Assembly (NCBI GenBank): GCA_964573135.1
Contig: CAZNIO010000008.1
Location: forward strand, 1 to 58,633
Direction of reading: 5' to 3'
Source of the DNA: an uncultured Gammaproteobacteria bacterium
GTDB taxonomy: Bacteria; Patescibacteriota; Patescibacteriia; UBA2196; GWA2-42-15
DNA: 58,633 nt
Part shown: one piece after another, positions 1-58,633 of the stretch
Layout: each line of letters begins with the position of its first letter
How positions within the stretch are numbered: position 1 is the stretch's first letter
Made by a program: the position numbers and the translations under genes
Notes under the pieces: generated by a model
What the model was told of the DNA's origin: nothing
The model's database searches: none
What the model saw: the letters and a program-made list of their open reading frames with translations, nothing else

Positions 1-60
1 ATTTTGAGTGAGAAACACGGGGAGAGTTTAGGCTCATCTTGTATGAGACAAGACTAATAT

Positions 61-89
61 TTGCCAACTTATAAAAAAACCTTTAAAAT
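61..89 (+). promoter_or_regulatory. sigma70-type promoter of the yjjX-rel unit
   Basis: TTGCCA (61-66), 17 nt, TAAAAT (84-89); ATG at 99 only 9 nt after the -10 box. Confidence 0.6.
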
Positions 90-98
90 TAAAACGCT

Positions 99-632
99 AT
101 GAAAATCAACATTGCTACAAAAAACCCAATAAAAGTCAAAGCCGTTCAGGAAGTAATCAAAAACTACCCAATGCTCACGCGAGCAAAAGTAGTTAAATAT
201 AAGGCCAGCTCTCAAGTTCAAGAACAACCCAAATCACTCAGAGAAACGGTCAGGGGCGCTAAAAATCGTGCCAAAAATGCATTCCATAACTGTAACTACA
301 GCATTGGACTTGAATCCGGGCTCATTAAAATACCAGACACCAAAAGTGGGTATATGGATACTACAGTTTGCGTTATCTATGATGGTATTCAATTTCACCT
401 TGGCCTCTCTTCTTGTTTTGAATACCCGACCAAGGCAACACGTCTCGTCTTTGAAAAAGGAGTTGACATGAACAAGGCCTTACATCTTCTTAAACTAACC
501 AAAAACAAAAAATTGGGTAGCGCCAAAGGAGCCATCGGTCTTTTAACCAAAAATCGACTTACACGAAAAGAATACACAAAACAAGCCATTGTCACCGCTT
601 TAATCCATTTAGAAAACCCCAAACTTTATTAA
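99..632 (+). CDS. yjjX: Inosine/xanthosine triphosphatase (non-canonical purine NTP phosphatase)
   Basis: N-terminal IATKNPIKVKAV, EQPKSLRETVRGAKNRA, IGLESG, GAIGLLTKNRLTRKEY are characteristic of the NTPase I/T family. Confidence 0.88.
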   Translation: MKINIATKNPIKVKAVQEVIKNYPMLTRAKVVKYKASSQVQEQPKSLRETVRGAKNRAKNAFHNCNYSIGLESGLIKIPDTKSGYMDTTVCVIYDGIQFHLGLSSCFEYPTKATRLVFEKGVDMNKALHLLKLTKNKKLGSAKGAIGLLTKNRLTRKEYTKQAIVTALIHLENPKLY

Positions 633-637
633 CCACT

Positions 638-2107
638 ATGACCATAGAAAGAATTCTCGAACTCATCAAAACAAAACATCCAGAAACCGATTTAACTATG
701 ATCGAGCTGGCTTTTGAATTTGCCAAAGAGGCTCATAAAGACCAAAAAAGACAAAGTGGGGAAGAATATTTACAGCACCCTTTAGAAACTGCATATAAAC
801 TAGCACAGATGGATATCGACATACCCACCGTCATCGCCGGCCTCTTACATGATGTTCCCGAAGAAACAAGCTTCACCCTAGAAGACATCAAAAAAGATTT
901 TGGCAAAGAAATAGCTGGATTAGTTGAAGGCATTACTAAAGTTGGTACAATTAAATACCGTGGTCTCGAACGATACGCCGAAAATTTACGTAAAATGTTT
1001 GTAGCCATGGCTGAAGATGTACGGGTCATCTTTATCAAATTTGCCGACCGCATTCACAACCTAAAAACCCTCTATTCCCTGCGACCAGTCAAACAACAAC
1101 GTATTGCCAAGGAATCATTAGAAATTTATGCTCCTATTGCTAATCGCTTAGGAATGTCTGAGCTCCAAAATGAATTAGAAGATTTGGCTTTCCCCTATGT
1201 TTATCCAGAAGAATATAAGTGGTTAAGAAAAATATCAGAAAAAAAATATGAAGAGCGTAGACGTGAAGCAGAAAAAACTATCAAACAAGTAAAACGCAAA
1301 TTGTTTGATATTGATATTAAACCTTTAAACCTTTATGGACGCGCAAAACGATATTACTCACTCTATAATAAACTTCTCCGCAAAGACATGGATATCGACA
1401 GAATATATGATCTAGTTGCTCTGCGTATTATAGTTCAAAATACAGATGAGTGCTATCGCGTACTTGGCGCCATTCATTCATTTTGGAAACCAGTTTCTGG
1501 CCGAGTCAAAGACTATATCGCCCAACCAAAACCAAATGGATATCAATCACTCCATACCACTGTCTACTGTGATGACAAAATAGTTGAATTTCAAATTAGA
1601 ACCAAAAAAATGGACGAGGAAGCCGAGTGGGGTATTGCCGCACACTGGGTATTTAAATCACGCAGTGGCAACAAAATTACTAAGATCCCCATAGATTCCA
1701 AAAAACTAAAATGGATTAAAGAACTACTTGATAACAAAGAAGAAACTGGTGAAGCCGAGGAGTACTTAGAAAAACTTAAAATAGATTTTTTCAAACACCA
1801 CATATTCGTCTTTACCCCAAAAGGAGACGTTCTTGATTTACCAGAAAATGCTACTCCAGTGGATTTTGCCTATCATATTCATACATATATCGGCGATCAT
1901 GTCGTGGGTGCTAAAATTAATAATAAAATGTCAGGCCTCTCCACTCCCCTAAAAAATGGTGATATGGTTGAAATTCTTATTGATAAAAAAAGAGCCAAGC
2001 CCTCTAAAGAATGGCTAAATATCGTCCAAACCCACTTAGCTAAAGAAAAAATAAAACAAAGCTTCCGTAAAAAAGAAAGCTTCAATTTATTTAAGGTTTT
2101 CCGTTAA
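638..2107 (+). CDS. rel: RelA/SpoT (p)ppGpp synthetase/hydrolase with HD, SYNTH and TGS domains; no C-terminal ACT domain
   Basis: RQSGEEY, LLHDVPEET, KFADRIHN; GRAK, DLVALRII, RVKDYIAQPKPNGYQSLHT, EFQIRT, AEWGIAAH; TGS motif VFTPKG...TPVDFAYHIHT. Confidence 0.95.
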   Translation: MTIERILELIKTKHPETDLTMIELAFEFAKEAHKDQKRQSGEEYLQHPLETAYKLAQMDIDIPTVIAGLLHDVPEETSFTLEDIKKDFGKEIAGLVEGITKVGTIKYRGLERYAENLRKMFVAMAEDVRVIFIKFADRIHNLKTLYSLRPVKQQRIAKESLEIYAPIANRLGMSELQNELEDLAFPYVYPEEYKWLRKISEKKYEERRREAEKTIKQVKRKLFDIDIKPLNLYGRAKRYYSLYNKLLRKDMDIDRIYDLVALRIIVQNTDECYRVLGAIHSFWKPVSGRVKDYIAQPKPNGYQSLHTTVYCDDKIVEFQIRTKKMDEEAEWGIAAHWVFKSRSGNKITKIPIDSKKLKWIKELLDNKEETGEAEEYLEKLKIDFFKHHIFVFTPKGDVLDLPENATPVDFAYHIHTYIGDHVVGAKINNKMSGLSTPLKNGDMVEILIDKKRAKPSKEWLNIVQTHLAKEKIKQSFRKKESFNLFKVFR

Positions 2108-2113
2108 ATCTAA

Positions 2114-3031
2114 CTACAATATATTTTCTACAATATTTCGCAATTCTTCATCTGAGTAATATTCAATCTCCACTACTCCGCCCTGTTGCCCACGCTTGCG
2201 AATAAAAACCTTAGTACCCAGAATCCCTTGCATTCTATTCTCCCAGTCTAGAATCTGGGGATCTTTTTTAATTATACGTGTATGTGGCTTAATCTTTATC
2301 TGCTTAACCTCTCGCTCTACATCCTTAACCGTCAAATCACTCGTCTTCATTTTATTTAATACATTCTTTTGCTCTTCTGGAGAAATACCAAGCAACAGCT
2401 TGGCCTGGCCCTCTGAAATCTTACCAGATGCTATCTCCATTTGTACTTCACTTGGTAAATTTAAAAGACGTAAAGTATTATTTAGTGTGCTTCGAGCTAC
2501 GCTAAGTCGCTTAGCCGCTTCCTCTTGAGTTAAATTAAAATTATCAAGCAATCTCTTGTACCCCCCTGCTTTTTCAATTGGATTTAAATCTTCTCTTTGC
2601 AAATTTTCAATTAAAGATAATTCTAATTTCTCTAAATCTCTAGCAGTTCGAACAATCACCGGAACTGATTTTAACGATAAATCCAAAGAAGCACGTAGTC
2701 TTCTCTCACCTGCAACCAATTCATACTTGCCACCCATGGTTTGCGTAACAACTAAGGGCTGCAAAATACCATGTTCTTTAATCGAATTCTTCAAGTTTTC
2801 AAGCTCTCTTTCGCGAAAAGTCTTTCTCGGCTGATAGGGATTGGCTTGAATCTGCCTTGGTGAGACATGTAAAATCTGGTTAGACACCCTAGTCTTTGAT
2901 TTTGGAAAATAACTAGCGCTTGAAACAGGCCCCCTCGCCTGGCCAGCCTTTTGTTCTTTATTCGGAATAAGCGAACTCAATCCTCTTCCCAATGTTTTGC
3001 TATTCTGCTGGTTATATAATGGATGATTCAT
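2114..3031 (-). CDS. parB: Chromosome partitioning protein ParB/Spo0J
   Basis: LGRGLSSLIP, NPYQPRK, GILQPLVV, LVAGERRLRA, ENLQREDLNPIE; directly downstream of parA. Confidence 0.96.
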   Translation of the reverse strand: MNHPLYNQQNSKTLGRGLSSLIPNKEQKAGQARGPVSSASYFPKSKTRVSNQILHVSPRQIQANPYQPRKTFRERELENLKNSIKEHGILQPLVVTQTMGGKYELVAGERRLRASLDLSLKSVPVIVRTARDLEKLELSLIENLQREDLNPIEKAGGYKRLLDNFNLTQEEAAKRLSVARSTLNNTLRLLNLPSEVQMEIASGKISEGQAKLLLGISPEEQKNVLNKMKTSDLTVKDVEREVKQIKIKPHTRIIKKDPQILDWENRMQGILGTKVFIRKRGQQGGVVEIEYYSDEELRNIVENIL

Positions 3032-3040
3032 ATATAAAAA

Positions 3041-3805
3041 TTAATTTTCTAAGCTAACTATTTCTCGGGCCAATTTATTATACGCTCGCGCTCCTTTTGA
3101 TTTACGATCATAATGTAAAATAGATCTACCATAAGATGGCGCTTCAGCTAAACGAATATTTCTTGGAATAACTGTACGAAAAATTCTATTAGGAAAATAT
3201 CGATAAAGCTCATCAAATACTTCACCAGTTAATTTATGCTTATCATCATACATTGTCATCAATGCTCCAAGTATTTTTAAATTTGGTTTTATATTCTCCT
3301 TAATCAAATTAATTGTATTAATTAGCTGACCCAGTCCTTCCAGGGCATAATATTCACACTGTACTGGAATTAAAATCTCTTCTGCCGCCACCAGCCCGTT
3401 AATAGTCAAAAGCCCCAATGAAGGAGGTGAGTCTATTATAATATAGTCATACTCATTTTTGACTTCTCCCAAAATATTATGCAACTTAAATTCTCGGTCA
3501 TCATGAGGCACTAATTCGATATTCGCCGCCGCTAAATTTTGATTAGCTGGTGCCAATTTTAACCCATCATGAACTGTTGGACATATTATATCCCGCAAAG
3601 TATGTGGTCCGGTCATCACTTCATACAATCCATGTAAAAGATTACCATGATCCACTCCAAGCCCAGAAGAGGCATTGGCTTGCGGGTCTAAATCCACTAG
3701 TAAAACCGACTTACCATGATGTGCTAAATAAGTCGCCAAATTAACGGCTGTCGTAGTTTTACCAACTCCACCCTTTTGATTAACAATAGAAATAATTCTT
3801 GCCAT
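3041..3805 (-). CDS. parA: Chromosome partitioning ATPase ParA/Soj (start moved from 3847 to the ATG at 3805)
   Basis: Deviant Walker A QKGGVGKTT, DLDPQAN, DSPPSLG, IPRNIRLAEAPSYG; a promoter lies within the longer ORF extension. Confidence 0.96.
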   Translation of the reverse strand: MARIISIVNQKGGVGKTTTAVNLATYLAHHGKSVLLVDLDPQANASSGLGVDHGNLLHGLYEVMTGPHTLRDIICPTVHDGLKLAPANQNLAAANIELVPHDDREFKLHNILGEVKNEYDYIIIDSPPSLGLLTINGLVAAEEILIPVQCEYYALEGLGQLINTINLIKENIKPNLKILGALMTMYDDKHKLTGEVFDELYRYFPNRIFRTVIPRNIRLAEAPSYGRSILHYDRKSKGARAYNKLAREIVSLEN

Positions 3806-3811
3806 ACATTC

Positions 3812-3840
3812 AAAATACCATAAACTCAATAAAAATTCAA
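3812..3840 (-). promoter_or_regulatory. Promoter of parAB, predicted leaderless
   Basis: Minus strand TTGAAT, 17 nt, TG-n-TATTTT, then 6 nt to the ATG at 3805. Confidence 0.5.
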
Positions 3841-3842
3841 AA

Positions 3843-3863
3843 GGCACCTCAATATGAGGTGCC
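3843..3863 (-). terminator. Intrinsic terminator downstream of rnc
   Basis: 9-bp stem GGCACCTCA/TGAGGTGCC with a 3-nt loop, followed by TTTT on the minus strand. Confidence 0.65.
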
Positions 3864-3885
3864 CTATATTTAACCCAATAAATTA

Positions 3886-4578
3886 CTAAAATTTCTTCGA
3901 CTCCATGGCATTATGTGCTGCACTCATCTGCGCTTCCTGCTTAGATGTGCCTTCTCCTTGAGCTACCATTTCATCATCTAAATAAATACCCACTACAAAT
4001 TTCCTATTATGATCAGGCCCACTTTCGTCTAGCACTCTATAATTGGGTGTAATCCCTACTTTCTCCTGAGCTAGTTCTTGAAAATTAGATTTGGGATCCA
4101 CATACAACTTGTTTTCTATAATTTCAGATAACTTGATCAATAAAATTTTAGCAATAAATTTGGAAGATATTTCAAAACCTTGATCAAGATAAATTGCTCC
4201 AATCAATGCCTCTGTAGTATTGGCCAAAATATATCCACGAGCCTTAGGATTAGTATCTTTTGCTTCTCCACGAGATAAATATAAATAATCATACAATCCT
4301 AATTCTTCAGCTATAACTGACAACATCTTTGAATTGACAAGTGCCGCTCTCCAGTTAGTCAACTCACCTTCTGGATTCGGATAGTTTAAATACAGATAAT
4401 CCGTAACTACAAGTTCTAAAACCGCATCTCCTAAAAATTCAAGCCTCTCATTGTGCCCTAATTCAAAACTCGAATGCTCATTAATATATGATCTATGCAC
4501 CATGGCTTCTTTAAGCAGCTTTTCATCTTTAAAAGTAATATCAATTACTTTTTCGAGTTCCTTTAAATCTTTTGGCAT
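3886..4578 (-). CDS. rnc: Ribonuclease III
   Basis: HNERLEFLGDAVL signature, EALIGAIYLDQG, dsRBD DPKSNFQELAQ...GPDH; SD-like AGGAG upstream. Confidence 0.97.
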   Translation of the reverse strand: MPKDLKELEKVIDITFKDEKLLKEAMVHRSYINEHSSFELGHNERLEFLGDAVLELVVTDYLYLNYPNPEGELTNWRAALVNSKMLSVIAEELGLYDYLYLSRGEAKDTNPKARGYILANTTEALIGAIYLDQGFEISSKFIAKILLIKLSEIIENKLYVDPKSNFQELAQEKVGITPNYRVLDESGPDHNRKFVVGIYLDDEMVAQGEGTSKQEAQMSAAHNAMESKKF

Positions 4579-4703
4579 AAAAAATCTCTCCTGAACATAT
4601 CTCCCCTCATTATATTATCCTTGAGTCAATCTAAGTCCAAAACATAAACTAACTACAGAATAAATTATATTAAAATACATTCATTAATTTATATAATATT
4701 CTA

Positions 4704-5171
4704 TTATTCTCCTTTAGCTTGCTCTTTGTATTTCTCTGGCGTAATCACGTCATTCTCATCTGCTTCAACATCACGAAATATAGCTCCCAAAACTCCATTT
4801 ACAAATCTTCCCGAAGAATCGCCCCCAAAGGTTTTAGCAATTTCAATACTCTCATTAATGGCCACTTTCGGAGGAACTTCTTTTAGAAACAATAATTCAT
4901 AAATGCCCAATCTCAAAATATTCCTATCAATCACCGTAATTTTCTCAATTGGCCATTCTGGAGCATATTTCACAATACTCTTATCAATTTCAGCCATCTG
5001 TTTAGCCACTCCACGCACTAAACTCTCAACAAATGCCACATCTTCAAGACCTGGTGCAAAATCATGCAAATTTCTCTCAATAACTTCTGTTAATTTTTGA
5101 GATCGATTATTAAAATCCCATTCAAAAAGAACCTGCATGGCAATTGTTCGAGCTAAATGACGATTAGACAT
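4704..5171 (-). CDS. nusB: Transcription antitermination factor NusB
   Basis: [49 protein letters not shown]. Confidence 0.96.
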
Positions 5172-5184
5172 AAAAATTTACTAA

Positions 5185-5412
5185 TTATTTATTCTTCTTT
5201 TCTTCTCTTTTCTTTTGCTTTCTAAACTTCTTTGGAATCCTTACTTTAATAACTTGGTTACCCTTGTATGTTCCGCAAAATAAACAAGCACGATGTGATT
5301 GCACCGGTTTCTTGCACTTTGGACAAGGCTTTAACGTCGGCGTAGTTGCTTTAATGGCCGCTCGTCTTGTTCTTTGTCTTGCCTTAGTGTGTTTTTGTGT
5401 TGGTGTAGACAT
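5185..5412 (-). CDS. rpmF: 50S ribosomal protein L32, zinc-ribbon type with a basic tail
   Basis: PTQKHTKARQRTRR, CPKC...HRACLFCGTY. Confidence 0.92.
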   Translation of the reverse strand: MSTPTQKHTKARQRTRRAAIKATTPTLKPCPKCKKPVQSHRACLFCGTYKGNQVIKVRIPKKFRKQKKREEKKNK

Positions 5413-5427
5413 AATTTAAAATAATCT

Positions 5428-6003
5428 TTATTTAATAATTTTATCAATTATCCCGTATTTTTTAGCCTCATCTGCAGTCATAAAATAATCACGGTCAGTA
5501 TCTTTCTCGATTTTAGCCAAATTCTGACCAGTATGTTTAGCTAATATCTTATTTAACTTCTCCTTAGTTTTCAAAATATGCTCTGCTCTTATCTTGACAT
5601 CTGTTGCTTGGCCTTCAGCTCCACCCATGACTTGATGCAGCATAATTTCTGAATTGGGCAAAGCAAATCTTTTCCCCTTGGCCCCGGCCGCTAAAAGTAT
5701 TGCCCCCATGCTACTCGCCATACCAATACAAATTGTCGTCACATCTGAACTAATATATTGCATTGTATCATACACCGCCATACCGGCCGTTACCGATCCC
5801 CCAGGGGAATTTATATATAATTTTATGTCCTTCTCTTTATTCTGTGATTCTAAAAATAGTAACTGAGCAATAATTGTATTTGCTAAATTATCATTAATCG
5901 GGTCGCCTAAAAATATAATTCTCTCTTTTAAAAGACGAGAATAAATATCATAGGCTCTTTCCCCATGATGACTCTTTTCAATTACTGTCGGTATTAAAAA
6001 CAT
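5428..6003 (-). CDS. clpP: ATP-dependent Clp protease proteolytic subunit
   Basis: [31 protein letters not shown] (catalytic Ser), MLHQ (His), DTDRD. Confidence 0.97.
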
Positions 6004-6097
6004 ATAGAATAACTTCTAATTTTATAATAAAAATCCCAAAATATCTTCGATTTATTCACCAACTACCACTTGCGCCTTAAACACTTTATTTTTATAC

Positions 6098-7798
6098 TCA
6101 AAGCCCCGCCCCTTGATCTGTCTCAAATTTTCCACCGTCTTTTACATCCTTCTCTTCCCCAAACACTCCATCAACAACACGTATAACAGGCTTCTTTAGT
6201 GAAACAACATGATTCTCATATTTCAACCCCTTACCACTATAAATAATCTTTCCTTGCTCATTTTTAAAACCTGGCACACGCTCAATCTCATATACCCCCT
6301 TATCTAATCCAGCTAAATCTTCAACTCCTCCCGTAAACTCAATAAACTCAAAATCATATTTTTTAGCCTCTTCAGGCTCTAATTCCATAATATTAATATG
6401 CTCTTTGCGGGATAATTTATTAAATTCTTCATCACCCCACATTTCATTCAAATATTGATTAGCGCTATCCACCGCCTCTTTCAGCTCATCCATCTCTAAT
6501 TGAGAAACAAAACCTTTTTCTTTAAGTGCGTCACTTAACTTACTTTTCTTTCTATTACAAACGCTCACTCTATTACCCAAAAGCCCGTTGCTAAGAGAGT
6601 CCGCCCACTCTTTATTATATTCTGCCTTAAACTTCCTGCCAATATCACCAAAACCATCCATAATACTTTCAACAGACTGACTTATCTTTTCAATCTCTCG
6701 TTTGGCCTGTTCCAGATCCTCATCTCCTAATTTTGTTTCTTGTATTGTCGCTTCTCTTTCATTCTTTTTCTCTTCTGCTTTCTGTTTTGCTCTTATTTCG
6801 TTTTCATAAAGTTTATCTAATTTTGACAATTCTTCGGTTTGCACAGCTAAAGTAGGAGAAAAATCACTATTAAGCTTTGCCCCGACCGTTACCGATACTG
6901 GCCCCTCTTCAACAATTTTATGGTCCAAAAATTTGTATTTTGCGCGAATCTCTTTCTCTAAAAAATTATTTCCCAATAATTCCTTACTTTTATCATCCAA
7001 GACACCATTGAATTTATCCAGCTCAGTCTTATGTATGCTTCTCGTTTTATCACTTATCAACAACTTGTTAAGAAAATCCCTGCAATCTCGTATGGCCGCT
7101 CCAGCCGAATCATATTTATTCATACTTTCCAGCATCTCATCCATCTCCTTTCGGAAAAAAAGATTAAAATCCTTCTCTGCAAATATTTCTCTTAGTGATA
7201 TAACTGCTTCTCTCCAAATCTCTCTCGTTTTACTTTCACCCTTATTGGCCTCAAGTTTATATTCAGTGTTCACCTCTGTATCAACAAAATTATCATCAAC
7301 TTGCGTCGCCATCTCTTCACTCTTCCCACCACCTGCAATTTGTTCATTTAAATATAAAATTGCCTGCTCAAATTCCCGCTGGCTCATATTTGGAGCATTT
7401 GTTAACGCTTTATTGATCAAAGTTGAACCAACTTCATCGCTTATCTTTTCTTGACTCACATAACCTTCGTCTAACTCAATATTATGAATACTTGTTGCAT
7501 CTATAATCTGTTGCCTAAGCGCTTCAAAGTTTTCTGCCTCTTTCTTTCTATTTAAATATGAAATTACATACTCAAAGCTTTCTTGATCTGATATTTGACT
7601 GGCCATTATTTTTTGAATTAGCAATATTGCCTTGTTGGCATCCAAGCCATCGTTTGTCATATGATTTTCATCAATCTCAAATCCAGTTACTTGCGCTTTC
7701 TTTAAGATCATTGCCTTGCTCATTGCTAAATTATCTACCTTTTCTTTGTCAGGATGCTTGTCTACTTGATCCTGTCCTGGTTTATTAAATTCAGACAT
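6098..7798 (-). CDS. Hypothetical acidic, largely helical/coiled-coil protein (566 aa)
   Basis: Long uninterrupted ORF co-oriented with nrnA; no family recognised. Confidence 0.7.
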   Translation of the reverse strand: MSEFNKPGQDQVDKHPDKEKVDNLAMSKAMILKKAQVTGFEIDENHMTNDGLDANKAILLIQKIMASQISDQESFEYVISYLNRKKEAENFEALRQQIIDATSIHNIELDEGYVSQEKISDEVGSTLINKALTNAPNMSQREFEQAILYLNEQIAGGGKSEEMATQVDDNFVDTEVNTEYKLEANKGESKTREIWREAVISLREIFAEKDFNLFFRKEMDEMLESMNKYDSAGAAIRDCRDFLNKLLISDKTRSIHKTELDKFNGVLDDKSKELLGNNFLEKEIRAKYKFLDHKIVEEGPVSVTVGAKLNSDFSPTLAVQTEELSKLDKLYENEIRAKQKAEEKKNEREATIQETKLGDEDLEQAKREIEKISQSVESIMDGFGDIGRKFKAEYNKEWADSLSNGLLGNRVSVCNRKKSKLSDALKEKGFVSQLEMDELKEAVDSANQYLNEMWGDEEFNKLSRKEHINIMELEPEEAKKYDFEFIEFTGGVEDLAGLDKGVYEIERVPGFKNEQGKIIYSGKGLKYENHVVSLKKPVIRVVDGVFGEEKDVKDGGKFETDQGAGL

Positions 7799-7815
7799 AT
7801 TATTTTAAGATCTAT

Positions 7816-8814
7816 TTATACGACTTTCCAATATTCCCCTATTTTCTCTAATCTTCCTTTAACAAGAAAGCCAGCCGATTTAGTGTGACCCCCTCCCCCA
7901 AATAGCTGAGCCAGTTTTAGCACATTTGCCTCTTCTTCAATTCCCCGTAAACTCACCTTAACTTGATTTCCATCTTTTTCCTTAAGCACCATGGCCATTT
8001 TTACCCCATCCAAACTGTTAAAAAAATTAGAAATCCCATCAGTAGCATTCTCTTCACTCTTACCAATATCACTCTCAAGAACCACACTATAAGCTATATT
8101 CAGTTTATCATTTTTCTGTAATCTTGATAATACCTTGCTCCACACGCGCAAACTCTCTTCTGTCTTATCTTGATAAACTTTTTTTATAATATAATTATAC
8201 TTGCCACTCTTACCAATTAAGTCAGCCGCAATTTCTAAAGATTCCGCATTTGTGGCTTGATTGGTAAAATTAGAAGTATCCGTTAAAATTCCAAGCAGCA
8301 TCCCCGTAGCTACCTCACTTGTCATCCGAGCACCCGTTAATTTAAACAGTTTGTAAATCATGACACTTGTTGAGGAACTCTTTGGCTCAATCAAATTAAA
8401 TTCTCCATACTCTTCATTCCCCTCATGATGGTCAATCGTTACTAATTTAACTTTATCAATTTGTGTCAAAACTTTAATTGAAAAACCAGTATAACCAAGG
8501 CTTGAACAATCAATTACTATAACTAAATCAAAACTCTCTCGCAACAACTCATCTTCACTAGACACCATCCTGCAGGCATTTCGTAAAAATAAAAAATTAT
8601 CAGGTACACCATCTCTTGAAAAAGCTGTGTATCTTTTATCCCGTGAGTTCAAAAACTCCATCAAAGCTGACAGAGATCCAATGGCGTCACCATCAGGAGA
8701 TTGGTGAGTTGCGATTAATATATTTTGAGCTTGATCAATATATTCTTCAACTCGTTTATACTTATTCTTTTGGTCTATTGGTATTTGCATATCATACCAA
8801 TCTAACATCGACAT
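7816..8814 (-). CDS. nrnA: DHH/DHHA1 phosphoesterase, NrnA-like nanoRNase/pAp phosphatase
   Basis: THQSPDGDAIGS, VIDC, IDHH, GILTDT, SLRG, GGGH; exact start (8814, 8808 or 8790) uncertain. Confidence 0.85.
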   Translation of the reverse strand: MSMLDWYDMQIPIDQKNKYKRVEEYIDQAQNILIATHQSPDGDAIGSLSALMEFLNSRDKRYTAFSRDGVPDNFLFLRNACRMVSSEDELLRESFDLVIVIDCSSLGYTGFSIKVLTQIDKVKLVTIDHHEGNEEYGEFNLIEPKSSSTSVMIYKLFKLTGARMTSEVATGMLLGILTDTSNFTNQATNAESLEIAADLIGKSGKYNYIIKKVYQDKTEESLRVWSKVLSRLQKNDKLNIAYSVVLESDIGKSEENATDGISNFFNSLDGVKMAMVLKEKDGNQVKVSLRGIEEEANVLKLAQLFGGGGHTKSAGFLVKGRLEKIGEYWKVV

Positions 8815-8835
8815 ATCAATATGTCAACATATTCA

Positions 8836-10830
8836 CTACGAACGACTCTCTTCTTCTTTATAAAACTCAATAACATCTCCTTTCTCTACCCTATTTTTCC
8901 CTTCAATTTTTACACCACACTGCTGACCCTCTGCCACCTCTTTAACTTTTTCTTTACCTGCCTCAAGCGCTGTTACCTGAGCTTCACCAAGTATCTCTTC
9001 TTTTCGCATCAATCGACACACAACATCGTTGATTGCCTGACCATGTATTACCTCGCCTCCAATAATTTGTGCATCCTTTTCTGTTCTAAAAACCTCAAGC
9101 ACTTTGAGTTTACCAACTAATACTTGTATGGTTTTTCTACCAATTAACTTATCTCTCTCTTCTTTAACAAAATCAAGCAATTCATAAATAATACTATATA
9201 ATTTAATCTCTACTCCTCGAGCCACGGCCAACTTACTTGCCTCAGAAGATACTTTCACATTAAAACCAATCAAAAACGAACCTTGGCTCTTGGCCTGCTC
9301 AACATCCTTTTCTGTAATATTACCCAAACCCTGCTTAACAATAGCTACATCCACATCACCTTCAGTTATTTTTTCCAGACTCTCTTCAATGGCTTCCACT
9401 GAACCGAGTACATCAGCTTTAAGTATAATACTCATTTTTGGTTTATCTTCCTTATCTTCATCATCTCCTTGCTCTAAATTGTACACCACTTTAGTTGCTC
9501 TACCTCCGTAATCTTTAACTCCCATGCGTACAGCTTGTTTAATTTTCTTTTTATCATCAAAAGCCTCCAGCATATCTCCAACTTGTGGTACGCTCTTTAA
9601 GCCAACCAATCGCACTGGAGTTGAAGGTAAAGCTTCACGAACAGCTTCTCCCTTCCAATCTTTCATCATGCGTACCTTACTAACCAATTTCCCAACTTGC
9701 ACATAATCTCGAACTCGCAACGTTCCACTTTGTACAAGCACTGTAGCCACAGGACCTTCTCCCTTATCTACATGTGATTCAATAATGGTTCCAACTGCTC
9801 GTTCATCAGCTTTTGCCACAATATCTTCTTTATGCAAATCAGCCACTAAAAATAAAGTATCCAATAACTCTGGGATATTAGTCTTGTCTTTAGCAGATAT
9901 CTCAACACATATTGTTTTACCTCCCCAATCTTCAGGATTCAAATCAATATTAGCCAACTCGGTTTTTATCTTATCAATATTAGCATCTGGCTTATCTATC
10001 TTATTTATCGCCACAATGAACGGCAAGCCGGCTTGCCTAATATGTGAAACTGCTTCAATAGTTTGTGGCTGTACACCATCATCTGCCGCTACTACTAATA
10101 TAGCTATATCAGCGACTTGTGCACCACGTGACCTCATAGCAGAAAAAGCTTCATGCCCAGGAGTATCAATAAAAGTTAGTAATCTATCATCTTTCTTAGC
10201 TTGATAAGCACCAATATGCTGAGTAATACCACCCGCTTCCCCATCCACAATATTAGTTTCTCTAACTGCATCTAGTAATTTAGTTTTTCCATGATCCACA
10301 TGACCCATAACTACTACAACCGGTGGACGCGCACTTCCTCCTTTTTTACTTTCTTCCAAAATTTTCTGAAGCTTATCATCTTTATCTTCCCCAACCTTCT
10401 CCTCTGACAATTCAACTTTAAAACCCATGTCTTCTGTAATAATTGAAGCTGTTTCAAAATCTATATCCTGATTTAAAGAAGCCATTACTCCATTACGCAT
10501 CAACTCCATAACCAAATTAGTTACTGGAACTTCCATACGTCGAGCTAGTTCTTTAACAACAATCTTTTGAGGTATCTTAATTACTTTAAATTCCTTTTCT
10601 TCTTTTTGATCCTTATCAATAAATACTTTCTCATCTCGACTAGCTTTGGGTTTTTCATCCAAGTATTCCTCTCTAATCTTCGAGTTAGATAATTTCTCTA
10701 AAATATCACGTGCCATCTTAGAATCTACTTTTATGGCTCTTACACCAATATCAAAACCAAGTTGTGGCATAACTTCCCGCAACTTGTTTGGAGTAATTTT
10801 TAACTTTCTGGCCAACTCTGTTACATTCAT
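8836..10830 (-). CDS. infB: Translation initiation factor IF-2
   Basis: RPPVVVVMGHVDHGKT, GGITQHIGA, DTPGHEAF, NKID; N-terminal IF2_N repeats. Confidence 0.98.
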   Translation of the reverse strand: MNVTELARKLKITPNKLREVMPQLGFDIGVRAIKVDSKMARDILEKLSNSKIREEYLDEKPKASRDEKVFIDKDQKEEKEFKVIKIPQKIVVKELARRMEVPVTNLVMELMRNGVMASLNQDIDFETASIITEDMGFKVELSEEKVGEDKDDKLQKILEESKKGGSARPPVVVVMGHVDHGKTKLLDAVRETNIVDGEAGGITQHIGAYQAKKDDRLLTFIDTPGHEAFSAMRSRGAQVADIAILVVAADDGVQPQTIEAVSHIRQAGLPFIVAINKIDKPDANIDKIKTELANIDLNPEDWGGKTICVEISAKDKTNIPELLDTLFLVADLHKEDIVAKADERAVGTIIESHVDKGEGPVATVLVQSGTLRVRDYVQVGKLVSKVRMMKDWKGEAVREALPSTPVRLVGLKSVPQVGDMLEAFDDKKKIKQAVRMGVKDYGGRATKVVYNLEQGDDEDKEDKPKMSIILKADVLGSVEAIEESLEKITEGDVDVAIVKQGLGNITEKDVEQAKSQGSFLIGFNVKVSSEASKLAVARGVEIKLYSIIYELLDFVKEERDKLIGRKTIQVLVGKLKVLEVFRTEKDAQIIGGEVIHGQAINDVVCRLMRKEEILGEAQVTALEAGKEKVKEVAEGQQCGVKIEGKNRVEKGDVIEFYKEEESRS

Positions 10831-10839
10831 ATTGCTCTA

Positions 10840-10868
10840 ATAATACTAGAAAATTAGTTATAAGTCAA
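10840..10868 (-). promoter_or_regulatory. Promoter of the infB operon
   Basis: Minus strand TTGACT, 17 nt, TATTAT; 9 nt to the ATG at 10830. Confidence 0.6.
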
Positions 10869-10896
10869 ATAAAAAAGGATATCCCTTAATTTCATC

Positions 10897-10925
10897 TTGA
10901 CACCTTGTTCCCCTTAGTATATATT
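10897..10925 (+). promoter_or_regulatory. Promoter of the divergent DHH-like gene
   Basis: TTGACA, 17 nt, TATATT. Confidence 0.6.
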
Positions 10926-10962
10926 AAACTAATATTTATTTTTTATTCAAATAAACAAAAAG

Positions 10963-12096
10963 ATGGCCTTAGACACAAATCAGCAAATCAACCAGCTCAT
11001 AGCTAAGTCAAAACAAATTCTAATTGCTTCCCCTGCTAAAAATTCGGACGACAGCCTTTGCTCTTGTCTTGCTCTTTTTAAATTATTTGAAAAAATAAAT
11101 AAACCAGCTGATTTAATCACTGAAAATCCCCAAAAAAATAGGCTAGCCTTTTTGCCCCAAAGCGATAGCATTAAATCAAATATTGACTCTCTACAAAAAT
11201 TAACAATTTCTCTAGATATTAAGGATAATAAGATTAATGATTTTAGTTATGACATTACAGATGATAAGCTCAATATTTTCCTCACCCCTCAAAAAACAAA
11301 TCTAACCAAGGATGACATTTCAATTCAGCAAAGTAGCTTTAAGTATGATTTAATTATTACCATTGGTTCACAAGACTTAGAGTCTCTTGGAGGTTTGTAT
11401 CAAAAAAATACAGACTTTTTTTATTCCACTCCTATTATAAACATAGATACATCTCCAAGCAACGAACATTTTGGCCAAATCAATCTAATCGACTTGAGCG
11501 CCTCATCAACCACAGAAATTATCTTTGACCTTATCAATTCAATAAATCCAAAATTCATCGATGAAGATGTAGCTACTCATCTTCTGGCTGGTACCATTAT
11601 TAAAACAAAAAGTTTTAAAGACCCACGCACCACTCCCCGGTCACTGTCCCTCGCCGCTGATCTTATACGACTCGGGGGCAAAAGAGATTTAATTGTCAAT
11701 CATCTATATGGCAATAAAAAACTATCAACCCTAAATCTCTGGGGAAGAGTCCTGGCTCGTCTAAAACAAGATACTCTCTACAAAATGGCCTGGTCAATGA
11801 TCAGTCAAACTGATTTTGAAAGAGCCGGTGCCACTCAAAATGACCTTCAAGGTATTACCGAAGAAATTCTTCTTAATTCTCCCCAAATCGAAACTATCCT
11901 TATACTCTATGAAACTAAATCAGGTCAAATAGCCGCTGAACTGCATACTTCAAAAAACTACGATGCCCTTGAACTTACTCGCGCTTTTGGACCTTTGGGT
12001 AATACATCTAGAGCTGATTTCTACCTTGAAACCGACAAGCTCTTTGAAGCTGAGGAAATGACTGTCAATCAAATAAGAAGTAGGATAAAAATCTAG
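10963..12096 (+). CDS. DHH-fold phosphoesterase-like protein with degenerate catalytic motifs
   Basis: DHH layout recognisable (ILIASP..SDDSLCS, PIINID, NEHFGQINL, SSTTEIIFDL, VATHLLAG), but DHH reads DTS, the GxxxDT motif reads GTIIKT and there is no GGGH. Confidence 0.7.
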   Translation: MALDTNQQINQLIAKSKQILIASPAKNSDDSLCSCLALFKLFEKINKPADLITENPQKNRLAFLPQSDSIKSNIDSLQKLTISLDIKDNKINDFSYDITDDKLNIFLTPQKTNLTKDDISIQQSSFKYDLIITIGSQDLESLGGLYQKNTDFFYSTPIINIDTSPSNEHFGQINLIDLSASSTTEIIFDLINSINPKFIDEDVATHLLAGTIIKTKSFKDPRTTPRSLSLAADLIRLGGKRDLIVNHLYGNKKLSTLNLWGRVLARLKQDTLYKMAWSMISQTDFERAGATQNDLQGITEEILLNSPQIETILILYETKSGQIAAELHTSKNYDALELTRAFGPLGNTSRADFYLETDKLFEAEEMTVNQIRSRIKI

Positions 12097-12169
12097 ATTG
12101 ATCAAATCTAGATTGATTAGTAGTTGAGAATGGTATACAATATATTATATATTGACCATTTTAATTATA

Positions 12170-12198
12170 TTGTCCTTACCAAATATATATGGTAAAAT
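12170..12198 (+). promoter_or_regulatory. Promoter with an overlapping inverted repeat (putative operator), upstream of the HTH/LAGLIDADG-tRNA cassette
   Basis: TTGTCC, 17 nt, TG-n-TAAAAT; TTACCA-N8-TGGTAA (12176-12195) overlies the spacer and -10. Confidence 0.55.
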
Positions 12199-12246
12199 GA
12201 ACTTAGGAGAAATAATAATATAATTACTATCTTAAAGTTCATTTAT

Positions 12247-12921
12247 ATGGCACGCGCAAAAGACCGAGAAAAGGCTCTGTCACTTAGAAAACAGGGCATG
12301 AGTTATAGCCAAATTAAAAAAATAATTGGGGTAGGCAAAGGCACTTTAAGCAACTGGCTTAGAGATCACCCCCTCTCAAAGGAAAGAATCAGGGAGCTCG
12401 TTTACTGTAACGAACAAAGAATAGAGCGCTGCAGGGAAACAAAAAGAAAGAAAAAAGAACAACGATTGCTCAACTATTACAATGAAGAGAAAAAAAATAT
12501 ATTTCCTCTTACAAAACGAGAATTCTATTTGGCTGGACTTGTTCTATACTGGGGAGAAGGGACTAAAAGACACTTAGCTACCCTGGCTGTTACAAATACA
12601 GATCCTGCTGTAATCAAATTCTTTATTATATGGACCATCAAAGCACTGAAATTCCCCAAAGAAAAAATTAAAATGCGCTTACATCTATATACCGACATGG
12701 ATATCAAAAAAGAAACACTCTACTGGTCAAAAACACTGAATATACCCCCAAAACAATTCACCAAGCCATATATCAAGCAAAGTTCAAGTGAAAGAATAAA
12801 TTATAAAGGCAGATTTGGTCATGGAACTTGTGTAGCCCAAATAGGGAATGCGAGGACAACTGAAAAAATTTTAATGGCCCTAAAAGCCATTGCAGACAAA
12901 TATAACGAGGAGCGCCTGTAG
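12247..12921 (+). CDS. N-terminal helix-turn-helix plus single-motif LAGLIDADG-like domain protein
   Basis: HTH-like ALSLRKQGMSYSQIKKIIGVGKGTLSNWL; LAGLIDADG-like FYLAGLVLYWGEG, then LAVTNTDPAVIKFF and YWSKTLNIP; stop codon lies inside the tRNA-Ile. Confidence 0.65.
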   Translation: MARAKDREKALSLRKQGMSYSQIKKIIGVGKGTLSNWLRDHPLSKERIRELVYCNEQRIERCRETKRKKKEQRLLNYYNEEKKNIFPLTKREFYLAGLVLYWGEGTKRHLATLAVTNTDPAVIKFFIIWTIKALKFPKEKIKMRLHLYTDMDIKKETLYWSKTLNIPPKQFTKPYIKQSSSERINYKGRFGHGTCVAQIGNARTTEKILMALKAIADKYNEERL

Positions 12922-12987
12922 CTCAGGGGTTAGAGCACCTGACTTATAATCAGGTTGTCGATGGTTCAAATCCATCCAGGCGCACCA
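12912..12987 (+). tRNA. tRNA-Ile (anticodon UAU), CCA encoded
   Basis: Acceptor GCGCCTG/CAGGCGC, D stem GCTC/GAGC, anticodon arm CCTGA-CT TAT AA-TCAGG, T arm GATGG-TTCAAAT-CCATC, discriminator A plus CCA; 76 nt. Confidence 0.92.
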
Positions 12988-12988
12988 G

Positions 12989-13078
12989 GGACGCATAGCT
13001 CAGTTGGTTAGAGTGCTTGCTCGACACGCAAGAGGGTTTAAAAGGTACAGTGTACCTTTTAAACGGTTCAAATCCATT
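12989..13078 (+). pseudogene. Disrupted tRNA-Val(GAC)-like gene with a 29-nt hairpin in the variable region and no 3' acceptor strand
   Basis: GGACGCA-TA-GCTC-AGTTGGTTA-GAGT, CTTGC-TC GAC AC-GCAAG, hairpin 13036-13064, GGTTCAAATCC, then a T-run instead of TGCGTCC-CCA. Confidence 0.7.
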
Positions 13079-13089
13079 TTTTTGATATA

Positions 13090-13166
13090 GGGCGGTTAGC
13101 TCAGTTGGTTAGAGCGCGTCGTTGACATCGACGAGGTCATTGGTTCAACTCCAATATCGCCCACCA
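13090..13166 (+). tRNA. tRNA-Val (anticodon GAC), CCA encoded
   Basis: GGGCGGT/ATCGCCC acceptor, CGTCG-TT GAC AT-CGACG, ATTGG-TTCAACT-CCAAT, ACCA; 77 nt. Confidence 0.95.
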
Positions 13167-13208
13167 TCATCAAACTTAATTTATTTATTACTTAATTTAT
13201 TTGTTTCT

Positions 13209-13772
13209 ATGCCTAAACTACCAAAAATCCCATATAAACTATTAGAAAAAAACAACAAGGAAAAAAGTTATTGTATGAATTTATCAGATAAGCTCCGTAT
13301 TCTTGCAAAAACCACTGTAAGTTTTCTAGTACGAGATAATGTGGACACCGCTGAAAAAAACTTTCCAGCCATGGAAAAATTATTCAAACAAATCCAGACA
13401 AAACTCCGCCAAAATCCATATCTTTACAGCGTAACACCAATTAATTATGGACTTGAAGAATATATTGAAGCTCTACTTGTCTGGAGTTATATGAATAATA
13501 AACCAATGCCAACCATTGCTAAGCTCAAAGTTACTCCAGAACTTTACCTTGGTGCTTTGTCTGATATGACAGGCGAACTTGTCCGCTTGGCACGTAAAAA
13601 TGAACAACAAGCTAAAAGTATTCATGACTATGTAGCTCATATATATGCCCTAATTATCCCAGTCTCAATTACCAGAAACTCCAATCTCCGCCACAAACTA
13701 GAAACCATTGGTAATAATTTGAAAAAAATTGAAGGCATAATCTACGATTTGAAACTAAGGGACAAAATTTAA
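13209..13772 (+). CDS. Translin/TRAX (C3PO)-family protein (start moved to 13209 because the longer ORF overlaps tRNA-Val)
   Basis: GLEEYIEA and PELYLGALSDMTGELVRLA match the TRAX catalytic motifs (ExxE and DxxGE) as I recall them; all-helical, 187 aa. Confidence 0.82.
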   Translation: MPKLPKIPYKLLEKNNKEKSYCMNLSDKLRILAKTTVSFLVRDNVDTAEKNFPAMEKLFKQIQTKLRQNPYLYSVTPINYGLEEYIEALLVWSYMNNKPMPTIAKLKVTPELYLGALSDMTGELVRLARKNEQQAKSIHDYVAHIYALIIPVSITRNSNLRHKLETIGNNLKKIEGIIYDLKLRDKI

Positions 13773-13778
13773 TACTTA

Positions 13779-14778
13779 CTGTGAATTACGAAACTCCCAA
13801 AAGAGCTCATAATGATGTAAAATTAAGGTAGTGTATTACTAACTAAAATTCTACACCACTATGAGAGCTTTTGTACCCATGTACAATTCAATCAAAGTTG
13901 TAGTCAATTTCTTTAGTAAACAATTACACTTTGATAAGTACAAATCCAAAACAGGTCGAAAGTTAGCTTTACCAATTGAAGATATCGTATCACTTGCTAT
14001 CTTCAAGCAGAAAAACAACATTGCTACAAAACGTGCTCTTTACAACATATTGAAACCAAATTGCTCATACAAGACACTGGTAGTTAATCTGAATAGATGG
14101 TTTTTCCTGGCAGTAATTATCCTAGTCCTTTTGATGAAGTTAAATAGGAGGAATACTCATTTGGTAAAACACATTGATTCCACTGAACTGCCGGTTTGTT
14201 TATTCAAGAATGCCCATGCTCATAAGACCATGAGAGACTACGCTGAATACAGGAAGAAAGGAAATACCACATTTTATGGGCTCAAACTACACATTATTAC
14301 TGATTTGAAACAAAGATTGTTATCAATTAACTTTACTGGAGCCAAGACGGATGATCGGGCAGTGGTCATTAAAATGGCTGACGATTTAACTGGCATATTC
14401 ATGGCTGATGCAGGGTATATATCAGATAAGTTGTCACGAGAATTCTATCAGGAACATAAGCGTGTGTTACTCGCTAAGCCAAGAAGTAATATGAAAAAGA
14501 TGATGACTCAATTTGAAGAAATGCTTTATCGTACAAGGATGTTAATTGAACTAAACTTTAGAGATTTAAAATTATTCCATGGGCTAGTAACTAGCCTGCC
14601 AAGATCAGTTGGAGGATATTTAGCTAACTATATCTACTCCATACTGGCTTATCAAATTGTTTAAATTGTGAAAAAGAACTTTACTACAATTCTACCTATT
14701 AACAGACAAACTTGAGTAATCAAGGATTATTTTGGTTATCCAAGTTTATTCGTTAAATGTGAGTTTCGTAATTCACAG
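13779..14778 (+). mobile_element. IS982-family insertion sequence, about 1000 bp, complete
   Basis: Perfect 18-bp terminal inverted repeats CTGTGAATTACGAAACTC (13779-13796) and GAGTTTCGTAATTCACAG (14761-14778), flanked by a TACTTA direct repeat (13773-78, 14779-84). Equivalent reading: AC...GT ends with an ACTT duplication. Confidence 0.9.
13861..14664 (+). CDS. IS982-family DDE transposase
   Basis: HIDSTELPVC, FYGLKLHII, FMADAGYIS, RMLIELNFRDLK. Confidence 0.88.
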   Translation: MRAFVPMYNSIKVVVNFFSKQLHFDKYKSKTGRKLALPIEDIVSLAIFKQKNNIATKRALYNILKPNCSYKTLVVNLNRWFFLAVIILVLLMKLNRRNTHLVKHIDSTELPVCLFKNAHAHKTMRDYAEYRKKGNTTFYGLKLHIITDLKQRLLSINFTGAKTDDRAVVIKMADDLTGIFMADAGYISDKLSREFYQEHKRVLLAKPRSNMKKMMTQFEEMLYRTRMLIELNFRDLKLFHGLVTSLPRSVGGYLANYIYSILAYQIV

Positions 14779-14794
14779 TACTTATCTCAGCCAC

Positions 14795-14821
14795 AAAACG
14801 ACTGGTCATCCCAGTCGTTTT
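14795..14821. terminator. Bidirectional intrinsic terminator between the translin/IS side and tsaD
   Basis: AAAACGACTGG-TCATC-CCAGTCGTTTT, 11-bp stem. Confidence 0.75.
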
Positions 14822-14838
14822 TAAATTTTAAAAAATAA

Positions 14839-15852
14839 TTATTCCCCCAACCTCAAATTAGCATTTGTCTTTATTTTCTTCCAATCACTAAATTTCTTAT
14901 TCTTAATCTTGTAATACCCAGCCGCTGCAATCATCGCTGCATTATCCCCTGTCATCTTCATATCAGGCACTAATAATTTAACTTTATCTAATTTGCTACC
15001 AACCTCTTTCTTCAATGAATCCCGTAAATTCTCATTAGCCGCCACTCCCCCTCCAAGAAGTATTGTCTTCACCTTAAACTCTTGAGCCGCTTTAATAGTT
15101 TTATTTACCAAAACCTCAACACATGCTTCTTGAAAAGAAGCACACATATCTTGATTTTTTATTCTTCCCTCTCTCATCTTGTAAAGTACCGCTGTCTTAA
15201 TCCCAGAAAAACTAAAATTATAATCTCCCGAATTAATCATCGGTCTAGGCATTTCAACTTTACTTGCGTTTCCTTTCTTGGCTAGCTTAGAAATCACGGG
15301 CCCACCAGGATAGCCCAAATTCATCATCTTTGCCACCTTATCAAAAGCTTCACCCACTGCATCGTCTTGCGTTTCGCCAATTATCTTGTATTTCAAATAA
15401 CTTTCCAGTAATACTAATTGTGTGTGCCCCCCAGAAACTATCAAAGCCAAAGCAGGAAATTTTAATTTACCTAACTTTCTAGAATTACTCATCTCAGCTG
15501 AGTAAATGTGGCCCTCCAAATGGTTAACTGCCACCATTGGCTTCTCCCACGCATAACTCAAAGTTTTACCTGCCTCTACCCCTACTCGCAAACTAGTAAT
15601 TAATCCCGGTCCATTAGTTAGCGCGATATAGTCAATTTGTTTACCTTTTTTTCCTAATACTTTCTCCAAAACAGGTATCATATACTCCACCTGTTTACGG
15701 GCTGCAACTTCCGGCACAATTCCACCATATTTAGCTTGCAACTGAGATGACGATGAAATTACATCTTTAACCACCTTAAAAACACCGTTTTTAACCTCTA
15801 AAACAGCTACCGCAGTCTCATCACAGCTTGTCTCAATGCCAAGTATGCGCAT
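14839..15852 (-). CDS. tsaD: tRNA N6-adenosine threonylcarbamoyltransferase TsaD (start moved to 15852)
   Basis: MRILGIETSCDETA, GGIVPEVAAR, NHLEGH, VSGGHT, DDAVGEAFDK, GDNAAMI. Confidence 0.97.
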   Translation of the reverse strand: MRILGIETSCDETAVAVLEVKNGVFKVVKDVISSSSQLQAKYGGIVPEVAARKQVEYMIPVLEKVLGKKGKQIDYIALTNGPGLITSLRVGVEAGKTLSYAWEKPMVAVNHLEGHIYSAEMSNSRKLGKLKFPALALIVSGGHTQLVLLESYLKYKIIGETQDDAVGEAFDKVAKMMNLGYPGGPVISKLAKKGNASKVEMPRPMINSGDYNFSFSGIKTAVLYKMREGRIKNQDMCASFQEACVEVLVNKTIKAAQEFKVKTILLGGGVAANENLRDSLKKEVGSKLDKVKLLVPDMKMTGDNAAMIAAAGYYKIKNKKFSDWKKIKTNANLRLGE

Positions 15853-15884
15853 AATACTTAAAAGATAACACAATTCCAATGCAT

Positions 15885-15913
15885 TTGACAAATTCCCTAT
15901 CTTTTGATAGACT
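15885..15913 (+). promoter_or_regulatory. Promoter of the secG-SBP unit; overlaps a divergent tsaD promoter
   Basis: TTGACA, 17 nt, TAGACT on +; TTGTCA, 18 nt, TG-n-TATCTT (15867-15862) on -. Confidence 0.55.
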
Positions 15914-15948
15914 CACACTTAGTACAATATTTCTAATTTACTGTAATT

Positions 15949-16158
15949 ATGGCTCTCAATATAGCCCAAATTATTATCGCTATTTTACTTATTACTACTA
16001 TTTTACTCCAAAACCGAGGTTCAGGCCTTGGTGCCGCTTTTGGTGGCGAAGGCAATGTATACATGGCTAAACGTGGGGCTGAAAAGACCATATTTATCTT
16101 AAGTATCGTTTTTGCCTTCATTTTCTTAGTTATTGGCGCTGTGCGTCTATTCATCTAA
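15949..16158 (+). CDS. secG: Preprotein translocase subunit SecG
   Basis: Two TM helices with ILLQNRGSGLGAAFGG...KRGAEK. Confidence 0.92.
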   Translation: MALNIAQIIIAILLITTILLQNRGSGLGAAFGGEGNVYMAKRGAEKTIFILSIVFAFIFLVIGAVRLFI

Positions 16159-16205
16159 AAAAGGGTATTTAAAATACCCCAGGCCTTCTCTTCCACATTC
16201 TTGAT

Positions 16206-18062
16206 ATGTTTAAAATATCAACGCTTTTGCGTAAAGTCTCAAGCTTATTTAAAAAAACTGACCCATCTCTAAAAAAAGAAAACCCCTCCAAAGGTTTTCC
16301 ATCTTTTAGGCAAATAAAATATTTACCTAAATTCCTTTCTATTAAAGAAAAAATAATCATTCTTTCTGCTTTGATTATTATCATCATCTGCCTTTTATCA
16401 ATCACCTACATTTTCTGGAAAGAAAACTTCATCGACAAACCTGCCTTTGGCGGCACCTACTCTGAAGGTATTGTTGGCTCCCCTCAAAAAATCAATCCAC
16501 TCTACGCTTCAGTTAATGAGGCTGATAGAGATTTAACTCATCTCATCTTTGCTGGCCTTATAAAACAAAACCAGGAACAAGAAATATTGCCCGATCTGGC
16601 CAAAGATTGGTATGTTGATGAAAGCCAAACCAAATATACCTTCACCTTGCGCAACGACATTAAATGGCCCGACGAAAAGCCCTTTAGTGCAGAAGACGTC
16701 ATCTTCACTTTTAATGCCATTCAAAACAAAGACTATCAAAGTCCCTTGCAGTCCACTTGGGAAAACATAACCCTAGAAGCCGTAGATGAATATACCGTAC
16801 AGTTCACCCTACCTAAACCATATAGCGCATTCTTGGAAAACCTGACCGTGGGTATTCTACCCTCTCATCTCTGGCAAGATATCAAAGGAGAAAATGCACC
16901 TCTGGCTCAGCTTAACATCGAACCCATTGGTCTTGGCGCATACAAATTTGAATCATATACCAAAGACAAGCAAGAGCTCCTTAAATCATATACTTTAATT
17001 AGAAATGAAGACTATCATCTTGATTTACCATACATTAAACAAATCACCTTAAAATTCTATCCCAATTTTGAACTAGCCGTTGAAGCTCTCAAGTCAAGGA
17101 GTATTGATGGTTTAAATTTTCTCCCACAAAACTTAAAAAGTTTTCTAGAAAACAGAAAAGACCTAAACTACTACTCTCTTTCTTTACCTCAATACACCGC
17201 TATCTTCTTCAATCAATCAAAAAATGAATTACTTAAAGATATAAATATAAGGAAAGCATTGAGCTTAAGTATTAATAAAGATAAAATCATAGCTACAGCT
17301 CTTGACGGACAAGGCTTAGCCATTGACGGGCCTCTACTACCTGGCTTTCCGGGGTATAATTTAAATCAAGATTCATTTATTCCAGACGTTGATAAAGCAA
17401 AGCAAATATTACAAAATCTGGGTTGGAAGAAAAAAGAAATCATCCCCCAAAAAAACGAAGAAAACAATGAAGCAACCTCAACTGACACTCATATATCTCC
17501 AGAAGTTGATGCCAATGGACTTTCTAAATTCCTCTATAAAAACGATAAAGAACTAACCATTGCTATTACACTCTCAGATCAACCGCAATCAGTAGCCGTA
17601 GCCGAGCTAATCCAAAAATACTGGCAAGCCATTGGTGTTCGCACACATCTCAAAATTTTCGATCCAAAACAAATTCAAAACGATATTATTACTCCAAGGG
17701 AATTTGAAGCTCTACTTTTTGGAGAAATACTAGGTAGCGATAAAGATCTTTACGCCTTCTGGCACTCCAGTCAAGCCGATGAACATGGGCTTAATCTAGC
17801 TAACTATAAATATTCAACGGCCGATCAACTGCTCGAAAAAGCCAAAATAGAAGAGGATTATGACAAGCAAGCAGAGCACTATAAACAATTTCAAGATATT
17901 CTCATACAGCAAATACCCGCCATCTTCCTATATAATCCAAACTACACTTACGTAGTCTCAGATAAAATTAAAGGTATCGATTTGGAGCGGATTATCACTC
18001 CTACCGATCGCCTAATACATATTGAGTCTTGGTATATTCGAACCAAAAAAGGACTCAAATAA
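16206..18062 (+). CDS. Peptide/nickel ABC transporter substrate-binding protein (family 5) with an N-terminal membrane anchor
   Basis: GGTYSEGIVGSPQKINP, LPDLAKDW, YTFTLRNDIKWPD..FSAEDVIFTF, PIGLGAYKF, IRKALSLSINK, PAIFLY. Confidence 0.9.
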   Translation: MFKISTLLRKVSSLFKKTDPSLKKENPSKGFPSFRQIKYLPKFLSIKEKIIILSALIIIIICLLSITYIFWKENFIDKPAFGGTYSEGIVGSPQKINPLYASVNEADRDLTHLIFAGLIKQNQEQEILPDLAKDWYVDESQTKYTFTLRNDIKWPDEKPFSAEDVIFTFNAIQNKDYQSPLQSTWENITLEAVDEYTVQFTLPKPYSAFLENLTVGILPSHLWQDIKGENAPLAQLNIEPIGLGAYKFESYTKDKQELLKSYTLIRNEDYHLDLPYIKQITLKFYPNFELAVEALKSRSIDGLNFLPQNLKSFLENRKDLNYYSLSLPQYTAIFFNQSKNELLKDINIRKALSLSINKDKIIATALDGQGLAIDGPLLPGFPGYNLNQDSFIPDVDKAKQILQNLGWKKKEIIPQKNEENNEATSTDTHISPEVDANGLSKFLYKNDKELTIAITLSDQPQSVAVAELIQKYWQAIGVRTHLKIFDPKQIQNDIITPREFEALLFGEILGSDKDLYAFWHSSQADEHGLNLANYKYSTADQLLEKAKIEEDYDKQAEHYKQFQDILIQQIPAIFLYNPNYTYVVSDKIKGIDLERIITPTDRLIHIESWYIRTKKGLK

Positions 18063-18139
18063 GCTCCGCCCTTCAATCTCCTTACACTATTTTAAATTTC
18101 AAAAATTTAAAATACCTTATCATTCATTACTCTCATCTC

Positions 18140-18223
18140 GCCGATGTGGTGAAACTGGTATACACGCTAGCTTCAGAAGCTAGTGGGAGCAATCCCGTGT
18201 GGGTTCGAGTCCCACCATCGGCA
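18140..18223 (+). tRNA. tRNA-Leu (anticodon CAG), CCA not encoded
   Basis: GCCGATG/CATCGGC acceptor, CTAGC-TT CAG AA-GCTAG, long variable arm, GTGGG-TTCGAGT-CCCAC. Confidence 0.93.
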
Positions 18224-18283
18224 TTGACTCGCTTTCTCTTTTCATTAACTAAATTAATAACTAAATATATTAAATAAATTTTT

Positions 18284-20290
18284 ATGTACAAAAAACCATT
18301 AAAAGGCCCTGCTCCTAGAAATCCTAGACGCAGAACGCCAACTACGCATTCCCCAAATACCAAACGGACAATTTCACGTCCGCAAGTTAGGGCTGCACAA
18401 ACTAACACAAAAATAGCTCCATCACCCTATTCCCGCACTCGTCGCAATCCCATGCTCTCACTCGCAGACTCCAAAAGAAGCCTGCCCCAAAAACCGAAAG
18501 TCAAACCAGCCAGGACAAAACACGCTCCAGCCAGAAAAGTATCCTCTCGACCCAAACCTACTCACATCACACCCGTAAAAACCATGCGTTCTCCCAAGGG
18601 AATCCTACGCATTATCCCTCTTGGCGGCTGCGAAGAAGTTGGACGAAATATGACTCTCTTCGAATATTTCAAACACGGTCAAGAAAAAAACAAGGATATT
18701 ATCATCCTTGATATGGGTTTACAATTCCCAGAAGAAGACATGCCCGGTATTGACTATATCATCCCCAATATTGAATATCTAAAAGGTCAAGAAAAAAATA
18801 TTCGTGCCGTAATCTTTTCTCATGGCCATCTTGATCACATTGGCGCTGCCCCTATTTTACTTGAAAAACTGGGCAACCCTATGATTATCGGCCGTGATCT
18901 AACCATTGAGATGCTACGCCATCGCCAAGAAGACTACAAAAAGGGTACCAGCAAAAACCTAAAAATATCATATATTAAATCCCTCGATGATAAATTTACC
19001 TTTGGTGATATGACCTGTAAATTTTTTGCCGTCGAGCACTCCATTAAGGATGCTGTGGGACTAATTTTAGAGACTCCATCTGGAACAGTTATTCATCCCG
19101 GTGATTGGACCATGGAAGATGATCCACAAGGCAGACCCCTGGTCGACTATTCCCATTTAGCCAACGTTAAAACGCCGACCATACTCATGCTAGAAGCTCT
19201 GGCCGTACAACACAAAGAAGACACTAAAAAAATCACTGAGCGTGAAATGTTCGATAACCTAACGAAAATTATAGATGAGGCACCCGGCAGAATCATCATC
19301 GGTACCTTTGCCTCACAAGTCGAGCGTATCAAACAAATTATTGATATCGCCTCGACTCGTGGCAAAAAAATAGCCCTTGATGGTTTCAGCATGAAAATGC
19401 ATATCGAAATTGCCGAAAAACTAGGTTATATCAAAATCAAAAAAGGTTCTGTCATCAAAATCAATGATATTTCTAAATATGATGAGAAAAAACTGGTTAT
19501 TCTAGCCACTGGTTCTCAAGGCGAAAGCAATGCCGTACTTTCACGTATTGTTAATAGCAATCACAGATACATTACTCTTAAAAAAAGTGATACCATTGTT
19601 TTCTCCTCGTCTGTCATTCCAGGCAACGAACGAACGATTCAAAGACTAAAAGATAATCTATATCGATTATCCGATAATGTAATTCATTCAGACATTATGG
19701 ACGTTCACATTTCTGGCCACGGCAACCAAGGAGATATCATTAAAATGTTGCGCCAAATTCAACCTACCTATTTTATCCCTGTTTACTCCAACCATTACAT
19801 GCTTAAAGAGGCTGCTAAACTTGCCGAACGGCAAGGTTTTATAAAAAGCAACATCTTTGTTCCAGATAATGGATCAGTTCTAGAATTCCCAACTCAAGGC
19901 AAAGCCAAGGTACTCACTAAAAAAGTAAACACTGATTATGTCTTTGTTGATGGGCTTGGTATCGGAGACATTTCGCACCTCGTCCTGCGTGATCGCCGAG
20001 TAATGGCTGAAGACGGTATGATAGTTGTAATATGTACAATCGACAAAAAAACAGGCCAGCTGCTCCACTCCCCTGATCTTATATCTCGTGGTTTTATCTA
20101 TATGAAAGAAAGTAAAAAACTGGTCTCAGACACGCGTTCGAAAGTAAAAACAATACTCAAAAAAACTGACCCAAAAGTTGAAGCCTTCCCTGATTTTATA
20201 AAAAATAAAATCCGCAATGATATTGGACAATTTCTTTTCCAAAAAACAGCAAGGCGACCCATGGTCTTGCCAGTAGTCATACAGGTATAG
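18284..20290 (+). CDS. rnj: Ribonuclease J with a ~105-aa basic low-complexity N-terminal extension
   Basis: IIPLGGCEEVGRNM, SHGHLDHIG, HSIKD, GDW, HISGH, RRPMVLPVV. Confidence 0.95.
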   Translation: MYKKPLKGPAPRNPRRRTPTTHSPNTKRTISRPQVRAAQTNTKIAPSPYSRTRRNPMLSLADSKRSLPQKPKVKPARTKHAPARKVSSRPKPTHITPVKTMRSPKGILRIIPLGGCEEVGRNMTLFEYFKHGQEKNKDIIILDMGLQFPEEDMPGIDYIIPNIEYLKGQEKNIRAVIFSHGHLDHIGAAPILLEKLGNPMIIGRDLTIEMLRHRQEDYKKGTSKNLKISYIKSLDDKFTFGDMTCKFFAVEHSIKDAVGLILETPSGTVIHPGDWTMEDDPQGRPLVDYSHLANVKTPTILMLEALAVQHKEDTKKITEREMFDNLTKIIDEAPGRIIIGTFASQVERIKQIIDIASTRGKKIALDGFSMKMHIEIAEKLGYIKIKKGSVIKINDISKYDEKKLVILATGSQGESNAVLSRIVNSNHRYITLKKSDTIVFSSSVIPGNERTIQRLKDNLYRLSDNVIHSDIMDVHISGHGNQGDIIKMLRQIQPTYFIPVYSNHYMLKEAAKLAERQGFIKSNIFVPDNGSVLEFPTQGKAKVLTKKVNTDYVFVDGLGIGDISHLVLRDRRVMAEDGMIVVICTIDKKTGQLLHSPDLISRGFIYMKESKKLVSDTRSKVKTILKKTDPKVEAFPDFIKNKIRNDIGQFLFQKTARRPMVLPVVIQV

Positions 20291-20295
20291 AAAAA

Positions 20296-20324
20296 TTGAC
20301 CAATTATCTTAAATAGCTTACCAT
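20296..20324 (+). promoter_or_regulatory. Promoter of trpS
   Basis: TTGACC, 17 nt, TACCAT; 8 nt to the ATG at 20333. Confidence 0.55.
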
Positions 20325-20332
20325 TAAATTAT

Positions 20333-21328
20333 ATGGAGCAAGCACAACCTCAAAAAATATTCTCTGGTATCCAGCCAACCGGGGAACTACATATTGGTAA
20401 CTATTTAGGAGCCATCAAGCAATTTGTCGAATTACAACATAAAATAGAGTCCATATTTTGTGTGGTCGATTATCATTCCTTAACAGAAAATTTCGACCCC
20501 AAAATAAAGCAAGAGCAAATCATCAATACAGCTATTGATTACCTGGCCTGTGGTATTGACCCAGATAAGGCCACTCTTTTTGTCCAATCCCATGTCAATG
20601 GACACACCGAACTTGCCTGGATACTAAACTGTATCACTCCAATGGCTGAGCTTGAAAGGATGACGCAATACAAAGATAAATCAAAAAACCAAAAAAGTAA
20701 TATAAATGTGGGTTTATTTGATTATCCTGTACTTATGGCCGCTGATATCTTGCTCTACAAAGCAGACTTAGTTCCCGTTGGCGAAGATCAAACCCAACAT
20801 GTTGAACTTACTAGAATTATTGCTAAAAAATTCAACAATAGGTTCGGTGATACTTTCCCAGAGACAAAAGTAAAACTTAATAAAACCGCCAGAGTTATGT
20901 CACTCCAAGACCCAGCCAAAAAGATGTCAAAATCCCACGGCCCGAAATCATATATTGCCTTGAGTGACTCCCCTGACGTTATAAAAGAAAAAATCAGTAA
21001 GGCCGTTACAGACTCCGGTAGCGCCAAAGACTCAAAAACCAATGGCGGTAAAAACCTACTAGATTTATTTACTATTTTTGTTGACGATGAAAGTATTACC
21101 AAACAATTTGAAAATGATTACCAAAACGGGGAACTGAAATATTCCAAACTAAAACCCATGCTGGCCAATGTCATTGTTCAAGCCCTAAAACCAATCCAGG
21201 AAAAACGTATTGAGCTCAATAAAAATCAAGACCATGTCCTTGAAATCCTAGAGCAAGGCAAAGACAAAGCAGACAAAATCGCCCAAGCTACAGTTAAGGA
21301 AGTTAAAGAAAAAATTGGTTTGATATAA
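20333..21328 (+). CDS. trpS: Tryptophan--tRNA ligase
   Basis: FSGIQPTGELHIGNYLG (HIGH-like), VPVGEDQTQH, KMSKS. Confidence 0.97.
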   Translation: MEQAQPQKIFSGIQPTGELHIGNYLGAIKQFVELQHKIESIFCVVDYHSLTENFDPKIKQEQIINTAIDYLACGIDPDKATLFVQSHVNGHTELAWILNCITPMAELERMTQYKDKSKNQKSNINVGLFDYPVLMAADILLYKADLVPVGEDQTQHVELTRIIAKKFNNRFGDTFPETKVKLNKTARVMSLQDPAKKMSKSHGPKSYIALSDSPDVIKEKISKAVTDSGSAKDSKTNGGKNLLDLFTIFVDDESITKQFENDYQNGELKYSKLKPMLANVIVQALKPIQEKRIELNKNQDHVLEILEQGKDKADKIAQATVKEVKEKIGLI

Positions 21329-21346
21329 ATTTAATATAAAAATAAT

Positions 21347-21868
21347 ATGCCTACTAAAAATAATAAAATTCATTTCATAATCACCGGCGGAACCATCGAT
21401 TCATATTATGACGGAACAAAAGACACAGCGTGCCCCAACGAACAATCAATTGTTCCAAATTATCTCAAACTTATCAAACTTTACGACGAAATCAGCCACA
21501 CAATCGTCTGCCTAAAAGACAGCCGGGAAATCACCTCAAAAGACAGGCAAAAAATATTGAGAGTTATCCAAAACTGCAAGACAAAAAAAATAATAATCAC
21601 CCATGGTACATACACTCTTCCAGACACTGCTAGATATCTCAATGCTCATCTCAAAAATAACAAGAAGACTATTATTTTTGTCTGCTCAATGATCCCGCTG
21701 GTTGGCTTCACTCCTACAGACGCGGGCTTTAATCTTGGTTATGCTTTTGCCAAAGCACAGGAACTGCCAGCCGGCATTTATGTATGTATGAATGGAAAAG
21801 TATTTACCCCCGAAGAAGTTATTAAAATTTTATCAGAGGCAAGATTTAGCTCTATATATACAAAATAG
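21347..21868 (+). CDS. Short single-domain L-asparaginase-like protein
   Basis: TGGTIDS, LKDSREIT, ITHGTYT (canonical HGTDT), DAGFNLGYA, GIYVCMNG. Confidence 0.8.
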   Translation: MPTKNNKIHFIITGGTIDSYYDGTKDTACPNEQSIVPNYLKLIKLYDEISHTIVCLKDSREITSKDRQKILRVIQNCKTKKIIITHGTYTLPDTARYLNAHLKNNKKTIIFVCSMIPLVGFTPTDAGFNLGYAFAKAQELPAGIYVCMNGKVFTPEEVIKILSEARFSSIYTK

Positions 21869-21887
21869 CAATCTACCTATACAACAC

Positions 21888-21924
21888 TTTAAAACCCCAG
21901 TTCAATATGAACTGGGGTTTTAAA
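21888..21924. terminator. Bidirectional terminator / palindromic repeat, copy 1
   Basis: TTTAAAACCCCAGTTCA-ATA-TGAACTGGGGTTTTAAA between convergent genes. Confidence 0.8.
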
Positions 21925-21945
21925 ATACTCTAATATTTTAACTAA

Positions 21946-24369
21946 TTATCTTCCCAGCTCACTAGTTAATCTTTTAAAATCCCTCCCTTTCTCTCTATAA
22001 TCCTTATAATAATCATAACTTGATGCCGCAGGCGACAAAAGAACAGCGCTACCTTGAGAACTATATTTGTAACACGCTCGCACAGTCTCTTCCATGTTCT
22101 TAACATAAATTTTATTCACTCCACTATTTTTAATCCTCTTGCCAATTCTCTCTCCAACATGTGGCCATAAAATAACATTCTTAATTTTGGAACCCATAAT
22201 CTTTCTAGCTAATTTCCTATAATCCAACCCCCTATCCATACCACCTACAATTATTGTCTCCAAATTCTTATCTTTTAAAGCACTAATTGCCTCGATGGTC
22301 GATTCTGGAGTAGTAGATAATACATCATTATAAAACTCAATTCCCTTATATTTACCAACATATTCCAATCTGTGTTCTAAACCCTTAAAACTCTTAATTG
22401 CCTCTTCAGTTTTCTTTTCATTAATTCCAAATAATTTTGCCATCTCAATTACCCCCGAAATATTCTCCAAGTTGTGTTTGCCAATTAATTTTGTTTCACC
22501 TTCGTACTCTCCTCTATATCCCACGCTCTTAACTTTATTGTCCTTAATAAACTTCTCTACCTTCTTATATTTTCTATTACAAACCGCTACTCCCTTATCT
22601 TTTAAATTCAAAACAATATTCATTTTAGCTTTAAAATATTCATTCAAGCTCCCATGATAATCTAAGTGTTCTGGAAAAAATGAAGTAATTAAAGATACAT
22701 CAATTTTCTTTTCTTTCAGAACACTTAGTTGATAGGATGACATTTCGATTACAAAAATTGTGTCTTTATTATCACCCTTCAAATAATCCAAAACTGGACT
22801 TCCAATGTTGCCGGCCAAAACTACTTTTTTGCCGGCTTTTCTTAAAATATGATAAATCAAACTAGCGCTAGTGCTCTTCCCCTTGCTACCAGTCACACCA
22901 ACTATCTTGCCTTGTACTTCACGTAAAAAAATATCTAAATTACTGGTAATATTTAAATCTTGCCTTTTTAATTTTATCCCTGGTGATTTAACCACTACTC
23001 TAAATTTGTCTAAAGACTTTAAATAATTTTTACCTAGATATAATTCTAATTTCTTATCATTCCTCAAAACTTTACCATATTCTCCTTTAAAATCCTTCAA
23101 ATTATTCTTATCAGCCACGCCAATTATCATTTCAGGGTATTTCTTTCTCAAATATTTGTACGTCGACAATCCCTCTCTACCAAATCCTAAAATTAAATAC
23201 TTACTCTTATTGGCCATCTCAATGGCTCTCTTAACTTCCTCAGGTGTTCCCACACACTCAAATGGTTTATGATTCTTAGTACCTAAAAGTTCCTCCAAAT
23301 ACAATTTATATTTCTTATTCTTGGTTATATCTTTACCAAAAATATTAATCAACTCTTCTTTTAATAAATAGGCTCCTAGCATTGTCCAAATAAATACACA
23401 TTTTGGACACTCCCCACACCATTTCTGCTTACTCTCCCCACTTAACTTAAAATTTGCCAAATTACAACTTGAAAAAACTGGAAAATACTTTTTATATTTT
23501 ACAAATTCCTCAACGATTTGCAGCTCATTGAATTTTCTAAGCAAACTATAATACCTAACACTTGGGGTGATAAACTTTTTCAAATAAGCACTAAACATTT
23601 TCTCAAATTCATATGATTTACTCCATTGATGATTAACCATTTGACCCAAATATTTTACATTGCCATAATTGGAACTCTTCTCATTTGATAAAATTATTAA
23701 TCTATACCCATATAAGATACTATTTACCGCACTCAAAAAAGCTATATAAGCCGAAAAAGGTATATGCCCATTATATACTCCTCGTAATTTAAATAAATTT
23801 GACGATAACTCTCTTTTGATTACTCGTAAATCTTTGCCAGCCACCTTAGCCACTTCTCGCGAAATAGCTAAATCACGCAAAGAATAAACATCAAATTGGT
23901 TACTCTGTTTTTTTAACATCTCCATTGCCACGATAGAATCTTTCCCTCCGCCCAAGGGAACTAAACTCCTATTACCCATCTTAACTTTAACTGGCTTAAC
24001 TATATAATCTTTATCATAAGAAAATTTTATCAAACCCCTATAATCAATCTTATTTACATAAAAAAATTCACCCAAACCCTTGGTATATACCTTATTCCAA
24101 AAACTAGCTTGTTCTTTAGTTAATTTATACTCTCCCAAATCAATTACCTTAGGACAATATGTCTTATAATACGAAATACCTGCAATTAAAAATAAATTGA
24201 ACAACGCCTTATCAAATGCCACCTTATTTATTTTACTAAAATTAACCCCTCTCATGGGAAAAACCAACTTTTCCTTAAATTTCAATTTATCCAAAGAATA
24301 CTCAAAAACAGTAACCCCTGTTTTTTGGTTAAAACTATATTTTTCAAATTTAAAAACTTTTTCTATCAT
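21946..24369 (-). CDS. murL-murD2: Fusion of a MurL-like UDP-MurNAc-L-Ala-L-Glu epimerase (aa ~1-385) and a MurD/MurD2 ligase (aa ~388-807)
   Basis: N part: PLGGGKDS, YNGHIPFSA, SNEKSS, VNHQWSKS, WCGECPKC, KPFECVG. C part: LILGFGREG, GVTGSKGKST, EMSSYQL, EHLDYH, GLEHRLE, NDVLSTTPES, LLSPAASS. Confidence 0.8.
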   Translation of the reverse strand: MIEKVFKFEKYSFNQKTGVTVFEYSLDKLKFKEKLVFPMRGVNFSKINKVAFDKALFNLFLIAGISYYKTYCPKVIDLGEYKLTKEQASFWNKVYTKGLGEFFYVNKIDYRGLIKFSYDKDYIVKPVKVKMGNRSLVPLGGGKDSIVAMEMLKKQSNQFDVYSLRDLAISREVAKVAGKDLRVIKRELSSNLFKLRGVYNGHIPFSAYIAFLSAVNSILYGYRLIILSNEKSSNYGNVKYLGQMVNHQWSKSYEFEKMFSAYLKKFITPSVRYYSLLRKFNELQIVEEFVKYKKYFPVFSSCNLANFKLSGESKQKWCGECPKCVFIWTMLGAYLLKEELINIFGKDITKNKKYKLYLEELLGTKNHKPFECVGTPEEVKRAIEMANKSKYLILGFGREGLSTYKYLRKKYPEMIIGVADKNNLKDFKGEYGKVLRNDKKLELYLGKNYLKSLDKFRVVVKSPGIKLKRQDLNITSNLDIFLREVQGKIVGVTGSKGKSTSASLIYHILRKAGKKVVLAGNIGSPVLDYLKGDNKDTIFVIEMSSYQLSVLKEKKIDVSLITSFFPEHLDYHGSLNEYFKAKMNIVLNLKDKGVAVCNRKYKKVEKFIKDNKVKSVGYRGEYEGETKLIGKHNLENISGVIEMAKLFGINEKKTEEAIKSFKGLEHRLEYVGKYKGIEFYNDVLSTTPESTIEAISALKDKNLETIIVGGMDRGLDYRKLARKIMGSKIKNVILWPHVGERIGKRIKNSGVNKIYVKNMEETVRACYKYSSQGSAVLLSPAASSYDYYKDYREKGRDFKRLTSELGR

Positions 24370-24372
24370 AAA

Positions 24373-25794
24373 TTAATCTAAACTTTCAACATTCACCCCA
24401 AAACTCCAATCAACCTCGTTATAACTATGTAACAACTTATTGATGTACCCCTTCAGCTTATCATATTCGTCCTGGGTCTTAGATTCAAACTTTATTGTTA
24501 AATATGGCCCATTTTGTGAATATCGTATAACAAACATTGCGGTTTCCATATCAAGACGTACTCCATCTCCTGCCCTCTCGTCGTCAATCACTTCTGCGTC
24601 CTTCCAATCTCCTTTTAATTTTTTTGCAATTTTACTCATCAGCGCCACCTTCTTATCATCAGGACAACCCACCTTAATTTCAGGACTTGAAATATATTTT
24701 GGCAAGTCGGCCACTGCTTCACTCAAAGTCTGATTAATTCGTGAGAGATAGTCAAGTAAACGTAATGTGGCATAACAACCGTCATCATGGTTATAAAAAT
24801 CAGCAGAAAAGAAAAAGTGACCTGATAATTCACCAATAAAAGGTGCACCCACCTCTTGATTTTTCTTTTTCAAGAAACCATGACCCGTTCTCCATATAAA
24901 TGGCTCTCCACCATACTTCTCTACTGTTTCTTCAACTACTTTGGAACAAAGGGTGTTATACATAATGTTCTCGCCAGGATGACCGTTTAATACATCGATA
25001 GCAAACAAGGCCAACAAAACGTCATTCCAAATAATATTTCCTTTTTCATCAACCACACCAATTCGATCACCATCGCTATCATAAGACAACCCAATATCAG
25101 CTTTAGCCTCTAAAACCTCCCTTGATAATCGCTCAGCTAAAACCAACTCTGTCGGATCTGGTATACCCAACGGAAAGTTGCCATCCAAATCACAATTTTT
25201 TTCAACAACTTCGCAGCCAACACGGCGCAACAAATCAGGTATAATCACCCCAGGGGTTGACTTGGCTGGATCGATTACCACCTTTAACCCCTTTTTGATA
25301 TTAAATCTTTTAATCAAATCATCAAAATAAATATCATTAACGTCCTCCTCTTCACTCTTGCCGGGCTTATCAGCTACAACATAATCTTGCTCTTCAACCA
25401 TATCTACTAATTTTTCCAACTGATCACCGATCATTGCCTCTGAATAATCTTCTGATATCTTAAATCCGTTATATTCTGATGGATTATGTGAAGCCGTAAT
25501 CATAACTGTTCCTACTGTCTTAAAATGATACTGACACCAATAAATATGACCCACTAAACTAAGACCCAAATCTATTACGTCAAGACCAGTAGATAAAATG
25601 CCCTTAACAAAACAGTTTTTAAATTCTTCGCTGGTTAATCTTGCGTCTCGACCAACTATAATCTTATCCATGCCTTTGCGAGACATATATGTCCCATAGG
25701 CTTTACCAAAGTGCTCCATAATCTCAGGCGTTAAATCCTCGCCAGCTACACCCCGAATATCATAACCACGTATTATATGACGATTAATTTTCAT
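24373..25794 (-). CDS. Phosphomannomutase/phosphoglucomutase
   Basis: RGYDIRG, TASHNP, YDSDGDRIG, RTGH, GELSGH, RYSQNGP. Confidence 0.93.
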   Translation of the reverse strand: MKINRHIIRGYDIRGVAGEDLTPEIMEHFGKAYGTYMSRKGMDKIIVGRDARLTSEEFKNCFVKGILSTGLDVIDLGLSLVGHIYWCQYHFKTVGTVMITASHNPSEYNGFKISEDYSEAMIGDQLEKLVDMVEEQDYVVADKPGKSEEEDVNDIYFDDLIKRFNIKKGLKVVIDPAKSTPGVIIPDLLRRVGCEVVEKNCDLDGNFPLGIPDPTELVLAERLSREVLEAKADIGLSYDSDGDRIGVVDEKGNIIWNDVLLALFAIDVLNGHPGENIMYNTLCSKVVEETVEKYGGEPFIWRTGHGFLKKKNQEVGAPFIGELSGHFFFSADFYNHDDGCYATLRLLDYLSRINQTLSEAVADLPKYISSPEIKVGCPDDKKVALMSKIAKKLKGDWKDAEVIDDERAGDGVRLDMETAMFVIRYSQNGPYLTIKFESKTQDEYDKLKGYINKLLHSYNEVDWSFGVNVESLD

Positions 25795-25797
25795 AAC

Positions 25798-27189
25798 TCA
25801 TTTACTTAATTTATAAAAAATATCTTTGCCTTGTTTTATCATTTTTTTAACAATTTTTTTATTATTACCATTGGCTATTATCCGAAAAAGTCCTGGTTCG
25901 GTTTGTGATTCCCTAAAAAACAACCAATTGTATCTATCAAAAAGTATTTTAAACCCGCCTGTCTTACCGGGCACTCTTCTTACATTATACCCCGTATTCT
26001 GAAAATATTTCAATATTTTACCGCCAACCTTATCTCCGCCCTTCTCTTCTATTCTCTCCTCAAAATATTGAGGATAATTATCTAAAATCTCAGATATAGA
26101 TGTCCCTCTTCTTGCAAGTAACGCTAAAATAGCCACAACTGATAATAATCCATCTCTACATTTACTCGGAAGCATTATCAATCCTCCGCAACTCCCCTCT
26201 CCGCCAACCACGCTACCCATTTTTTCCATTTTTACTACAACATTTGTCTCCCCAACATCAACTTCAAAAACTCGAGCTCCATAATACTTAGCAATTTTAT
26301 GTACCAAATGTGAAGTCGGTAAATTAACAACTACTTTTTGTCCCCTCTTTTTTGATGACAAAACACTATCGACTCCAAGTGCCAACATCTCATTGCCAGA
26401 CATAACAGCACCGCGCGGTAAAATAATCTCAACTCGATCAGCATCTCCATCAAGCCCAAAACCAAAATCAGCTTTCTTTGCATCTACTAGCTTACTTAAA
26501 TATTTCAAAGTTTTACTATTTGGAATAACCTTTCGACCATAGACCCCTTCTTTCATATTCACCCCAATTATATCTACATTTAATTTCTTAAATAATTTTT
26601 GAAGCAGGCCAATAACCGGCCCGCCATTTGGATCAGCTATTAATTTAAATTTTTTATCTCTTATTTGTTTAACAGATTTTTTACCAATAATTTTTAAAAC
26701 CTCATTTATATATCTCTTTTCCAAATCTTTCTCTTTTCTAATTAATTTTCCTTTTTTACCCAAAAATCCACTATCAAGTGGCTTGCTAACCTTTCTTATA
26801 ATATTCTCGCTGTCTTTTACATATAAAATAGCTCCATTTTCCCTCAATAGCTTCCACCCATTGTATTCCGGCTCATTATGTGATGCGGTTATAACCACCC
26901 CTCCTTGCGCCTTATACTCACGAACTCCTAACTCAACCACCGGCGTACTGGCCACTCCCACATCAATCACCTCAAAACCAAAATCCAAAAAAACTTCAAT
27001 AAAAACTTTTTGTAAACTCTTAGTTGACTTGCGAGTATCTCCACCAACTACTACTCTAATTTTTTTAAATTTATCAATTAAAAACAAAGAATACACCCGC
27101 GCATACTTTTCCGCCAAACCCTCATCAATCCCGCGACCATAAACTCCACGAATACCAGAAAATGATTCAATTAAATTATTTTTATTCAT
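25798..27189 (-). CDS. Second alpha-D-phosphohexomutase (GlmM/PMM-like)
   Basis: FSGIRG, TASHNE, LDGDADR, VGETNV, GGEGSCGG, RESQTEP. Confidence 0.88.
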   Translation of the reverse strand: MNKNNLIESFSGIRGVYGRGIDEGLAEKYARVYSLFLIDKFKKIRVVVGGDTRKSTKSLQKVFIEVFLDFGFEVIDVGVASTPVVELGVREYKAQGGVVITASHNEPEYNGWKLLRENGAILYVKDSENIIRKVSKPLDSGFLGKKGKLIRKEKDLEKRYINEVLKIIGKKSVKQIRDKKFKLIADPNGGPVIGLLQKLFKKLNVDIIGVNMKEGVYGRKVIPNSKTLKYLSKLVDAKKADFGFGLDGDADRVEIILPRGAVMSGNEMLALGVDSVLSSKKRGQKVVVNLPTSHLVHKIAKYYGARVFEVDVGETNVVVKMEKMGSVVGGEGSCGGLIMLPSKCRDGLLSVVAILALLARRGTSISEILDNYPQYFEERIEEKGGDKVGGKILKYFQNTGYNVRRVPGKTGGFKILFDRYNWLFFRESQTEPGLFRIIANGNNKKIVKKMIKQGKDIFYKLSK

Positions 27190-27701
27190 ATAATATCCTT
27201 ACTATTTAATATCTGTAATATTTTTTCTGTCATCTCCTTCTTATTCTTCTGATAAATCTTCTCAGCTAACTCACTTGCCTCGCCATACGACACCCATTTA
27301 TAATCATCAAATTCACTCTCGCCAATATCCAAATCTGTATTCTCAACTTTAGACATCATAAAAAAATATTTTTTACCCCTCATATAGAATTCCTCTCCTT
27401 CATCTGTCTTTAGTTCTCTTGAATTCTGTTTTTTAGAAGAAAAAATTATCTCATCCTCTCCAATAATCTCTAAATCCTTAGCTCCTTCCATAAAACTACT
27501 TCCTAACTCCTCTCTCATCTCTCGCTTAAACGCTTCTTCTAAAGTCTCGCCATTATCCACTCCCCCTTGCGGCATTTGCCACAAATCATGCTTTCTCTTG
27601 TAAACCATCAAAACTTTATTACCCCTCACAAAAACACCTACAACTTGTGGTCGCAAACCATTTTTTCGTATTTCATCAATTTGCTTTAAGCTTAACTTCA
27701 T
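27186..27701 (-). CDS. NUDIX hydrolase, RppH/Ap4A-hydrolase-like
   Basis: WQMPQGGVDNGETLEEAFKREMREELG Nudix box; 4-nt overlaps with both neighbours. Confidence 0.88.
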   Translation of the reverse strand: MKLSLKQIDEIRKNGLRPQVVGVFVRGNKVLMVYKRKHDLWQMPQGGVDNGETLEEAFKREMREELGSSFMEGAKDLEIIGEDEIIFSSKKQNSRELKTDEGEEFYMRGKKYFFMMSKVENTDLDIGESEFDDYKWVSYGEASELAEKIYQKNKKEMTEKILQILNSKDII

Positions 27702-28399
27702 ATTTTTTTAACCACTGACAATATATTTCTCCCATTCCACCAATGACATTTTTTCTCCCCACATGAATAATAGTTTTCAACTATCTCAAATCCTGCCTGT
27801 TTAAATAATTTTTTCAACTCTCCACAAGTAAACACCCTATAATACAACTCTCCCTTCCTCTGCTTATCTCCCGACTGCCACACAGTCATTAAGTCTCGAA
27901 AACTCTCTCTCGTAATCTCCCTATTCCATACGCTCTTTTTCTGCCCCTTTTGCCATAAATTCCAGTTTGTCATTATTAAATGCCCACCAGGTTTTAATAC
28001 TTTAAAAATATTTACTAATGCTTTCAATCTCAACTCATGACTTGGAATATGATTAAATACAGCGAACATAAATACTTTATCAAATTTATCCATTTCCAAT
28101 TTATCAAGCCCCAGCATATCACCCACTAAAAAATTAGCTTTTTTATTATTCTTCTTGGCTTGATCAATCAAGCTTTGCGAATTATCTAATCCGAAATAAT
28201 AAACTCTAGGTAAAATCTCCAAAAATCTTCCATTGCCACACCCCACATCAAGTACTCTATCATTCTCCTTTACATATTGCTTGACTAGGGTCCTCATTTC
28301 TGGCCATATCCTATTTCGTGTATCAGAAAAATCCTCTGCAATTAAATCATAAGTTTTCCTATTTATCTCCAATATCTTTTGTGCCCGTGTTGCATCCAT
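27698..28399 (-). CDS. Class I SAM-dependent methyltransferase, Trm9/ALKBH8-like (putative tRNA cm5U34 methyltransferase)
   Basis: YDLIAEDFSDTRNRIWP, VLDVGCGNGR, AVFNHIPSHELR, LKPGG..MTNW, YYRVFTCGEL follow the motif order I recall for yeast Trm9. Confidence 0.75.
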   Translation of the reverse strand: MDATRAQKILEINRKTYDLIAEDFSDTRNRIWPEMRTLVKQYVKENDRVLDVGCGNGRFLEILPRVYYFGLDNSQSLIDQAKKNNKKANFLVGDMLGLDKLEMDKFDKVFMFAVFNHIPSHELRLKALVNIFKVLKPGGHLIMTNWNLWQKGQKKSVWNREITRESFRDLMTVWQSGDKQRKGELYYRVFTCGELKKLFKQAGFEIVENYYSCGEKKCHWWNGRNILSVVKKI

Positions 28400-28408
28400 A
28401 TATCTTTA

Positions 28409-28451
28409 AGATTAGCAGGAGCTTTGAAAAATTACAAATTTGGGATATAAT
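28409..28451. promoter_or_regulatory. Overlapping divergent promoters for elp3 and the Trm9-like operon
   Basis: + strand TTGAAA, 16 nt, TATAAT (28446-51); - strand TTGTAA (28437-32), 17 nt, TG-n-TAATCT (28414-09); each -10 box is 9 nt from its ATG. Confidence 0.55.
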
Positions 28452-28460
28452 AAGGAAACT

Positions 28461-30005
28461 ATGGATATTGCACAAAAAATCATCAAATATCTCTTAAAAA
28501 ATCCTCCCCAAACAGAGGCCGATATTCTACGTGCTAAAAGAAAATTCTGCAAAGAATCTAAAACCAAAAATGTACCCCCTAATTCAGATCTACTCAAAAT
28601 CTATCACACAAAAAAAACAAAAAGTATTAAATTAGAAAACCTCTTGCGCAAGCGCGGTATACGCACTCTTTCTGGTATTGCACCCATTGCCGTTTTAACT
28701 AAACCCTATCCTTGCCCCGGCAACTGCGCCTATTGCCCCAAAGAAAAGGACATGCCCACCAGCTATCTTTCTAACGAGCCAGCCGTTATGCGCGCTATTC
28801 TCTGTAAATTCAATCCATACAAACAAGTCCAGATGCGCTTAAAAGCCCTGCAAAGCAATGGTCATAATATAGATAAACTTGAACTCATTGTCATGGGTGG
28901 CACGTGGTCATATTTAAAAGAAAAATATCAAACCTGGTATATCAAAGAATGCTTTCGTGCAGCCAATGACTTTCCTAAAATCATTAAATCTTCTAAAACA
29001 AATTTAGCCTACGAGCAAAAAAGAAACGAGAAAACAAAAAATAGGATAGTTGGACTAACCCTAGAAACCCGACCTGACTACATAAATGAAGAAGAATTAG
29101 AAAAAATGAGAAACTTTGGCTGCACTAGAATTGAAATTGGTATCCAGCATATTGATGATAAGATATTAAAACTAAACAAGCGTGGACATACAGTAGAGCA
29201 GACAATAAAAGCCACCAGCCTTATGCGTAACTACGGTTTTAAAATAACTTATCACATTATGCCTAATCTTCCAGGATCTACTCCATCTAAAGACTTGGCA
29301 ATGTGCAAAAAAATATTCACAAACCCCAATTTTCAACCAGATCAAATCAAGCTCTATCCTTGCGTAGTCGCTAAGGGCTCGCTCCTCTATCGCTGGTGGA
29401 AACAAGGCAAATGGAAAAGCTATTCCACTAAAACCCTGATTAATTTACTTATTAATATAAAATCAATAACACCTCCTTGGGTAAGAATTATCAGGGTCAT
29501 CAGAGACATCCCAGAAGAATCAATTATTGACGGAAATAAAATAACTAATTTAAGACAAACCGTTCAATCTATAATGAGAGAAAGAGAAATTGTCTGCCAA
29601 TGTATTAGATGCCGTGAAGCCGGCCATCAAAACCATGCGGAAAAATACAAACCATATCCACAATCCCGTACATACAAAACCATCGACGGAACTGAAATAT
29701 TCTTAAGCTTTGAATCAAAAAATAAAGAGGTACTTTTTGCTTTTTGTCGTCTTTGTTTACCGAAAAATAGCAACACAGCCCTCATCCGCGAACTACACAC
29801 ATACGGCCAAATGACCGCCTTGGGTCAAAAAGGAACTGTTCAACACAGAGGCATGGGCAAAAAACTTCTGCAAACCGCCGAAAAAATAACTAAACAAAAA
29901 AAATACACCGCTCTATCAATTATCTCAGGTATTGGCGTACGTGATTACTATCGCAAACTTGGCTACCAGCTACAAAATACGTATATGCTTAAAAAGTTGA
30001 AATAA
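28461..30005 (+). CDS. elp3: Elp3 tRNA uridine(34) acetyltransferase, radical SAM plus GNAT (start moved to the ATG at 28461)
   Basis: CPGNCAYC (CxxxCxxC), MGGTW, LETRPD, RIEIGIQ, HIMPNLP, PDQIKLYP, RVIRDIP, CQCIRCRE, RELHTYG, QHRGMG, ISGIGVRDYYRKLGY. Confidence 0.93.
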   Translation: MDIAQKIIKYLLKNPPQTEADILRAKRKFCKESKTKNVPPNSDLLKIYHTKKTKSIKLENLLRKRGIRTLSGIAPIAVLTKPYPCPGNCAYCPKEKDMPTSYLSNEPAVMRAILCKFNPYKQVQMRLKALQSNGHNIDKLELIVMGGTWSYLKEKYQTWYIKECFRAANDFPKIIKSSKTNLAYEQKRNEKTKNRIVGLTLETRPDYINEEELEKMRNFGCTRIEIGIQHIDDKILKLNKRGHTVEQTIKATSLMRNYGFKITYHIMPNLPGSTPSKDLAMCKKIFTNPNFQPDQIKLYPCVVAKGSLLYRWWKQGKWKSYSTKTLINLLINIKSITPPWVRIIRVIRDIPEESIIDGNKITNLRQTVQSIMREREIVCQCIRCREAGHQNHAEKYKPYPQSRTYKTIDGTEIFLSFESKNKEVLFAFCRLCLPKNSNTALIRELHTYGQMTALGQKGTVQHRGMGKKLLQTAEKITKQKKYTALSIISGIGVRDYYRKLGYQLQNTYMLKKLK

Positions 30006-30053
30006 CCACTTAATTTTGGTAATATAACCATATAATTAATCAATATAAAATAT

Positions 30054-30653
30054 ATGCAAAAGCCCAATTATAAAAAAATTACTAACCTAATTTTTGAACT
30101 TAACCAACTCAAGCGCCAACGCCACACTGGCTTTAATTTCGTGGGTGTCAAAAATCCACATTCAATCGCCGAACATGCCTTGCGTGCCGCTCAAATCGGA
30201 TATATCCTGGCAGTACTTGAAGAAGCCAATCCTGAAAAAACAGCCAGCATGCTCATCATCCACGATAATGGCGAAGTCAGAGTTGGTGATCAAAATAAAA
30301 TAGCAGCACGCTATTTTTCAACCAAAAAAGCAGAAAAAAAAGCCTTTGAAGACCAAATAAAAAATTTGGGACAAGAAATAGAAAAAAAGTGGCAGAAATA
30401 CTTTGATGAATTTGAGCAAAGAAATACCAAGGAAGGTCTCATCGCTAAAGACGCCGACTGGCTAGAGACAGCTTTTCAGGCCAAAGAATACCAGGATTTA
30501 GGCTATCCGGCAGTTGGGGATTGGATAGATAATGTAGAAAAAGCTCTTGAAACCGAAAGTGCTAAAAAAATCATAAAAGAAATGAAAAAAACCGGGTTTA
30601 CCGACTGGTGGCAAGGACTCAAAAAAATGACTTATAAAAAACTATATAACTAA
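30054..30653 (+). CDS. HD-domain phosphohydrolase, YfbR-like 5'-nucleotidase family
   Basis: LKRQRHTG, HSIAEHALR, IIHDNGE, KDADWLE. Confidence 0.82.
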   Translation: MQKPNYKKITNLIFELNQLKRQRHTGFNFVGVKNPHSIAEHALRAAQIGYILAVLEEANPEKTASMLIIHDNGEVRVGDQNKIAARYFSTKKAEKKAFEDQIKNLGQEIEKKWQKYFDEFEQRNTKEGLIAKDADWLETAFQAKEYQDLGYPAVGDWIDNVEKALETESAKKIIKEMKKTGFTDWWQGLKKMTYKKLYN

Positions 30654-30710
30654 TATGCTATAATCTAAAAAATTAAATCTACTTCTTATACATTTAATTT
30701 TTTTAAATAC

Positions 30711-32018
30711 ATGAATACTCAAAAAAACCTAGAAAACCTAAAAGACAATGATCCGGAAATTTTTAATGCTATCCAAGGCGAAGAAAAAAGAGAACAACTT
30801 GGCATTGAACTCATTCCTTCTGAAAACTACACCTATCCTGAGGTCTTCGCCGCCAATGGCTCTATTTTAACCAATAAATATTCTGAAGGGTATCCAGGCA
30901 AAAGATACTATGGCGGTCAAGAATTCACAAATATTGTAGAATCCCTAGCTATCGAACGAGCCAAAAAAGTCTTCAAATGTGATCATGCCAACGTTCAACC
31001 ACTTTCCGGCTCACCGATGAACCAGGCAGTCTATTTAGCCCTCTGTAAACCAGGCGATACTATTCTTGGCATGGACCTCTCACACGGAGGTCATCTAACT
31101 CATGGCGCTCCAGTTTCCCATATGGGTAAACTTTTTAATTTTGTCAGGTATAAAACAGACCCAGATAATAAAGGAAAAATAGATTTTGATCAACTTCTAA
31201 AACTTGCTAAAAAATATAAGCCCAAAATCGTCCTCTGCGGCTATACCTCATACCCTAGGGATTATGACTATACTGACTTCAAAAAAGTAGCTGATGAAGT
31301 CGGAGCATATACTATGGCCGATATCGCCCATATTGGTGGCCTAGTCGCTGCTGGTGCAATGAGAAATCCCTTTGACTACGGTTTTGATATAGTCACTACA
31401 ACTACTCATAAAACACTGCGCGGACCACGCGCAGGCTTAGTACTTTCCAACGGTAAGGTTGGTAATCCCTTCAAGGAAGTTGAATTAACCAAAGAAAATT
31501 TACCCACCATTCTTGACAGATCAGTCTTCCCTGGACTTCAAGGAGGGCCACACATGCATACTATTGCTGCCATTGCTATAACTCTTAAAAAAGCTATGCA
31601 ACCCGATTTCAAAGAATACGCTAATCAAGTGCTTAAAAACGCCAAAGTTCTGGCTAAAACCCTCATGGATAAAGGGGCTAAGCTTGTCACAGATGGCACC
31701 GATAACCACATGCTAGTTTTAAATACACTTGCCAGCTTTAATATAAATGGCAAAGTAGCTGAAGAAATTCTTGAAACAACTGGTGTTACAGTTAATAAAC
31801 AAATCATACCAGACGATCCCAATCCACCATACAAGCCATCAGGCATTCGTTTGGGCACACCAGCCGCCACTACTCGTGGCATGCAAGAAGATGATATGCA
31901 AAAAATAGGTAGCTGGATAATCCAAGCACTCAAAAACCATCAAGACAAATCAAAACTAACAGAATTAAAAACAGAAGTCGAAAACTTCTGTAAACAATTC
32001 CCAGTCCCTGGAATATAG
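30711..32018 (+). CDS. glyA: Serine hydroxymethyltransferase
   Basis: LIPSENY, NKYSEGYPGKRYYGG, HGGHLTHG, TTTTHKTLRGPR, PGLQGGPH, SGIRLGTP. Confidence 0.98.
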   Translation: MNTQKNLENLKDNDPEIFNAIQGEEKREQLGIELIPSENYTYPEVFAANGSILTNKYSEGYPGKRYYGGQEFTNIVESLAIERAKKVFKCDHANVQPLSGSPMNQAVYLALCKPGDTILGMDLSHGGHLTHGAPVSHMGKLFNFVRYKTDPDNKGKIDFDQLLKLAKKYKPKIVLCGYTSYPRDYDYTDFKKVADEVGAYTMADIAHIGGLVAAGAMRNPFDYGFDIVTTTTHKTLRGPRAGLVLSNGKVGNPFKEVELTKENLPTILDRSVFPGLQGGPHMHTIAAIAITLKKAMQPDFKEYANQVLKNAKVLAKTLMDKGAKLVTDGTDNHMLVLNTLASFNINGKVAEEILETTGVTVNKQIIPDDPNPPYKPSGIRLGTPAATTRGMQEDDMQKIGSWIIQALKNHQDKSKLTELKTEVENFCKQFPVPGI

Positions 32019-32033
32019 CCAAAATCCAATTTT

Positions 32034-32060
32034 AAAACCCCAGACTATCAGTCTGGGGTT
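32034..32060. terminator. Bidirectional terminator / palindromic repeat, copy 2 (variant)
   Basis: AAAACCCCAGACT-ATC-AGTCTGGGGTT followed by CTTTT. Confidence 0.75.
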
Positions 32061-32078
32061 CTTTTAATTCTACAAAAA

Positions 32079-33101
32079 CTAGATCAATCCAAACAATTTA
32101 CCCAGAAACAACACATAAAATAAGAGATATAAAAGGCCTTCCCAAATATGAATCTTTTTTGACAAAGAGGTCACAATAAAAAGAAAAGTAGCTATTACCA
32201 TTGCCGGTACAGCCAGAGTAATGGTTGCCTCATCAATTACCAAAGTTTTAATCAACCCCGGCACGCCAATAACTAGCAATAAGTTAAAAACGTTAGATCC
32301 AAATATATTGCCAATAGCAATTTCAGCCTTGCCCTGCCTAGCTGCCTTTACTGACACCAAAAGTTCCGGCAAAGACGTACCAATGGCCACCGCTGATATA
32401 GCTATTATTCCAGCTGAAATATCTAAAATTTGTGATATTTCAATAACTGATTCTATCAAATATTTTGACCCAAGAAACAGGCCAATCATTCCCGCCAAAA
32501 GAACCATCAAATCTACTCCTGATATTTTAGGTCTTTTAACTTTTACTCTACCCTTAACTTTCTTAGCCACATGCTCCTTAATCTTCTTATCATCCACGCC
32601 CGATAAAATATCTGGCAAGTCCCCAATATGATGAATATCTGCATCCTCTTCCTCTTTGTGCTGCATGGTATAGAAAAGATATATTACATAAGCGACTAGA
32701 AGCACTATAGCTTCTGCAAAAGTGACTTGTCTATCAATTAAAATACTCAAAGCCAAACAGGTTGATATGGCCAAAAGAGGCAAATCAAGATCTATCAAAT
32801 TCTTAGCAACAACTAACTTTCTTCCCACCACCGCAGCCACTCCCACCACTAAAAAAATATTAGCCACATTCGAACCAACAGCATTAGCAACCACGATCTC
32901 AGTAGCCCCCTCCCAAACTGCCATCAAACCTGATATTAACTCAGGAAAAGAAGTTCCCATGCCAACAATGGTCACTCCTACAATAAAAGGAGAAATTCCT
33001 AATGCTAAACCAATCTTCTCAGCTTTTTCCAATAACCAATCAGACGATTTAACCATTAACGCCAAAGAAACGATAAAAACTATAACCCAAAATATCATCA
33101 T
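32079..33101 (-). CDS. Calcium/sodium antiporter (CaCA/YrbG family)
   Basis: Two alpha repeats GTSFPEL...GSNVAN and GTSLPEL...GSNVFN; multiple TM helices. Confidence 0.92.
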   Translation of the reverse strand: MMIFWVIVFIVSLALMVKSSDWLLEKAEKIGLALGISPFIVGVTIVGMGTSFPELISGLMAVWEGATEIVVANAVGSNVANIFLVVGVAAVVGRKLVVAKNLIDLDLPLLAISTCLALSILIDRQVTFAEAIVLLVAYVIYLFYTMQHKEEEDADIHHIGDLPDILSGVDDKKIKEHVAKKVKGRVKVKRPKISGVDLMVLLAGMIGLFLGSKYLIESVIEISQILDISAGIIAISAVAIGTSLPELLVSVKAARQGKAEIAIGNIFGSNVFNLLLVIGVPGLIKTLVIDEATITLAVPAMVIATFLFIVTSLSKKIHIWEGLLYLLFYVLFLGKLFGLI

Positions 33102-33155
33102 AAAAATTAATTATTTAATCAATTTAATTTTAACATTTCTAAAAAAATAAATAAA

Positions 33156-33947
33156 CTAATCAATTGGCAAATCCGCAGGCTCCTCTGTGGCCTCTCTTTG
33201 ACTCAATGATTCATTAATTGAATTTAACCTGTCATCATTGCGTGGGGTAACTATAACTTGACTCTCCTCTCTCTTATCCTCTTCACCGCCACGTTCACGC
33301 GCTTCTAAACCATGGGGAACAACCCGCACAGATTTAAAATTAGTTTTTTCAACTATTTTCTTTTCTTTTCCCTTGTCTTTATCTTTCTTTAATATAGAAT
33401 AACGCTCTCGCATACCGCTCCCAGAATCGTCTTTTTTATCCCCCTTAATTAACCCACCCAGCATTCTATCATCCTTCAAATAATCACTCGCTTTTTTGGG
33501 TCTAGTTTTAATCTTAGCTTCTTTTGTCTTTTTCGATTGCTTAATAACAGGGGCTTCTTTCTTTGCGCTACTTGTCATCGCCTTTATAATACGCTTAAAT
33601 TCACTTTTGTCAGTTGATGTTATCTCCCCCTTATTAACCATTGCCTTAAACTTAACAAATGCTTTTGCTTGTCCTCTATTAGATACCTTGTCCGCCCCAG
33701 ACGACATTGCCCGCAATATGGGATCCATCACCTCTTGAAACTTAGCTAAATCCTTTTTAGAAAGATATGATTTGCCTTTTCTCCTATGAGCATAAAGTGC
33801 CGACTTCAAACCTTTCTTTCCTGGCCGAAACCGCCCACCAGTTCCAATTTTATTCAAATCAAAACGCTTTTTTACAGGATCAATTTTAACAGCAGGACTC
33901 TTGGGCGCCACGCTCTTACTACTCGGTTTTGTCGAAAATAAACCCAT
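33156..33947 (-). CDS. Hypothetical basic protein (263 aa)
   Basis: Uninterrupted K-rich ORF filling the gap; no family recognised. Confidence 0.6.
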   Translation of the reverse strand: MGLFSTKPSSKSVAPKSPAVKIDPVKKRFDLNKIGTGGRFRPGKKGLKSALYAHRRKGKSYLSKKDLAKFQEVMDPILRAMSSGADKVSNRGQAKAFVKFKAMVNKGEITSTDKSEFKRIIKAMTSSAKKEAPVIKQSKKTKEAKIKTRPKKASDYLKDDRMLGGLIKGDKKDDSGSGMRERYSILKKDKDKGKEKKIVEKTNFKSVRVVPHGLEARERGGEEDKREESQVIVTPRNDDRLNSINESLSQREATEEPADLPID

Positions 33948-34008
33948 GTTAAAATATAATCAATTAATATAGTAATATTAACATTTCCCTTCTCATGCGT
34001 CTATTAAA

Positions 34009-34037
34009 TTGCCAGATTTACTAAAAAAAGCTACTAT
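34009..34037 (+). promoter_or_regulatory. Promoter of folD
   Basis: TTGCCA, 17 nt, TACTAT; the ORF-track TTG start is the -35 box; ATG at 34048. Confidence 0.55.
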
Positions 34038-34047
34038 ATACACATAT

Positions 34048-34872
34048 ATGCAACAGATCAACGGCAAAAAAATTGCCGACCAAATTTTAAAATCAATCAG
34101 CCACAAAGAGTCAAAAACAAAATTGGCTGTCATTTTAATTGGTAAAAATCCAGCCTCTCGCCTCTACGTTAAAATCAAAGAAGAAAAAGCTAAAAAAATA
34201 GGTATCAATTTTGAAAAACATTTACTGTCAACTGACAGTAAACAAAAATGCATTATTGAATTAATACAGAAGTTAAATACGGACAAGTCAGTCTCAGCCA
34301 TATTAGTCCAACTCCCACTACCAAAACACCTTAACACACATAAAATAATTAAAACCATTCATCCAAATAAAGACGCTGACGGTATTCACCCAAAACATTT
34401 AAAATTACTCAAGCAAGGCAAATTGCCACCAATCTTACCAGCCACAACCGGCGCTATCCTAGAAGCTATCAAATCAACTAAAATAAATCTAAAAAATAAA
34501 TCCGTTGCCATTATCGGCAAAAGCACCATTGTCGGCTTACCCACCTACTATTACCTGAAAAATAAAGTTAAAAAAATTAATATTTATGACTCAAGCACCA
34601 AAAATTTAAAAAATAAAACCAGCCAAGCCGATATCCTTATTGTTGCTATTGGCCAACCTAAATATATAACCGAAGAATACATAAAACAAAACGCTATTGT
34701 CATTGATGTCGGCATTAATAAGGTGGGTAATAAGACCATAGGTGATGTTGACCAAAATAGCGTAGCTAAAAAAGCCAGTTATCTAACTCCAGTACCAGGA
34801 GGAATTGGACCGCTTACTGTCAGTATTCTCCTACAAAATACAATAAAATTAAACTCCTCACCTATTTTATGA
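34048..34872 (+). CDS. folD: Methylenetetrahydrofolate dehydrogenase/cyclohydrolase (start moved to 34048)
   Basis: PASRLYVKIK, ILVQLPLP, KDADG, IGKSTIVGLP, VIDVGIN, TPVPGGIGPLT. Confidence 0.94.
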   Translation: MQQINGKKIADQILKSISHKESKTKLAVILIGKNPASRLYVKIKEEKAKKIGINFEKHLLSTDSKQKCIIELIQKLNTDKSVSAILVQLPLPKHLNTHKIIKTIHPNKDADGIHPKHLKLLKQGKLPPILPATTGAILEAIKSTKINLKNKSVAIIGKSTIVGLPTYYYLKNKVKKINIYDSSTKNLKNKTSQADILIVAIGQPKYITEEYIKQNAIVIDVGINKVGNKTIGDVDQNSVAKKASYLTPVPGGIGPLTVSILLQNTIKLNSSPIL

Positions 34873-34890
34873 TATAATTAACTCAAATAC

Positions 34891-34919
34891 TTGCACTTAA
34901 ATCAAAAAAGTGTTAAACT
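34891..34919 (+). promoter_or_regulatory. Promoter of the ABC exporter
   Basis: TTGCAC, 17 nt, TG-n-TAAACT. Confidence 0.5.
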
Positions 34920-34970
34920 ATTCTAGATAGTTTTTTTATTTTCAATCAAATACAAAAACGAGACAATATT

Positions 34971-36752
34971 GTGTTAAAAAACATGGAAGAACAAGCAATG
35001 CAAATTAATAAAAAATTCTGGAAAAAACTCTGGAATATTCTCAAGCCTTTTCATAAAAGAATAATCTGGCTGGCTTTTGTTATCGGTTTTTTAGAAATTA
35101 CCAGACTAATTAGTCCATATCTTATAAAATTAGTAATAGATCGTATCGCAAATTTTGACCAAGAAAAACTAAAAGAATTACTCGGACTTGTAGCTCTTAT
35201 GTTTGTCACCGACGGATTTGTCAGTATTGTCCACTATTTTAAAGATAAAAAAATATTTGCTTTTCTACTCAACATGGAATACCATCTGCCAATGGTTTTA
35301 CAAAAAAAGCTAGTCTCCTTATCTTTGGGCTATCATGAAAAAGAAAATACTGGCAACAAAATTATAAAAGTACAACGCGGTGTTGATAAATTAGTTGATT
35401 TAATGGTTAACGCCTGCTGGGAATTCTGGCCTACCGTAACTCAAATCATCTTTACTTTTACACTAATGCTCTACTTTAATGTCAAAGTGGCTTTAATCTT
35501 TGCGTTTTTTGTACCACTTTTTATATTCATTACTTACAAAATGAATAAAAACACAAACCCAATGCGTGTTAAAAGGCATGAAAAATACGAAGAGTCATCC
35601 GGTATGCTTGGCCAATCCATTATAAATATATACACTGTTCAATCTTTCGTTCAAGAGCTTCAAGAAACCCGTAAATTCGAAAAAACAAGAAGAGATATTA
35701 AAAAGATTGAAAATAGAGAATGGAAAATCGTTCTAAACTATAACCTATTGCGCAGCTTTGTCATTGATTTCGGCAGGATATGCGTCGTCCTCTATAGTGC
35801 TTATCTCGCATGGCAAGGCAATATTTCTCTTGGTAGTCTAGTTTTCTTTATAGCACTTTCAGAAACCGCATACCATGCACTATTCCGGGTGTCTCGTACC
35901 TATGATCGACTCATTGAAAGCTCAACCGGAGTACAAAGAATTACCAGCTTACTTGGGGAAGAAACTTCTATACCGAACAATCCAACTATAAAATTAAAAG
36001 ATAGATTAAAAGGCAAAATTGAATTTAAAAATGTTTCCTTTTCATACCACCCGAAAAGTAAAACCAAGGCTCTAAAAAATGTTAATATTTGCATTAATCC
36101 AGGTGAACGAATTGCATTAATCGGACCCTCTGGCGGTGGCAAATCAACCATAGTAAAAGTTCTTTACCGTCATTATGATACTACAAAAGGAGAAATATTA
36201 ATTGACGGACAAAGCGTTCGCAACTATGATCTATATGAATATAGATCCAATTTAGCGATTGTTCCACAAGAAGTTGAGGTATTTAATACAAGTATTCGCG
36301 AAAATATAGCCTACGGTAAAGAAAAAGCAAGTCTGTCTGAAATTAAAAAAGCAGCCAAAACAGCCAATGTTGATTTTATAGATAACATGGAAGATGGCTA
36401 TGACACTCTTGTTGGCGAACGCGGGGTGAAACTTTCCGGCGGACAAAAACAAAGAGTTGGTATTGCAAGAGCCGTTCTATCAAATCCTAGCATATTAATT
36501 TTCGATGAGGCTACAAGCAATCTTGATACTCATTCAGAAAAACTCATTCAGTCCTCAATTGAAAATATCTCCAAAAATCAAACCATGATTATCATTGCTC
36601 ATAGATTATCAACCGTGATTAATGCTGATAAAATTTTTGTCATTGATAAAGGGCAGGTCGTAGAGGCGGGTACACATCAAGAACTATTACAAAACAAAGA
36701 TGGTATTTATTCACACTTACTAAAACTTCAAGCAGTTGGTGAATTAAGATAG
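34971..36752 (+). CDS. ABC exporter, fused permease and ATPase (MsbA/Atm1-like)
   Basis: N-terminal TM domain; GPSGGGKST, LSGGQKQR, FDEATS, IAHRLST; start may be 34983 or 34998. Confidence 0.94.
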   Translation: MLKNMEEQAMQINKKFWKKLWNILKPFHKRIIWLAFVIGFLEITRLISPYLIKLVIDRIANFDQEKLKELLGLVALMFVTDGFVSIVHYFKDKKIFAFLLNMEYHLPMVLQKKLVSLSLGYHEKENTGNKIIKVQRGVDKLVDLMVNACWEFWPTVTQIIFTFTLMLYFNVKVALIFAFFVPLFIFITYKMNKNTNPMRVKRHEKYEESSGMLGQSIINIYTVQSFVQELQETRKFEKTRRDIKKIENREWKIVLNYNLLRSFVIDFGRICVVLYSAYLAWQGNISLGSLVFFIALSETAYHALFRVSRTYDRLIESSTGVQRITSLLGEETSIPNNPTIKLKDRLKGKIEFKNVSFSYHPKSKTKALKNVNICINPGERIALIGPSGGGKSTIVKVLYRHYDTTKGEILIDGQSVRNYDLYEYRSNLAIVPQEVEVFNTSIRENIAYGKEKASLSEIKKAAKTANVDFIDNMEDGYDTLVGERGVKLSGGQKQRVGIARAVLSNPSILIFDEATSNLDTHSEKLIQSSIENISKNQTMIIIAHRLSTVINADKIFVIDKGQVVEAGTHQELLQNKDGIYSHLLKLQAVGELR

Positions 36753-36759
36753 TCATAAT

Positions 36760-36792
36760 AAAATCGCTCCGATAATATATCGGAGCGATTTT
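36760..36792. terminator. Bidirectional intrinsic terminator
   Basis: AAAATCGCTCCGAT-AATAT-ATCGGAGCGATTTT, 14-bp stem between convergent genes. Confidence 0.8.
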
Positions 36793-36801
36793 TAATTTAT
36801 A

Positions 36802-37263
36802 TTATTTACTCATTATCCCTTTCATCCAGCTCTGCCATTCTTCACTACCCGAAGAATCATCTTTGTCTTTGTATTCTGCCCAAAAATCCTCCGGAGTTAA
36901 TATCTTTATCCCCTTATACTCCCCTATCTCCCATAAATGACTATCGTTTGAAATAACATAATCTGCGCCTGCCTCCTCAGCACATTCCAAAAATTTATTA
37001 TCATCTTTGTCGTATTTAACAATATCTACTCTCTTAGTTACCACGATAACATCAATATAGCCAAAAAAATTATTGACCAAATCATAATGTTCGTCATCGT
37101 TGACTAATCGGTCTAAAATTAATTTATTTTCTCGTATAATTTTATCAGATGCCACAGCTCGAATATTGCCATTCATCACCTCATCCATAATACGACGAGG
37201 ATAACTAAAATCATCGCGCCAAGCATCTATTAAAATATTTGTATCTATCACTATAGTTAACAT
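36802..37263 (-). CDS. PIN-domain protein (putative toxin, PIN family)
   Basis: IVIDTNILI, DKDDNKFLECA, ADYVISNDSHL, ILTPEDF. Confidence 0.88.
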   Translation of the reverse strand: MLTIVIDTNILIDAWRDDFSYPRRIMDEVMNGNIRAVASDKIIRENKLILDRLVNDDEHYDLVNNFFGYIDVIVVTKRVDIVKYDKDDNKFLECAEEAGADYVISNDSHLWEIGEYKGIKILTPEDFWAEYKDKDDSSGSEEWQSWMKGIMSK

Positions 37264-37266
37264 AAC

Positions 37267-37298
37267 TTGATTTTAACTGAAAATCTGATATTATTCAA
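37267..37298. promoter_or_regulatory. Overlapping divergent promoters for the PIN gene and ychF within a 40-bp gap
   Basis: - strand TTGAAT, 17 nt, TAAAAT, 6 nt, ATG (37263); + strand TTGATT, 16 nt, TATTAT, 9 nt, ATG (37304). Confidence 0.55.
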
Positions 37299-37303
37299 AT
37301 AAT

Positions 37304-38359
37304 ATGAAAATCGGTATTGTCGGCCTACCAAATGTAGGCAAATCAACCCTATTTAAAGCTTTAACTAAAAAAAACGTTGAAGCTTCCAACTATCCATTCT
37401 GCACCATCGATCCCAACGTTGGTATTGTTGAGGTGCCAGATGATAGACTAGAAAAATTAACTAAGATATATAACTCAGAAAAAACTATCGGAGCCATCAT
37501 CGAATTTGTCGATATTGCGGGACTAGTTAAAAACGCTTCTAAAGGGGAAGGGCTAGGTAACAAATTTCTACATCACATACGAGAAGTTGATGCTATTGCT
37601 CATGTTATAAGAAATTTTCATGATGATAACATCACTCACGTTGAAGGAAAAATTGACCCCAAGGATGATCTGTCGACCATTGAAACTGAACTTGCCATGG
37701 CTGATCTAACCACCATAGAAAAAACCCTAAATAAAGTTAAAGATAAAATCAAAGCCAATGATAAACAAGCTCAAAAAATTCAACCAATTCTGGAAAACAT
37801 TAAAAAATCGCTTGATCAAGGGATAAAACCAGATATTTCAAACCTGAGTAAAGATGAATTAAAACTAATTAAGTCACTCAATTTACTGACCTTAAAACCA
37901 GAAATCTATATTGAAAACATTGATGAAAAAAACTTAAACAACACCAAATCATCTATCCCTAACTCAATCCCTATTTGCGCCAAGCTAGAAGCAGATCTCG
38001 CAGACCTATCAACAGAAGAAATAAAAGAATATTTAACTGAGCTTAATATTAAAAAAACTGGCCTCAGCCAATTAATTCTTCAGAGCTACAAATTACTAAA
38101 CCTTATTACGTATTTTACTTCAGGGCCGAAGGAAACACATGCGTGGACAATCACTGGTGGTACTAAGGCCCCGGGAGCTGCCGGTAAAATTCACACTGAT
38201 TTTGAAACCGGTTTTATCCGTGCCGAAATTATAAACTGGCAAAACCTTTTAAATTCAGGCGGTGAAGTCAAAGCCAAAGAAAAAGGACTTATGCAGCTTG
38301 AGGGTAAAGACTATATTATGAAAGACGGCGACGTCGCATTATTCCACTTTAATAAATAA
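37304..38359 (+). CDS. ychF: Redox-regulated ATPase YchF (OBG family)
   Basis: GIVGLPNVGKSTLF, NYPFCTIDPN, DIAGLV..ASKGEGLGNKFL, TGS domain TYFTSGPKE...DYIMKDGD. Confidence 0.97.
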   Translation: MKIGIVGLPNVGKSTLFKALTKKNVEASNYPFCTIDPNVGIVEVPDDRLEKLTKIYNSEKTIGAIIEFVDIAGLVKNASKGEGLGNKFLHHIREVDAIAHVIRNFHDDNITHVEGKIDPKDDLSTIETELAMADLTTIEKTLNKVKDKIKANDKQAQKIQPILENIKKSLDQGIKPDISNLSKDELKLIKSLNLLTLKPEIYIENIDEKNLNNTKSSIPNSIPICAKLEADLADLSTEEIKEYLTELNIKKTGLSQLILQSYKLLNLITYFTSGPKETHAWTITGGTKAPGAAGKIHTDFETGFIRAEIINWQNLLNSGGEVKAKEKGLMQLEGKDYIMKDGDVALFHFNK

Positions 38360-38360
38360 C

Positions 38361-38837
38361 ATGAAAATACAACGCTCTACCAAAAAACACCAGGAATTAT
38401 TTAAGGAGTGGCGGGAAAAAAGCAGAATGGAAGAAACAACTTGTCGCGAAATACGAAACGGTAAACATTTTACAGATCCCAGTATTCTCTCTTACACATT
38501 TTTTGCAAAAGGAATAAAGGAGCCAGCTGGTAAATTCAATTATTCCAACATCAACAAGCGCAATAAATCCTGTGAATGTGGCTATGCTATTAATCCTAAA
38601 TATAAAGGAAGAGGAATCGGGACAAAAATGATTAAATATTGCATTAATTATTTATTTAAAAACTACAATTTTAACAAGATTTACTGCCAAACTGGTTCTT
38701 TTAACAAGCCATCAATAAAAATATTAAAAAATACAGGGTTCCATCGTGATGGCGTACTAAGAGAACACCATGAGCTCGACGGAAAACTATGGAATGACTA
38801 TGTCTATAGCATTCTCCGTTCTGAGTGGAAAAAATAA
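38361..38837 (+). CDS. GNAT N-acetyltransferase (RimJ/RimL family)
   Basis: CECGYAINPKYKGRGIG, NKPSIKILKNTGFHRDGVLR, YVYSILRSEW. Confidence 0.85.
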   Translation: MKIQRSTKKHQELFKEWREKSRMEETTCREIRNGKHFTDPSILSYTFFAKGIKEPAGKFNYSNINKRNKSCECGYAINPKYKGRGIGTKMIKYCINYLFKNYNFNKIYCQTGSFNKPSIKILKNTGFHRDGVLREHHELDGKLWNDYVYSILRSEWKK

Positions 38838-38889
38838 AAAAATGGAATTTATTCTTTTTCTCCATTTTAATAAATAATTTTATTTTTTA

Positions 38890-39486
38890 TTAAACTTCTA
38901 TCTCTCCCTGTCTTAATATTTGGACCTTTCCGCTCTCAACCCTAACAATTGTTGAGGGCTTCTTCATTTTCAACTCCCCAGTATTCAAAATCATGCCAAC
39001 TTTATCATCTAAATTATCTATCTGTTTTTTAATATCTATAACTGAATAACACACACCTTCTCCAGCTAAATTAGCGCTACTTGCAGTCAGCGGTCTACCC
39101 AATTTTTTAGCTAAATTACTTATCAAATTATTAGTTGAAACTCTAACAGCACAATTATCTTGACCCTCAACCAAATACACATCTTTCTTTTGTGCCCCGA
39201 ATCTCGGTTTAAGAACAATTGATAATCCGGGATATTTTTCAGCTAATTCCAATTCACTATCATTTAACTCAAAAAAATTCTGCAACTGGATTAAACTAGC
39301 CACCACTAAGGGCAAAAATTTATCTTTTTGTCTGCCTTTAAGTTCATAAACCTTATCAATGGCTCGCGAATTTGTAGCGTCACAAATAAAGCCATAAGCA
39401 GTTTCAGTTGGTGCAACTAAAACTCCGCCATTCTCTAAAATAGTGACAGCTTGTTTCAATATTTTTCTATCTGTTTCCACCATCAT
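38890..39486 (-). CDS. tsaC: L-threonylcarbamoyladenylate synthase (TsaC/YrdC)
   Basis: APTETAYG, KGRQKDKFLPL, AVRVS, LTASSANLAG, PSTIV. Confidence 0.93.
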   Translation of the reverse strand: MMVETDRKILKQAVTILENGGVLVAPTETAYGFICDATNSRAIDKVYELKGRQKDKFLPLVVASLIQLQNFFELNDSELELAEKYPGLSIVLKPRFGAQKKDVYLVEGQDNCAVRVSTNNLISNLAKKLGRPLTASSANLAGEGVCYSVIDIKKQIDNLDDKVGMILNTGELKMKKPSTIVRVESGKVQILRQGEIEV

Positions 39487-39489
39487 AAA

Positions 39490-40065
39490 TTATTCAACAA
39501 CTTCTACTTTAGTCCCCACTTCCGCCCAATTATATGTAAATTCAGCCGGCCCTACTCCTAAACGAATACAGCCATGTGATACTGGTACACCTAAATGATC
39601 TACACCTTCCTTATACCCATTAGGCCATTCTGGCAACTCATGTATCCCAATACCGACTGAGGGGATAATCACCATCCAATATGGCATCCACAACCCAGCC
39701 ATACGCGACCATGCTCGATCACTCTTCCCATGCACCATAAATTCACCAATTGGCGTCTCCATACCTCTCTTGCCAGTTGATACTAAAAACTCAGCTATAA
39801 CATCAGGTCCTTCATATAGATACATTTTTTGATCAGATAAATCAATCTGAATTTTTCTAAATTCAAACTTAACCTCATTCTCCGGTAAACTGTCTCCCAA
39901 TGCTACCAGTTTATTATCAGGCAAAGTATCAATTACCTGTATATATGATTCAGGCGAATACTGCTTCTCATTCACTCGACCAGCTAAAATAGGCAAAGTT
40001 GCAACAAAAACCGCTATTATAATTAGCGGTATTCCAAAAACCTTAAAAAATACTCGTCTTAGCAT
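39490..40065 (-). CDS. L,D-transpeptidase (YkuD family) with an N-terminal anchor
   Basis: IQIDLSDQKMY, VSTGK...TPIG, GIHE...SHGCIRL (catalytic His and Cys). Confidence 0.9.
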   Translation of the reverse strand: MLRRVFFKVFGIPLIIIAVFVATLPILAGRVNEKQYSPESYIQVIDTLPDNKLVALGDSLPENEVKFEFRKIQIDLSDQKMYLYEGPDVIAEFLVSTGKRGMETPIGEFMVHGKSDRAWSRMAGLWMPYWMVIIPSVGIGIHELPEWPNGYKEGVDHLGVPVSHGCIRLGVGPAEFTYNWAEVGTKVEVVE

Positions 40066-40070
40066 AAACT

Positions 40071-40433
40071 CTATTTATTCCTTTTCTCATTACTCCTATA
40101 ACCTGTGTCCGTTGTCCAAAACAAAAATAGCTTTTCTTTAAACCCTCCCTTTTTATTAAAAGCTCTCTTTCTAGTCGCCTTCAATTCAGCGGCCTTAATC
40201 TTTTTTACTTTTTTAATCTCATCAATCACGTCAAGAACATCTCCTAATTCCTCAATCAATTCTCTCCTCGTTTTAGCCTTCTGCAGAGCCCCTGCTTCCT
40301 CCTCAACTTTCTTTATTAATTCCTTCTCAAACTGTCTGGGGGGCAATTTTCTAGTTGCCGATTTCCCTCCCCAGTCTATAACATTCTGTGGCACTCTATC
40401 CCTAATTAATTTATTATAATAAATCTTCTTCAT
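40071..40433 (-). CDS. MazG-like nucleoside triphosphate pyrophosphohydrolase
   Basis: YNKLIRDRVP, KVEEEA, EELGDVLDVI, KKGGFKEKLFL. Confidence 0.85.
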   Translation of the reverse strand: MKKIYYNKLIRDRVPQNVIDWGGKSATRKLPPRQFEKELIKKVEEEAGALQKAKTRRELIEELGDVLDVIDEIKKVKKIKAAELKATRKRAFNKKGGFKEKLFLFWTTDTGYRSNEKRNK

Positions 40434-40439
40434 AAAAAT

Positions 40440-41393
40440 CTATTTCTCCCTATAAAATTCAGCTGCATTCTCTGGGCTAACTGTATTTATAATAATCCTC
40501 GAACCCATCTCAACTCCTGCCCAAGTAGAACGCCTAGGACAAATTCTAATATAAAAATGTTCATCCTTATCAGTAATTGACTGGTGTAAATACATATTAT
40601 ACTGAATTTTTTCAGAATTCAACTTACTCACAATATGCTTAAGCATTTTAGCCATGGATGTCACTTCTTCTCTGTTTAGTACTGTAATATTATCCAAATG
40701 TTTTTTGGGCATTACCCAAGCTTCATACTGGTAGTTAGAAGCATATGGTGTAAAGGCCACCACATGTTCATCTGACATTATATACCTCTCTCCTTTCTCT
40801 TCCTTTTTAGCCAAATCACAGTAATAGCAATTACCATGCTCTATCCTATATTCTTGAGCCCTGGTCAGTTTATCAACAATATGAGGCGGTGTAAAACCAG
40901 CCGCAAAAATCTGTGAATGAGCATGACGCAATGATGCGCCCGCCTTGCCCCCTTTATTTTTAAATATAAGGATATATTTAATCTTTTCGTCCTTAGATAA
41001 CTCTTGAGTACGGTTAATATATGTTTCCATAATGGCTATCCAATGATCCAAAGGCAAATCTCCTGTTTCCACATGATGATCCGGGGTTTCTATAACCACC
41101 TCCTGATAACCATAGGCCTTTTCATTCTCTGGCGTAACTGCTGGAAAAATATTTTTTATTACCTTTACCTGCCAATCGTCTTTGTCTCCAGCAAAATATA
41201 ATCCAGGAGTGTCTTTTTGATTATCTGGGCAAAAAGCACACGATTGTTTCTCTTTTTCAATTTGCTCTTTACTCATCTCTGGTTTTGCCTTGGTATCTTT
41301 TGGTCTTTTAGCTCGGCCTGGTGCTACAATCACAAAACGATCATGAATCTTATCCTCTCTGACTTCCGCTTTTTTTAATTTTTCTTGTGCCAT
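40440..41393 (-). CDS. galT: GalT/HIT-superfamily nucleotidyltransferase (Gal-1-P uridylyltransferase / ADP-glucose phosphorylase-like)
   Basis: RAKRP, CAFCP, VIKNIFPA, QEVVIETPDH, FKNKG..AGASLRHAHSQI, CYYC. Confidence 0.85.
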   Translation of the reverse strand: MAQEKLKKAEVREDKIHDRFVIVAPGRAKRPKDTKAKPEMSKEQIEKEKQSCAFCPDNQKDTPGLYFAGDKDDWQVKVIKNIFPAVTPENEKAYGYQEVVIETPDHHVETGDLPLDHWIAIMETYINRTQELSKDEKIKYILIFKNKGGKAGASLRHAHSQIFAAGFTPPHIVDKLTRAQEYRIEHGNCYYCDLAKKEEKGERYIMSDEHVVAFTPYASNYQYEAWVMPKKHLDNITVLNREEVTSMAKMLKHIVSKLNSEKIQYNMYLHQSITDKDEHFYIRICPRRSTWAGVEMGSRIIINTVSPENAAEFYREK

Positions 41394-41398
41394 ATATT

Positions 41399-42781
41399 TT
41401 AACTTAATTTTTTATACAATTTTAGATATTCCTTAGCTGAACTCTCCCAAGAAAAATCCTGCTGCATACAACCAGTCACTATACTCTGCCATTTTTTTTG
41501 ATTACCATACACCCCTAAAGTATCCTTAATAGCCTCAACCATCTCTTGCACATCATAATTCTTGAAATTAAACCCCGTTTTTCCTTTTTTAACTGTGTCC
41601 TTCAAACCCCCCGTCTCACGTACCAATGGTACGCTCCCATATTTCATAGCAATTAACTGTCCCAAACCACACGGTTCATACTTTGAGGGCATTAAAAATA
41701 TATCACTTGAAGCATAAATCTGGCTGGCCAAAGGAGCGCTAAATGTTAAATGTGCTTTAAATTTACCTCGATACTTCTTATTCATCTTACCAAAAAACTC
41801 CTCATATTTTTTCTCTCCAGTACCAAGTATAACTAATTGCAAATCCTCACTCATTAATTCATCAAAAACCTTTTCAAGTAATTCAAAACCCTTCTGCCCC
41901 ACCAATCTTGATATCATACTTATTAAAGGAATATTCTCATTTATCTCTAAACCGCTCATCTCTTGTAAATATTTTTTATTATCTACCTTCCCACTCAAAC
42001 TCTTCAAATCATATTTTTTAAAAATATTTTTATCTTTTTTGGGGTTGAATGTATTATAATCAATACCATTCACAATTCCATACAAGTCTTTTTTTCTTAT
42101 ATTGATCTCCTTCTCCATGCCTGCCCCATATTCTTTAGTCAAAATTTCTTTAGCATAAGTTGGACTAACCGTATTCACAATATTACTTTGTAAAATTGCC
42201 TCTTTCATTACATTCACTTTTCTCTCTTTACCCAATCCTGAAAAATCATCTTCTGCTAAACCAAATTTCTCCAAAGTTCCAATCTGTGCACTTCCCTTAT
42301 ATGCCAAATTATGAATTGTATACAGACTCTTAATATTTCCTTTGCTAAAAATATTAGTCATACCCGTATGCCAGTCATTGGCATGTATTACATTTGGATT
42401 CCATTCAAGTATGCTTGGTAGCTGCGCCACTAGATATGAGAATAAGACAAACCTTTCCCTGTTATTTTTATCAAAAATATCTTTAACTCCAAACCATTCC
42501 TTATTATCAATAAAATATATGGGAACTTTTGACCCTGGTAAATATGATCTTAAAATATTTATCTTAATCTTGCTACCGCCATATTCAACAACCTCATTTT
42601 TCTTAACCAATTCAACATCTTTTCTTTTCTTAATTTCCCTATAATACGGCAAAACCACCCGGATATCCGCCCCCAGTTTCATTAATGCTTTAGGCAAACT
42701 ACCCGCCACATCCCCTAATCCCCCCATCTTAAAAAATGGGGCACATTCATATGCGGTAAAGAGTACTTTAATTTTTTTCAT
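41399..42781 (-). CDS. glgA: Glycogen/starch synthase (GT5), copy 2
   Basis: ECAPFFKMGGLGDV, HANDWH, TIHNLAY, NTVSPTYA, SRLVGQKG, PSKYEPCGL. Confidence 0.95.
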   Translation of the reverse strand: MKKIKVLFTAYECAPFFKMGGLGDVAGSLPKALMKLGADIRVVLPYYREIKKRKDVELVKKNEVVEYGGSKIKINILRSYLPGSKVPIYFIDNKEWFGVKDIFDKNNRERFVLFSYLVAQLPSILEWNPNVIHANDWHTGMTNIFSKGNIKSLYTIHNLAYKGSAQIGTLEKFGLAEDDFSGLGKERKVNVMKEAILQSNIVNTVSPTYAKEILTKEYGAGMEKEINIRKKDLYGIVNGIDYNTFNPKKDKNIFKKYDLKSLSGKVDNKKYLQEMSGLEINENIPLISMISRLVGQKGFELLEKVFDELMSEDLQLVILGTGEKKYEEFFGKMNKKYRGKFKAHLTFSAPLASQIYASSDIFLMPSKYEPCGLGQLIAMKYGSVPLVRETGGLKDTVKKGKTGFNFKNYDVQEMVEAIKDTLGVYGNQKKWQSIVTGCMQQDFSWESSAKEYLKLYKKLS

Positions 42782-42789
42782 AAAAAATA

Positions 42790-43704
42790 TTATGATTTTC
42801 TAATACCATATTTAACTATCTTTTTAACAATATTTGCTCCCGCTATTTCTTCAATCGCCAATGAAGGATTACAATTCACTTCAACTATATATAGCTTTCC
42901 TTTCTCATCTTTCATAATATCAACACCGGCATAATCTAACCCCAACATTTTAGAGGCTTTTATGGCCATATCAGTCATTTTTTTCGTTGGATTAATTTTA
43001 GAGCCTTCACCGCCTTTGGAAATATTTGAGCGAAACTCAATACCCCGAGCTTGACGCTTCATGGCTACAATTACCTTATTATCGATAACAATTAAACGAT
43101 AATCCGATGATTTAGAATTTATAAATGGTTGAATTAGAATATTAGAAGGGTCAATTAGTCCACCAGTAAATTCCATAAAAGAAATAAAAGAAATATGTGA
43201 GTCTAACACACTAACATTATAGCCAAGCGATCCCAAATTCCCTTTAACTACTATTCTATTGCTCTTGTTTCTTTTTAATTGTTCGTCAAGAAAAAACTGA
43301 CTATAATTAATACCTGTCGGAATAACAGACAAACCCCCAAGGGCAAGCTTAATCAAACTGTCACGCTTGTTTTTTGCCAAAAAAGCTGATTCCGGTGAAT
43401 TTATAATTTTTATTCCAGCCTGTTTTAAAAAACGGGCAATAGAAAAACGATCATAAGAATCGCCATTGCACAAACTATAGCGTGGAATAATTAGCTTATA
43501 ATTTTTTAAGTCGAGTGGTTTTGTATTATAATATATTTCCAATTTATTTTTTTTAAAAAATACAGAAAATAAATCACTAAAAAGAATCTCGGGAGTATAT
43601 TTTATTTTTTTAATCTCTTCAGCAAAACGCAGGGCTCTTTGGTATTCATCAGAATCTTCATGGCTAAATAAAAGAATTCCTATTTTAGTTTTTTGTTTGT
43701 CCAT
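42790..43704 (-). CDS. RimK-family ATP-grasp ligase
   Basis: IINSPESAFLAKNK, IVVKGNLGSLG, IQPFI, DYRLIVI, FRSNISKGG, AGVDI, VEVNCNP. Confidence 0.85.
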   Translation of the reverse strand: MDKQKTKIGILLFSHEDSDEYQRALRFAEEIKKIKYTPEILFSDLFSVFFKKNKLEIYYNTKPLDLKNYKLIIPRYSLCNGDSYDRFSIARFLKQAGIKIINSPESAFLAKNKRDSLIKLALGGLSVIPTGINYSQFFLDEQLKRNKSNRIVVKGNLGSLGYNVSVLDSHISFISFMEFTGGLIDPSNILIQPFINSKSSDYRLIVIDNKVIVAMKRQARGIEFRSNISKGGEGSKINPTKKMTDMAIKASKMLGLDYAGVDIMKDEKGKLYIVEVNCNPSLAIEEIAGANIVKKIVKYGIRKS

Positions 43705-43719
43705 ACTTATAGTTAATAA

Positions 43720-44625
43720 TTAAATAATTTTTTTTAAATAATTAATCAGATACTCCATCTGAATTTTTCTAATATTAATTCCTTCTTTTACTGGGGCCTC
43801 TACTCCAAAATTACAGCTCCACTCAATCAACTGTATCTTACCTTTTGGAGTTACGAATAGGTCATAACTCATCCAATGAAATTTTTGCTTCTTTGAAATT
43901 TTCAAACAAAAATTTAATGCTTCTTTGGGAACATCCTGAAAATTAGCCGTTGCTCCAGCTGTAATATTATGTTTCCAGCCATTCCCTTCTCTCCAGTACG
44001 CTGCTGCAATTTTATTCCCCACTGTCACCACTCTTAAATCTCTATCTCTGTTAGGAATAAATTTTTGTACATATAAATATTTTTTAGGATTTTCTTCATG
44101 AGGCCGAGAAAAAATACTCTTAATTATTTTATTTAACTCTTTTTTAGACTCAATTTTGAAAACCTCATCTCCTACTGCCCCAAACGAATCTTTTACTATA
44201 CATGGGTACCCAATTTTATCTGCCAACTTTTTTGCCTTCTCTTCTTCAACTGTGATATATGTTGGGATTATAGGCAACTTTAAATATTTAAAAATTTCAT
44301 ATTGCTTGACCTTATCGTTGTATGAATAATACATATTCATATCAGGCAATACCGGTTTTTTAATAAACTTCTCTATAAAATATATTCTATCATGTATTTT
44401 CCTATAATCCTCATACCATGTATCAGCATGCCAAACATATGCGTCCACTTGATTCTTAACTTTGTTAATTCTTGCCGCCCAATCTGGCTTATATAAATCC
44501 AAAACAATAACCTTCACACCAAACTCTTTCAGATATTTGACATACCCTTTCCATGCTGGGAACCAAGCTTGCCCAACCGCAACTGTTAGTCTTTTATTCT
44601 TTTGATTTTTGATAAATTTCTTCAT
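43720..44625 (-). CDS. ATP-grasp ligase (RimK-like, divergent)
   Basis: YNDKVKQY, YPCIVKDSFGAVG..VFKI, YVQKFIP, DLRVVTVG, WKHNITAGA, SYD, IEWS. Confidence 0.75.
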   Translation of the reverse strand: MKKFIKNQKNKRLTVAVGQAWFPAWKGYVKYLKEFGVKVIVLDLYKPDWAARINKVKNQVDAYVWHADTWYEDYRKIHDRIYFIEKFIKKPVLPDMNMYYSYNDKVKQYEIFKYLKLPIIPTYITVEEEKAKKLADKIGYPCIVKDSFGAVGDEVFKIESKKELNKIIKSIFSRPHEENPKKYLYVQKFIPNRDRDLRVVTVGNKIAAAYWREGNGWKHNITAGATANFQDVPKEALNFCLKISKKQKFHWMSYDLFVTPKGKIQLIEWSCNFGVEAPVKEGINIRKIQMEYLINYLKKII

Positions 44626-45751
44626 ACTCTTTCAACATTCTATCAATTATAAAATTTTTCTCAACAAACTTTCGACAATATTTTTTATCAATTTCCTCTA
44701 TTCGATCGTATGCTCTTTTAATTTCTTTCAAACTCCCCTCTTTTACAATAAACCCCGTCTTGCCATTGACTACCAGCTCTTTTAGAGCCCCATTATTGAA
44801 CGATATTACCGGTGTCCCACTAGCCAGAGATTCAATTACAACTCTTCCAAATGCTTCTTTGTACCGAGAGGGCATAATCATGCATTTTGCTTCTCTCAAA
44901 AATTTACTCTTTTGTTTTTCATTTACTGCACCAATATATTTAATAAGCTTATTATCAATATTTTTCTTTACAAAATGTTTATAAAAATATGGGTCATTAA
45001 TATTCCCAGCGATAACTAACGGTATTTTATAAGTTTGACTAAATTTAATTGCGATATCAACCCCTTTATTATACTCTATTCTAGCAACCAGAAGAGCAAC
45101 ATAATCTTTCTTTTTCAGTTCTAATTTATATGGTGCAATATCAATTGAATTATATATCAAACTTGAATCAACATATTTATCGTACTCTCTTTTAATAAAT
45201 TTAGAAACAGAAACGAACTTGCAATTCATTTTTGGTTTTTCGTTTTTTAGATATTTAAGCCATCTTAAAAAATCAGGGCCAAGCATTCCATAATGTCCAT
45301 GAAAACTTACTACCGTCGGCACAGGTGAAAACAAAGCCGGATAAAGAGCCAGGGTATCATGAGTAACAACATGAATTACATCATATTTTCCTGTATACGC
45401 CTTGCTAAAAGCTTGCAAATAATTTTCTATCTTATAATCAAATCTTTTAGACAGCTCTCCAAAAGACATGTTCACCGCTTCTCTCAAACTTCCTGCCTTT
45501 TTTTCTATTTCTTTATAAAAACGATCGTGGGCATGATATATATTTAAGTCATCTTCTGAATTCTTTTCTTTAACGGTCCTGACCCCCTTTTGAAGTTCAG
45601 AATTTTTACTACAGAAAACTGTAACTTGATGACCCCTCTCCGCTAGACCCTTAGACAAAAAATAAACAAAATTACTCATTCCACCTAAATTTGGCACCTT
45701 TATCTGCCAATATGGCTTAAACACAATGGCTATTTTTAATTTTTTCCTCAT
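44594..45751 (-). CDS. Glycosyltransferase family 4
   Basis: GGMSNFV..L..GLAERGHQVTVF, ARIEYNKG, EAFGRVVIESLASGTPVI, GKTGFIV. Confidence 0.9.
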   Translation of the reverse strand: MRKKLKIAIVFKPYWQIKVPNLGGMSNFVYFLSKGLAERGHQVTVFCSKNSELQKGVRTVKEKNSEDDLNIYHAHDRFYKEIEKKAGSLREAVNMSFGELSKRFDYKIENYLQAFSKAYTGKYDVIHVVTHDTLALYPALFSPVPTVVSFHGHYGMLGPDFLRWLKYLKNEKPKMNCKFVSVSKFIKREYDKYVDSSLIYNSIDIAPYKLELKKKDYVALLVARIEYNKGVDIAIKFSQTYKIPLVIAGNINDPYFYKHFVKKNIDNKLIKYIGAVNEKQKSKFLREAKCMIMPSRYKEAFGRVVIESLASGTPVISFNNGALKELVVNGKTGFIVKEGSLKEIKRAYDRIEEIDKKYCRKFVEKNFIIDRMLKEYEEIYQKSKE

Positions 45752-45757
45752 AACTAA

Positions 45758-46783
45758 CTAATTAGTAGCTAACTTTAAATAATCCTTTGACCTCTTTAAT
45801 AGATGCTCTGCAAATCTCCTGTTTATATCATCCTCAAAAATCATAAAATATACCGTACTTTTTAAAGCCGTCCAAGCTTTATATAAATTGATCTTACTCT
45901 GCATTTTTTTCTCAATAACTACTTCTCCAAAATATGATGACAGAAAAGCTTTCTCCATACTGGCATACTGGTTCTCCGTTAAATAACTTCTAGTCATAAA
46001 ATGAAGTTGTTGCAAAAAAGATGCGATATCAAAATATATTGGCGCTAAGCATCCTTCAGAAAAATCAATTAGAGCCACTTGCTTGCTGTTAAATCTATTA
46101 ACAATTACATTTTCTGGATGAAAATCCCCATGAGATAACAAAAACTCATCATCCACGATACTCTTATACACCTTCCTTAAAATCTGATACTGTTTTTTGA
46201 TTTCTTTAACCATCTTAGTTTGTACGTTATATTCTCTCTTAAGCACATCGGTTGGATCAAGATATTCCCATGCCAAGCTATGTTTTTTCAATTTGATTTC
46301 TTGGCCAGGTTTCATCTGATGAAAATTATATAACCCCTGAGCAATCTTTTGTACAATATTCTTATCAATATTATTATTCTTAATATGCTCTAAAAAATTG
46401 TCTCCCGGAATACCTATATAAAAAGCTGACATCAAATCCTCGACATACCACAAGGGCTTAGGTATAACTATCCTGCCCTTGTCAAAACCATTCTTAAAAG
46501 CCAAAACCAAAATCTGATACATCTTTCTTCTACCATGATTCGAAAAGCTCACCGTAAATATCTGGTATCTACGATGTAATCCTTTTTTAGTCTGGAGTGT
46601 CACATTATTCTGTACCACAAAATGAAAAAACACGTCACTCACATGTCTTTTTATGATATATGATTTAACATCCAGAATTTTAACTGCCTGGCTATCAATA
46701 TCTTTTAACCCTTTCTCAAATATCTTCCTAATATATTCCGAGCTGGTAATTAAATCGGGTATTTGTTTCTCTTTTTTGGTCAT
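45758..46783 (-). CDS. APH/choline-kinase-like phosphotransferase
   Basis: IPKPLWY, LYNFH, SHGDFHPENVIV, LIDFSEG, FDIASFL. Confidence 0.78.
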   Translation of the reverse strand: MTKKEKQIPDLITSSEYIRKIFEKGLKDIDSQAVKILDVKSYIIKRHVSDVFFHFVVQNNVTLQTKKGLHRRYQIFTVSFSNHGRRKMYQILVLAFKNGFDKGRIVIPKPLWYVEDLMSAFYIGIPGDNFLEHIKNNNIDKNIVQKIAQGLYNFHQMKPGQEIKLKKHSLAWEYLDPTDVLKREYNVQTKMVKEIKKQYQILRKVYKSIVDDEFLLSHGDFHPENVIVNRFNSKQVALIDFSEGCLAPIYFDIASFLQQLHFMTRSYLTENQYASMEKAFLSSYFGEVVIEKKMQSKINLYKAWTALKSTVYFMIFEDDINRRFAEHLLKRSKDYLKLATN

Positions 46784-46788
46784 TTTTC

Positions 46789-48024
46789 TTAAAATGGTGA
46801 AATTTTCTTTAAAAATTTTAGATGGGTATCCTTATATTTTGTCCAATGCCTTGTCCATATTAATCCATGAATTTCCAAAAAACTCTTCTCCGCCTTTATT
46901 TTCATCTTATAATCAACACCCATCAAAGCTCGCACACTACGCAAAAGCTCAAGTGCCCCCTTCTCCACTTCTTCCGGGCTCCAGGCGGGATCATCAAACA
47001 TTTTAAAGTCTTTACCCGACGCCCACCAAAAAGTACAACTGGCTAAGCCCTTCTCCATATGCAGACGTGAAGCAAAGTGGTTTGGGTCTTTTAAATTATC
47101 ATAATTTAATTTTATAGCTAAGTTAGCCAATTGCCAAAGCTTTTCATGCATCTTGTTTTTTGGATGCTTCCATAAACTATATGCAATTTTATTCTGCAAC
47201 TCCCCTGGGGTTGATTCCCAAGAACAATCTACTAAATCAACCTTTTCTTCTTTTCTCTTCTCTTTAAAAAACTCCGAGATAGTGGCCGTCTTCAATTCCT
47301 TATTCTTCAAAACTTGGTTAAAAATTTCTTCTCTATCCAAGTACTTATGCCCATACAACTCTCCGTCAGTCGCCGTAACCACCACTTCTGGTCGCTTTCC
47401 TTGTTTCAATATCCTTCTAATTTCTTTAGGCACAAAAGTCTTTGATATTTTTCTATTTCGAAAAATTACATTCAGCCCAATATTTTTTATACTATATTTC
47501 TTAGTGTAATTTAGATGATGATTATTAATTTTACCGCCCAAAGCTATTTCATCTAATATAATCCATTCAAAACCCGCTCTTTTAATAGCCCGTGCCACAT
47601 CCTGTGAATAGGCCATCTCTGGCAGATAAAAACCCTTTGGTTTGTAAGCTGATCCAAAATAGTGGCGGTTAATATCATTGTTAACCGCAATTTGCCTCTC
47701 CACTTCTTTAGTTGGCAATAACGGCAACAGCGGGTGAAAGGCCGCTGTGCCCACTAATTCCACTTGACCCGCCTTAACCAAAGAGGAAATGTCCTTGATT
47801 AATTTTGTAAAACCAACTTGATTTAAATACTCAGTTAAGCATCCAGTAATATTTAAAGTAATCTTATGCTTCTTGTTTTGCTTTAAAACTCGAACAATAT
47901 TTGAATAAGATCCTTTGGTGATTTTAACCAGAAGCTCTTTATCAAGGGTTGGTGGTTGATATATGTGCAAAAAATTTATCCAAAGCATATCTTCGGTTTG
48001 TTTATTATTTAATTTATTTACCAT
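46789..48024 (-). CDS. Glycoside hydrolase family 57 (alpha-glucan active)
   Basis: FLHIYQP, VELVGTAAFHPLLPLL, GFYLPEMAY (nucleophile Glu), TDGELYGH (acid/base Asp), CSW. Confidence 0.88.
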   Translation of the reverse strand: MVNKLNNKQTEDMLWINFLHIYQPPTLDKELLVKITKGSYSNIVRVLKQNKKHKITLNITGCLTEYLNQVGFTKLIKDISSLVKAGQVELVGTAAFHPLLPLLPTKEVERQIAVNNDINRHYFGSAYKPKGFYLPEMAYSQDVARAIKRAGFEWIILDEIALGGKINNHHLNYTKKYSIKNIGLNVIFRNRKISKTFVPKEIRRILKQGKRPEVVVTATDGELYGHKYLDREEIFNQVLKNKELKTATISEFFKEKRKEEKVDLVDCSWESTPGELQNKIAYSLWKHPKNKMHEKLWQLANLAIKLNYDNLKDPNHFASRLHMEKGLASCTFWWASGKDFKMFDDPAWSPEEVEKGALELLRSVRALMGVDYKMKIKAEKSFLEIHGLIWTRHWTKYKDTHLKFLKKISPF

Positions 48025-49504
48025 TGCCGTTCTTCCTTTCCTTCCTGAACCTGACTGCTTTTTTAAACAATTTTACATAAAGCTTCGCTGGCAAATTCCA
48101 CGAAAAAGAAATCTGCATTACACGACCGACTAGTTTGTTCCAAGTCTTTTTATCCTTATAATATTCAAGTGCTCGCACAATAGCTCCATAAAGTGACATT
48201 GAGCTATATGTTCTAAACGTAAAACCATTCCCTTGCTTATTATTAAAATCAAAATTCTCCACAGTATCTTTTAAACCTCCAATCGACCGCACAATGGGAA
48301 TACAGCCATAGCGTAAAGCCTTCATCTGATTAATACCACACGGCTCTGTCGTTGACGGCAGTAAAAACAGGTCTCCCCCAGCATACAAGCTTGTCTCATA
48401 TTTGCTATTAAATTTAGTCCACACCAATTTCTTGGGATACTTCTTGGATAGCTTCTTCAACTGTGAAATATATTCTTTGTCGCCATCTCCCATAATAATC
48501 AGCTGTACATCAAAGCGTAATAAAATTTCTAAAGTCTTCAAAATTAAATCAAATCCCTTCTGGTGTGTTATACGTGAAGCCATCACAATTAAGGGCACAT
48601 CATGATTCTGCGTTAAGCCATACTTACGCTGAATAAATAACTTATTAGCCTCTCTATGCCTAGTCTGCTTATATGTATAATTCTTTTTGAGTCCTGGGTC
48701 TGTTTGTGGATTATATTCCTTATGATCGATACCATTCACAATACCAAACAATCTATCTGCTCTATTTTTAAGCAAAATATTTAAACCTTGCCCCTTGCCT
48801 TTCTTCAAAATTTCTTCAGCATAGGTTTCAGAAACTGTGTTAACTGCGTCTGCGTCAATAATCGCCCGCTTAACAAAATTGACTCGCTCAATCCTAGAAC
48901 TATCGAGTAAGGGCAATTTGGACTTCCCGCCATCTCTTTTTTCAGCAGGTATCTCCCACCACGAATGGCCCAACTGAAAAATTAAATTATGAATTGTAAA
49001 AACACACGCTGCTCTTTTTAACACAGAGGAATCTTTAAAATCACGCCGCAAAAAATATGGTATAAGACCAGCCTGCCAATCATGGCACTGGATTACGTCT
49101 GCCTTGAATCTTAAAATAGTTAAAAGTTTTAATGCCGCCAAATCAAACAATATAAACCTAGCATTCTCGTGACTTGAACCGTAAAGATCTTTTCTCCTTG
49201 AAAAATATTTATCACTTTCCACAAAGTATACAGACACCCCCTTAGTCAGCTCTCCTTTCCAATAATTAACCATCGTACTATTTTCTTTATCAATCCCAAT
49301 CTTAACCTTTTCTTTGACCAACTTTAAATTATACTTCTTCTTGTCAATCAATTTGCCATACAAGGGAGTAATACATATTACTTTATGCCCCAATCTATTT
49401 AAAGCGCGGGGCAAACTACGCGCCACATCAGCCAAACCACCCGTTTTAGAAAACGGGTCAATTTCTGATGAAACTGATACTATATTTAAATATTTACTAG
49501 CCAT
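48014..49504 (-). CDS. glgA: Glycogen/starch synthase (GT5), copy 1 (start moved to 49504)
   Basis: SEIDPFSKTGGLADV, CHDWQ, TIHNL, NTVSETYA, SRITHQKG, PSTTEPCG. Confidence 0.95.
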   Translation of the reverse strand: MASKYLNIVSVSSEIDPFSKTGGLADVARSLPRALNRLGHKVICITPLYGKLIDKKKYNLKLVKEKVKIGIDKENSTMVNYWKGELTKGVSVYFVESDKYFSRRKDLYGSSHENARFILFDLAALKLLTILRFKADVIQCHDWQAGLIPYFLRRDFKDSSVLKRAACVFTIHNLIFQLGHSWWEIPAEKRDGGKSKLPLLDSSRIERVNFVKRAIIDADAVNTVSETYAEEILKKGKGQGLNILLKNRADRLFGIVNGIDHKEYNPQTDPGLKKNYTYKQTRHREANKLFIQRKYGLTQNHDVPLIVMASRITHQKGFDLILKTLEILLRFDVQLIIMGDGDKEYISQLKKLSKKYPKKLVWTKFNSKYETSLYAGGDLFLLPSTTEPCGINQMKALRYGCIPIVRSIGGLKDTVENFDFNNKQGNGFTFRTYSSMSLYGAIVRALEYYKDKKTWNKLVGRVMQISFSWNLPAKLYVKLFKKAVRFRKERKNGNGK

Positions 49505-49508
49505 AAAA

Positions 49509-49988
49509 TTAATATTTACAATTTTCGGTCTGTGCACAGGTTATCGCCACGGCCACAGCATCCGCCGCATCATCTTGTTTTATAATCTCCTTCAAACCCA
49601 AAATAACTTTGACCATCTCCTGAACTTGCTTCTTGTCAGCCCTGCCATATGAAGTAACGGCTTGTTTCACCTGCAAGGGCGTAAATTCTCTTATAGGCAA
49701 CTTATACTGCATACCCGTTGCTAAAATCACCCCCCGAGCTTCTCCCACCTTAAGAGCGGTTTTCACATTTTTACAAAAAAACAATTCTTCAACAGAAAGA
49801 ATATCTGGCTTGTGCTTTTCTATTATCTTGCTCAACTCATCACCAATCTTTGCCAATCTCTCTGCATGTAGCACACCCACCTTGGTTGTGATACAACCAT
49901 AATCTACTAGCTGTAACTTTCTCTGCTTATTTTCAATGACACCATAGCCGACAATTGCCACACCAGGGTCTATCCCTAATATTTTCAT
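49509..49988 (-). CDS. ruvC: Crossover junction endodeoxyribonuclease RuvC
   Basis: ILGIDPG, VEELFF, GEARGV, VKQAVTSYGRADKKQV, DDAADA. Confidence 0.96.
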   Translation of the reverse strand: MKILGIDPGVAIVGYGVIENKQRKLQLVDYGCITTKVGVLHAERLAKIGDELSKIIEKHKPDILSVEELFFCKNVKTALKVGEARGVILATGMQYKLPIREFTPLQVKQAVTSYGRADKKQVQEMVKVILGLKEIIKQDDAADAVAVAITCAQTENCKY

Positions 49989-50000
49989 AAATTTCGAATA

Positions 50001-50729
50001 CTATTTTAAATTAGTATAATAATCAGATACATCATCCAGCTCATCTAATACTCCCAAAACCTTAGCTACCTTATCCATAATTTCATCATCTACTTCTTTA
50101 GTTTCCTTAGCAACCATCTCTAAATCTGCCGATTCAATCACTAATCCATTTTCTTCTAAAATTTCCTTAACTGCCTGCAATCCCTCTGGTTTAGTATAGA
50201 TTACTATCTCCTGATCATCTGACAAATTATAATCATCTGCTCCAGATTCAATAATGGTCATTTCAAGTTCTTCTTCTGTTTTCCCATTACCACTTTGTTT
50301 TTTGGCTCGTACTACCCCCCTATTCTGAAATTGCCACAAAACAGAATTCAAATCAGTCATCTGTCCACCATTTTTTTGTAAAGCCGTCTTAACTTCAGTT
50401 ACTGCCCTATTCTTATTATCCGTTAAACACTTAATAACAACAGCAACATTACCAGGCAAAAGCGCTCCATATAATAGCTCTTCAATAACATCCCCTTTCA
50501 GATCTCCCGTCCCTCGCTTGATGGCTCTTTCAATATTATCCTTTGGCATATTGCCAGCCTTTGCCTTTTCTACTGCCAAACGCAATTTAAAATTAGCCTC
50601 CATGTCTCTACCACCCTCTTTAGCAGCTACCGTAATATTATTACCTAATTTAGTAAATAAATTACCTCTTTTGGCATCTGTTACCGCTTTTGCTCGTTTA
50701 ATTGTAGCCCACTTAGAATGTCCAGACAT
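50001..50729 (-). CDS. yebC: YebC/PmpR-family protein
   Basis: MSGHSKWATIKRAK, NMPKDNIERAI, TDNKNR, LDELDDVSDYYTN; yebC-ruvC synteny. Confidence 0.96.
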   Translation of the reverse strand: MSGHSKWATIKRAKAVTDAKRGNLFTKLGNNITVAAKEGGRDMEANFKLRLAVEKAKAGNMPKDNIERAIKRGTGDLKGDVIEELLYGALLPGNVAVVIKCLTDNKNRAVTEVKTALQKNGGQMTDLNSVLWQFQNRGVVRAKKQSGNGKTEEELEMTIIESGADDYNLSDDQEIVIYTKPEGLQAVKEILEENGLVIESADLEMVAKETKEVDDEIMDKVAKVLGVLDELDDVSDYYTNLK

Positions 50730-50846
50730 ATGTTAAAATTAAAACTTAAATAATGTTAATTAATTACTTTCAGTCTATCATTTAACCCCTAAAAAATCAA
50801 GGTAAAAAGCACTAATATGTCCAACTCATACTTATACATAAATTCC

Positions 50847-50875
50847 TTGACAAATTATATGAATTAAGATAGACT
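50847..50875 (+). promoter_or_regulatory. Promoter of rplS
   Basis: TTGACA, 17 nt, TAGACT. Confidence 0.6.
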
Positions 50876-50907
50876 GATACATAATTAACCATTCTTATTA
50901 TAACAAT

Positions 50908-51309
50908 ATGCCACAAGAAAAAACTAACGACAAGGACAAGGACGATCCTAAAAAGGATCATCCCAAAAAAGAAAAAGAAGAAGACACGCTACTCGGATTA
51001 AAATCAGGTATGACAGTTAAGGTACACGAAAAAATAAAAGACATTGATGCCAAAGGGAAAGAAAGAACCAGAGTTCAAATTTTTGAAGGAATTATTTTGG
51101 CGGTTAAAAAAGCCAAAACTCCATCCGGCACTATTCTCGTACGCAAAACGTCACACGCCGGAGTTGGTGTAGAAAAAATATTTCCTATACACTCACCTTT
51201 AATTGATAAAATCGAAGTCATTAAATCAATCAGGTCCCGTCGTGCCAAGCTTTACTTCTTGCGTGACTACAAGAAGCGCCCGAAAACGACACGAGTCAAA
51301 AATTCATAA
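50908..51309 (+). CDS. rplS: 50S ribosomal protein L19 with a charged N-terminal extension
   Basis: GMTVKVHEKI, RVQIFEGIIL, GVGVEKIFPIHSP, RRAKLYFLR. Confidence 0.95.
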   Translation: MPQEKTNDKDKDDPKKDHPKKEKEEDTLLGLKSGMTVKVHEKIKDIDAKGKERTRVQIFEGIILAVKKAKTPSGTILVRKTSHAGVGVEKIFPIHSPLIDKIEVIKSIRSRRAKLYFLRDYKKRPKTTRVKNS

Positions 51310-51316
51310 TAACTTC

Positions 51317-51347
51317 AAAACCCCAGTTCACAATGAACTGGGGTTTT
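51317..51347. terminator. Bidirectional terminator / palindromic repeat, copy 3
   Basis: AAAACCCCAGTTCA-CAA-TGAACTGGGGTTTT; arms identical to copy 1 at 21891-21921. Confidence 0.8.
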
Positions 51348-51371
51348 TAATTTTCTAATATTTTGGTTTAG

Positions 51372-53051
51372 CTAGACAATATATTCTAACTCTTCCAAAT
51401 GTTTCTTTTTCTCCTTTCTATACTCTTTCTTATTTGATCCATAATTTTGGATCAAGTCGCGAATATACCGTCGTCCCAAATACGGGGGCATGACTACATA
51501 GCTTGCTCCAGCCTCATACAATTTTTTGGCCTCTTCGTATTGGTTAGCCACAAAAATCATCGCTCCATTAAAATTCATGCCATCAAAATATCTAATTAAA
51601 TACTTATTAACCTTAAAATCAGGTATAGTCGAAATAACTACTTTTGCCTTTGAATAATCTAAGGTATCTAAAAAAGCAGGATTAGATATATCTCCAAAGA
51701 TAACATTCATACCTCGAGCAGATAATTTTTTCACTAATACAGGATCATAATCAATTGCCAAATATTTATTTCTCTTGCTCTCAAGCACTGACAGTATACC
51801 GCCACCCAAACGATGGCAACCAAACACCAAGGCAGAAACCGCTTCTACTTTCTTGTCCTCCTCTTTCGTCCTTGCTGTTTTTTTCTCAAAAAATACCAAT
51901 ATATTCTCCAGCTTCTTATATATTTTATCGGTATGATAGATAAAATAAGTTGACCCGATTATAGTTATCAGGGCCACTACTGTGGCAAAACCTAAAATCT
52001 CAGGGGATAAGTGCCCCACACTAATTCCCATAATTAAAAGGATTAGAGAAAACTCCGAAATCTGTGCTACCGCCACCCCCGTATAGAACGAGGTCTTTTT
52101 TGTATAACCCTTAATGCCCATTAAAATCATCACAATTAGAGGATTACCAATTAAGACGAACAAAGAAAAAACAATCGCTTCAAAAAGATAACTATTAATC
52201 ATATTAATCTCTAACCGAGATCCCATAACTATGAAAAAAACAATCAAAAAGAAATCCCTCAACGGCCTCACCCGAGAAGAAATCTCTGTCTCGTAAGGTG
52301 ATACCGACAGCATAATACCAGCCAATAGCGCCCCTAGTTCCATAGAAAATCCCAAATAGTTAAAAAGAGCTGCCATAATAAAAGCCAAAGCCAAAGAGCC
52401 TAAAAATAATATCTCTCTATTATGCGCCAATTTAGAATCAATACGTGGCACCAAAAATTTCATACATAAATAAATCGCTGCTCCTACTATTATAAGTTTA
52501 GCTGAAAGCTCAACGCCAATTACCAATATGTTTTCAGACGCTGCATTGCTCACTGAAGCCAAAACTGCCAATACAATCATCGCCACAAAATCTTGTATCA
52601 ATAAAAAACCAACCAATACTCGACCATACAACTTATCTTGATCACCTTTCTCGTGTAATAAACGCAAAATGACAACAGTGGAGCTAAACGTCATCGCCAA
52701 AGCCAAATAAATAGAAGTAACTTGGGCAAAACCAATCGCTCGTGCCACCGCATACCCTATAATTGATGTAAACACAATCTGCCCCAGACCAGCCCAAAAG
52801 GCAACTTTACCAACTTCTTTTAGTGTTTTCGGATTTAAACTCAAGCCCACAATAAATAAAAGTAAAGTAATACCAATTTGAGAAAAAGATTCTAAACTAT
52901 CATGTGTAACCCAAGCCAAAAAAGCCTGACCGGCTATTACACCAGTGATAATATACCCTATTATAAGGGGTTGTTTAAGCCACTTAACAATTAAGGAAAC
53001 CCCAAGTGCTAAGCCTAATACTAATGATAATTCTAAATAGATATCAGTCAT
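51372..53051 (-). CDS. CPA2/Kef-type cation:proton antiporter with a TrkA-N (RCK) domain
   Basis: QPLIIGYIITG, IGITLLLFIVGL, FSSTVV, QDF, FFIVMG, QISEFS; C-terminal GCHRLG, IDYDP, FGD. Confidence 0.9.
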   Translation of the reverse strand: MTDIYLELSLVLGLALGVSLIVKWLKQPLIIGYIITGVIAGQAFLAWVTHDSLESFSQIGITLLLFIVGLSLNPKTLKEVGKVAFWAGLGQIVFTSIIGYAVARAIGFAQVTSIYLALAMTFSSTVVILRLLHEKGDQDKLYGRVLVGFLLIQDFVAMIVLAVLASVSNAASENILVIGVELSAKLIIVGAAIYLCMKFLVPRIDSKLAHNREILFLGSLALAFIMAALFNYLGFSMELGALLAGIMLSVSPYETEISSRVRPLRDFFLIVFFIVMGSRLEINMINSYLFEAIVFSLFVLIGNPLIVMILMGIKGYTKKTSFYTGVAVAQISEFSLILLIMGISVGHLSPEILGFATVVALITIIGSTYFIYHTDKIYKKLENILVFFEKKTARTKEEDKKVEAVSALVFGCHRLGGGILSVLESKRNKYLAIDYDPVLVKKLSARGMNVIFGDISNPAFLDTLDYSKAKVVISTIPDFKVNKYLIRYFDGMNFNGAMIFVANQYEEAKKLYEAGASYVVMPPYLGRRYIRDLIQNYGSNKKEYRKEKKKHLEELEYIV

Positions 53052-53056
53052 AAATT

Positions 53057-53728
53057 CTAAAATTTAAGTGGGTTAAAATTAGTTTTCTCATCATAATAGT
53101 CTTCTCCCTCTTTTTTCTTCAAAAATCTCACCACCCGATACGTCACCGGCGTTAGAACAATCTCTACCCCACATTTAAAAATATAATTTGAAACTATAAT
53201 AACTAAAAGTAAACTCCCTGGTAATATTCCCCAAAAGGCAATAACTACAAATAAAAGAGTATCCAAAAATTGTCCTACCAAAGTTGAGCTAATCGTCCTT
53301 GCCCATAAATGCTTACCTTTAGTTTTGACTTTCATCTTCGCCAGAATGACAGAATTAGAAAATTCCCCTGCCAAATAAGCAATTAAACTGGCTAAAACTA
53401 TTCTTGGAGCCAAGCCAAGTATCTTATCGTACGCATCCTGGAACAGCCAATCAGATGCTGCTGGCAGCTTGCCCACTATAATAATCATAACTGACATTAA
53501 AAAGGCTGAAACAAAACCCAGCCAAATAGCCCTTCTGGCCCGCCTATATCCATATACCTCCGTCAAGATATCCCCAAAAATATATGCCAAAGGGAAAAGC
53601 AGAGTTCCTCCATCAAAAGTAAATCCAAAAAAATTAACGATTTTAGTTGAAGTAATATTAGATATGAGCAGTACTGCCACGAACAAAGCCGTAATCACAT
53701 CTAAATATTTGAATATCTTATCTTTCAT
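53057..53728 (-). CDS. yhhQ: Queuosine precursor transporter (YhhQ/VUT family)
   Basis: LISNITSTK, GGTLLFPLAYIFGDILTEVYG, RIVLASLIAYLAGEF, RTISST.VGQFLDT. Confidence 0.9.
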   Translation of the reverse strand: MKDKIFKYLDVITALFVAVLLISNITSTKIVNFFGFTFDGGTLLFPLAYIFGDILTEVYGYRRARRAIWLGFVSAFLMSVMIIIVGKLPAASDWLFQDAYDKILGLAPRIVLASLIAYLAGEFSNSVILAKMKVKTKGKHLWARTISSTLVGQFLDTLLFVVIAFWGILPGSLLLVIIVSNYIFKCGVEIVLTPVTYRVVRFLKKKEGEDYYDEKTNFNPLKF

Positions 53729-53778
53729 AAATACATTATACCAAAAAACTACTCAAACGAGTAGCTTTAAGATTACTG

Positions 53779-53863
53779 TGGTGCCCAGGGCGGGACTCGA
53801 ACCCGCACTCCCGAAGGAACATGATTTTAAGTCATGCGTGTAAACCAATTCCACCACCTGGGC
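53779..53863 (-). tRNA. tRNA-Leu (anticodon UAA), CCA encoded
   Basis: Minus strand GCCCAGG/CCTGGGC acceptor, CATGA-CT TAA AA-TCATG, long variable arm, GCGGG-TTCGAGT-CCCGC, ACCA. Confidence 0.94.
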
Positions 53864-53883
53864 ATACTATATAACTGATTACA

Positions 53884-54228
53884 TTATTCTAATGTTAATC
53901 CATTTTTTAAATATTGTCTAATCCTATCCTTATCCTCTCTTACTTTACCACCCTTAAAATATATCTCTATAAACTCAACTATACTTTCATCCGAAGAATA
54001 AGCAAAAATTATTCTTAATGTTTGACCTCGAAGACACCGACAAAAAAATCTAGCTTTTATTATTTTCACTTTATTATCACTGTAAAGAATAACAAAATTT
54101 TTATTAGACGACAAGTCTACCTCGGGAAACCTATTTTGAAAATTAATCAAATCCTGCTCAAGCGTCTTATATTTCCTAAACATTTTTTTAAATTCCTTAG
54201 AAAACTCCTTTGTTTTTTTATAATTCAT
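53884..54228 (-). CDS. Putative RelE/HigB-like toxin
   Basis: 114 aa basic; EFSKEFKKMFRKYKTLEQDL, IIKARF, LRIIFAY, IEIYFK follow the RelE/HigB2 pattern; overlaps the upstream antitoxin gene by 11 nt. Confidence 0.6.
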   Translation of the reverse strand: MNYKKTKEFSKEFKKMFRKYKTLEQDLINFQNRFPEVDLSSNKNFVILYSDNKVKIIKARFFCRCLRGQTLRIIFAYSSDESIVEFIEIYFKGGKVREDKDRIRQYLKNGLTLE

Positions 54229-55003
54229 CCTTATGCTCTCTTACGGAATATTTATCATCGCGATAAAACACACTTTCATAATCAATTTTTTCCCCATTAT
54301 CATGTGTTTTCCAAGGAATATCGTTATGGGAATATTCACTTAATTCTTTCGCGCTCTTATTAGATAAACGATCTAATACCCCGTCAATATGCGTAATCTC
54401 TTGGGCTGACAACTTACTTAAATCCGGCTCACGACGGGGCAAATACTTTTTTTGTTCATACTGAAAATATTTGTTGTTGACCTTGGTTACTTCCTTGTCA
54501 CTTTGCATCTGATCAATTATTTTTTTAAATTCAATCGGTGTTGGACCATAACGATTTTTAATATAGGTAGCACCAATCAATTGTTCCTCATATTTTTCAT
54601 AATAATCAAAATCTATAAAATATAATATCTTATACAGCGCTGTTTCACCAATATTTGGCTTAGCGCCAATTTTTTCTAATATATATAATAAAATCTCTTT
54701 AAATTTCTTTAAATTCTTTTGGGGTACACTAACCCTTATTTCTGGCTTTACTGTCTTTTTTACTTCTTTTTCTTTCTCAAAATCAACCTTAATTACCAAA
54801 TTTCTGTCTTGCAATAAATCTTCTAATGTTATACTAAAAATTGAAGCTATTTTTTTAGCTTCTGAAACAGTCAGTTCTCGCTCACCTTTTTCAATTTGTA
54901 TATAAGTAGGGCGTGAAATTCCAAGCTCCTGCGCTAAATATTCCTGTGAAAACCCATTCTTCAAACGCAATTTTTTAATTGTTTGTGCTAATTTATTAAT
55001 CAT
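54218..55003 (-). CDS. XRE-family HTH fused to a Panacea (DUF4065/SocA/GepA) antitoxin domain
   Basis: HTH: IKKLRLKNGFSQEYLAQELGISRPTYIQIEKG. DUF4065: LYKILYFIDF, IGATYIKNRYGPTP, LSEYSHNDIPW. Confidence 0.82.
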   Translation of the reverse strand: MINKLAQTIKKLRLKNGFSQEYLAQELGISRPTYIQIEKGERELTVSEAKKIASIFSITLEDLLQDRNLVIKVDFEKEKEVKKTVKPEIRVSVPQKNLKKFKEILLYILEKIGAKPNIGETALYKILYFIDFDYYEKYEEQLIGATYIKNRYGPTPIEFKKIIDQMQSDKEVTKVNNKYFQYEQKKYLPRREPDLSKLSAQEITHIDGVLDRLSNKSAKELSEYSHNDIPWKTHDNGEKIDYESVFYRDDKYSVREHKDEL

Positions 55004-55033
55004 AAAATGTCCACAATCTTAATTTATATTTAT

Positions 55034-55077
55034 ATTATATAAGTGTAAAGAAATATTGTCAAATATATATGTAAAGA
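55034..55077 (-). promoter_or_regulatory. Perfect-consensus promoter of the TA operon with a repeated motif (possible operator)
   Basis: Minus strand TTGACA (55062-57), 17 nt, TATAAT (55039-34); TGTAAAGA occurs at + 55044-51 and + 55070-77. Confidence 0.7.
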
Positions 55078-55246
55078 TATCTAACAATAAATAACTGCCA
55101 ATAAAAAAATCCCAAATATTTAATAAAATCCGGAATTTTTCAATGATGCCCCATCTCTAATCCTCATAAAGCTCATGTATCTTTCTATCTTCTAATTTTT
55201 TCTAGATATATCCACAGAATTAATTTATGAATTATTTTTGATATTT

Positions 55247-55567
55247 TTAAAAACTTAAAAAATTAGAATTTTTGAAAGCCAATACAATGAGCAAATATAA
55301 GCTAATTAACGTGACTATATATAAGCACACGAAAATCAACCAATACATTTTTACAAATGTTTTATACTCATCAAATTTCTCTTTGAATACCAATTTATTA
55401 AATACTAAGTAAAGCAAGAAGCTTAATGGTAAAATCAAAACAAAATATTTCAAATAATAGCTAAAATCTCCCAGAAATGTTGTAAATAACAACAATAGGA
55501 AAGGTGCTACTATAAAAATAATAACGTATAAAATAAAATAAAAAATGGATTTACTTTTAAATAACAT
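55247..55567 (-). CDS. Small hypothetical membrane protein (about 3 TM helices)
   Basis: 106-aa hydrophobic ORF starting 7 nt after the large lipase gene. Confidence 0.6.
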   Translation of the reverse strand: MLFKSKSIFYFILYVIIFIVAPFLLLLFTTFLGDFSYYLKYFVLILPLSFLLYLVFNKLVFKEKFDEYKTFVKMYWLIFVCLYIVTLISLYLLIVLAFKNSNFLSF

Positions 55568-55574
55568 GTATTTC

Positions 55575-58500
55575 TTAATTAGTTTTTAAATATTCAATAT
55601 CACTTTTAATAATACCATAAACCTCATCGTCTATCCAATTCCTTCTATCATAATGCTTAAGTTGTTTTAAGATAAGACTATATTGTATCTGGATAAATCT
55701 TTGACGAATTTGTTTTAATCTTTCGGTCTTTCTATTAAAGACTTTCTCCACTCTTCTGTCACAATAGGCTTGATCTTTTTTCTTCAAACATTTCTCCATT
55801 TTCAACTCCAATTGCTTTTCTCTTTTCGCTAACTTCTTTTCATGCAAATTAATTTGTTTTTGTATTCTTTGTAACTGCCTTATTAAACTGTTTTTAACGT
55901 GTTTTTTAGTGATTTTACCATCAATATAAAATTGCCTTATCTTCCCTATTAAATCATCTATAGCAATTGGTCTACTAATCACGAACTCTAATTGTTTCAC
56001 CTCCTCAACATTCCCTGCTCTGTCAGTTGTCATATAGTAAAAAACATAATTACCATCCTCATCTAAAATAATTGGCTCTAAATATTCATGCCATATCTGA
56101 TTATCAAAACTATACTCCGTTATCAAGACACCTGAACCACCCTGATCGTCCTCGGCAATTAACTCTATTTCAACATCTGTAATATATTTATCATCTTCAT
56201 TTTTGTCTCCTGAAATATCGATGGTTGTTTCGGGTCTAATTGTATCAGCTGACTCTTCTTGATCAAGAATAGAATCCGGCTCCAATTGGTCTTCGAAAAC
56301 CTGATCACCATCTTGATCAATTCGCATAATGTAACTATCTAGCTCTATTCCAATATTAGTACTCTCGGTTTCAATCGGTATTTGATTGTAATAGACAGTT
56401 TGAGTATATTCTCCCTCTTCTATGTCTTGGATTCTTGCATTAAACTGACCCTGACTTTCCGCCTCGCCCTTAACAGTATAATTTAAGCCATCTGGTAAAA
56501 AAACAAATGTATTACCGTCAATAACATCATATTCAGCGCCTGGAATACCATATTCTATATCTCCGTTTTCATCTGGCCCTAAATGATTGCCACTTTCATC
56601 ATAAACATGTAGGGTCATGGGGCTATGTAAACTTACTTGTGTACCGTTAAATGAACAAATACCATTATCTTGGTTTAAGTCTGAATAGCCGGAAAAATTA
56701 AAATTCTCTTGTTCATTTTGCAAAATAGATATAATTAACTCTTTGACACCATCTGCGCTCGGCATTTCAGCGTGAGCAATATTTTTGAGATAAGCTTTCT
56801 GACTAGAAAACATCGCCTCGGCACTGCCCAAAGGCACGGTGGAATCACCGTTAATATATTTAAGTCCATATTCATATTCTCCAGTTTTTTCCTTATTCAA
56901 CACATAAATTTTACCCAATGTCGCCTGGCCACAACCAATTATATTATATGTATCAATACCATCAAATTGTGGGGTATAACTATCAATAGTATTATGTAGA
57001 TTATCATTAAAGCCAAGTAACAAATCATTCCTGCCGGTGTTCCTCATGAATTCAATTGACTGATCAAAATTCAAATTGCCCTTTAATTGATTATTATCCA
57101 AATCATAAACATCTGCTATATATGAGCCAAGATCCGAATCTCCTTGAGTAAAATATTGTCTGCTGGGGAGAAGTTGGTATATAGAAGGAAAGTTTTGAGA
57201 AATTTGATTAATTCTATCTGAATTTAAAAGAGATATTTTGCCAACATGCAAACCCATATCATCCCCATACTCCAAAATCTTAAATGCCTTTGGTGCGCCT
57301 ATATGTGGCGTAGCAATATCGATGAATTTATTCACAGACTGTGAGCCATATTTGACCATATACCTTTTAGCCACCAACCCTCCCATACTATGCGCGATAA
57401 TATTTACTTTTTGCGCTCCGGTTTGTGCTAAAATTAATCCAATTTCATTTTCCAAATTAGCGACTTCCGGCACCGGCGGATCACCGGCTATCCAGTCAAT
57501 ATCAAGACGCCAATCATAAGGAAAAACAAATAAGCTAACATCTTCGATATACCCCTCAGATTCCAATTCTTCTATTAATCCTTGCCAATATTCCTTAAAT
57601 AATATTTTTCTAATTATATCTGAAGCAAAAATCTCTGCATCTGGATATCCATCCTCTTTTAGCTTTAATACATCTAAATAATCATCACTTTTAGATATAA
57701 GCATTTTATCTAAATTCAACCAAATTTCATCCTTATCTTGATCATCCCGATTTAAATAACTAGCAATTATACCTGGAATAAGAATAACCGGTTCTAATTC
57801 GGACTCATCTGTTCCATTAATCCATCTTGTCTCTGACCAGCCAGTATAATTACCATTCACGTTAGCTCTTGTTTGCCAATAAAAAACTTGGGTTAAAATA
57901 TCTGTAATATTGTATTTAGCTTGTGAGAGAATAATGGGCTCAAGCCAAATATCATTATCTGATGACAAGCGAAGCTGATAATCAGTAGCTCCTGCCACTT
58001 CATCCCAAATTAAATAAGTCTGATAATTATTCCATGTTCCGTTATTGGTAATATTACCGGCCACGTTGAGAAAAAAACCATAATAGTTACTTTGGATAGT
58101 ACCGTTATTAACAATCTCTCCATCAATAGTTAAGGTATAGAAATAGGCACCATAGGGATTCCTATAATTCTGAACTATAGTACCTTGCTCAATATTTACA
58201 GAGCCGTTAAGCGTAGTATTAATAAAATTCTTCTGGCCTGGGCCTTTGAATATAATTTGGTCAGCGGTGATAGTTGCACCGATTTTTTGGTTACCTGGAG
58301 CAAAAATAACTGTGGGAGCAATCACATCACCGGCCACAGAACTATTATCAGCAAAAACCAAGCTACCTTGCCCAACAATTGTACCAGGAAGTTTTATAGT
58401 TTCTAAAATAGTAATGGCTTGCTCCGATGAATTTAAAGTAATTGTTTGGTCATTAAAATCTAAATCATAAAATGAAGGGCTACCTATTATCTCAAAACTT

Positions 58501-58633
58501 TGATCAAATACTACCTCGCTTTCAATAGGGTTAGCAGTAATAATTTGCCTCGATTGATTAGTAATTAAATAAGTCCGGTAATTATTCCATGTTCCGTTAT
58601 TGGTAATATTACCGGCCACGTTGAGAAAAAAAC
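55575..58633 (-). CDS. Large extracellular protein, 5'-partial: repeat region, Fn3-like segment, LCAT/PGAP1-like alpha/beta hydrolase, Ig-like domain, basic helical tail
   Basis: Frame stays open to the window edge; PVILIPGIIAS, FPYDWR, IAHSMGG (GxSxG-type nucleophile), ATPHIGAP, GDSTVP, HAEM; DTIRPETTI...TDRAGNVE. Confidence 0.82.
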   Translation of the reverse strand, partial: FFLNVAGNITNNGTWNNYRTYLITNQSRQIITANPIESEVVFDQSFEIIGSPSFYDLDFNDQTITLNSSEQAITILETIKLPGTIVGQGSLVFADNSSVAGDVIAPTVIFAPGNQKIGATITADQIIFKGPGQKNFINTTLNGSVNIEQGTIVQNYRNPYGAYFYTLTIDGEIVNNGTIQSNYYGFFLNVAGNITNNGTWNNYQTYLIWDEVAGATDYQLRLSSDNDIWLEPIILSQAKYNITDILTQVFYWQTRANVNGNYTGWSETRWINGTDESELEPVILIPGIIASYLNRDDQDKDEIWLNLDKMLISKSDDYLDVLKLKEDGYPDAEIFASDIIRKILFKEYWQGLIEELESEGYIEDVSLFVFPYDWRLDIDWIAGDPPVPEVANLENEIGLILAQTGAQKVNIIAHSMGGLVAKRYMVKYGSQSVNKFIDIATPHIGAPKAFKILEYGDDMGLHVGKISLLNSDRINQISQNFPSIYQLLPSRQYFTQGDSDLGSYIADVYDLDNNQLKGNLNFDQSIEFMRNTGRNDLLLGFNDNLHNTIDSYTPQFDGIDTYNIIGCGQATLGKIYVLNKEKTGEYEYGLKYINGDSTVPLGSAEAMFSSQKAYLKNIAHAEMPSADGVKELIISILQNEQENFNFSGYSDLNQDNGICSFNGTQVSLHSPMTLHVYDESGNHLGPDENGDIEYGIPGAEYDVIDGNTFVFLPDGLNYTVKGEAESQGQFNARIQDIEEGEYTQTVYYNQIPIETESTNIGIELDSYIMRIDQDGDQVFEDQLEPDSILDQEESADTIRPETTIDISGDKNEDDKYITDVEIELIAEDDQGGSGVLITEYSFDNQIWHEYLEPIILDEDGNYVFYYMTTDRAGNVEEVKQLEFVISRPIAIDDLIGKIRQFYIDGKITKKHVKNSLIRQLQRIQKQINLHEKKLAKREKQLELKMEKCLKKKDQAYCDRRVEKVFNRKTERLKQIRQRFIQIQYSLILKQLKHYDRRNWIDDEVYGIIKSDIEYLKTN
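58009..58633. repeat. Intragenic direct repeat, period 555 bp (185 aa)
   Basis: 58024-58078 is identical to 58579-58633 (55 bp); extends to 58009-58078 vs 58564-58633 with 2 mismatches; encodes GFFLNVAGNITNNGTWNNY[QR]TYLI. Confidence 0.9.

Follow-up and report, generated by a model that had tools for sequence, protein, structure and literature searches.

The question raised by this locus is why a protein-coding gene (ORF1) runs directly into a tRNA gene, and which of the neighboring genes belong with it. The region lies within a 58,633-nt stretch of DNA, which was analyzed as a whole (referred to below as the window). A sequence-only reading had described a single transcription unit composed of an endonuclease-like regulator, three tRNA genes and a translin RNase, and had interpreted it either as a self-contained tRNA supply and processing module or as a domesticated mobile element at a tRNA locus. 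Each of the features on which this reading was built (promoter, ORF, tRNA-Ile, pseudo-tRNA, tRNA-Val, translin, IS982 and terminator) was found at, or close to, the place where it had been put:

12170..12198, + strand, promoter of the unit (9 of 12 consensus matches, TG present)
12198..12246, + strand, 5′ leader with an inverted repeat (conserved pattern, permutation test)
12247..12921, + strand, ORF1 (224 aa; HTH, long helix and one LAGLIDADG-like domain)
12912..12987, + strand, tRNA-Ile(UAU) (ARAGORN; Rfam 76.8 bits)
12988..13089, + strand, pseudo-tRNA-Val(GAC) (Rfam 26.2 bits)
13090..13166, + strand, tRNA-Val(GAC), commonly second among the tRNAs of the unit (ARAGORN; Rfam 67.7 bits)
13209 or 13275..13772, + strand, Translin/TRAX-like (C3PO-type) ORF (Pfam Translin 66.6 bits, cutoff 25.9)
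13779..14778, + strand, IS982-family insertion sequence (terminal repeats, target duplication, Pfam DDE)
14795..14821, + strand, intrinsic terminator (inverted repeat I15; 11-bp stem, 5-nt loop, T run)

The tRNA unit is nevertheless of a type different from that first proposed. Its conserved part, comprising the promoter at 12170, ORF1, tRNA-Ile(UAU) and tRNA-Val(GAC), is smaller.

Structure and transcription of the locus

The predicted promoter consists of a -35 box TTGTCC (12170-12175), a 17-nt spacer and a TG-extended -10 box TAAAAT (12193-12198). The consensus scan alone performed about as expected by chance (12 sites found, 11.1 expected); nearly every one of the 25 orthologous loci has the arrangement TTGTTC-17-TATAAT, equally far from the ATG. 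ORF1 and tRNA-Ile(UAU), the only tRNA-Ile found in the window, overlap by 10 nt: tRNA nucleotides 1-10 give the last three codons of ORF1 and its TAG stop, the latter corresponding to U8-A9-G10. With the ORF1 stop codon placed within the tRNA gene, a promoter could not fit between the two, and since neither a spacer nor a terminator follows ORF1, the gene and the tRNAs must form one transcript. The coupling of the ORF to the tRNA genes, as assumed in the sequence-only reading, thus stands and, judging from this layout, the tRNAs must depend on the promoter of ORF1.

The leader contains an inverted repeat, whose 5′ arm (TGAACTT; 12198-12204) begins at the -10 box, and whose 3′ arm (AAGTTCA; 12235-12241) overlies the ribosome-binding region immediately 5′ of the ATG. 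The pattern GAAC...GTTC-(4 nt)-ATG is kept in bacterial and phage members of the family, e.g. in locus L050 (GAACCTCC/GGAGGTTC), while the arms of L060 pair at 11 of 11 positions. Complementarity between the arms of one leader exceeds that between arms taken from different sequences (permutation p about 1e-4), and RNAalifold lends weak support to a hairpin, with modest covariation. We infer that the two arms can base-pair across the ribosome-binding site. As the 5′ arm begins directly at the -10 box, transcripts initiated at the unit's own promoter would lack this arm and stay translatable. Read-through transcripts arriving from upstream would be translationally silent. Such control would follow the same logic as that known for homing endonuclease genes of T4.

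Between the two complete tRNA genes there is a pseudo-tRNA-Val(GAC), whose Rfam score falls short of the gathering threshold (29) and which matches model positions 7-64 only; ARAGORN made no tRNA call over 12988-13089. The 5′ two-thirds are intact (5′ acceptor strand, D arm and GAC anticodon arm), up to a perfect 13-bp hairpin (13036-13064) that interrupts the gene at the position of the variable loop. Sequence resembling a T arm lies beyond the hairpin, along with a T run; the 3′ acceptor strand is missing and the cloverleaf is incomplete. We read this pseudogene as a recombination or repair scar. It is not conserved as such among the relatives; a similar tRNA fragment, broken at the same position, is present in L006, and other tRNA fragments are found in L013 and L039. 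Contigs of four public DNA runs reproduce the stretch from tRNA-Ile through the pseudo-tRNA to tRNA-Val, as well as both IS junctions, and therefore the arrangement is no assembly artefact.

The ORF that follows the tRNAs starts with the ATG at 13209 or that at 13275. Its best solved relative is NEQ131, the C3PO of N. equitans (1.8e-11), with TRAX next. The EEYIE and SDMTGE stretches (ExxE, DxxGE), which we take to be the TRAX-type catalytic positions, pair with QEYVE and GDIAGE of NEQ131. It thus resembles the Translin/TRAX (C3PO) proteins in passing the Pfam Translin threshold and in having the homomeric C3PO of Nanoarchaeum equitans and TRAX as relatives, but differs from known C3PO in being bacterial, short (165-187 aa) and unlinked to tRNA genes in other genomes. 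In the window, neither a promoter nor a terminator was predicted between tRNA-Val and this ORF, and the translin gene is probably co-transcribed with the tRNA unit. The neighborhood survey that had been suggested as a check on the combined system, i.e. on the co-occurrence of the ORF1 family, translin and tRNA genes, did not find the two proteins together: the 25 loci carrying an orthologue of ORF1 all lack translin, and none of the 6 loci of translin homologues contains a tRNA array or a relative of ORF1. Most relatives have genes for RluA and ribosomal protein L19 after the tRNAs, where translin stands in the window. A conserved three-part system with translin is refuted by this survey; translin is a lineage-specific downstream passenger, outside the conserved unit.

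The IS982-type element (1000 bp) carries perfect 18-bp terminal inverted repeats (CTGTGAATTACGAAACTC / GAGTTTCGTAATTCACAG), is flanked by a 6-bp target duplication (TACTTA; 13773-13778 and 14779-14784) and encodes an intact DDE transposase (13861-14664; Pfam DDE_Tnp_1_3, 97.9 bits). The best NCBIfam match of the transposase is IS982, with 121 bits, which is below the cutoff of 130. The terminator at 14795-14821 is the first on the + strand downstream of the promoter and the only one predicted on that strand between 11900 and 15100; without the IS it would stand 16 nt past the translin stop codon. Both the late insertion of the element, between translin and the terminator, and the lack of an earlier terminator hairpin agree with the sequence-only reading. 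An IS-free form of the locus was not seen in the contigs of the public runs.

Linkage of the ORF1 family to tRNA genes

The survey of orthologues covered 25 ORF1 loci, 23 of which are genome loci that reach past the gene. In all 23, tRNA-Ile(UAU) directly follows the ORF1 orthologue, its first nucleotide lying anywhere from 10 nt upstream to about 70 nt downstream of the ORF end; for comparison, a same-strand tRNA within 100 nt 3′ of a gene is found for about 3 of the 57 genes in the window. tRNA-Val(GAC) comes after tRNA-Ile(UAU) in 18 of the 23 loci, mostly directly. A more distant relative (L040; 31% identical) is also located 5′ of tRNA-Ile(UAU). The distant paralogues are associated with other tRNA genes: (i) tRNA-Gly(GCC) is placed 3′ of those in L004, L034, L038 and L039, (ii) tRNA-Gly(UCC) 3′ of those in L035-L037, with a 15-nt overlap, and (iii) tRNA-Pro(CGG) 3′ of that in L041, with a gap of 1 nt. 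Two members, L032 and L042, have no tRNA downstream. The proteins end in x-R/G-x in 92 of 120 close homologues, as is expected when tRNA nucleotides 1-7 are read as codons.

Members of the family also occur in viral contigs from IMG/VR (41-527 kb), where tRNA genes were found within 3 kb of the member in 18 of 19 cases. Those of L045 and L061 overlap tRNA-Val(UAC) by 10 nt, and that of L060 abuts Val(GAC). Four others (L043, L044, L053 and L056) adjoin a tRNA gene of the opposite strand, tail to tail, which points to a link at the level of DNA. ORF1-family genes thus sit directly against tRNA genes in the chromosomes of Patescibacteria, and among the tRNA genes of large viral contigs. The idea of a domesticated mobile element at a tRNA locus, offered by the sequence-only reading as its second option, comes close to these comparative data.

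Sequences around ORF1 show signs of turnover. tRNA-Ile(UAU) and tRNA-Val(GAC) of close relatives are 67-96% identical (67-88%, save for one pair), compared with 97-100% for most other tRNAs of the same loci (89.5% for one). Synteny breaks directly after tRNA-Ile, and in L039 FtsH is directly followed by tRNA-Ile(UAU), without ORF1, which constitutes an empty site. ORF1 itself is, according to its dN/dS of 0.18-0.24, under purifying selection; the orthologues share 60-70% identity and a fixed length of 224 aa. At synonymous sites ORF1 has diverged about as much as the flanking ftsH, and the order FtsH, ORF1, tRNA-Ile, tRNA-Val, RluA, L19 is widely conserved, so that inheritance appears to be mostly vertical, without a sign of recent spread. 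Selfish endonuclease genes usually decay; the strong conservation seen in these sequences would fit a host function at least as well as a selfish gene.

The ORF1 protein and comparable systems

The predicted protein comprises (i) an HTH domain (approximately residues 2-40), (ii) a long basic helix (45-85) and (iii) a LAGLIDADG-like domain (approximately 88-224) with the motif LAGLVLYWGEGTK, in which E104 and K107 form the putative catalytic pair. In Pfam, ORF1 gives weak HTH matches only. Neither ORF1 nor any of 40 diverse family members matched the Pfam models for LAGLIDADG, WhiA, GIY-YIG or HNH, and neither PHROG nor Pfam contains a model covering the C-terminal domain of the family. A broad profile of the ORF1 family aligned with the second LAGLIDADG motif of I-DmoI (residues 104-147; E=3.7e-4), in accordance with the HTH plus LAGLIDADG-like character that had been read from the sequence. 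In this alignment LYWGEGxK of the family is paired with LYVAEGDK of I-DmoI, with conservation of the Glu and Lys that are presumably its catalytic E117 and K120. Of 270 family proteins, 237 have Glu or Asp at the Glu position of the motif.

In the AlphaFold model of ORF1 (pLDDT 87, pTM 0.81) the motif helix stops at E104, and the elements follow one another in the order alpha, beta-beta, alpha, beta, inserted alpha, beta, alpha; the LAGLIDADG core fold is alpha-beta-beta-alpha-beta-beta-alpha. A Foldseek search of BFVD with this model returned weak, repeated matches (probability 0.66-0.97, TM about 0.4, E 0.1-0.8) to proteins labelled as intein-containing or homing endonucleases and to several oversized viral proteins; no LAGLIDADG structure was among the 50 best PDB matches listed. 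The ORF1 family is large, with no fewer than 3,653 clusters at 50% identity, and so far unannotated; its members are predicted to carry a single I-DmoI-type LAGLIDADG domain, preceded by an HTH and a long helix.

The archaeal I-DmoI is the only solved protein matched by the family profile. The two share LYxxEGxK, with its acidic residue and lysine, followed by a beta strand and a helix; this likeness is limited to about 45 residues, in the C-terminal domain of I-DmoI. I-DmoI is intron-encoded and monomeric, has two LAGLIDADG domains and lacks an HTH, whereas in ORF1 a single domain, in which an additional helix separates strands 3 and 4, accompanies the N-terminal HTH and the long helix. The presence of one domain per chain is common to ORF1 and the I-CreI-type enzymes, and suggests a homodimer acting on a near-palindromic site. 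I-CreI is, however, encoded by an intron in rRNA genes, lacks an HTH and has no detectable sequence or profile similarity to ORF1 (hhalign of the family versus I-CreI gave nothing significant). WhiA, which serves as the model of an endonuclease domesticated into a regulator, is likewise a chromosomal, vertically inherited bacterial protein with a LAGLIDADG-type fold and an HTH. Its HTH is C-terminal, and its two LAGLIDADG domains are degenerate and devoid of catalytic residues, in contrast to the single domain, N-terminal HTH and retained acidic residue and lysine of ORF1.

The sequence-only reading knew of no description of its combination of genes. This does not hold for endonuclease genes at tRNA arrays: homing endonuclease genes beside such arrays are a described phenomenon, with precedents in SegB of the T4 tRNA cluster, which cuts inside tRNA genes and drives the inheritance of the flanking tRNA region along with itself, and in HNH genes located upstream of cyanobacterial L-arrays, where the gene is co-regulated with the tRNA operon, or within the tRNA arrays of mycobacteria and mycobacteriophages (PMC2330249, PMC8421152, PMC5966550). 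It does hold for the ORF1 protein family and for its end-to-start fusion with single tRNA genes, of which we found no description in the literature. ORF1 resembles SegB and the HNH genes in being a free-standing endonuclease-type gene in, or just upstream of, tRNA genes. It is an analogue of these genes by arrangement, outside their protein families, since SegB is a GIY-YIG protein, the array-linked genes encode HNH proteins, and ORF1 combines LAGLIDADG with an HTH. It also differs from them in being fused with one particular tRNA, often with the stop codon inside it, in the stable pairing of subfamily and tRNA (Ile-UAU, Gly-GCC, Gly-UCC and Pro-CGG), and in its residence in Patescibacteria chromosomes under apparent purifying selection; its cleavage activity is putative.

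Possible roles of ORF1

The explanation we favor, to which we give somewhat better than even chances, is that ORF1 is a free-standing gene of the homing endonuclease type, resident at tRNA genes and analogous to SegB, with putative nuclease and homing activities. The protein would work as a homodimer that binds, and probably cuts, the DNA of tRNA genes in genomes or alleles without ORF1, and repair of the break would copy the ORF1 gene together with the adjoining tRNA genes. The tRNA fragments near ORF1, including the pseudo-tRNA-Val of the window, may be scars of such breaks, and the Ile(UAU) subfamily in Patescibacteria may have become a long-term resident under purifying selection.

A rival explanation is a domesticated regulator similar to WhiA, a LAGLIDADG-plus-HTH transcription factor. 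A former homing endonuclease would then work solely as a sequence-specific DNA binder that represses or activates its own promoter, and thereby sets the levels of the co-transcribed tRNAs, tRNA-Ile(UAU) among them. The HTH domain, the unusual conservation of the promoter and leader (spacer bases included), with the inverted repeat as a possible operator, the purifying selection, the ftsH-like synonymous divergence, the conserved synteny and the fixed length all suit such a role. We consider it possible but rather unlikely. Nearly throughout the family the putative catalytic Glu and Lys are retained, the sole substitution seen being Glu to Asp, whereas WhiA, like other inactive LAGLIDADG derivatives, no longer has its catalytic residues. 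The occurrence of viral relatives among tRNA genes in either orientation, the tRNA fragments and the empty site also argue against a regulator.

A partner acting at the level of RNA seems quite improbable. A protein that binds the tRNA or the mRNA-tRNA precursor, and aids its folding, processing or protection in the manner of LAGLIDADG intron maturases, with each paralogue matched to its own tRNA, would account for the obligatory co-transcription, the stop codon overlapping the tRNA, the one paralogue per tRNA species and the basic character of the long helix. It would not account for L039, in which tRNA-Ile(UAU) occupies the same site without the ORF1 gene, for the viral members that face an opposite-strand tRNA and hence are not co-transcribed with it, or for the conservation of putative catalytic residues, needless for a maturase function. 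As for the self-contained tRNA supply and processing module, made up of the regulator, three tRNA genes and the translin RNase, the likely co-transcription in the window and the match of EEYIE and SDMTGE with NEQ131 speak for it, and C3PO is linked to pre-tRNA processing in fungi. This interpretation is very improbable in view of the survey, in which translin and the ORF1 family kept to separate loci, of the RluA and L19 genes in the corresponding position of most relatives, and of the pseudo-tRNA not being conserved as such.

The homing endonuclease explanation can be extended to a wider proposal, which we put forward tentatively and regard as unlikely in its full form, namely that an active tRNA-gene-specific LAGLIDADG system is common to large phages and Patescibacteria hosts, and moves "endonuclease plus tRNA" cassettes. 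If this is true, each subfamily would recognize the DNA of one tRNA gene and cut genomes that lack the cassette, and the cassettes moved in this way would include tRNA-Ile(UAU), the reader of the AUA codon. A cassette captured by Patescibacteria would then tie the expression of tRNA-Ile(UAU) to the promoter of an endonuclease gene and to its self-limiting leader hairpin.

Organization of the locus in the window

Inspection of positions 12170-14821 on the plus strand revealed all of the features listed for this locus in the sequence-only reading:

12247-12921, plus strand: ORF1 (224 aa), whose 3′ end lies 10 nt inside the tRNA-Ile gene
12912-12987, plus strand: tRNA-Ile(UAU) (ARAGORN; Rfam, 76.8 bits)
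12988-13089: tRNA-like piece between tRNA-Ile and tRNA-Val (Rfam, 26.2 bits, under the gathering score of 29; no ARAGORN call)
13090-13166, plus strand: tRNA-Val(GAC) (ARAGORN; Rfam, 67.7 bits)
13209 or 13275 to 13772, plus strand: translin ORF (above the Pfam Translin threshold)
13779-14778: IS982-type element (1000 bp) with 18-bp perfect inverted repeats, a 6-bp target duplication (TACTTA) and an intact DDE transposase
14795-14821: terminator, the sole one predicted on the plus strand of the stretch

Nucleotides 1-10 of tRNA-Ile constitute the last codons and the TAG stop codon of ORF1. The tRNA-like piece retains the 5′ acceptor strand, the D arm and the GAC anticodon arm; a 13-bp perfect hairpin breaks into its variable loop, and the 3′ acceptor strand is missing. 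Since its acceptor strands do not pair, it was rejected both as a functional class II-like tRNA and as a split tRNA borrowing the 3′ half of tRNA-Val. It is probably a scar, an origin that may also apply to the tRNA fragments of related loci.

Among solved proteins, those best matched by the translin ORF product are TRAX and the homomeric C3PO of Nanoarchaeum equitans. The IS982-type element is placed after the translin stop codon and before the terminator and, in agreement with the earlier view, is a later insertion. Four public salt-lake DNA runs yielded contigs that reproduce this tRNA stretch as well as the two IS junctions; no IS-free form was seen in them. None of the public RNA runs contained the region.

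Some other sequences were noted around the unit. A 10-bp perfect palindrome (AATCTAGATT) is present twice at 12090-12125, with GATCA between the copies; the pair lies immediately upstream of the ORF1 promoter and overlaps the stop codon of the preceding DHH-family gene, for which it may serve as an AT-rich hairpin terminator; alternatively, it may be bound by a protein. The other loci showed no such palindrome upstream of ORF1. The DHH-family (NrnA-like) gene (10963-12096, plus strand) and its paralogue (7816-8814, minus strand), which are 29% identical, flank the IF-2 gene (8836-10830, minus strand). A DHH gene (42% identity) also lies directly upstream of ORF1 in the related locus L006, a position occupied by ftsH in most other relatives. 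Sub-threshold Rfam matches to "Plastid-ycf2 5′UTR", antisense to tRNA genes, were found in the window (12912-12985, minus strand) and in loci L006, L013, L018, L019 and L039. The strongest is the antisense of tRNA-Ile(UAU), and these matches look like a side effect of the likeness of the model to antisense tRNA rather than a real element.

The ORF1 protein and its family

Searches of Pfam, NCBIfam and PHROGs recognized the N-terminal helix-turn-helix (HTH) of ORF1 and provided no model for the C-terminal domain. AlphaFold models (pLDDT of 85 for the full-length protein and 87 for the C-domain) comprise the HTH, a 40-residue helix and the C-domain, predicted to have the order alpha, beta-beta, alpha, beta, inserted alpha, beta, alpha, with the first helix ending at the Glu of LYWGEG. 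Foldseek comparison of the full-length and C-domain models with the PDB gave no significant match, with no LAGLIDADG structure among the 50 best matches listed; against BFVD there were weak, repeated matches to proteins labelled as intein-containing or homing endonuclease and to several oversized viral proteins. A profile of close orthologues searched against PDB sequences yielded only chance antibody matches, and hhalign of two family alignments against I-CreI (whose sequence had been validated against the PDB) was not significant. The broad family profile, including phage members, was the sole one to reach I-DmoI (residues 104-147, E=3.7e-4). It aligns the LYWGEGxK of the family with LYVAEGDK of I-DmoI, the second LAGLIDADG motif, which carries the catalytic E117 and K120. 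Of 270 family proteins, 237 have Glu or Asp at the acidic position of the motif. Because of this profile match and the retained acidic residue, the proposed "LAGLIDADG-like" label is supported at the motif and profile level, and the motif is homologous to that of I-DmoI; the full LAGLIDADG fold is putative.

The C-terminal domain profile recovered at least 3,653 clusters at 50% identity (E up to 1e-3). Distant members, too, lie against tRNA genes. A paralogue in L004 and those in L034, L038 and L039 are located upstream of tRNA-Gly(GCC); in L035-L037 the gene overlaps tRNA-Gly(UCC) by 15 nt; in L041 it ends 1 nt before tRNA-Pro(CGG); and a 31%-identical relative (L040) also precedes tRNA-Ile(UAU). 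Two family members (L032 and L042) have no downstream tRNA. On IMG/VR viral contigs (41-527 kb), tRNA genes occur within 3 kb of 18 of the 19 members, several in dense arrays. L045 and L061 share an identical 10-nt overlap with tRNA-Val(UAC), L060 abuts tRNA-Val(GAC), and the genes in L043, L044, L053 and L056 are tail to tail with an opposite-strand tRNA. Among close homologues, 92 of 120 end in x-R/G-x, as expected because tRNA nucleotides 1-7, read in frame, encode this tripeptide.

At the viral loci L043 and L044 (3376-3449) and L056 (3343-3416), the family ORF enters the opposite-strand tRNA gene, and therefore its C-terminal residues (e.g. ...AGFEPASLE) are an antisense translation of the tRNA T arm. 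The possibility that ORF1 is an active insertion sequence or transposase was rejected, since copies within the same genome share only approximately 27-30% identity and every copy is associated with a tRNA of its own.

Conservation of the ORF1-tRNA unit and its expression signals

More than 1,700 relatives of ORF1 are detectable, most of them 60-70% identical and exactly 224 aa long; all of the named ones are from Patescibacteria. We surveyed 25 genome loci carrying an orthologue, two of which stop at the gene. In all 23 loci extending past it, tRNA-Ile(UAU) starts between 10 nt before and approximately 70 nt after the end of the ORF. This linkage is far beyond chance, because in the window only about 3 of 57 genes are followed within 100 nt by a tRNA on their own strand. 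tRNA-Val(GAC) is next in 18 of the 23 loci, mostly directly. The usual wider order is FtsH, ORF1, tRNA-Ile(UAU), tRNA-Val(GAC), RluA, L19 and more tRNAs. In the most divergent loci (L020, L021 and L023), direct reading of the sequence shows a hairpin resembling a terminator after tRNA-Ile, which reduces the minimal unit to ORF1 and tRNA-Ile(UAU). The conserved entity is a promoter, ORF1 and tRNA-Ile(UAU), usually with tRNA-Val(GAC).

The earlier interpretation had placed ORF1, three tRNA genes and the translin RNase in one transcription unit. Its promoter, its LAGLIDADG-like assignment and the late arrival of the IS were retained; the inclusion of translin was not. Translin is absent from all 25 ORF1-orthologue loci, and the six loci with translin homologues contain neither a tRNA array nor an ORF1 relative. 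Since translin and the ORF1/tRNA arrays do not co-occur in the surveyed loci, the three-part system fails the refutation criterion that was set out with it, and translin, rejected as a member of the unit, is a local passenger.

In the window, an L19-like gene (50908-51309, plus strand; identified by eye) and tRNA-Leu(UAA) (53779-53863, minus strand) are situated approximately 38 kb from the ORF1 unit; in relatives, the L19 gene and tRNA-Leu(UAA) lie a few kb downstream of it. ORF1, tRNA-Ile and tRNA-Val therefore appear to have been relocated as a block in the window lineage.

The promoter of the sequence-only reading is supported by its conservation: nearly all loci have TTGTTC-17-TATAAT at a constant distance upstream of the ATG. 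In the leader, GAAC follows the -10 box directly and GTTC is placed 4 nt upstream of the ATG; pairing of the bases enclosed by these two anchors covers the ribosome-binding site. This layout is shared by phage members, whose inner bases differ (L050, GAACCTCC/GGAGGTTC; L060, 11 of 11 pairs). In an anchored test, complementarity between a sequence's own arms exceeded that with the arms of other sequences (permutation p ~1e-4, a value that overstates independence since the leader sequences are related). This comparison was more informative than RNAalifold, which gave just a 6-pair helix with little covariation. These features suggest control by a leader hairpin: transcripts from the gene's own promoter would lack the 5′ arm and be translated, and read-through transcripts from upstream would not be translated. 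Homing endonuclease genes of T4 are known to be arranged in this way (see also the review PMC2988022).

Residence, turnover and significance of the family

ORF1 is under purifying selection (dN/dS of 0.18-0.24, compared with 0.03-0.10 for ftsH). At synonymous sites it has diverged about as much as ftsH, so that recent horizontal transfer is unsupported, and the synteny around it is conserved. These data argue for a functional, mostly vertically inherited gene. Other data argue for turnover typical of endonuclease loci. The identity of the ORF1 protein is nearly flat (50-80%) regardless of host distance. Between close relatives, tRNA-Ile(UAU) and tRNA-Val(GAC) are 67-96% identical (67-88% in all but one pair), compared with mostly 97-100% (one at 89.5%) for other tRNAs of the same loci, and alignments end exactly at the end of tRNA-Ile. 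Fragments of tRNAs lie between or before tRNAs in the window, L006, L013 and L039; they were found only by reading the sequence, and a permissive Rfam search of five related loci did not detect them. In L006, the break in the fragment is at the variable-loop position at which the pseudo-tRNA of the window is also broken. In L039, ORF1 is missing after ftsH, and a tRNA-Ile fragment and tRNA-Ile(UAU) come next. L024 carries a frameshifted copy (4977-5678, split into 4977-5306 and 5307-5678), either a pseudogene or a sequencing error. The conserved entity is best interpreted, with somewhat more confidence than doubt, as a resident of tRNA loci that belongs to the homing-endonuclease type of gene and whose product would be a nuclease capable of homing. 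The main rival, a domesticated regulator, is considered rather unlikely.

Other rearrangements were observed at these loci. L006 contains three tRNA-Val(GAC)-like sequences in a row (5757-6083): a weak one (36.7 bits), then a 5′ fragment carrying a GC-rich insertion of approximately 90 nt at the variable loop, and finally a good one (72.6 bits). In L009 (4571-6114), two protein genes separate tRNA-Ile(UAU) from tRNA-Val(GAC), a gap of approximately 100 nt in its close relative L019; this is another sign of a rearrangement hotspot right after tRNA-Ile. The FtsH-like ORFs upstream of ORF1 comprise 1043-1503 aa in L001 (1690-4917), L013 (1720-4851), L017 (402-4913) and L025 (1491-4832), and approximately 600-630 aa at the remaining loci, which suggests putative inteins inside ftsH.

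Endonuclease genes riding with tRNA genes, as the ORF1 family does, have been described previously: (i) SegB (GIY-YIG) of the T4 tRNA cluster, which cleaves tRNA genes and drives their inheritance (PMC2330249), (ii) an HNH gene that is conserved in front of cyanobacterial tRNA arrays and regulated together with them (PMC8421152), and (iii) HNH genes, the most widespread genes of mycobacterial and mycobacteriophage tRNA arrays (PMC5966550). The ORF1 family differs from these in its catalytic fold and in its occurrence in Patescibacteria and on large viral contigs. What is new is an unannotated HTH-plus-LAGLIDADG family, its end-to-start fusion to one tRNA gene (the stop codon often being shared), the stable pairing of a subfamily with a particular tRNA, and its presence in Patescibacteria chromosomes and large viral contigs alike. 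We found no published description of such a protein-tRNA arrangement, and nothing in the literature on lysidine or tilS in Patescibacteria.

The phenomenon of tRNA-riding endonucleases is thus widened to Patescibacteria and large viral contigs. Gene callers should expect ORFs of this family to end inside tRNA genes, and active members, if any, would form a pool of compact sequence-specific nucleases and possible tools. For a family of at least 3,653 clusters, so far labelled only "helix-turn-helix protein", the genomic rule of lying against a tRNA gene provides a testable role. If these proteins cut tRNA-gene DNA, this could explain both the exchange of tRNA sets and the build-up of tRNA fragments at these loci.

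Follow-up and report, generated by a model that had tools for sequence, protein, structure and literature searches.

An open reading frame (ORF) in the window, by which we mean the whole 58,633-nucleotide stretch of DNA analyzed here, belongs to a large uncharacterized family of DNA-binding, homing-endonuclease-like proteins whose genes almost always lie right before a tRNA gene. The copy in the window falls in a subfamily that is tied to tRNA-Ile(UAU) in Patescibacteria. We put at about even the chances that the ORF is a free-standing selfish gene of the homing-endonuclease type, or the recent descendant of one, residing at the 5' edge of tRNA genes.

Judged by its relatives in sequence databases, the ORF is a real gene: 1747 homologues at E ≤ 1e-3 rule out a chance ORF or an annotation artefact. 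The best 120 of these relatives are 60-71% identical to the window protein and nearly all about 224 aa long, and those with a named source come from Patescibacteria and are called either 'helix-turn-helix domain-containing protein' or 'hypothetical'. Genomic relatives were found at 515 places among 185,579 species-representative genomes. The window itself was assembled from the metagenome of a salt lake, and its assembly across the ORF-tRNA region is backed by exactly matching contigs in public runs. A joint lacking the ORF, as expected of a population polymorphism, was not found in the source metagenomes. Upstream of the ORF, the window also carries a gene of the DHH family.

The features of the locus are collected in Table 1. 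The final codons of the ORF, GAG CGC CTG TAG (12910-12921), are followed by CTCAGGGG of the tRNA-Ile gene, which the Rfam tRNA model scores at 76.8 bits against a gathering score of 29. The original prediction had placed the ORF stop codon inside this tRNA, at tRNA positions 8-10, and both the sequence and ARAGORN agree.

Table 1. Features of the ORF-tRNA locus (positions in the window; all on the strand given).
Feature	Position	Strand	Basis and remarks
Promoter-like site: -35 TTGTCC (12170-12175), 17-nt spacer, extended -10 TGgTAAAAT (12190-12198)	12170..12198	+	Consensus scan
Predicted leader hairpin/inverted repeat ATGAACTTAGG...CTTAAAGTTCAT, starting at the -10 box and ending 4 nt short of the ATG	12197..12242	+	RNAfold
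ORF, 224 aa, ATG start	12247..12921	+	N-terminal HTH, long helix, derived LAGLIDADG-like domain
Helix-turn-helix, residues 2-40 (HTH_23/transposase-type)	12250..12366	+	Pfam HTH_23, E 1.5e-4
Predicted single long basic helix, residues 45-85	12379..12501	+	AF2, pLDDT >90
C-terminal domain, residues 84-224	12496..12918	+	AF2 domain model
LAGLIDADG-like helix and putative active-site motif KREFYLAGLVLYWGEGTK	12514..12567	+	Alignment to I-DmoI, profile A4
tRNA-Ile, anticodon UAU (12945-12947), CCA encoded	12912..12987	+	ARAGORN; Rfam tRNA model
Overlap of ORF 3' end and tRNA, 10 nt	12912..12921	+	Stop TAG 12919-12921 = U8-A9-G10

The link between the subfamily and its tRNA was surveyed in the best 80 of the 515 genome matches, four of which are cut too near the gene to judge. 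In all 76 evaluable loci, from related Patescibacteria, the gene adjoins tRNA-Ile(UAU). The tRNA lies on the same strand as the gene in 75 of the 76 loci (it is inverted in L067), and relative to the end of the reading frame its start ranges from 80 nt before to 105 nt after. For comparison, among the 407 other ORFs in these tRNA-rich loci that are 150 aa or longer, 21 (5%) have a tRNA placed in this way. Upstream of the gene, ftsH is present in about 50 loci; tRNA-Val(GAC), rplS and an RluA-like gene are often found downstream.

Association with tRNA genes extends well beyond this subfamily. A profile of the C-terminal domain recovers 3654 clusters (50% identity) at E ≤ 1e-3. From this wider superfamily, 16 distant genes could be evaluated, comprising members 27-33% identical and extra copies within the fetched loci, and 14 of them immediately precede, on the same strand, a tRNA gene of a different identity. 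The partner tRNAs are Gly(GCC) in four cases, Gln(TTG) in two, Lys(CTT), Lys(TTT), Phe(GAA), Asp(GTC) and Ser(CGA), and the remaining two are interrupted by group I introns. Paralogue and tRNA are offset by -21 to +144 nt, with the -10 overlap recurring in three cases. With 14 of 16 paralogues found beside other tRNAs against a background of 5%, a position at the 5' edge of tRNA genes characterizes the superfamily as a whole. Group I introns interrupt the neighboring tRNA gene at 3 of about 11 distant-paralogue loci, where two of these tRNA genes are directly downstream and one is divergent; tRNA-Ile(UAU) and most of the other partner tRNAs are intron-free. In Actinomadura and Allonocardiopsis, members are tandemly duplicated, as would be expected if the working unit is a dimer. 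A tblastn search of 50,697 phage records with the distant paralogue P0215, used in place of the window protein, returned nothing.

At the N terminus of the protein, the helix-turn-helix (HTH) proposed in the original prediction is supported by the Pfam model HTH_23, which matches all 41 aligned close homologues (best E 3e-9), although the window copy itself, at 22.0 bits, is under the cut-off of 24.6. Apart from this N-terminal HTH, nothing in the window protein was recognized by Pfam or NCBIfam. In the AF2 model built from the family alignment (pLDDT 84), the HTH is a three-helix unit over residues 2-37 (helices 2-15, 20-27 and 31-37), followed by the long helix at 45-85 and an alpha/beta domain at 90-223. 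The long helix may be a linker or an element for dimerization. A profile of 74 diverse superfamily members (profile A4) matches Cgl2762 (2jn6) and the Sleeping Beauty PAI subdomain at the HTH. Resemblance to the transposases of insertion sequences (IS630, IS3 and IS1) is likewise confined to the N-terminal HTH, at 20 bits against a cut-off of 100, and no catalytic DDE or recombinase domain was found with Pfam or NCBIfam in the window protein or its homologues. An IS transposase was rejected on these two grounds.

The C-terminal domain was described in the original prediction as LAGLIDADG-like, and here the evidence is divided. Modeled alone with AF2 (pLDDT 88, pTM 0.80), the domain is predicted to have the order alpha-(short beta)-beta-alpha-beta-[~45-residue insertion]-beta-alpha, an order of elements compatible with a LAGLIDADG fold with a very short first strand. 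When profile A4 is compared with PDB sequences, it matches I-DmoI in eight deposited versions (E 1e-4 to 4e-4), and the alignment places LYWGEGxK...SNTDP...helix over the second LAGLIDADG motif, GLYVAEGDKT...RIWNKN...helix. Residue E104 of the window protein (codon 12556-12558) thereby aligns with E117 of I-DmoI, and an E or D is found there in 73 of the 74 diverse members; K107 (codon 12565-12567) aligns with K120 and is K in 70 of the 74. Both I-DmoI residues are required for catalysis and are lost in WhiA-type regulators (PMC3384342; the numbering of the lysine differs between text and figure legend there).

Other comparisons did not recover the relationship. Neither Pfam LAGLIDADG_1/2/3 and Hom_end nor the NCBIfam models match the window protein, Hom_end appears in 5 of 41 homologues at E ≥ 0.058 and no better, and curated LAGLIDADG models are absent from the top families for the 74 diverse members. 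Foldseek searches of the PDB with the full and domain models returned no LAGLIDADG enzyme in the top 50 and no significant match (best E 0.025, TM ≤ 0.4), the top matches including RNA-binding proteins of the eL30/L7Ae type. Matches to viral predicted structures (BFVD) are weak (E 0.09-0.8, TM 0.36-0.44); they include several intein-containing proteins and one protein annotated as a homing endonuclease. A profile of close homologues (A1) has no match in the PDB, and a single-sequence PDB search with the C-terminal domain found nothing, its RecA matches being repeated chains with no significant stretch. With approximate sequences of the two enzymes, hhalign gave a probability of 0.08% against I-CreI and of 15% (E 0.0017) against I-DmoI, the latter superseded by the match of A4 to the deposited sequences. 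Given the modest profile match and the conservation of the motif, we accept the C-terminal domain as a derived domain of LAGLIDADG type that is probably still catalytic. The original assignment is thus weakly supported, through the I-DmoI match and the retained E and K; curated models and the Foldseek top 50 do not reproduce it.

The gene is dispensable and comes and goes between loci. An exact-pattern scan of metagenome contigs for the anticodon and T arm of tRNA-Ile(UAU) yielded an arbitrary sample of about 65 confirmed loci, and in none of them is the ORF present within the retrieved DNA. Several of these loci have the order ftsH, tRNA-Ile(UAU), tRNA-Val(GAC), matching the arrangement in Patescibacteria. 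In five (L120, L169, L107, L127 and L135), ftsH shares 72-75% DNA identity with its counterpart in ORF-bearing loci and is separated from the tRNA by 11-84 nt or overlaps it. No systematic difference in tRNA-Ile(UAU) was found between filled and empty loci. Decayed copies are seen as well: in L149 the last ~35 codons of the ORF alone remain between ftsH and the tRNA, and in L049 and L052 the frame is interrupted by a stop codon that separates the HTH from the C-terminal domain. In pairwise identity, the ORF correlates with host genes at Spearman coefficients of -0.02 to 0.27, compared with 0.31-0.47 for host genes among themselves, in a congruence test that is rough, with non-independent pairs and a narrow range of identity. 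The empty loci, the remnant, the in-frame stops and the weaker congruence are consistent with mobility, short of proving it. Median identity within the Ile-type subfamily is 54%, compared with 58% for FtsH. An essential factor specific to tRNA-Ile(UAU), such as a modification enzyme, was also considered for the gene product and rejected, since the ORF is missing from syntenic loci and its paralogues are found with many other tRNAs.

Some loci retain signatures of insertion. In L081, the first 14 nt of tRNA-Gly, GCGGGAGTAGCTCA, are found on both sides of the ORF. The upstream copy is 9 nt before the ORF's ATG and supplies the stop codon of the upstream DUF6580 gene; the downstream copy, at the 3' end of the ORF, is part of an intact tRNA-Gly. 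In the Ile-type loci L001, L002, L035 and L007, the ftsH stop sits in a relic of the 5' end of tRNA-Ile, after which come the cassette and an intact tRNA. The relic at the end of ftsH in L035 reads AAG CGC GTG TAG CT, and the ORF-less locus L135 has the identical ftsH ending, where it is part of the live tRNA. The argument from relics draws on L081 together with these four shorter or degenerate cases, and exact relics of the tRNA 5' end (TAGCTCA) upstream of Ile-type ORFs are rare (1 of 74).

The DNA in front of the ORF is also conserved in layout. Upstream of most Ile-type ORFs is TTGTTCTTT-N~16-TATAAT, with GAAC(C/T) following the -10 box at once and (A/G)GTTCAATT-ATG about 35 nt further on; the corresponding site in the window is a putative promoter. 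The window leader is predicted to fold into a hairpin with a minimum free energy of -9.2 kcal/mol (RNAfold, z = -2.8). Across 67 loci the mean z is -3.0 relative to dinucleotide shuffles, with 69% at z < -2. The loci retain the closing GAAC/GTTC pair, and their extended stems vary in sequence from one to another. The hairpin could be a candidate operator or binding site for a dimeric protein, allowing autoregulation, or an RNA structure that masks a weak ribosome-binding site. Autoregulation is known for I-TevI, and homing endonucleases can act as autorepressors (PMC3384342). Just upstream of the tRNA, in the 3' end of the ORF, no positionally conserved or enriched -10 box was found, which fits co-transcription of the ORF and the tRNA. 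The RNA runs for L020, a locus from a MAG of Candidatus Microsyncoccus archaeolyticus (PMX.50), contain tRNA-proximal contigs only.

Given that the ORF ends within the tRNA, the original prediction had suggested that its expression might be coupled to tRNA maturation through the stop codon. The stop falls within the tRNA in 33 of 76 homologues, at T8-A9-G10 in 28 and deeper in 5, and in the other 43 the ORF terminates with a stop of its own, 0-105 nt ahead of the tRNA (in L049 and L052 solely through the internal in-frame stop). Where the ORF runs through the acceptor stem, the encoded residues differ freely between homologues (RT, RV, RL, RA, GA, VP and others). Moreover, ftsH likewise stops at positions 8-10 of tRNA-Ile(UAU) in L127 and L135, which lack the ORF, and the DUF6580 gene of L081 ends in the relic tRNA 5' segment with an identical type of overlap. 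Any ORF entering the tRNA in that frame will stop at the conserved TAG. Therefore, the overlap is a generic by-product of abutting a tRNA in very compact genomes and not a conserved, selected feature, and coupling by way of the stop is unsupported as something selected. It is still logically sound that RNase P, by cleaving a joint transcript of the ORF and the tRNA, if one is made, would leave a non-stop mRNA; expression may stay low as a result, a level that a selfish nuclease would tolerate. Under a stronger version, the stop would be a selected device in which RNase P removes the stop codon, the resulting non-stop mRNA leads to tmRNA tagging and the output reports on tRNA processing. The exact overlap does recur, in 28 of 76 loci, in the window and in paralogues on other tRNAs; tmRNA genes are present in related genomes; and, given co-transcription, the device would follow from known RNase P and trans-translation biology. 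With more than half of the homologues ending before the tRNA, acceptor-stem residues unconserved, and ftsH and the DUF6580 gene overlapping in the identical way, we hold such a device to be highly improbable.

Of the two roles suggested in the original prediction, a free-standing homing endonuclease at tRNA loci fits better, on the strength of the 76 of 76 adjacencies and the paralogues at other tRNAs, with weak LAGLIDADG support on the other side. In the course of events that we infer, from dimerization and nuclease activity to the target site, homing and co-transcription, the single-domain protein would dimerize and bind DNA through its HTH and the LAGLIDADG surface. It would then cut ORF-less alleles in or beside the 5' part of the tRNA gene, and repair would copy a cassette of ~0.75 kb, consisting of its own promoter, the structured leader and the ORF, to a position immediately before the tRNA. 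Insertion there would do no harm, as RNase P releases the tRNA regardless of the upstream sequence, and the conserved tRNA would provide a stable target. The tRNA linkage, the homology to I-DmoI with an intact motif, the dispensability of the gene, the insertion signatures and the weaker congruence with neighboring genes all favor homing. Several observations count against it. As tRNAs of filled and empty loci are alike, a target inside the tRNA would not account for how the ORF-bearing allele escapes cleavage. Clean direct repeats flanking the insert are unlike a classical homing product, and the weak fold support and the lack of a match to curated LAGLIDADG models also weigh against homing.

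Conservation like that of FtsH, together with the conserved promoter and leader, would also fit a regulator that benefits the host. Such a protein, domesticated in the manner of WhiA or of the I-TevI autorepressor, would recognize the inverted repeat of its own promoter-leader region and set transcription of the downstream tRNA or tRNA array; it could, for instance, limit a tRNA-Ile(UAU) that could misread AUG. All members have the N-terminal HTH, conservation is strong in both the promoter and the GAAC...GTTC inverted repeat, and the ORF and tRNA leave no room between them for a separate promoter, so that the tRNA probably depends on that of the cassette. There is also precedent in homing-endonuclease autorepressors and in the domestication of WhiA (PMC3384342). 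However, many syntenic Patescibacteria loci have the same tRNA and no ORF, decayed and interrupted copies exist, and the E and K lost in WhiA are nearly invariant here. Paralogues beside about ten tRNA identities are also hard to square with a need centered on one tRNA. Overall, we regard a domesticated regulator as unlikely, while giving it some weight.

LAGLIDADG proteins can serve as maturases of group I introns, and by that precedent the LAGLIDADG-like domain could instead bind the pre-tRNA, or its group I intron, and aid in folding, splicing or processing. The introns at some of the distant-paralogue loci and the eL30/L7Ae-type proteins among the best, if weak, PDB fold matches would suit an RNA-binding factor of this kind. 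Those fold matches are not significant, though; most partner tRNAs, including tRNA-Ile(UAU), have no intron; tRNAs at ORF-less loci are indistinguishable from the others; and the HTH along with the retained metal-binding and basic residues points to DNA. We therefore consider a maturase-like role very improbable. A variant on homing is that the ORF and tRNA-Ile(UAU) move as one unit. A tRNA-Ile with a UAU anticodon allows AUA to be decoded without lysidine, and the cassette might have spread this tRNA through Patescibacteria by homing into resident tRNA loci, a scenario we view as quite doubtful. Equally doubtful is its corollary that the present ORF-less UAU loci are sites where the endonuclease later decayed, as the remnant in L149 shows to be possible. 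No paper joining Patescibacteria with tilS or lysidine was among the top-ranked results of our literature searches.

The protein family has partial counterparts among known systems. The archaeal I-DmoI, whose C-terminal domain is the sole solved protein family matched by sequence, shares the acidic residue E117 and the basic residue K120. I-DmoI is, however, a two-domain monomer encoded inside an rRNA intron, whereas the protein described here has one such domain, with a ~45-residue insertion between the last two strands, joined to an N-terminal HTH and a long helix, and is encoded by a free-standing gene beside tRNA genes; the fold search did not retrieve I-DmoI. In genomic setting, the family resembles SegB in the tRNA cluster of phage T4, a free-standing homing endonuclease gene beside its target, and F-CphI, which adjoins the intron-containing psbA in an instance of 'collaborative homing'. 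Here too, the gene is outside any intron or intein and beside a conserved would-be target gene, and some of the paralogues adjoin intron-containing tRNA genes. SegB and F-CphI are of the GIY-YIG or other types and belong to phages, unlike the chromosomal, LAGLIDADG-like genes of Patescibacteria and some actinomycetes.

WhiA/DUF199 also combines LAGLIDADG-derived and HTH modules in a chromosomal bacterial protein (PMC3384342). It has two N-terminal LAGLIDADG domains that have lost the catalytic residues and a C-terminal HTH, in contrast to the N-terminal HTH and the one domain with E and K kept in the present family, and WhiA models match neither the window protein nor its homologues nor the 74 diverse members. 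Insertions in the rRNA genes of CPR bacteria carry LAGLIDADG endonucleases, in an account that does not mention tRNA (PMC11270868). Our literature searches retrieved no description of a tRNA-linked HTH-LAGLIDADG family.

Integrative elements that target tRNA genes carry a replacement copy of the tRNA segment they displace. As in those elements, the insert here is bordered by direct repeats or relics of part of a tRNA, and the tRNA remains intact. Integrative elements are large, encode an integrase and usually duplicate the 3' end of the tRNA; the present cassette is ~0.75 kb, has no recombinase and duplicates the 5' end.

If the homing reading is correct, the family represents a new architecture for homing endonucleases, an HTH combined with one derived LAGLIDADG domain, and a new genomic niche for them, the 5' edge of tRNA genes. 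It would also explain thousands of proteins now annotated merely as 'helix-turn-helix domain-containing' and give a concrete reason for the rearrangements, tRNA fragments and gene-tRNA overlaps seen in the tRNA clusters of Patescibacteria. Annotators should note that a stop codon inside a tRNA can be expected wherever genes are tightly packed and is not a signal by itself. The family could supply compact nucleases of programmable size with specificity for tRNA genes. Should the ORF and tRNA indeed move as one unit, the tRNA 5' leader would be a previously unrecognized safe harbor for the whole endonuclease superfamily. The finding makes it possible to test whether tRNA gene content is shaped by selfish elements, including the unusual decoding by tRNA-Ile(UAU).

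Among L001-L080, the best 80 of 515 genome hits to the ORF, every related Patescibacteria locus examined with enough downstream DNA has a tRNA-Ile whose anticodon is UAU. The same tRNA is present in the window (12912-12987) and in many loci lacking the ORF. In most bacteria AUA is decoded by a lysidine-modified CAU tRNA. At the ORF-less loci L127 (9869-9878) and L135 (3137-3146), the stop codon of ftsH, an essential protease gene, is T8-A9-G10 of tRNA-Ile(UAU), and in ORF-less L107 the end of ftsH falls within a relic 5' fragment of a tRNA, with a hairpin after it. Between ftsH and tRNA-Ile(UAU) in the related locus L149 (184-341, minus strand), the ORF is reduced to its final ~35 codons (family positions 187-219); this remnant is a decayed copy.

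In the window, the sequence between tRNA-Ile and an intact tRNA-Val(GAC) is a decayed tRNA-Val(GAC)-like copy (12988-13089), which scores 26.2 bits as an Rfam tRNA, below the 29-bit cut-off, lacks the 3' acceptor strand and contains a 29-nt palindrome, GTTTAAAAGGTAC-AGT-GTACCTTTTAAAC (13036-13064). Partial tRNA copies also occur in the related loci L107 and L169. Upstream of the ORF, a 14-nt direct repeat, AAATCTAGATTGAT (12089-12102 and 12104-12117), covers the stop codon of a DHH-family gene (10963-12096). The genes downstream (see table) include one of the Translin family, which is uncommon in bacteria.

Coordinates of features in the window and in related loci
Feature	Location	Strand	Remark
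Intact tRNA-Val(GAC)	window 13090-13166
Translin-family protein gene	window 13272-13772		downstream of ORF
IS DDE_Tnp_1_3 transposase gene	window 13861-14664		downstream of ORF
TsaD gene	window 14839-15891	-	downstream of ORF
Group I intron in tRNA gene	L090 825-1020		Rfam RF00028
Group I intron in tRNA gene	L091 3217-3414		Rfam RF00028
Group I intron in tRNA gene	L094 2152-2342	-	Rfam RF00028
Tandem member	L083 3001-4683		Actinomadura atramentaria WP_019629257.1
Tandem member	L215 2501-4015		Allonocardiopsis opalescens WP_106238207.1
Second paralogue	L005 3160-3857		frameshifted
Second paralogue	L034 6600-7286
Second paralogue	L030 6210-6911
Second paralogue	L069 7640-8407

In L090, L091 and L094, tRNA genes adjoining distant paralogues are split by group I introns (56-86 bits; cut-off 50 bits), and in L091 a GIY-YIG ORF (3496-3771) lies directly past the intron-containing tRNA. 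In actinomycete members (L083 and L215) the whole HTH-plus-domain unit is tandemly duplicated. Both have tRNA-Gln(TTG) 39-43 nt downstream and share the order desaturase, ORF, tRNA-Gln(TTG), nucleotidyl-transferase (NTP_transferase/Hexapep) gene.

The tRNA clusters of L005, L034, L030 and L069 hold, along with the gene copy docked on tRNA-Ile(UAU), a second, divergent paralogue preceding tRNA-Gly(GCC) or tRNA-Phe(GAA). In L087, which has three tRNAs and numerous small uncharacterised ORFs, the 3' end of the distant paralogue P0215 (GAAGAAATAAAAAAGCATTTCT) recurs ~85 nt upstream of the P0215 start (2132-2398 and 3090-3122), which suggests a leftover piece of an earlier copy.

Follow-up and report, generated by a model that had tools for sequence, protein, structure and literature searches.

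The DNA analyzed in this study, a stretch of 58,633 nucleotides that is called the window below, forms contig C8 in the draft genome of an ultra-small Patescibacteria/CPR bacterium from a salt lake. The assembly comprises 1.22 Mb in 44 contigs with 35% G+C, and its completeness and contamination are estimated at 100% and 1.46%, respectively. Family scans identified the proteins encoded in the window as bacterial, e.g. IF-2, whose nearest relatives (about 49% identity) come from MAGs labelled Patescibacteria, Falkowbacteria and Parcubacteria. ARAGORN detected four tRNAs in the window, one of which is a tRNA-Ile(tat) at exactly the position given in Table 1. It scores 76.8 bits on the Rfam tRNA model RF00005, for which the gathering score is 29. 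The anticodon loop reads C32 (12943), U33 (12944), U34 (12945), A35 (12946), U36 (12947), A37 (12948) and A38 (12949); the discriminator is A73, and CCA is encoded in the gene. ARAGORN, Rfam and the sequence itself thus agree with an earlier note on this DNA, which had described a canonical cloverleaf with the loop C-U-UAU-A-A.

Table 1. Positions of the tRNA-Ile(UAU) gene, its surroundings, and other features discussed in the text (window coordinates, unless a contig or locus is named)
Feature	Position	Strand	Evidence
HTH ORF	12247..12921	+	
tRNA-Ile(UAU)	12912..12987	+	ARAGORN, Rfam, sequence, covariation, contigs from 4 other runs
Decayed tRNA-like remnant between tRNA-Ile(UAU) and tRNA-Val(GAC)	12988..13089	+	Rfam, fold
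tRNA-Val(GAC), conserved neighbour of tRNA-Ile(UAU)	13090..13166	+	ARAGORN
IS982-family transposase	13861..14664	+	
Weak GTPase-model match	37280..37375	+	
IleRS	contig C1, 135989-138502 (L118:1129-4086:-)		phmmer, Pfam

Among 23 orthologues of this tRNA, RNAalifold recovered the cloverleaf with compensatory (double) changes in 15 of the 21 stem pairs, while the loop CUUAUA was invariant. Such a pattern argues for selection, and, judged by it, the gene is functional rather than a chance match. Contigs from four other salt-lake metagenome runs, which belong to different samples and studies, cover positions 12876-13034, 12893-13162, 12700-13049 and 12763-13053 with 0 differences. The earlier note had considered that reads might show C at position 12945. 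The T is also present in these contigs and no alternative letter is reported, at a depth of approximately 3x and in contigs, which could hide rare variants. A sequencing or assembly error, or a contig of a contaminating eukaryote or organelle, as might be suspected from a sub-threshold Rfam match of the reverse strand to a plastid leader overlapping a plastid tRNA, can practically be dismissed in view of the identical sequence in the four other runs, the bacterial IF-2 and the patescibacterial neighbours on the same contig, the mutually complementary tRNA sets of the assembly's contigs, and the orthologues of this tRNA in more than 150 related genomes.

The tRNA-Ile(UAU) gene is part of a small cluster. 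Of the related loci, 24 have a UAU tRNA, which adjoins tRNA-Val(GAC) in 15 of them and tRNA-Phe(GAA) in 6 others. In the window, tRNA-Val(GAC) and tRNA-Ile(UAU) are probably co-transcribed. With 26.2 bits, the sequence between the two genes stays below the gathering score of the Rfam tRNA model. Its 5' half resembles tRNA-Val(GAC) except for C33 and an anticodon stem that is still paired, but differs in sequence. Next come an inserted hairpin of 13 perfectly matched bp, a T-loop-like piece and T7. The T-loop-like piece is identical to that of tRNA-Ile(UAU) over 13 nt, the 3' acceptor strand is missing, and no second copy of the hairpin was found elsewhere in this genome. The element is unchanged in the contig of run X2 that spans 12893-13162. 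It is a dead remnant, located inside the tRNA cluster and outside the decoding system. Genes of mobile elements are found on both sides of the cluster: upstream, an ORF of 224 amino acids with an HTH motif and a faint match to the N-terminus of IS630 reaches 10 nt into the tRNA-Ile gene; downstream, at a distance of 700 nt from tRNA-Val, follows an IS982-family transposase that scores 121 bits, just below the cut-off of 130.

In this assembly, tRNA-Ile(UAU) is the sole candidate decoder of AUA, and the codon it would read is far from rare. The earlier impression that ATA codons are common was borne out genome-wide: ATA accounts for 24.8 per 1000 codons and 29% of the Ile codons and occurs in 836 of 845 long ORFs, in which ATG is rarer (21.5 per 1000). 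An IF-2 alignment of 79 sequences, i.e. our own and 78 homologues, provides information on the meaning of the codon. The 14 columns with ATA contain I (36%), V (29%), L (18%) and M (2%), with I, V and L together at 83%, and are akin to the ATT columns (I 39, L 20, V 17) and unlike the ATG columns (M 31%). As far as 14 codons of one gene can tell, AUA is therefore used as an Ile codon, which argues against its reassignment. An AUA codon that is reassigned or ambiguous, e.g. read as Met as in many mitochondria, and a tRNA-Ile(UAU) that is no Ile acceptor could be founded on a theoretical U-G wobble only. This alternative is very improbable, given the Ile/Val/Leu profile and low Met share of the IF-2 columns, the residues A35, U36, A37, A38 and A73 of the tRNA, and its grouping with Ile2-type tRNAs.

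The canonical bacterial system performs the same job, i.e. the reading of AUA as Ile, by means of tRNA-Ile2(CAU) and TilS; its tRNA carries C34, as opposed to the U34 of our gene. We searched the genome for both components. Profile searches of the assembly with PF01171 and TIGR02432 (cut-off for TilS: at least 93.6 bits on TIGR02432) detected no TilS, while control genomes gave the expected matches. The models matched two places in the genome, namely MnmA, which scores 381 bits on its own equivalog model and 25.9-27.8 bits on the TilS model versus the cut-off of 93.6, and ThiI (349 bits), for which no TilS match is listed. A tblastn search of all contigs with five patescibacterial TilS proteins likewise had ThiI, at E=0.008, as its best match. 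The archaeal counterpart TiaS (PF08489) had no match in this genome, either; four archaeal controls were positive.

According to both ARAGORN and Rfam, the assembly contains 41 tRNAs and, in addition, one remnant below the threshold; only two of these tRNAs have a CAU anticodon. One is recognizable as the initiator by C1xA72 and A11:U24. The second has the acceptor stem GGCGGxG/CxCCGCU, and because this stem is also found in a CAU tRNA of a TilS-positive genome that possesses a separate Ile2-like CAU tRNA, we read it as elongator tRNA-Met. Both CAU tRNAs are thus Met types, and a third one of Ile2 type was not found in the 44 contigs of this draft. Neither ARAGORN nor the Rfam tRNA model found tRNA-Phe in these contigs, although relatives often have tRNA-Phe(GAA) beside tRNA-Ile(UAU). 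The missing tRNA-Phe is probably located in an assembly gap; the tRNA set of the draft is therefore incomplete, and such gaps could conceal a CAU tRNA, too.

The TilS-less state extends far beyond this genome. In the class to which the window belongs, none of the 57 genomes searched has a TilS above the cut-off (0 of 40 relatives; all 16 further class members negative), and of the 29 best-matching loci retrieved with our tRNA from relatives up to class level, 24 proved to be a tRNA-Ile(tat). For the phylum, we evenly drew a sample of 301 genomes, including the unpublished genome G194, which is TilS-positive and contributes one count. TilS exceeded the cut-off in 121 genomes and did not in 180. 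A pattern composed of the UAU anticodon arm and the T-loop, the reversed control version of which matches about six genomes, was present in 151 of the 301. Among TilS-positive genomes, the pattern was present in 1 and absent from 120; among those without TilS, it was present in 150 and absent from 30. The sole TilS-positive genome with the pattern (G243) was rejected as a chance match, as ARAGORN finds no tRNA there. Five genomes with neither TilS nor the pattern were examined individually. Three of them (G058, G157, G232) possess a tRNA-Ile(tat) with a variant variable loop that the strict pattern had missed. In the other two, the closed genomes G043 and G072 of family f32, no TilS was detected, and no tRNA-Ile(UAU) by pattern or BLAST, so that the UAU tRNA is not the sole possible solution in this phylum. 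The pattern is present in G099, a third member of family f32.

Overall, tRNA-Ile(UAU) was confirmed in 0 of the 121 TilS-positive genomes and is carried by at least 153 of the 180 genomes without TilS. TilS and the UAU tRNA are mutually exclusive in the 301-genome sample, in which related genomes are not independent, so that the cross-tabulation overstates the statistical support. The TilS-less UAU state is the rule in the window's class and, with TilS lacking from about 60% of the sampled phylum genomes, a trait of the lineage, not of this genome alone. As a single locus, tRNA-Ile(UAU) is ordinary for its lineage, and its mechanism is of a known kind (TilS-less, with a UAU tRNA and a type-2 isoleucyl-tRNA synthetase). 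The view that a UAU anticodon is a rare exception in bacteria, which the earlier note had adopted, hence does not apply to this group. Its suggestion that the genome may have dropped tilS is supported insofar as TilS was not found in the assembly; the loss is not specific to this genome.

These distributions also bear on the possibility that our tRNA is redundant, with tilS and tRNA-Ile2(CAU) hidden in unassembled parts of the genome. Coexistence of both AUA systems, i.e. a UAU tRNA together with tilS and tRNA-Ile2(CAU), occurs in Lactobacillus casei, and the fragmentation into 44 contigs and the missing tRNA-Phe leave some room for it here. Completeness is nevertheless estimated at 100%, several of the 57 TilS-less class genomes are closed or consist of no more than 10 contigs, and no TilS-positive genome of the phylum sample has a confirmed UAU tRNA. 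Redundancy is thus hardly to be expected.

If tRNA-Ile(UAU) replaces the canonical system, it needs to be charged by the isoleucyl-tRNA synthetase (IleRS), which is encoded on contig C1 as an ORF of 985 residues. In a phmmer search against the PDB, this protein scored 720-780 bits with 8c8v (Priestia IleRS2), 9w01, 7d5c (yeast and human cytoplasmic IleRS are among these) and 1ile (Thermus), compared to 313 bits with the type-1 enzyme of S. aureus (1ffy). Its C-terminus comprises the Pfam domain DUF5915 (residues 851-985) and no Zn finger (zf-FPG_IleRS). By sequence, the enzyme is of type 2, i.e. eukaryote-like, with a predicted ARD3-type C-terminal domain in place of the Zn-binding domain.

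In the Priestia enzyme PmIleRS2, the wobble base is accommodated in an ARD3 pocket of Q961, R964, K965 and L969 (PMC13752280). The corresponding Arg999 of yeast IleRS binds the carbonyl of G34 or I34 and was modelled to bind the O4 of U34, while Gln996 was modelled to add a bond to psi34, for which the yeast enzyme has a 40-fold preference (PMC11685878). Aligned to 8c8v, our IleRS shows the pocket N-x-x-R-K-x-x-x-L. The conserved Arg (R964 in PmIleRS2, R999 in ScIleRS) is present, and it is invariant in 34 patescibacterial IleRS sequences (15 from TilS-positive and 19 from TilS-less genomes); the adjacent Lys is found in all but one of them (R in L164). Recognition of U34 by this Arg appears plausible from homology to the yeast and Priestia enzymes. 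The pocket Gln (Q961 in Priestia, Q996 in yeast) is replaced by Asn at about residue 919. This Asn is shared by our genome, five other class members and one other TilS-less genome, while Gln is found in all 15 sequences from TilS-positive genomes and in the remaining 12 from TilS-less ones.

A change of IleRS type that co-varies with TilS loss was rejected, as the type-2 C-terminal domain is present in 281 of the 301 phylum genomes, TilS-positive and TilS-less alike. There is also no consistent pocket substitution in TilS-less lineages: the Arg is invariant, and the Q-to-N exchange is confined to the window's class and one other genome. Since the type-2 enzyme occurs throughout the phylum, TilS loss needed no synthetase change, and type-2 IleRS looks like a pre-existing, permissive background for this loss. 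Such a background would also fit Bifidobacterium and Neorickettsia.

Regarding the origin of the tRNA, the TilS-positive relatives are informative. No UAU tRNA was found in five closed TilS-positive genomes. Two of these genomes contain, as their best match to tRNA-Ile(UAU), a CAU tRNA with the same one-base-shorter D-loop, A26 and a GGGCC-type acceptor stem, i.e. the features that Ile2(CAU)-type tRNAs of TilS-positive Patescibacteria share with our tRNA. Most likely, tRNA-Ile(UAU) descends from a tRNA of the Ile2(CAU) type in which C34 was exchanged for U, as these likenesses, weak evidence at the length of one tRNA, suggest.

We consider it highly probable that the gene encodes a minor Ile tRNA, which would read AUA by direct U34-A pairing, substitute in this lineage for tRNA-Ile2(CAU) and the lysidine-forming TilS, the combination common in bacteria, and be charged by the type-2 IleRS. 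In the predicted charging reaction, the pocket Arg of ARD3 could form a hydrogen bond with the 4-carbonyl of U34 as it does with the 6-carbonyl of G34, by analogy to the yeast and Priestia structures. Our best guess is that U34 would be unmodified or minimally modified, and that, as in Mycoplasma mobile, AUG would be rejected through competing tRNA-Met, a feature of the ribosome, or both.

The strongest alternative concerns this last step. U34 could be modified by an enzyme to which this task has so far not been assigned, be it through new chemistry, 2-thiolation by MnmA or pseudouridylation, and the modification instead of the ribosome would then restrict reading to AUA. As AUA is used more than AUG in this genome, misreading of AUG would be costly, which speaks in favour of such a safeguard. 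MnmA is present in the genome, while MnmE and MnmG were not found in it (what the MnmE model matched is a Der-like ORF, in its two GTPase domains), so that s2U without the xm5 group is chemically available. A pseudouridine, as in the psi-A-psi anticodon of eukaryotes, would suit the strong psi34 preference of yeast IleRS (PMC11685878). Against modification stand the unmodified U34 of M. mobile (PMC3575796) and the fact that we found no candidate enzyme that co-varies with TilS loss. Furthermore, tRNA-Ile(UAU) has A35. To our knowledge, all MnmA substrates have U35. We therefore regard a dedicated U34 modification as possible, but distinctly less probable than discrimination by the ribosome or by tRNA-Met.

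MnmE and MnmG themselves were rejected as U34 modifiers, since neither was found in our genome and MnmG is present in just 11 of the 301 phylum genomes, 10 of which are also TilS-positive. TmcAL, which forms ac4C on tRNA-Met, was not found in our genome either. Without MnmE and MnmG, most of the phylum would have no xm5U in its split-box U34 tRNAs (Lys, Glu, Gln, Leu-UAA, Arg-UCU). More broadly, it is conceivable, and we propose it tentatively, that TilS-less Patescibacteria tell AUA from AUG by undescribed means, either a new U34 modification or an adapted ribosome or decoding centre. If true, such discrimination would apply to a large part of the diversity of bacteria, in organisms that use AUA more than AUG and in which no MnmE/MnmG, TilS, TiaS or TmcAL was detected.

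Returning to the predicted reading of AUA by an Ile tRNA with U34, known systems provide several parallels. M. mobile lacks TilS, reads AUA with a UAU tRNA whose U34 is unmodified, and relies on a ribosome-based rejection of AUG; its IleRS is of type 1, with a Zn-binding domain and an exchange of Trp905 (E. coli numbering) to Arg (PMC3575796). Our bacterium resembles M. mobile in the absence of TilS, the UAU tRNA for AUA and the small genome, but has a type-2 IleRS without the Zn-binding domain, and the synthetase adaptation therefore differs. The earlier note had named M. mobile as an example, which holds for the TilS-less UAU state and not for the synthetase with its Trp-to-Arg exchange, so that Bifidobacterium and Neorickettsia, with their type-2 enzymes, are the closer parallels. 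These two possess no tilS, a tRNA-Ile(UAU) and a eukaryote-type IleRS (Taniguchi et al. 2013, PMC3575796). As in our genome, TilS is missing, Ile2(CAU) is replaced by a genomically encoded UAU tRNA, and the type-2 IleRS carries an ARD3 C-terminal domain. Unlike in that comparison, type-2 IleRS is here also present in TilS-positive members of the phylum, and the window's class has N for Q in the pocket. The scale differs, too: Bifidobacterium and Neorickettsia represent few species in two clades, as opposed to a whole class and about 60% of the sampled species of a very large phylum. A third parallel is the eukaryotic cytoplasmic tRNA-Ile(UAU), which likewise combines a UAU gene with a type-2 IleRS whose conserved Arg reads the carbonyl of N34 (PMC11685878). 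Formation of its psi34 and psi36 (psi-A-psi) is intron-dependent, whereas our gene has no intron.

Taniguchi et al. 2013 listed nine TilS-less species in three clades and reported 371 tDNA-Ile(TAT) sequences in metagenomes, which were not assigned (PMC3575796) and partially anticipate the phylum-wide pattern described here. In tRNADB-CE, 19 species are listed, and a 2026 paper still refers to UAU in bacteria as 'rare cases'. We found no paper that joins lysidine with Patescibacteria or the candidate phyla radiation in a literature search whose coverage ended at subscription papers, and wider queries likewise brought up nothing pertinent. TilS is considered an essential enzyme that is specific to bacteria and nearly universal among them, and it has been put forward as a drug target. 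The window is one instance of a TilS-less pattern that encompasses a whole class and about 60% of the sampled Patescibacteria species. These bacteria provide a natural set for asking how a U34 tRNA reads AUA and not AUG without the xm5U pathway.

Two minor observations concern the assembly and the window. The strand G/C skew is uneven and in places very strong: it amounts to about -0.26 across the window and to |0.23-0.30| on contigs C1, C5, C9, C12 and C16, and is near 0 on C3, C6, C10, C11, C14 and C15. Split by gene strand, it suggests a coding-strand part of approximately 0.1 and a second part of approximately 0.2, the latter being weak on contigs whose skew is near 0. Strong-skew and near-zero contigs have complementary tRNA sets, and a mixed bin is thus not the obvious answer. 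Further downstream in the window, the weak match to a GTPase model (Table 1) is located in a frame of 356 amino acids with one in-frame TGA.

Follow-up and report, generated by a model that had tools for sequence, protein, structure and literature searches.

The open reading frame (ORF) at positions 13209-13772 of the window, by which we mean the whole stretch of 58,633 nucleotides that was analysed, is, judging from its sequence, a genuine TRAX-like homolog of C3PO with an intact set of catalytic residues, and it is an additional bacterial member, from Candidatus Kuenenbacteria, of a known family. The ORF lies on the plus strand, starts with ATG at 13209, ends with TAA at 13770-13772, and encodes 187 amino acids. 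Both this length and the N-terminus MPKLPKIPYK are common to approximately 35 clusters of homologs; therefore, ATG 13209 was taken as the start codon. Two other candidates, a TTG at 13122, giving a longer ORF that runs through the tRNA-Val gene, and an internal ATG at 13277, were ruled out on the same grounds. With scarce Shine-Dalgarno motifs, seen at just 5 of 52 ORFs of the organism, the absence of such a motif before the ORF is uninformative. The preliminary description of this DNA had assigned the gene to the TRAX/translin family and had suggested the Pfam profile of this family as a check. The protein matched PF01997 (Translin) over residues 45-185 with an E-value of 3.9e-18 and 66.6 bits, against a curated cut-off of 25.9 bits, and the assignment is also supported by the fold. 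Its best relative of solved structure was the C3PO of Nanoarchaeum equitans (NeC3PO, NEQ131; 5jr9, E 1.8e-11), followed in the PDB sequence ranking by human and Drosophila TRAX and by AfTrax of Archaeoglobus fulgidus. An AlphaFold2 model built from 26 homologs was all-helical, with eight helices (pLDDT 94.2, pTM 0.88), and Foldseek returned NeC3PO as the top match (TM 0.82-0.84, rmsd 2.3-2.6 Å over ~185 residues), followed by the TRAX chains of human and fly C3PO, AfC3PO, and, last, translin chains. The top 48 PDB matches were all C3PO, TRAX or translin chains (TM ~0.7-0.84), and TRAX chains scored above translin chains both by sequence and by fold. Automated pipelines have already given the gene a 'translin family' label. 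Matches to the NCBIfam entry PRK14562, 'haloacid dehalogenase superfamily protein', stayed below the cut-off, and since the fold is all-alpha, this name is presumably a legacy misnomer. A search of the 58.6-kb window for a second translin-like ORF found none, and no PADLOC or PHROGs model matched the protein.

The acidic metal ligands of human TRAX are E123, E126, D193 and E197, and those of NeC3PO are Glu82, Glu85, Asp117 and Glu121, with Ser26, Lys34 and Arg124 contacting the RNA (PMC5100593). Based on pairwise alignment to NeC3PO, the predicted metal ligands of the window protein are E84, E87, D119 and E123, and its predicted substrate contacts are S26, K34 and R126. The catalytic acidic set had been described as apparently intact on account of the motifs EEYIE (residues 83-87) and DMTGE (residues 119-123), and conservation agrees with this: E83, E84, E87, T121, G122, E123, K34 and R126 were invariant in an alignment of 26 homologs, D119 was at least 90% conserved, and the acidic positions E84, E87, D119 and E123 were also kept in a second, independent bacterial alignment. 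Because the ligands and contacts of NeC3PO are conserved, the protein is best regarded as a catalytic subunit of TRAX type, akin to those of archaea with a single family gene, and by analogy we are highly confident that it would act as a metal-dependent endonuclease of the C3PO type.

NeC3PO is a homo-octamer that, with Mg2+ or Mn2+, cuts single-stranded RNA and DNA as well as duplexes, and N. equitans carries one translin-family gene (PMC5100593), just as the 58-kb window does. The two proteins are of similar size (187 amino acids versus ~185 ordered residues in the solved chains, PDB 5JR9/5JRC/5JRE), but they share only ~24% identity, and Gln20 of NeC3PO, implicated in purine preference, is a serine in the window protein. 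Moreover, the host of the window is an ultra-small bacterium (CPR), and its gene stands behind tRNA genes. AfC3PO (PDB 3ZC0/3ZC1), as described in PMC5100593, is likewise a homo-octameric, single-gene prokaryotic C3PO, and has a longer α5-α6 linker and was studied on duplex RNA; its fold is alike (TM ~0.82), but its sequence match is weaker (E 3e-3). The catalytic acidic tetrad and the fold are also common to eukaryotic TRAX (human 3PJA chains J-L and Drosophila 3AXJ_B). However, eukaryotic C3PO is a 6:2 translin:TRAX hetero-octamer that removes RNAi passenger strands, whereas the 58-kb window holds no second family member, and no RNAi is expected in the host. By analogy with the single-gene enzymes, we assume with moderate confidence that the window protein would form a homo-octameric barrel.

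Upstream of the gene, the window encodes a 377-amino-acid NrnA/TM1595-like DHH/DHHA1 phosphodiesterase of the nanoRNase type (10963-12096, plus strand), identified by its similarity to PDB entry 5o4z (E 3.8e-13) and to NrnA 8iu7 (E 1.8e-9), and by a weak match to Pfam DHH. It is followed by an inserted lineage-specific ORF with an N-terminal HTH (12247-12921, plus strand), the stop codon of which falls within the tRNA-Ile gene. A LAGLIDADG-like motif (YLAGLVLYWGEG) was suspected in this ORF, but all matches from searches of Pfam, NCBIfam, PDB and PHROGs were of the HTH type. Two tRNA genes with encoded CCA follow on the plus strand, tRNA-Ile(TAT) at 12912-12987 (ARAGORN; Rfam 76.8 bits) and tRNA-Val(GAC) at 13090-13166 (ARAGORN; Rfam RF00005, 67.7 bits). 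Between them lies a decayed tRNA-Val(GAC)-like pseudogene (12989-13085, plus strand), recognized in an alignment with the tRNA-Val genes of the related loci L002, L004, L006 and L087. Its 5' part of 47 nt is tRNA-like and is followed by a palindromic insertion of 24 nt, while the 3' end is degenerate and lacks an acceptor strand; neither ARAGORN nor Rfam called it. An AT-rich, unstructured spacer (13167-13208, plus strand; MFE -0.2 kcal/mol) separates the end of tRNA-Val from the ATG, and measures exactly the 42 nt that had been reported. Downstream, an IS982-family insertion sequence (13772-14785, plus strand; NF033520 E 4.8e-35, PF13612) carries a transposase ORF at 13861-14664 and 28-nt inverted repeats (13772-13799 and 14758-14785, 89% complementary), the left one of which starts on the last base of the translin stop codon. 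The element now splits the translin gene from a terminator-like hairpin (14795-14821, plus strand) that stands between translin and its convergent downstream neighbour tsaD (14839-15891, minus strand; PF00814 E 9.7e-87), the gene for the tRNA t6A37 threonylcarbamoyltransferase.

The nearest homologs of the protein are annotated as Candidatus Kuenenbacteria or Parcubacteria, and the DNA sequencing runs that contain the window locus are salt-lake metagenomes. We compared 12 distinct loci of this Kuenenbacteria clade (the window, L001-L006, L087, L089, L091, L093 and L175). The block they share reads IF-2 (minus strand), the 377-amino-acid DHH protein (plus strand), a sigma70-type promoter, the tRNA pair, translin (plus strand) and TsaD (minus strand). 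Upstream, the tRNA pair of the clade has the NrnA-like gene as its conserved neighbour. The tRNA-Ile(TAT) and tRNA-Val(GAC) genes occur in either order, tsaD lies near translin in 10 of the 12 loci, and genes for tRNA-Glu, tRNA-Val(TAC) and tRNA-Ala often follow past tsaD. The closest relative, L175, encodes a translin protein that is 88% identical, and lacks both the HTH ORF and the IS982 element, which are thus insertions specific to the window. The GC content of the translin gene (34.2%) is close to that of the window (35.4%). Together, these data show that translin was inherited vertically as part of the Kuenenbacteria chromosome and has a native base composition. Recent horizontal acquisition or carriage as mobile cargo was rejected, given the native GC content, the kept synteny and the absence of PADLOC and PHROGs matches. 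Recent transfer from DPANN archaea was rejected as well, since the bacterial sequences formed two clades outside a single DPANN clade and were not nested in it; this was seen in a rough, distance-based neighbour-joining tree, midpoint-rooted and without support values, from which the direction and age of transfer are not readable.

The position directly behind the tRNA genes raises the question of how translin is transcribed. We found neither a sigma70-like promoter nor a terminator-like hairpin in the 42-nt spacer of the window, in a scan that covered sigma70-type consensus sites; a promoter inside the tRNA gene may nevertheless exist. The spacers were AT-rich, unstructured and promoter-free in seven of the eight clade loci examined, including the window, and in L004 the spacer has shrunk to 9 nt; the exception is L005, the spacer of which contains a hairpin as well as a weak promoter-like site. 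Canonical TTGAAA/TTGATT-N17-TATAAT promoters stand directly upstream of the first tRNA gene in L002, L004, L006 and L175. From these promoter- and terminator-free spacers of 9-82 nt, it appears most likely that a tRNA precursor includes the translin mRNA as its 3' portion, and co-transcription with tRNA-Ile and tRNA-Val can be assumed with moderate confidence. The thrU-tyrU-glyT-thrT-tufB operon of E. coli offers a parallel, in which a protein gene without a promoter of its own directly follows tRNA genes and is expressed from a tRNA-mRNA co-transcript. The arrangement in the window is alike, with a coding gene right behind the tRNAs and no promoter seen between them, but here, co-transcription is deduced from the sequence only. 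A search for RNA runs containing the window locus found none, and when groundwater metatranscriptome contigs were compared with the related locus L004, the matches were confined to conserved tRNA segments of other organisms.

The preliminary description had taken linkage to tRNA genes as a clue to function, and this linkage turned out to be real within the Kuenenbacteria clade but absent from the homolog loci examined outside it, so that it fails as a property of the whole family. In 9 of the 12 clade loci, the tRNA-Ile(TAT)/tRNA-Val(GAC) pair lies 9-82 nt upstream of translin on the same strand. Insertions of two or three small genes, one of them for a pseudopilin, separate the tRNAs from translin in L089 and L091, and in L001 an ABC transporter gene is located upstream and there is no tRNA; the linkage was thus broken in these three loci without loss of the translin gene. 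Outside the clade, tRNA adjacency was absent in ~150 other homolog loci, among them 12 other bacterial loci from our first scan and 80 loci of a sister clade of Patescibacteria from our second scan. The 74 of 80 first-scan loci beyond the clade had no adjacent tRNA, and 73 had no tRNA within ~4 kb, the sole one being an opposite-strand tRNA at 2.6 kb from translin in L014. The bacterial loci L081, L083 and L086 showed no adjacent tRNA either, and a tRNA was present in only two of the 80 sister-clade loci and adjacent in none. Since the linkage vanishes outside the clade and can be broken without gene loss, it amounts to synteny at the level of the clade, within a block conserved in its entirety, and because the whole neighbourhood is syntenic, the tRNA adjacency may reflect simple inheritance, or phylogenetic inertia.

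Prokaryotic C3PO/TRAX homologs have been the subject of two crystal-structure studies so far, and in the 2016 literature, Chloroflexi was the only bacterial phylum in which they were listed (PMC5100593). A full-text literature search found no paper that substantively links translin with Patescibacteria. The view that bacterial homologs are sparse, also expressed in the preliminary description, does not survive larger searches. The family comprised 2,489 clusters at 50% identity with an E-value of at most 1e-3, and 1,133 at 1e-10 or below. A first, pattern-limited scan of species-representative genomes gave 251 relatives, of which the loci kept came from DPANN archaea and CPR bacteria, and a second scan of one-genome-per-species contigs gave 554 relatives, the best 80 of which were all bacterial, mostly Patescibacteria and including Falkowbacteria, Parcubacteria/Paceibacterota and Moraniibacteria. 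Thus, the translin family is common in Patescibacteria, and in the window locus and its relatives, the catalytic TRAX type is the one always encountered. The translin locus alone reveals no new mechanism, and its value lies in this correction and in the hypotheses that can be derived from gene context.

These contexts differ between clades. An AspRS-class gene lies within 4 kb of translin in 41 of 61 DPANN archaeal loci and immediately downstream in 26 of the 61, with overlapping ORFs in 14 of these 26 pairs. The partner AspRS can be of the bacterial type, fused to a YbaK-like domain, devoid of the GAD domain, or of the archaeal non-discriminating type, the latter sometimes followed by AsnRS. 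GatA, TGT, HD-domain, Ham1 and MBL genes also occur near translin in DPANN loci. In two Patescibacteria loci, translin is preceded by ArgRS and then a TsaB-like gene, and is followed by Rpe. SepRS of clade I has been reported to stem from an ancestral operon with an archaeal TRAX homolog (Mukai et al. 2017, PMC5424206). In these operons and in the DPANN pairs, prokaryotic TRAX is tied to genes for tRNA charging, whereas the partners in the window are tRNA genes and TsaD, without an aminoacyl-tRNA synthetase. A tRNA-metabolism context recurs independently, with AspRS, ArgRS plus TsaB, TsaD, TGT, GatA and SepRS. In the large Patescibacteria clade of 80 loci, the largest bacterial one, no link to tRNA or aminoacyl-tRNA synthetase genes was found, and the order is membrane protein, PilB-like T2SSE ATPase (61/80), translin, YfcE-like metallophosphoesterase (50/80) and IMPase-family protein (25/80). 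In another bacterial clade, a Macro-domain gene overlaps translin. The family thus has distinct conserved contexts (tRNA genes with TsaD and NrnA, AspRS, PilB with phosphoesterase, and Macro), which yield testable hypotheses on what it does in organisms that lack nucleotide biosynthesis and have only a minimal machinery for RNA decay.

The reading that we somewhat favour, with no great assurance, is that of an archaeal-type C3PO, co-transcribed with tRNAs, that would clear short RNA including tRNA by-products, with the NrnA-like enzyme finishing the products. A single-gene TRAX-like subunit of the NeC3PO/AfC3PO type would assemble into a homo-oligomeric, probably octameric, hollow barrel, in which S26, K34 and R126 would hold the single-stranded substrate, and E84, E87, D119 and E123 would support two-metal (Mg2+/Mn2+) catalysis to cut short ssRNA, possibly also ssDNA. 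The mRNA would most likely be transcribed within the tRNA precursor, at its 3' side, and be freed by tRNA 3'-end processing, so that synthesis of the nuclease would follow, and scale with, tRNA transcription. The weakest step is the housekeeping clearance of short RNA fragments, including by-products of tRNA processing. The neighbouring NrnA-like nanoRNase would then take over the resulting oligonucleotides, so that their nucleotides could be recycled. For the clearance of short ssRNA fragments, pre-tRNA by-products among them, and the finishing of oligonucleotides by the NrnA-like enzyme, our confidence is low to moderate. The role in turnover of pre-tRNA leaders and trailers that had been proposed for this gene is, by analogy, plausible, although only partly supported. 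The C3PO of Neurospora crassa provides the precedent and the model, since it is described as degrading 5' pre-tRNA fragments (Li et al. 2012, as cited in PMC5100593). The fungal enzyme, however, is a heteromer with a biochemical and genetic link to tRNA, whereas in the window the link is one of genomic context only.

Several other readings have to be weighed against this. The host organisms cannot make nucleotides de novo, and the enzyme might serve general scavenging, that is, the salvage of nucleotides from imported or surplus ssDNA and ssRNA, with the position behind the tRNAs being inherited synteny and nothing else. Such a role is possible, albeit on the unlikely side. It would fit the frequent PilB-like type IV pilus ATPase and phosphoesterase neighbours in the large Patescibacteria clade, the pseudopilin genes directly upstream of translin in two Kuenenbacteria loci, the HD 5'-deoxynucleotidase-like, Ham1 and MBL neighbours in DPANN and Macro elsewhere, the synteny of the Kuenenbacteria block as a whole, and the ability of NeC3PO to cleave ssDNA as well as ssRNA (PMC5100593). 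However, it does not account for the fact that translin is paired, deeply and repeatedly, with various types of AspRS, with ArgRS or with SepRS, nor for the promoter-less spacers after the tRNAs, down to 9 nt, and the PilB adjacency is likewise restricted to one clade. A tRNA-related role is favoured by the Neurospora precedent and by the fact that unrelated lineages repeatedly show an aminoacyl-tRNA synthetase and tRNA context, and general nucleic-acid salvage by the PilB/phosphoesterase and nucleotide-housekeeping contexts; the two are not mutually exclusive. We consider it improbable that the enzyme acts directly on tRNA or aminoacylation, by cleaving uncharged, mischarged or damaged tRNA or by trimming its ends. 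The stop/start overlap with AspRS in 14 of the 26 immediately adjacent pairs, the YbaK-like deacylase domain on some of the partner AspRS, the GatA, TGT, TsaB and TsaD neighbours, and the published SepRS-TRAX operon (PMC5424206) would all suit this as contextual evidence, but the characterised C3POs have a closed barrel that encloses short single strands, with little specificity for sequence (PMC5100593). Moreover, no C3PO is known to cleave mature tRNA.

Two further readings concern the nature of the gene itself. Non-catalytic subunits do exist in the Translin family, and in NeC3PO, six of the eight subunits are translin-like in conformation (PMC5100593), yet it is very improbable that the window protein merely binds nucleic acid, because its four metal ligands are invariant or near-invariant in bacterial and archaeal homologs, and it matches TRAX chains better than translin chains. 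Hardly credible is also a mobile-element cargo or defence gene integrated at a tRNA gene. The window does show a rearrangement hot spot, with the tRNA-Val pseudogene, the inserted HTH ORF and IS982, while L005 contains a tRNA 3' fragment and L093 a serine recombinase two genes downstream, but the gene keeps its position in 12 related genomes and the mobile pieces differ, in addition to the native GC content and the lack of PADLOC or PHROGs matches. Returning to the favoured tRNA-related reading, a broader and more doubtful extension of it is that prokaryotic TRAX constitutes a tRNA clean-up or quality-control module that has repeatedly been wired to tRNA expression, via AspRS and SepRS in archaea, ArgRS and TsaB in some CPR, and, in Kuenenbacteria, the nuclease mRNA acting as the 3' trailer of a tRNA-Ile/tRNA-Val precursor. 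If this were true, the dosage of the Kuenenbacteria nuclease would follow the level of tRNA transcription, and the NrnA-like nanoRNase encoded next to it would be supplied with its products.

Comparison with the tRNA-Val genes of relatives identified a decayed tRNA-Val(GAC)-like pseudogene at window positions 12989-13085, between tRNA-Ile and the intact tRNA-Val that precedes the translin gene. The first 47 nt at the 5' end of this pseudogene match the tRNA-Val of the relatives closely. Beyond them come an insertion of 24 nt that forms a perfect palindrome and then the remains of a T-arm, while the 3' acceptor strand is missing. The locus around the tRNA pair looks like a hot spot for rearrangement. 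A stray tRNA-Val 3' fragment was also present in L005, another Kuenenbacteria locus. Upstream of tRNA-Ile lies a 224-aa ORF (12247-12921) with a helix-turn-helix (HTH) at its N-terminus, and its TAG stop codon falls within the tRNA, at tRNA positions 8-10. The closest relative of the window locus, L175, lacks this ORF. The ORF contains a LAGLIDADG-like string, YLAGLVLYWGEG; none of the databases searched supported its assignment as a homing endonuclease. On the other side of the translin gene, an IS982-family element (13772-14785) with inverted repeats of 28 nt was found, whose insertion point coincides exactly with the final base of translin's stop codon. As a consequence of this element, a terminator-like hairpin at 14795-14821 is now cut off from translin, and this hairpin was presumably once common to translin and the convergent tsaD gene.

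The gene neighbourhoods of translin homologs differ between lineages. In the DPANN archaeal loci (L008-L080; e.g. L035, 3791-6111), translin is followed by an aspartyl-tRNA synthetase (AspRS) gene, often with overlapping stop and start codons. The AspRS is of several different types, one of which is a 744-aa protein with a YbaK/EbsC-like deacylase domain at its C-terminus, and in some loci the next gene encodes AsnRS. Divergent and upstream of translin, L035 carries three tandem paralogous multi-pass membrane proteins of 165-200 aa (1812-3543), a trio found at equivalent positions in approximately 40 DPANN loci, preceded by two coiled-coil proteins and without a Pfam match for the membrane proteins. 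In the sister Patescibacteria clade (L095-L174), translin is part of a conserved block, in which it comes after a PilB-like double T2SSE ATPase and is followed by a YfcE-like metallophosphoesterase and then a protein of the inositol-monophosphatase family (e.g. L095, 960-5858). A separate bacterial clade carries a Macro-domain gene directly upstream of translin (L081, 4402-5555; L082; L086, 3429-4538), which overlaps translin in L081 and L082, and other neighbours in this clade include DNA polymerase III delta and glycosyltransferases.

Many proteins of the translin family are 360-530 aa long and contain two matched stretches each (P0055, P0063, P0064, P0067 and others). Such proteins appear to be fusions of two translin units in tandem and may be dimers joined by a covalent link. 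The closest NCBIfam models (PRK14562) and the UniRef entry of family protein P0017 bear the name 'haloacid dehalogenase superfamily protein', which looks like a propagated misnomer, as it clashes with the all-alpha translin fold. Organism labels appear unreliable below the domain level for some records (L002, L014, L017, L018, L041, L073 and many loci of the 554-relative scan): TPA MAG records labelled 'uncultured Gammaproteobacteria bacterium' contain loci syntenic with Kuenenbacteria or Patescibacteria, and records labelled 'uncultured Methanosarcinales archaeon' resemble DPANN.
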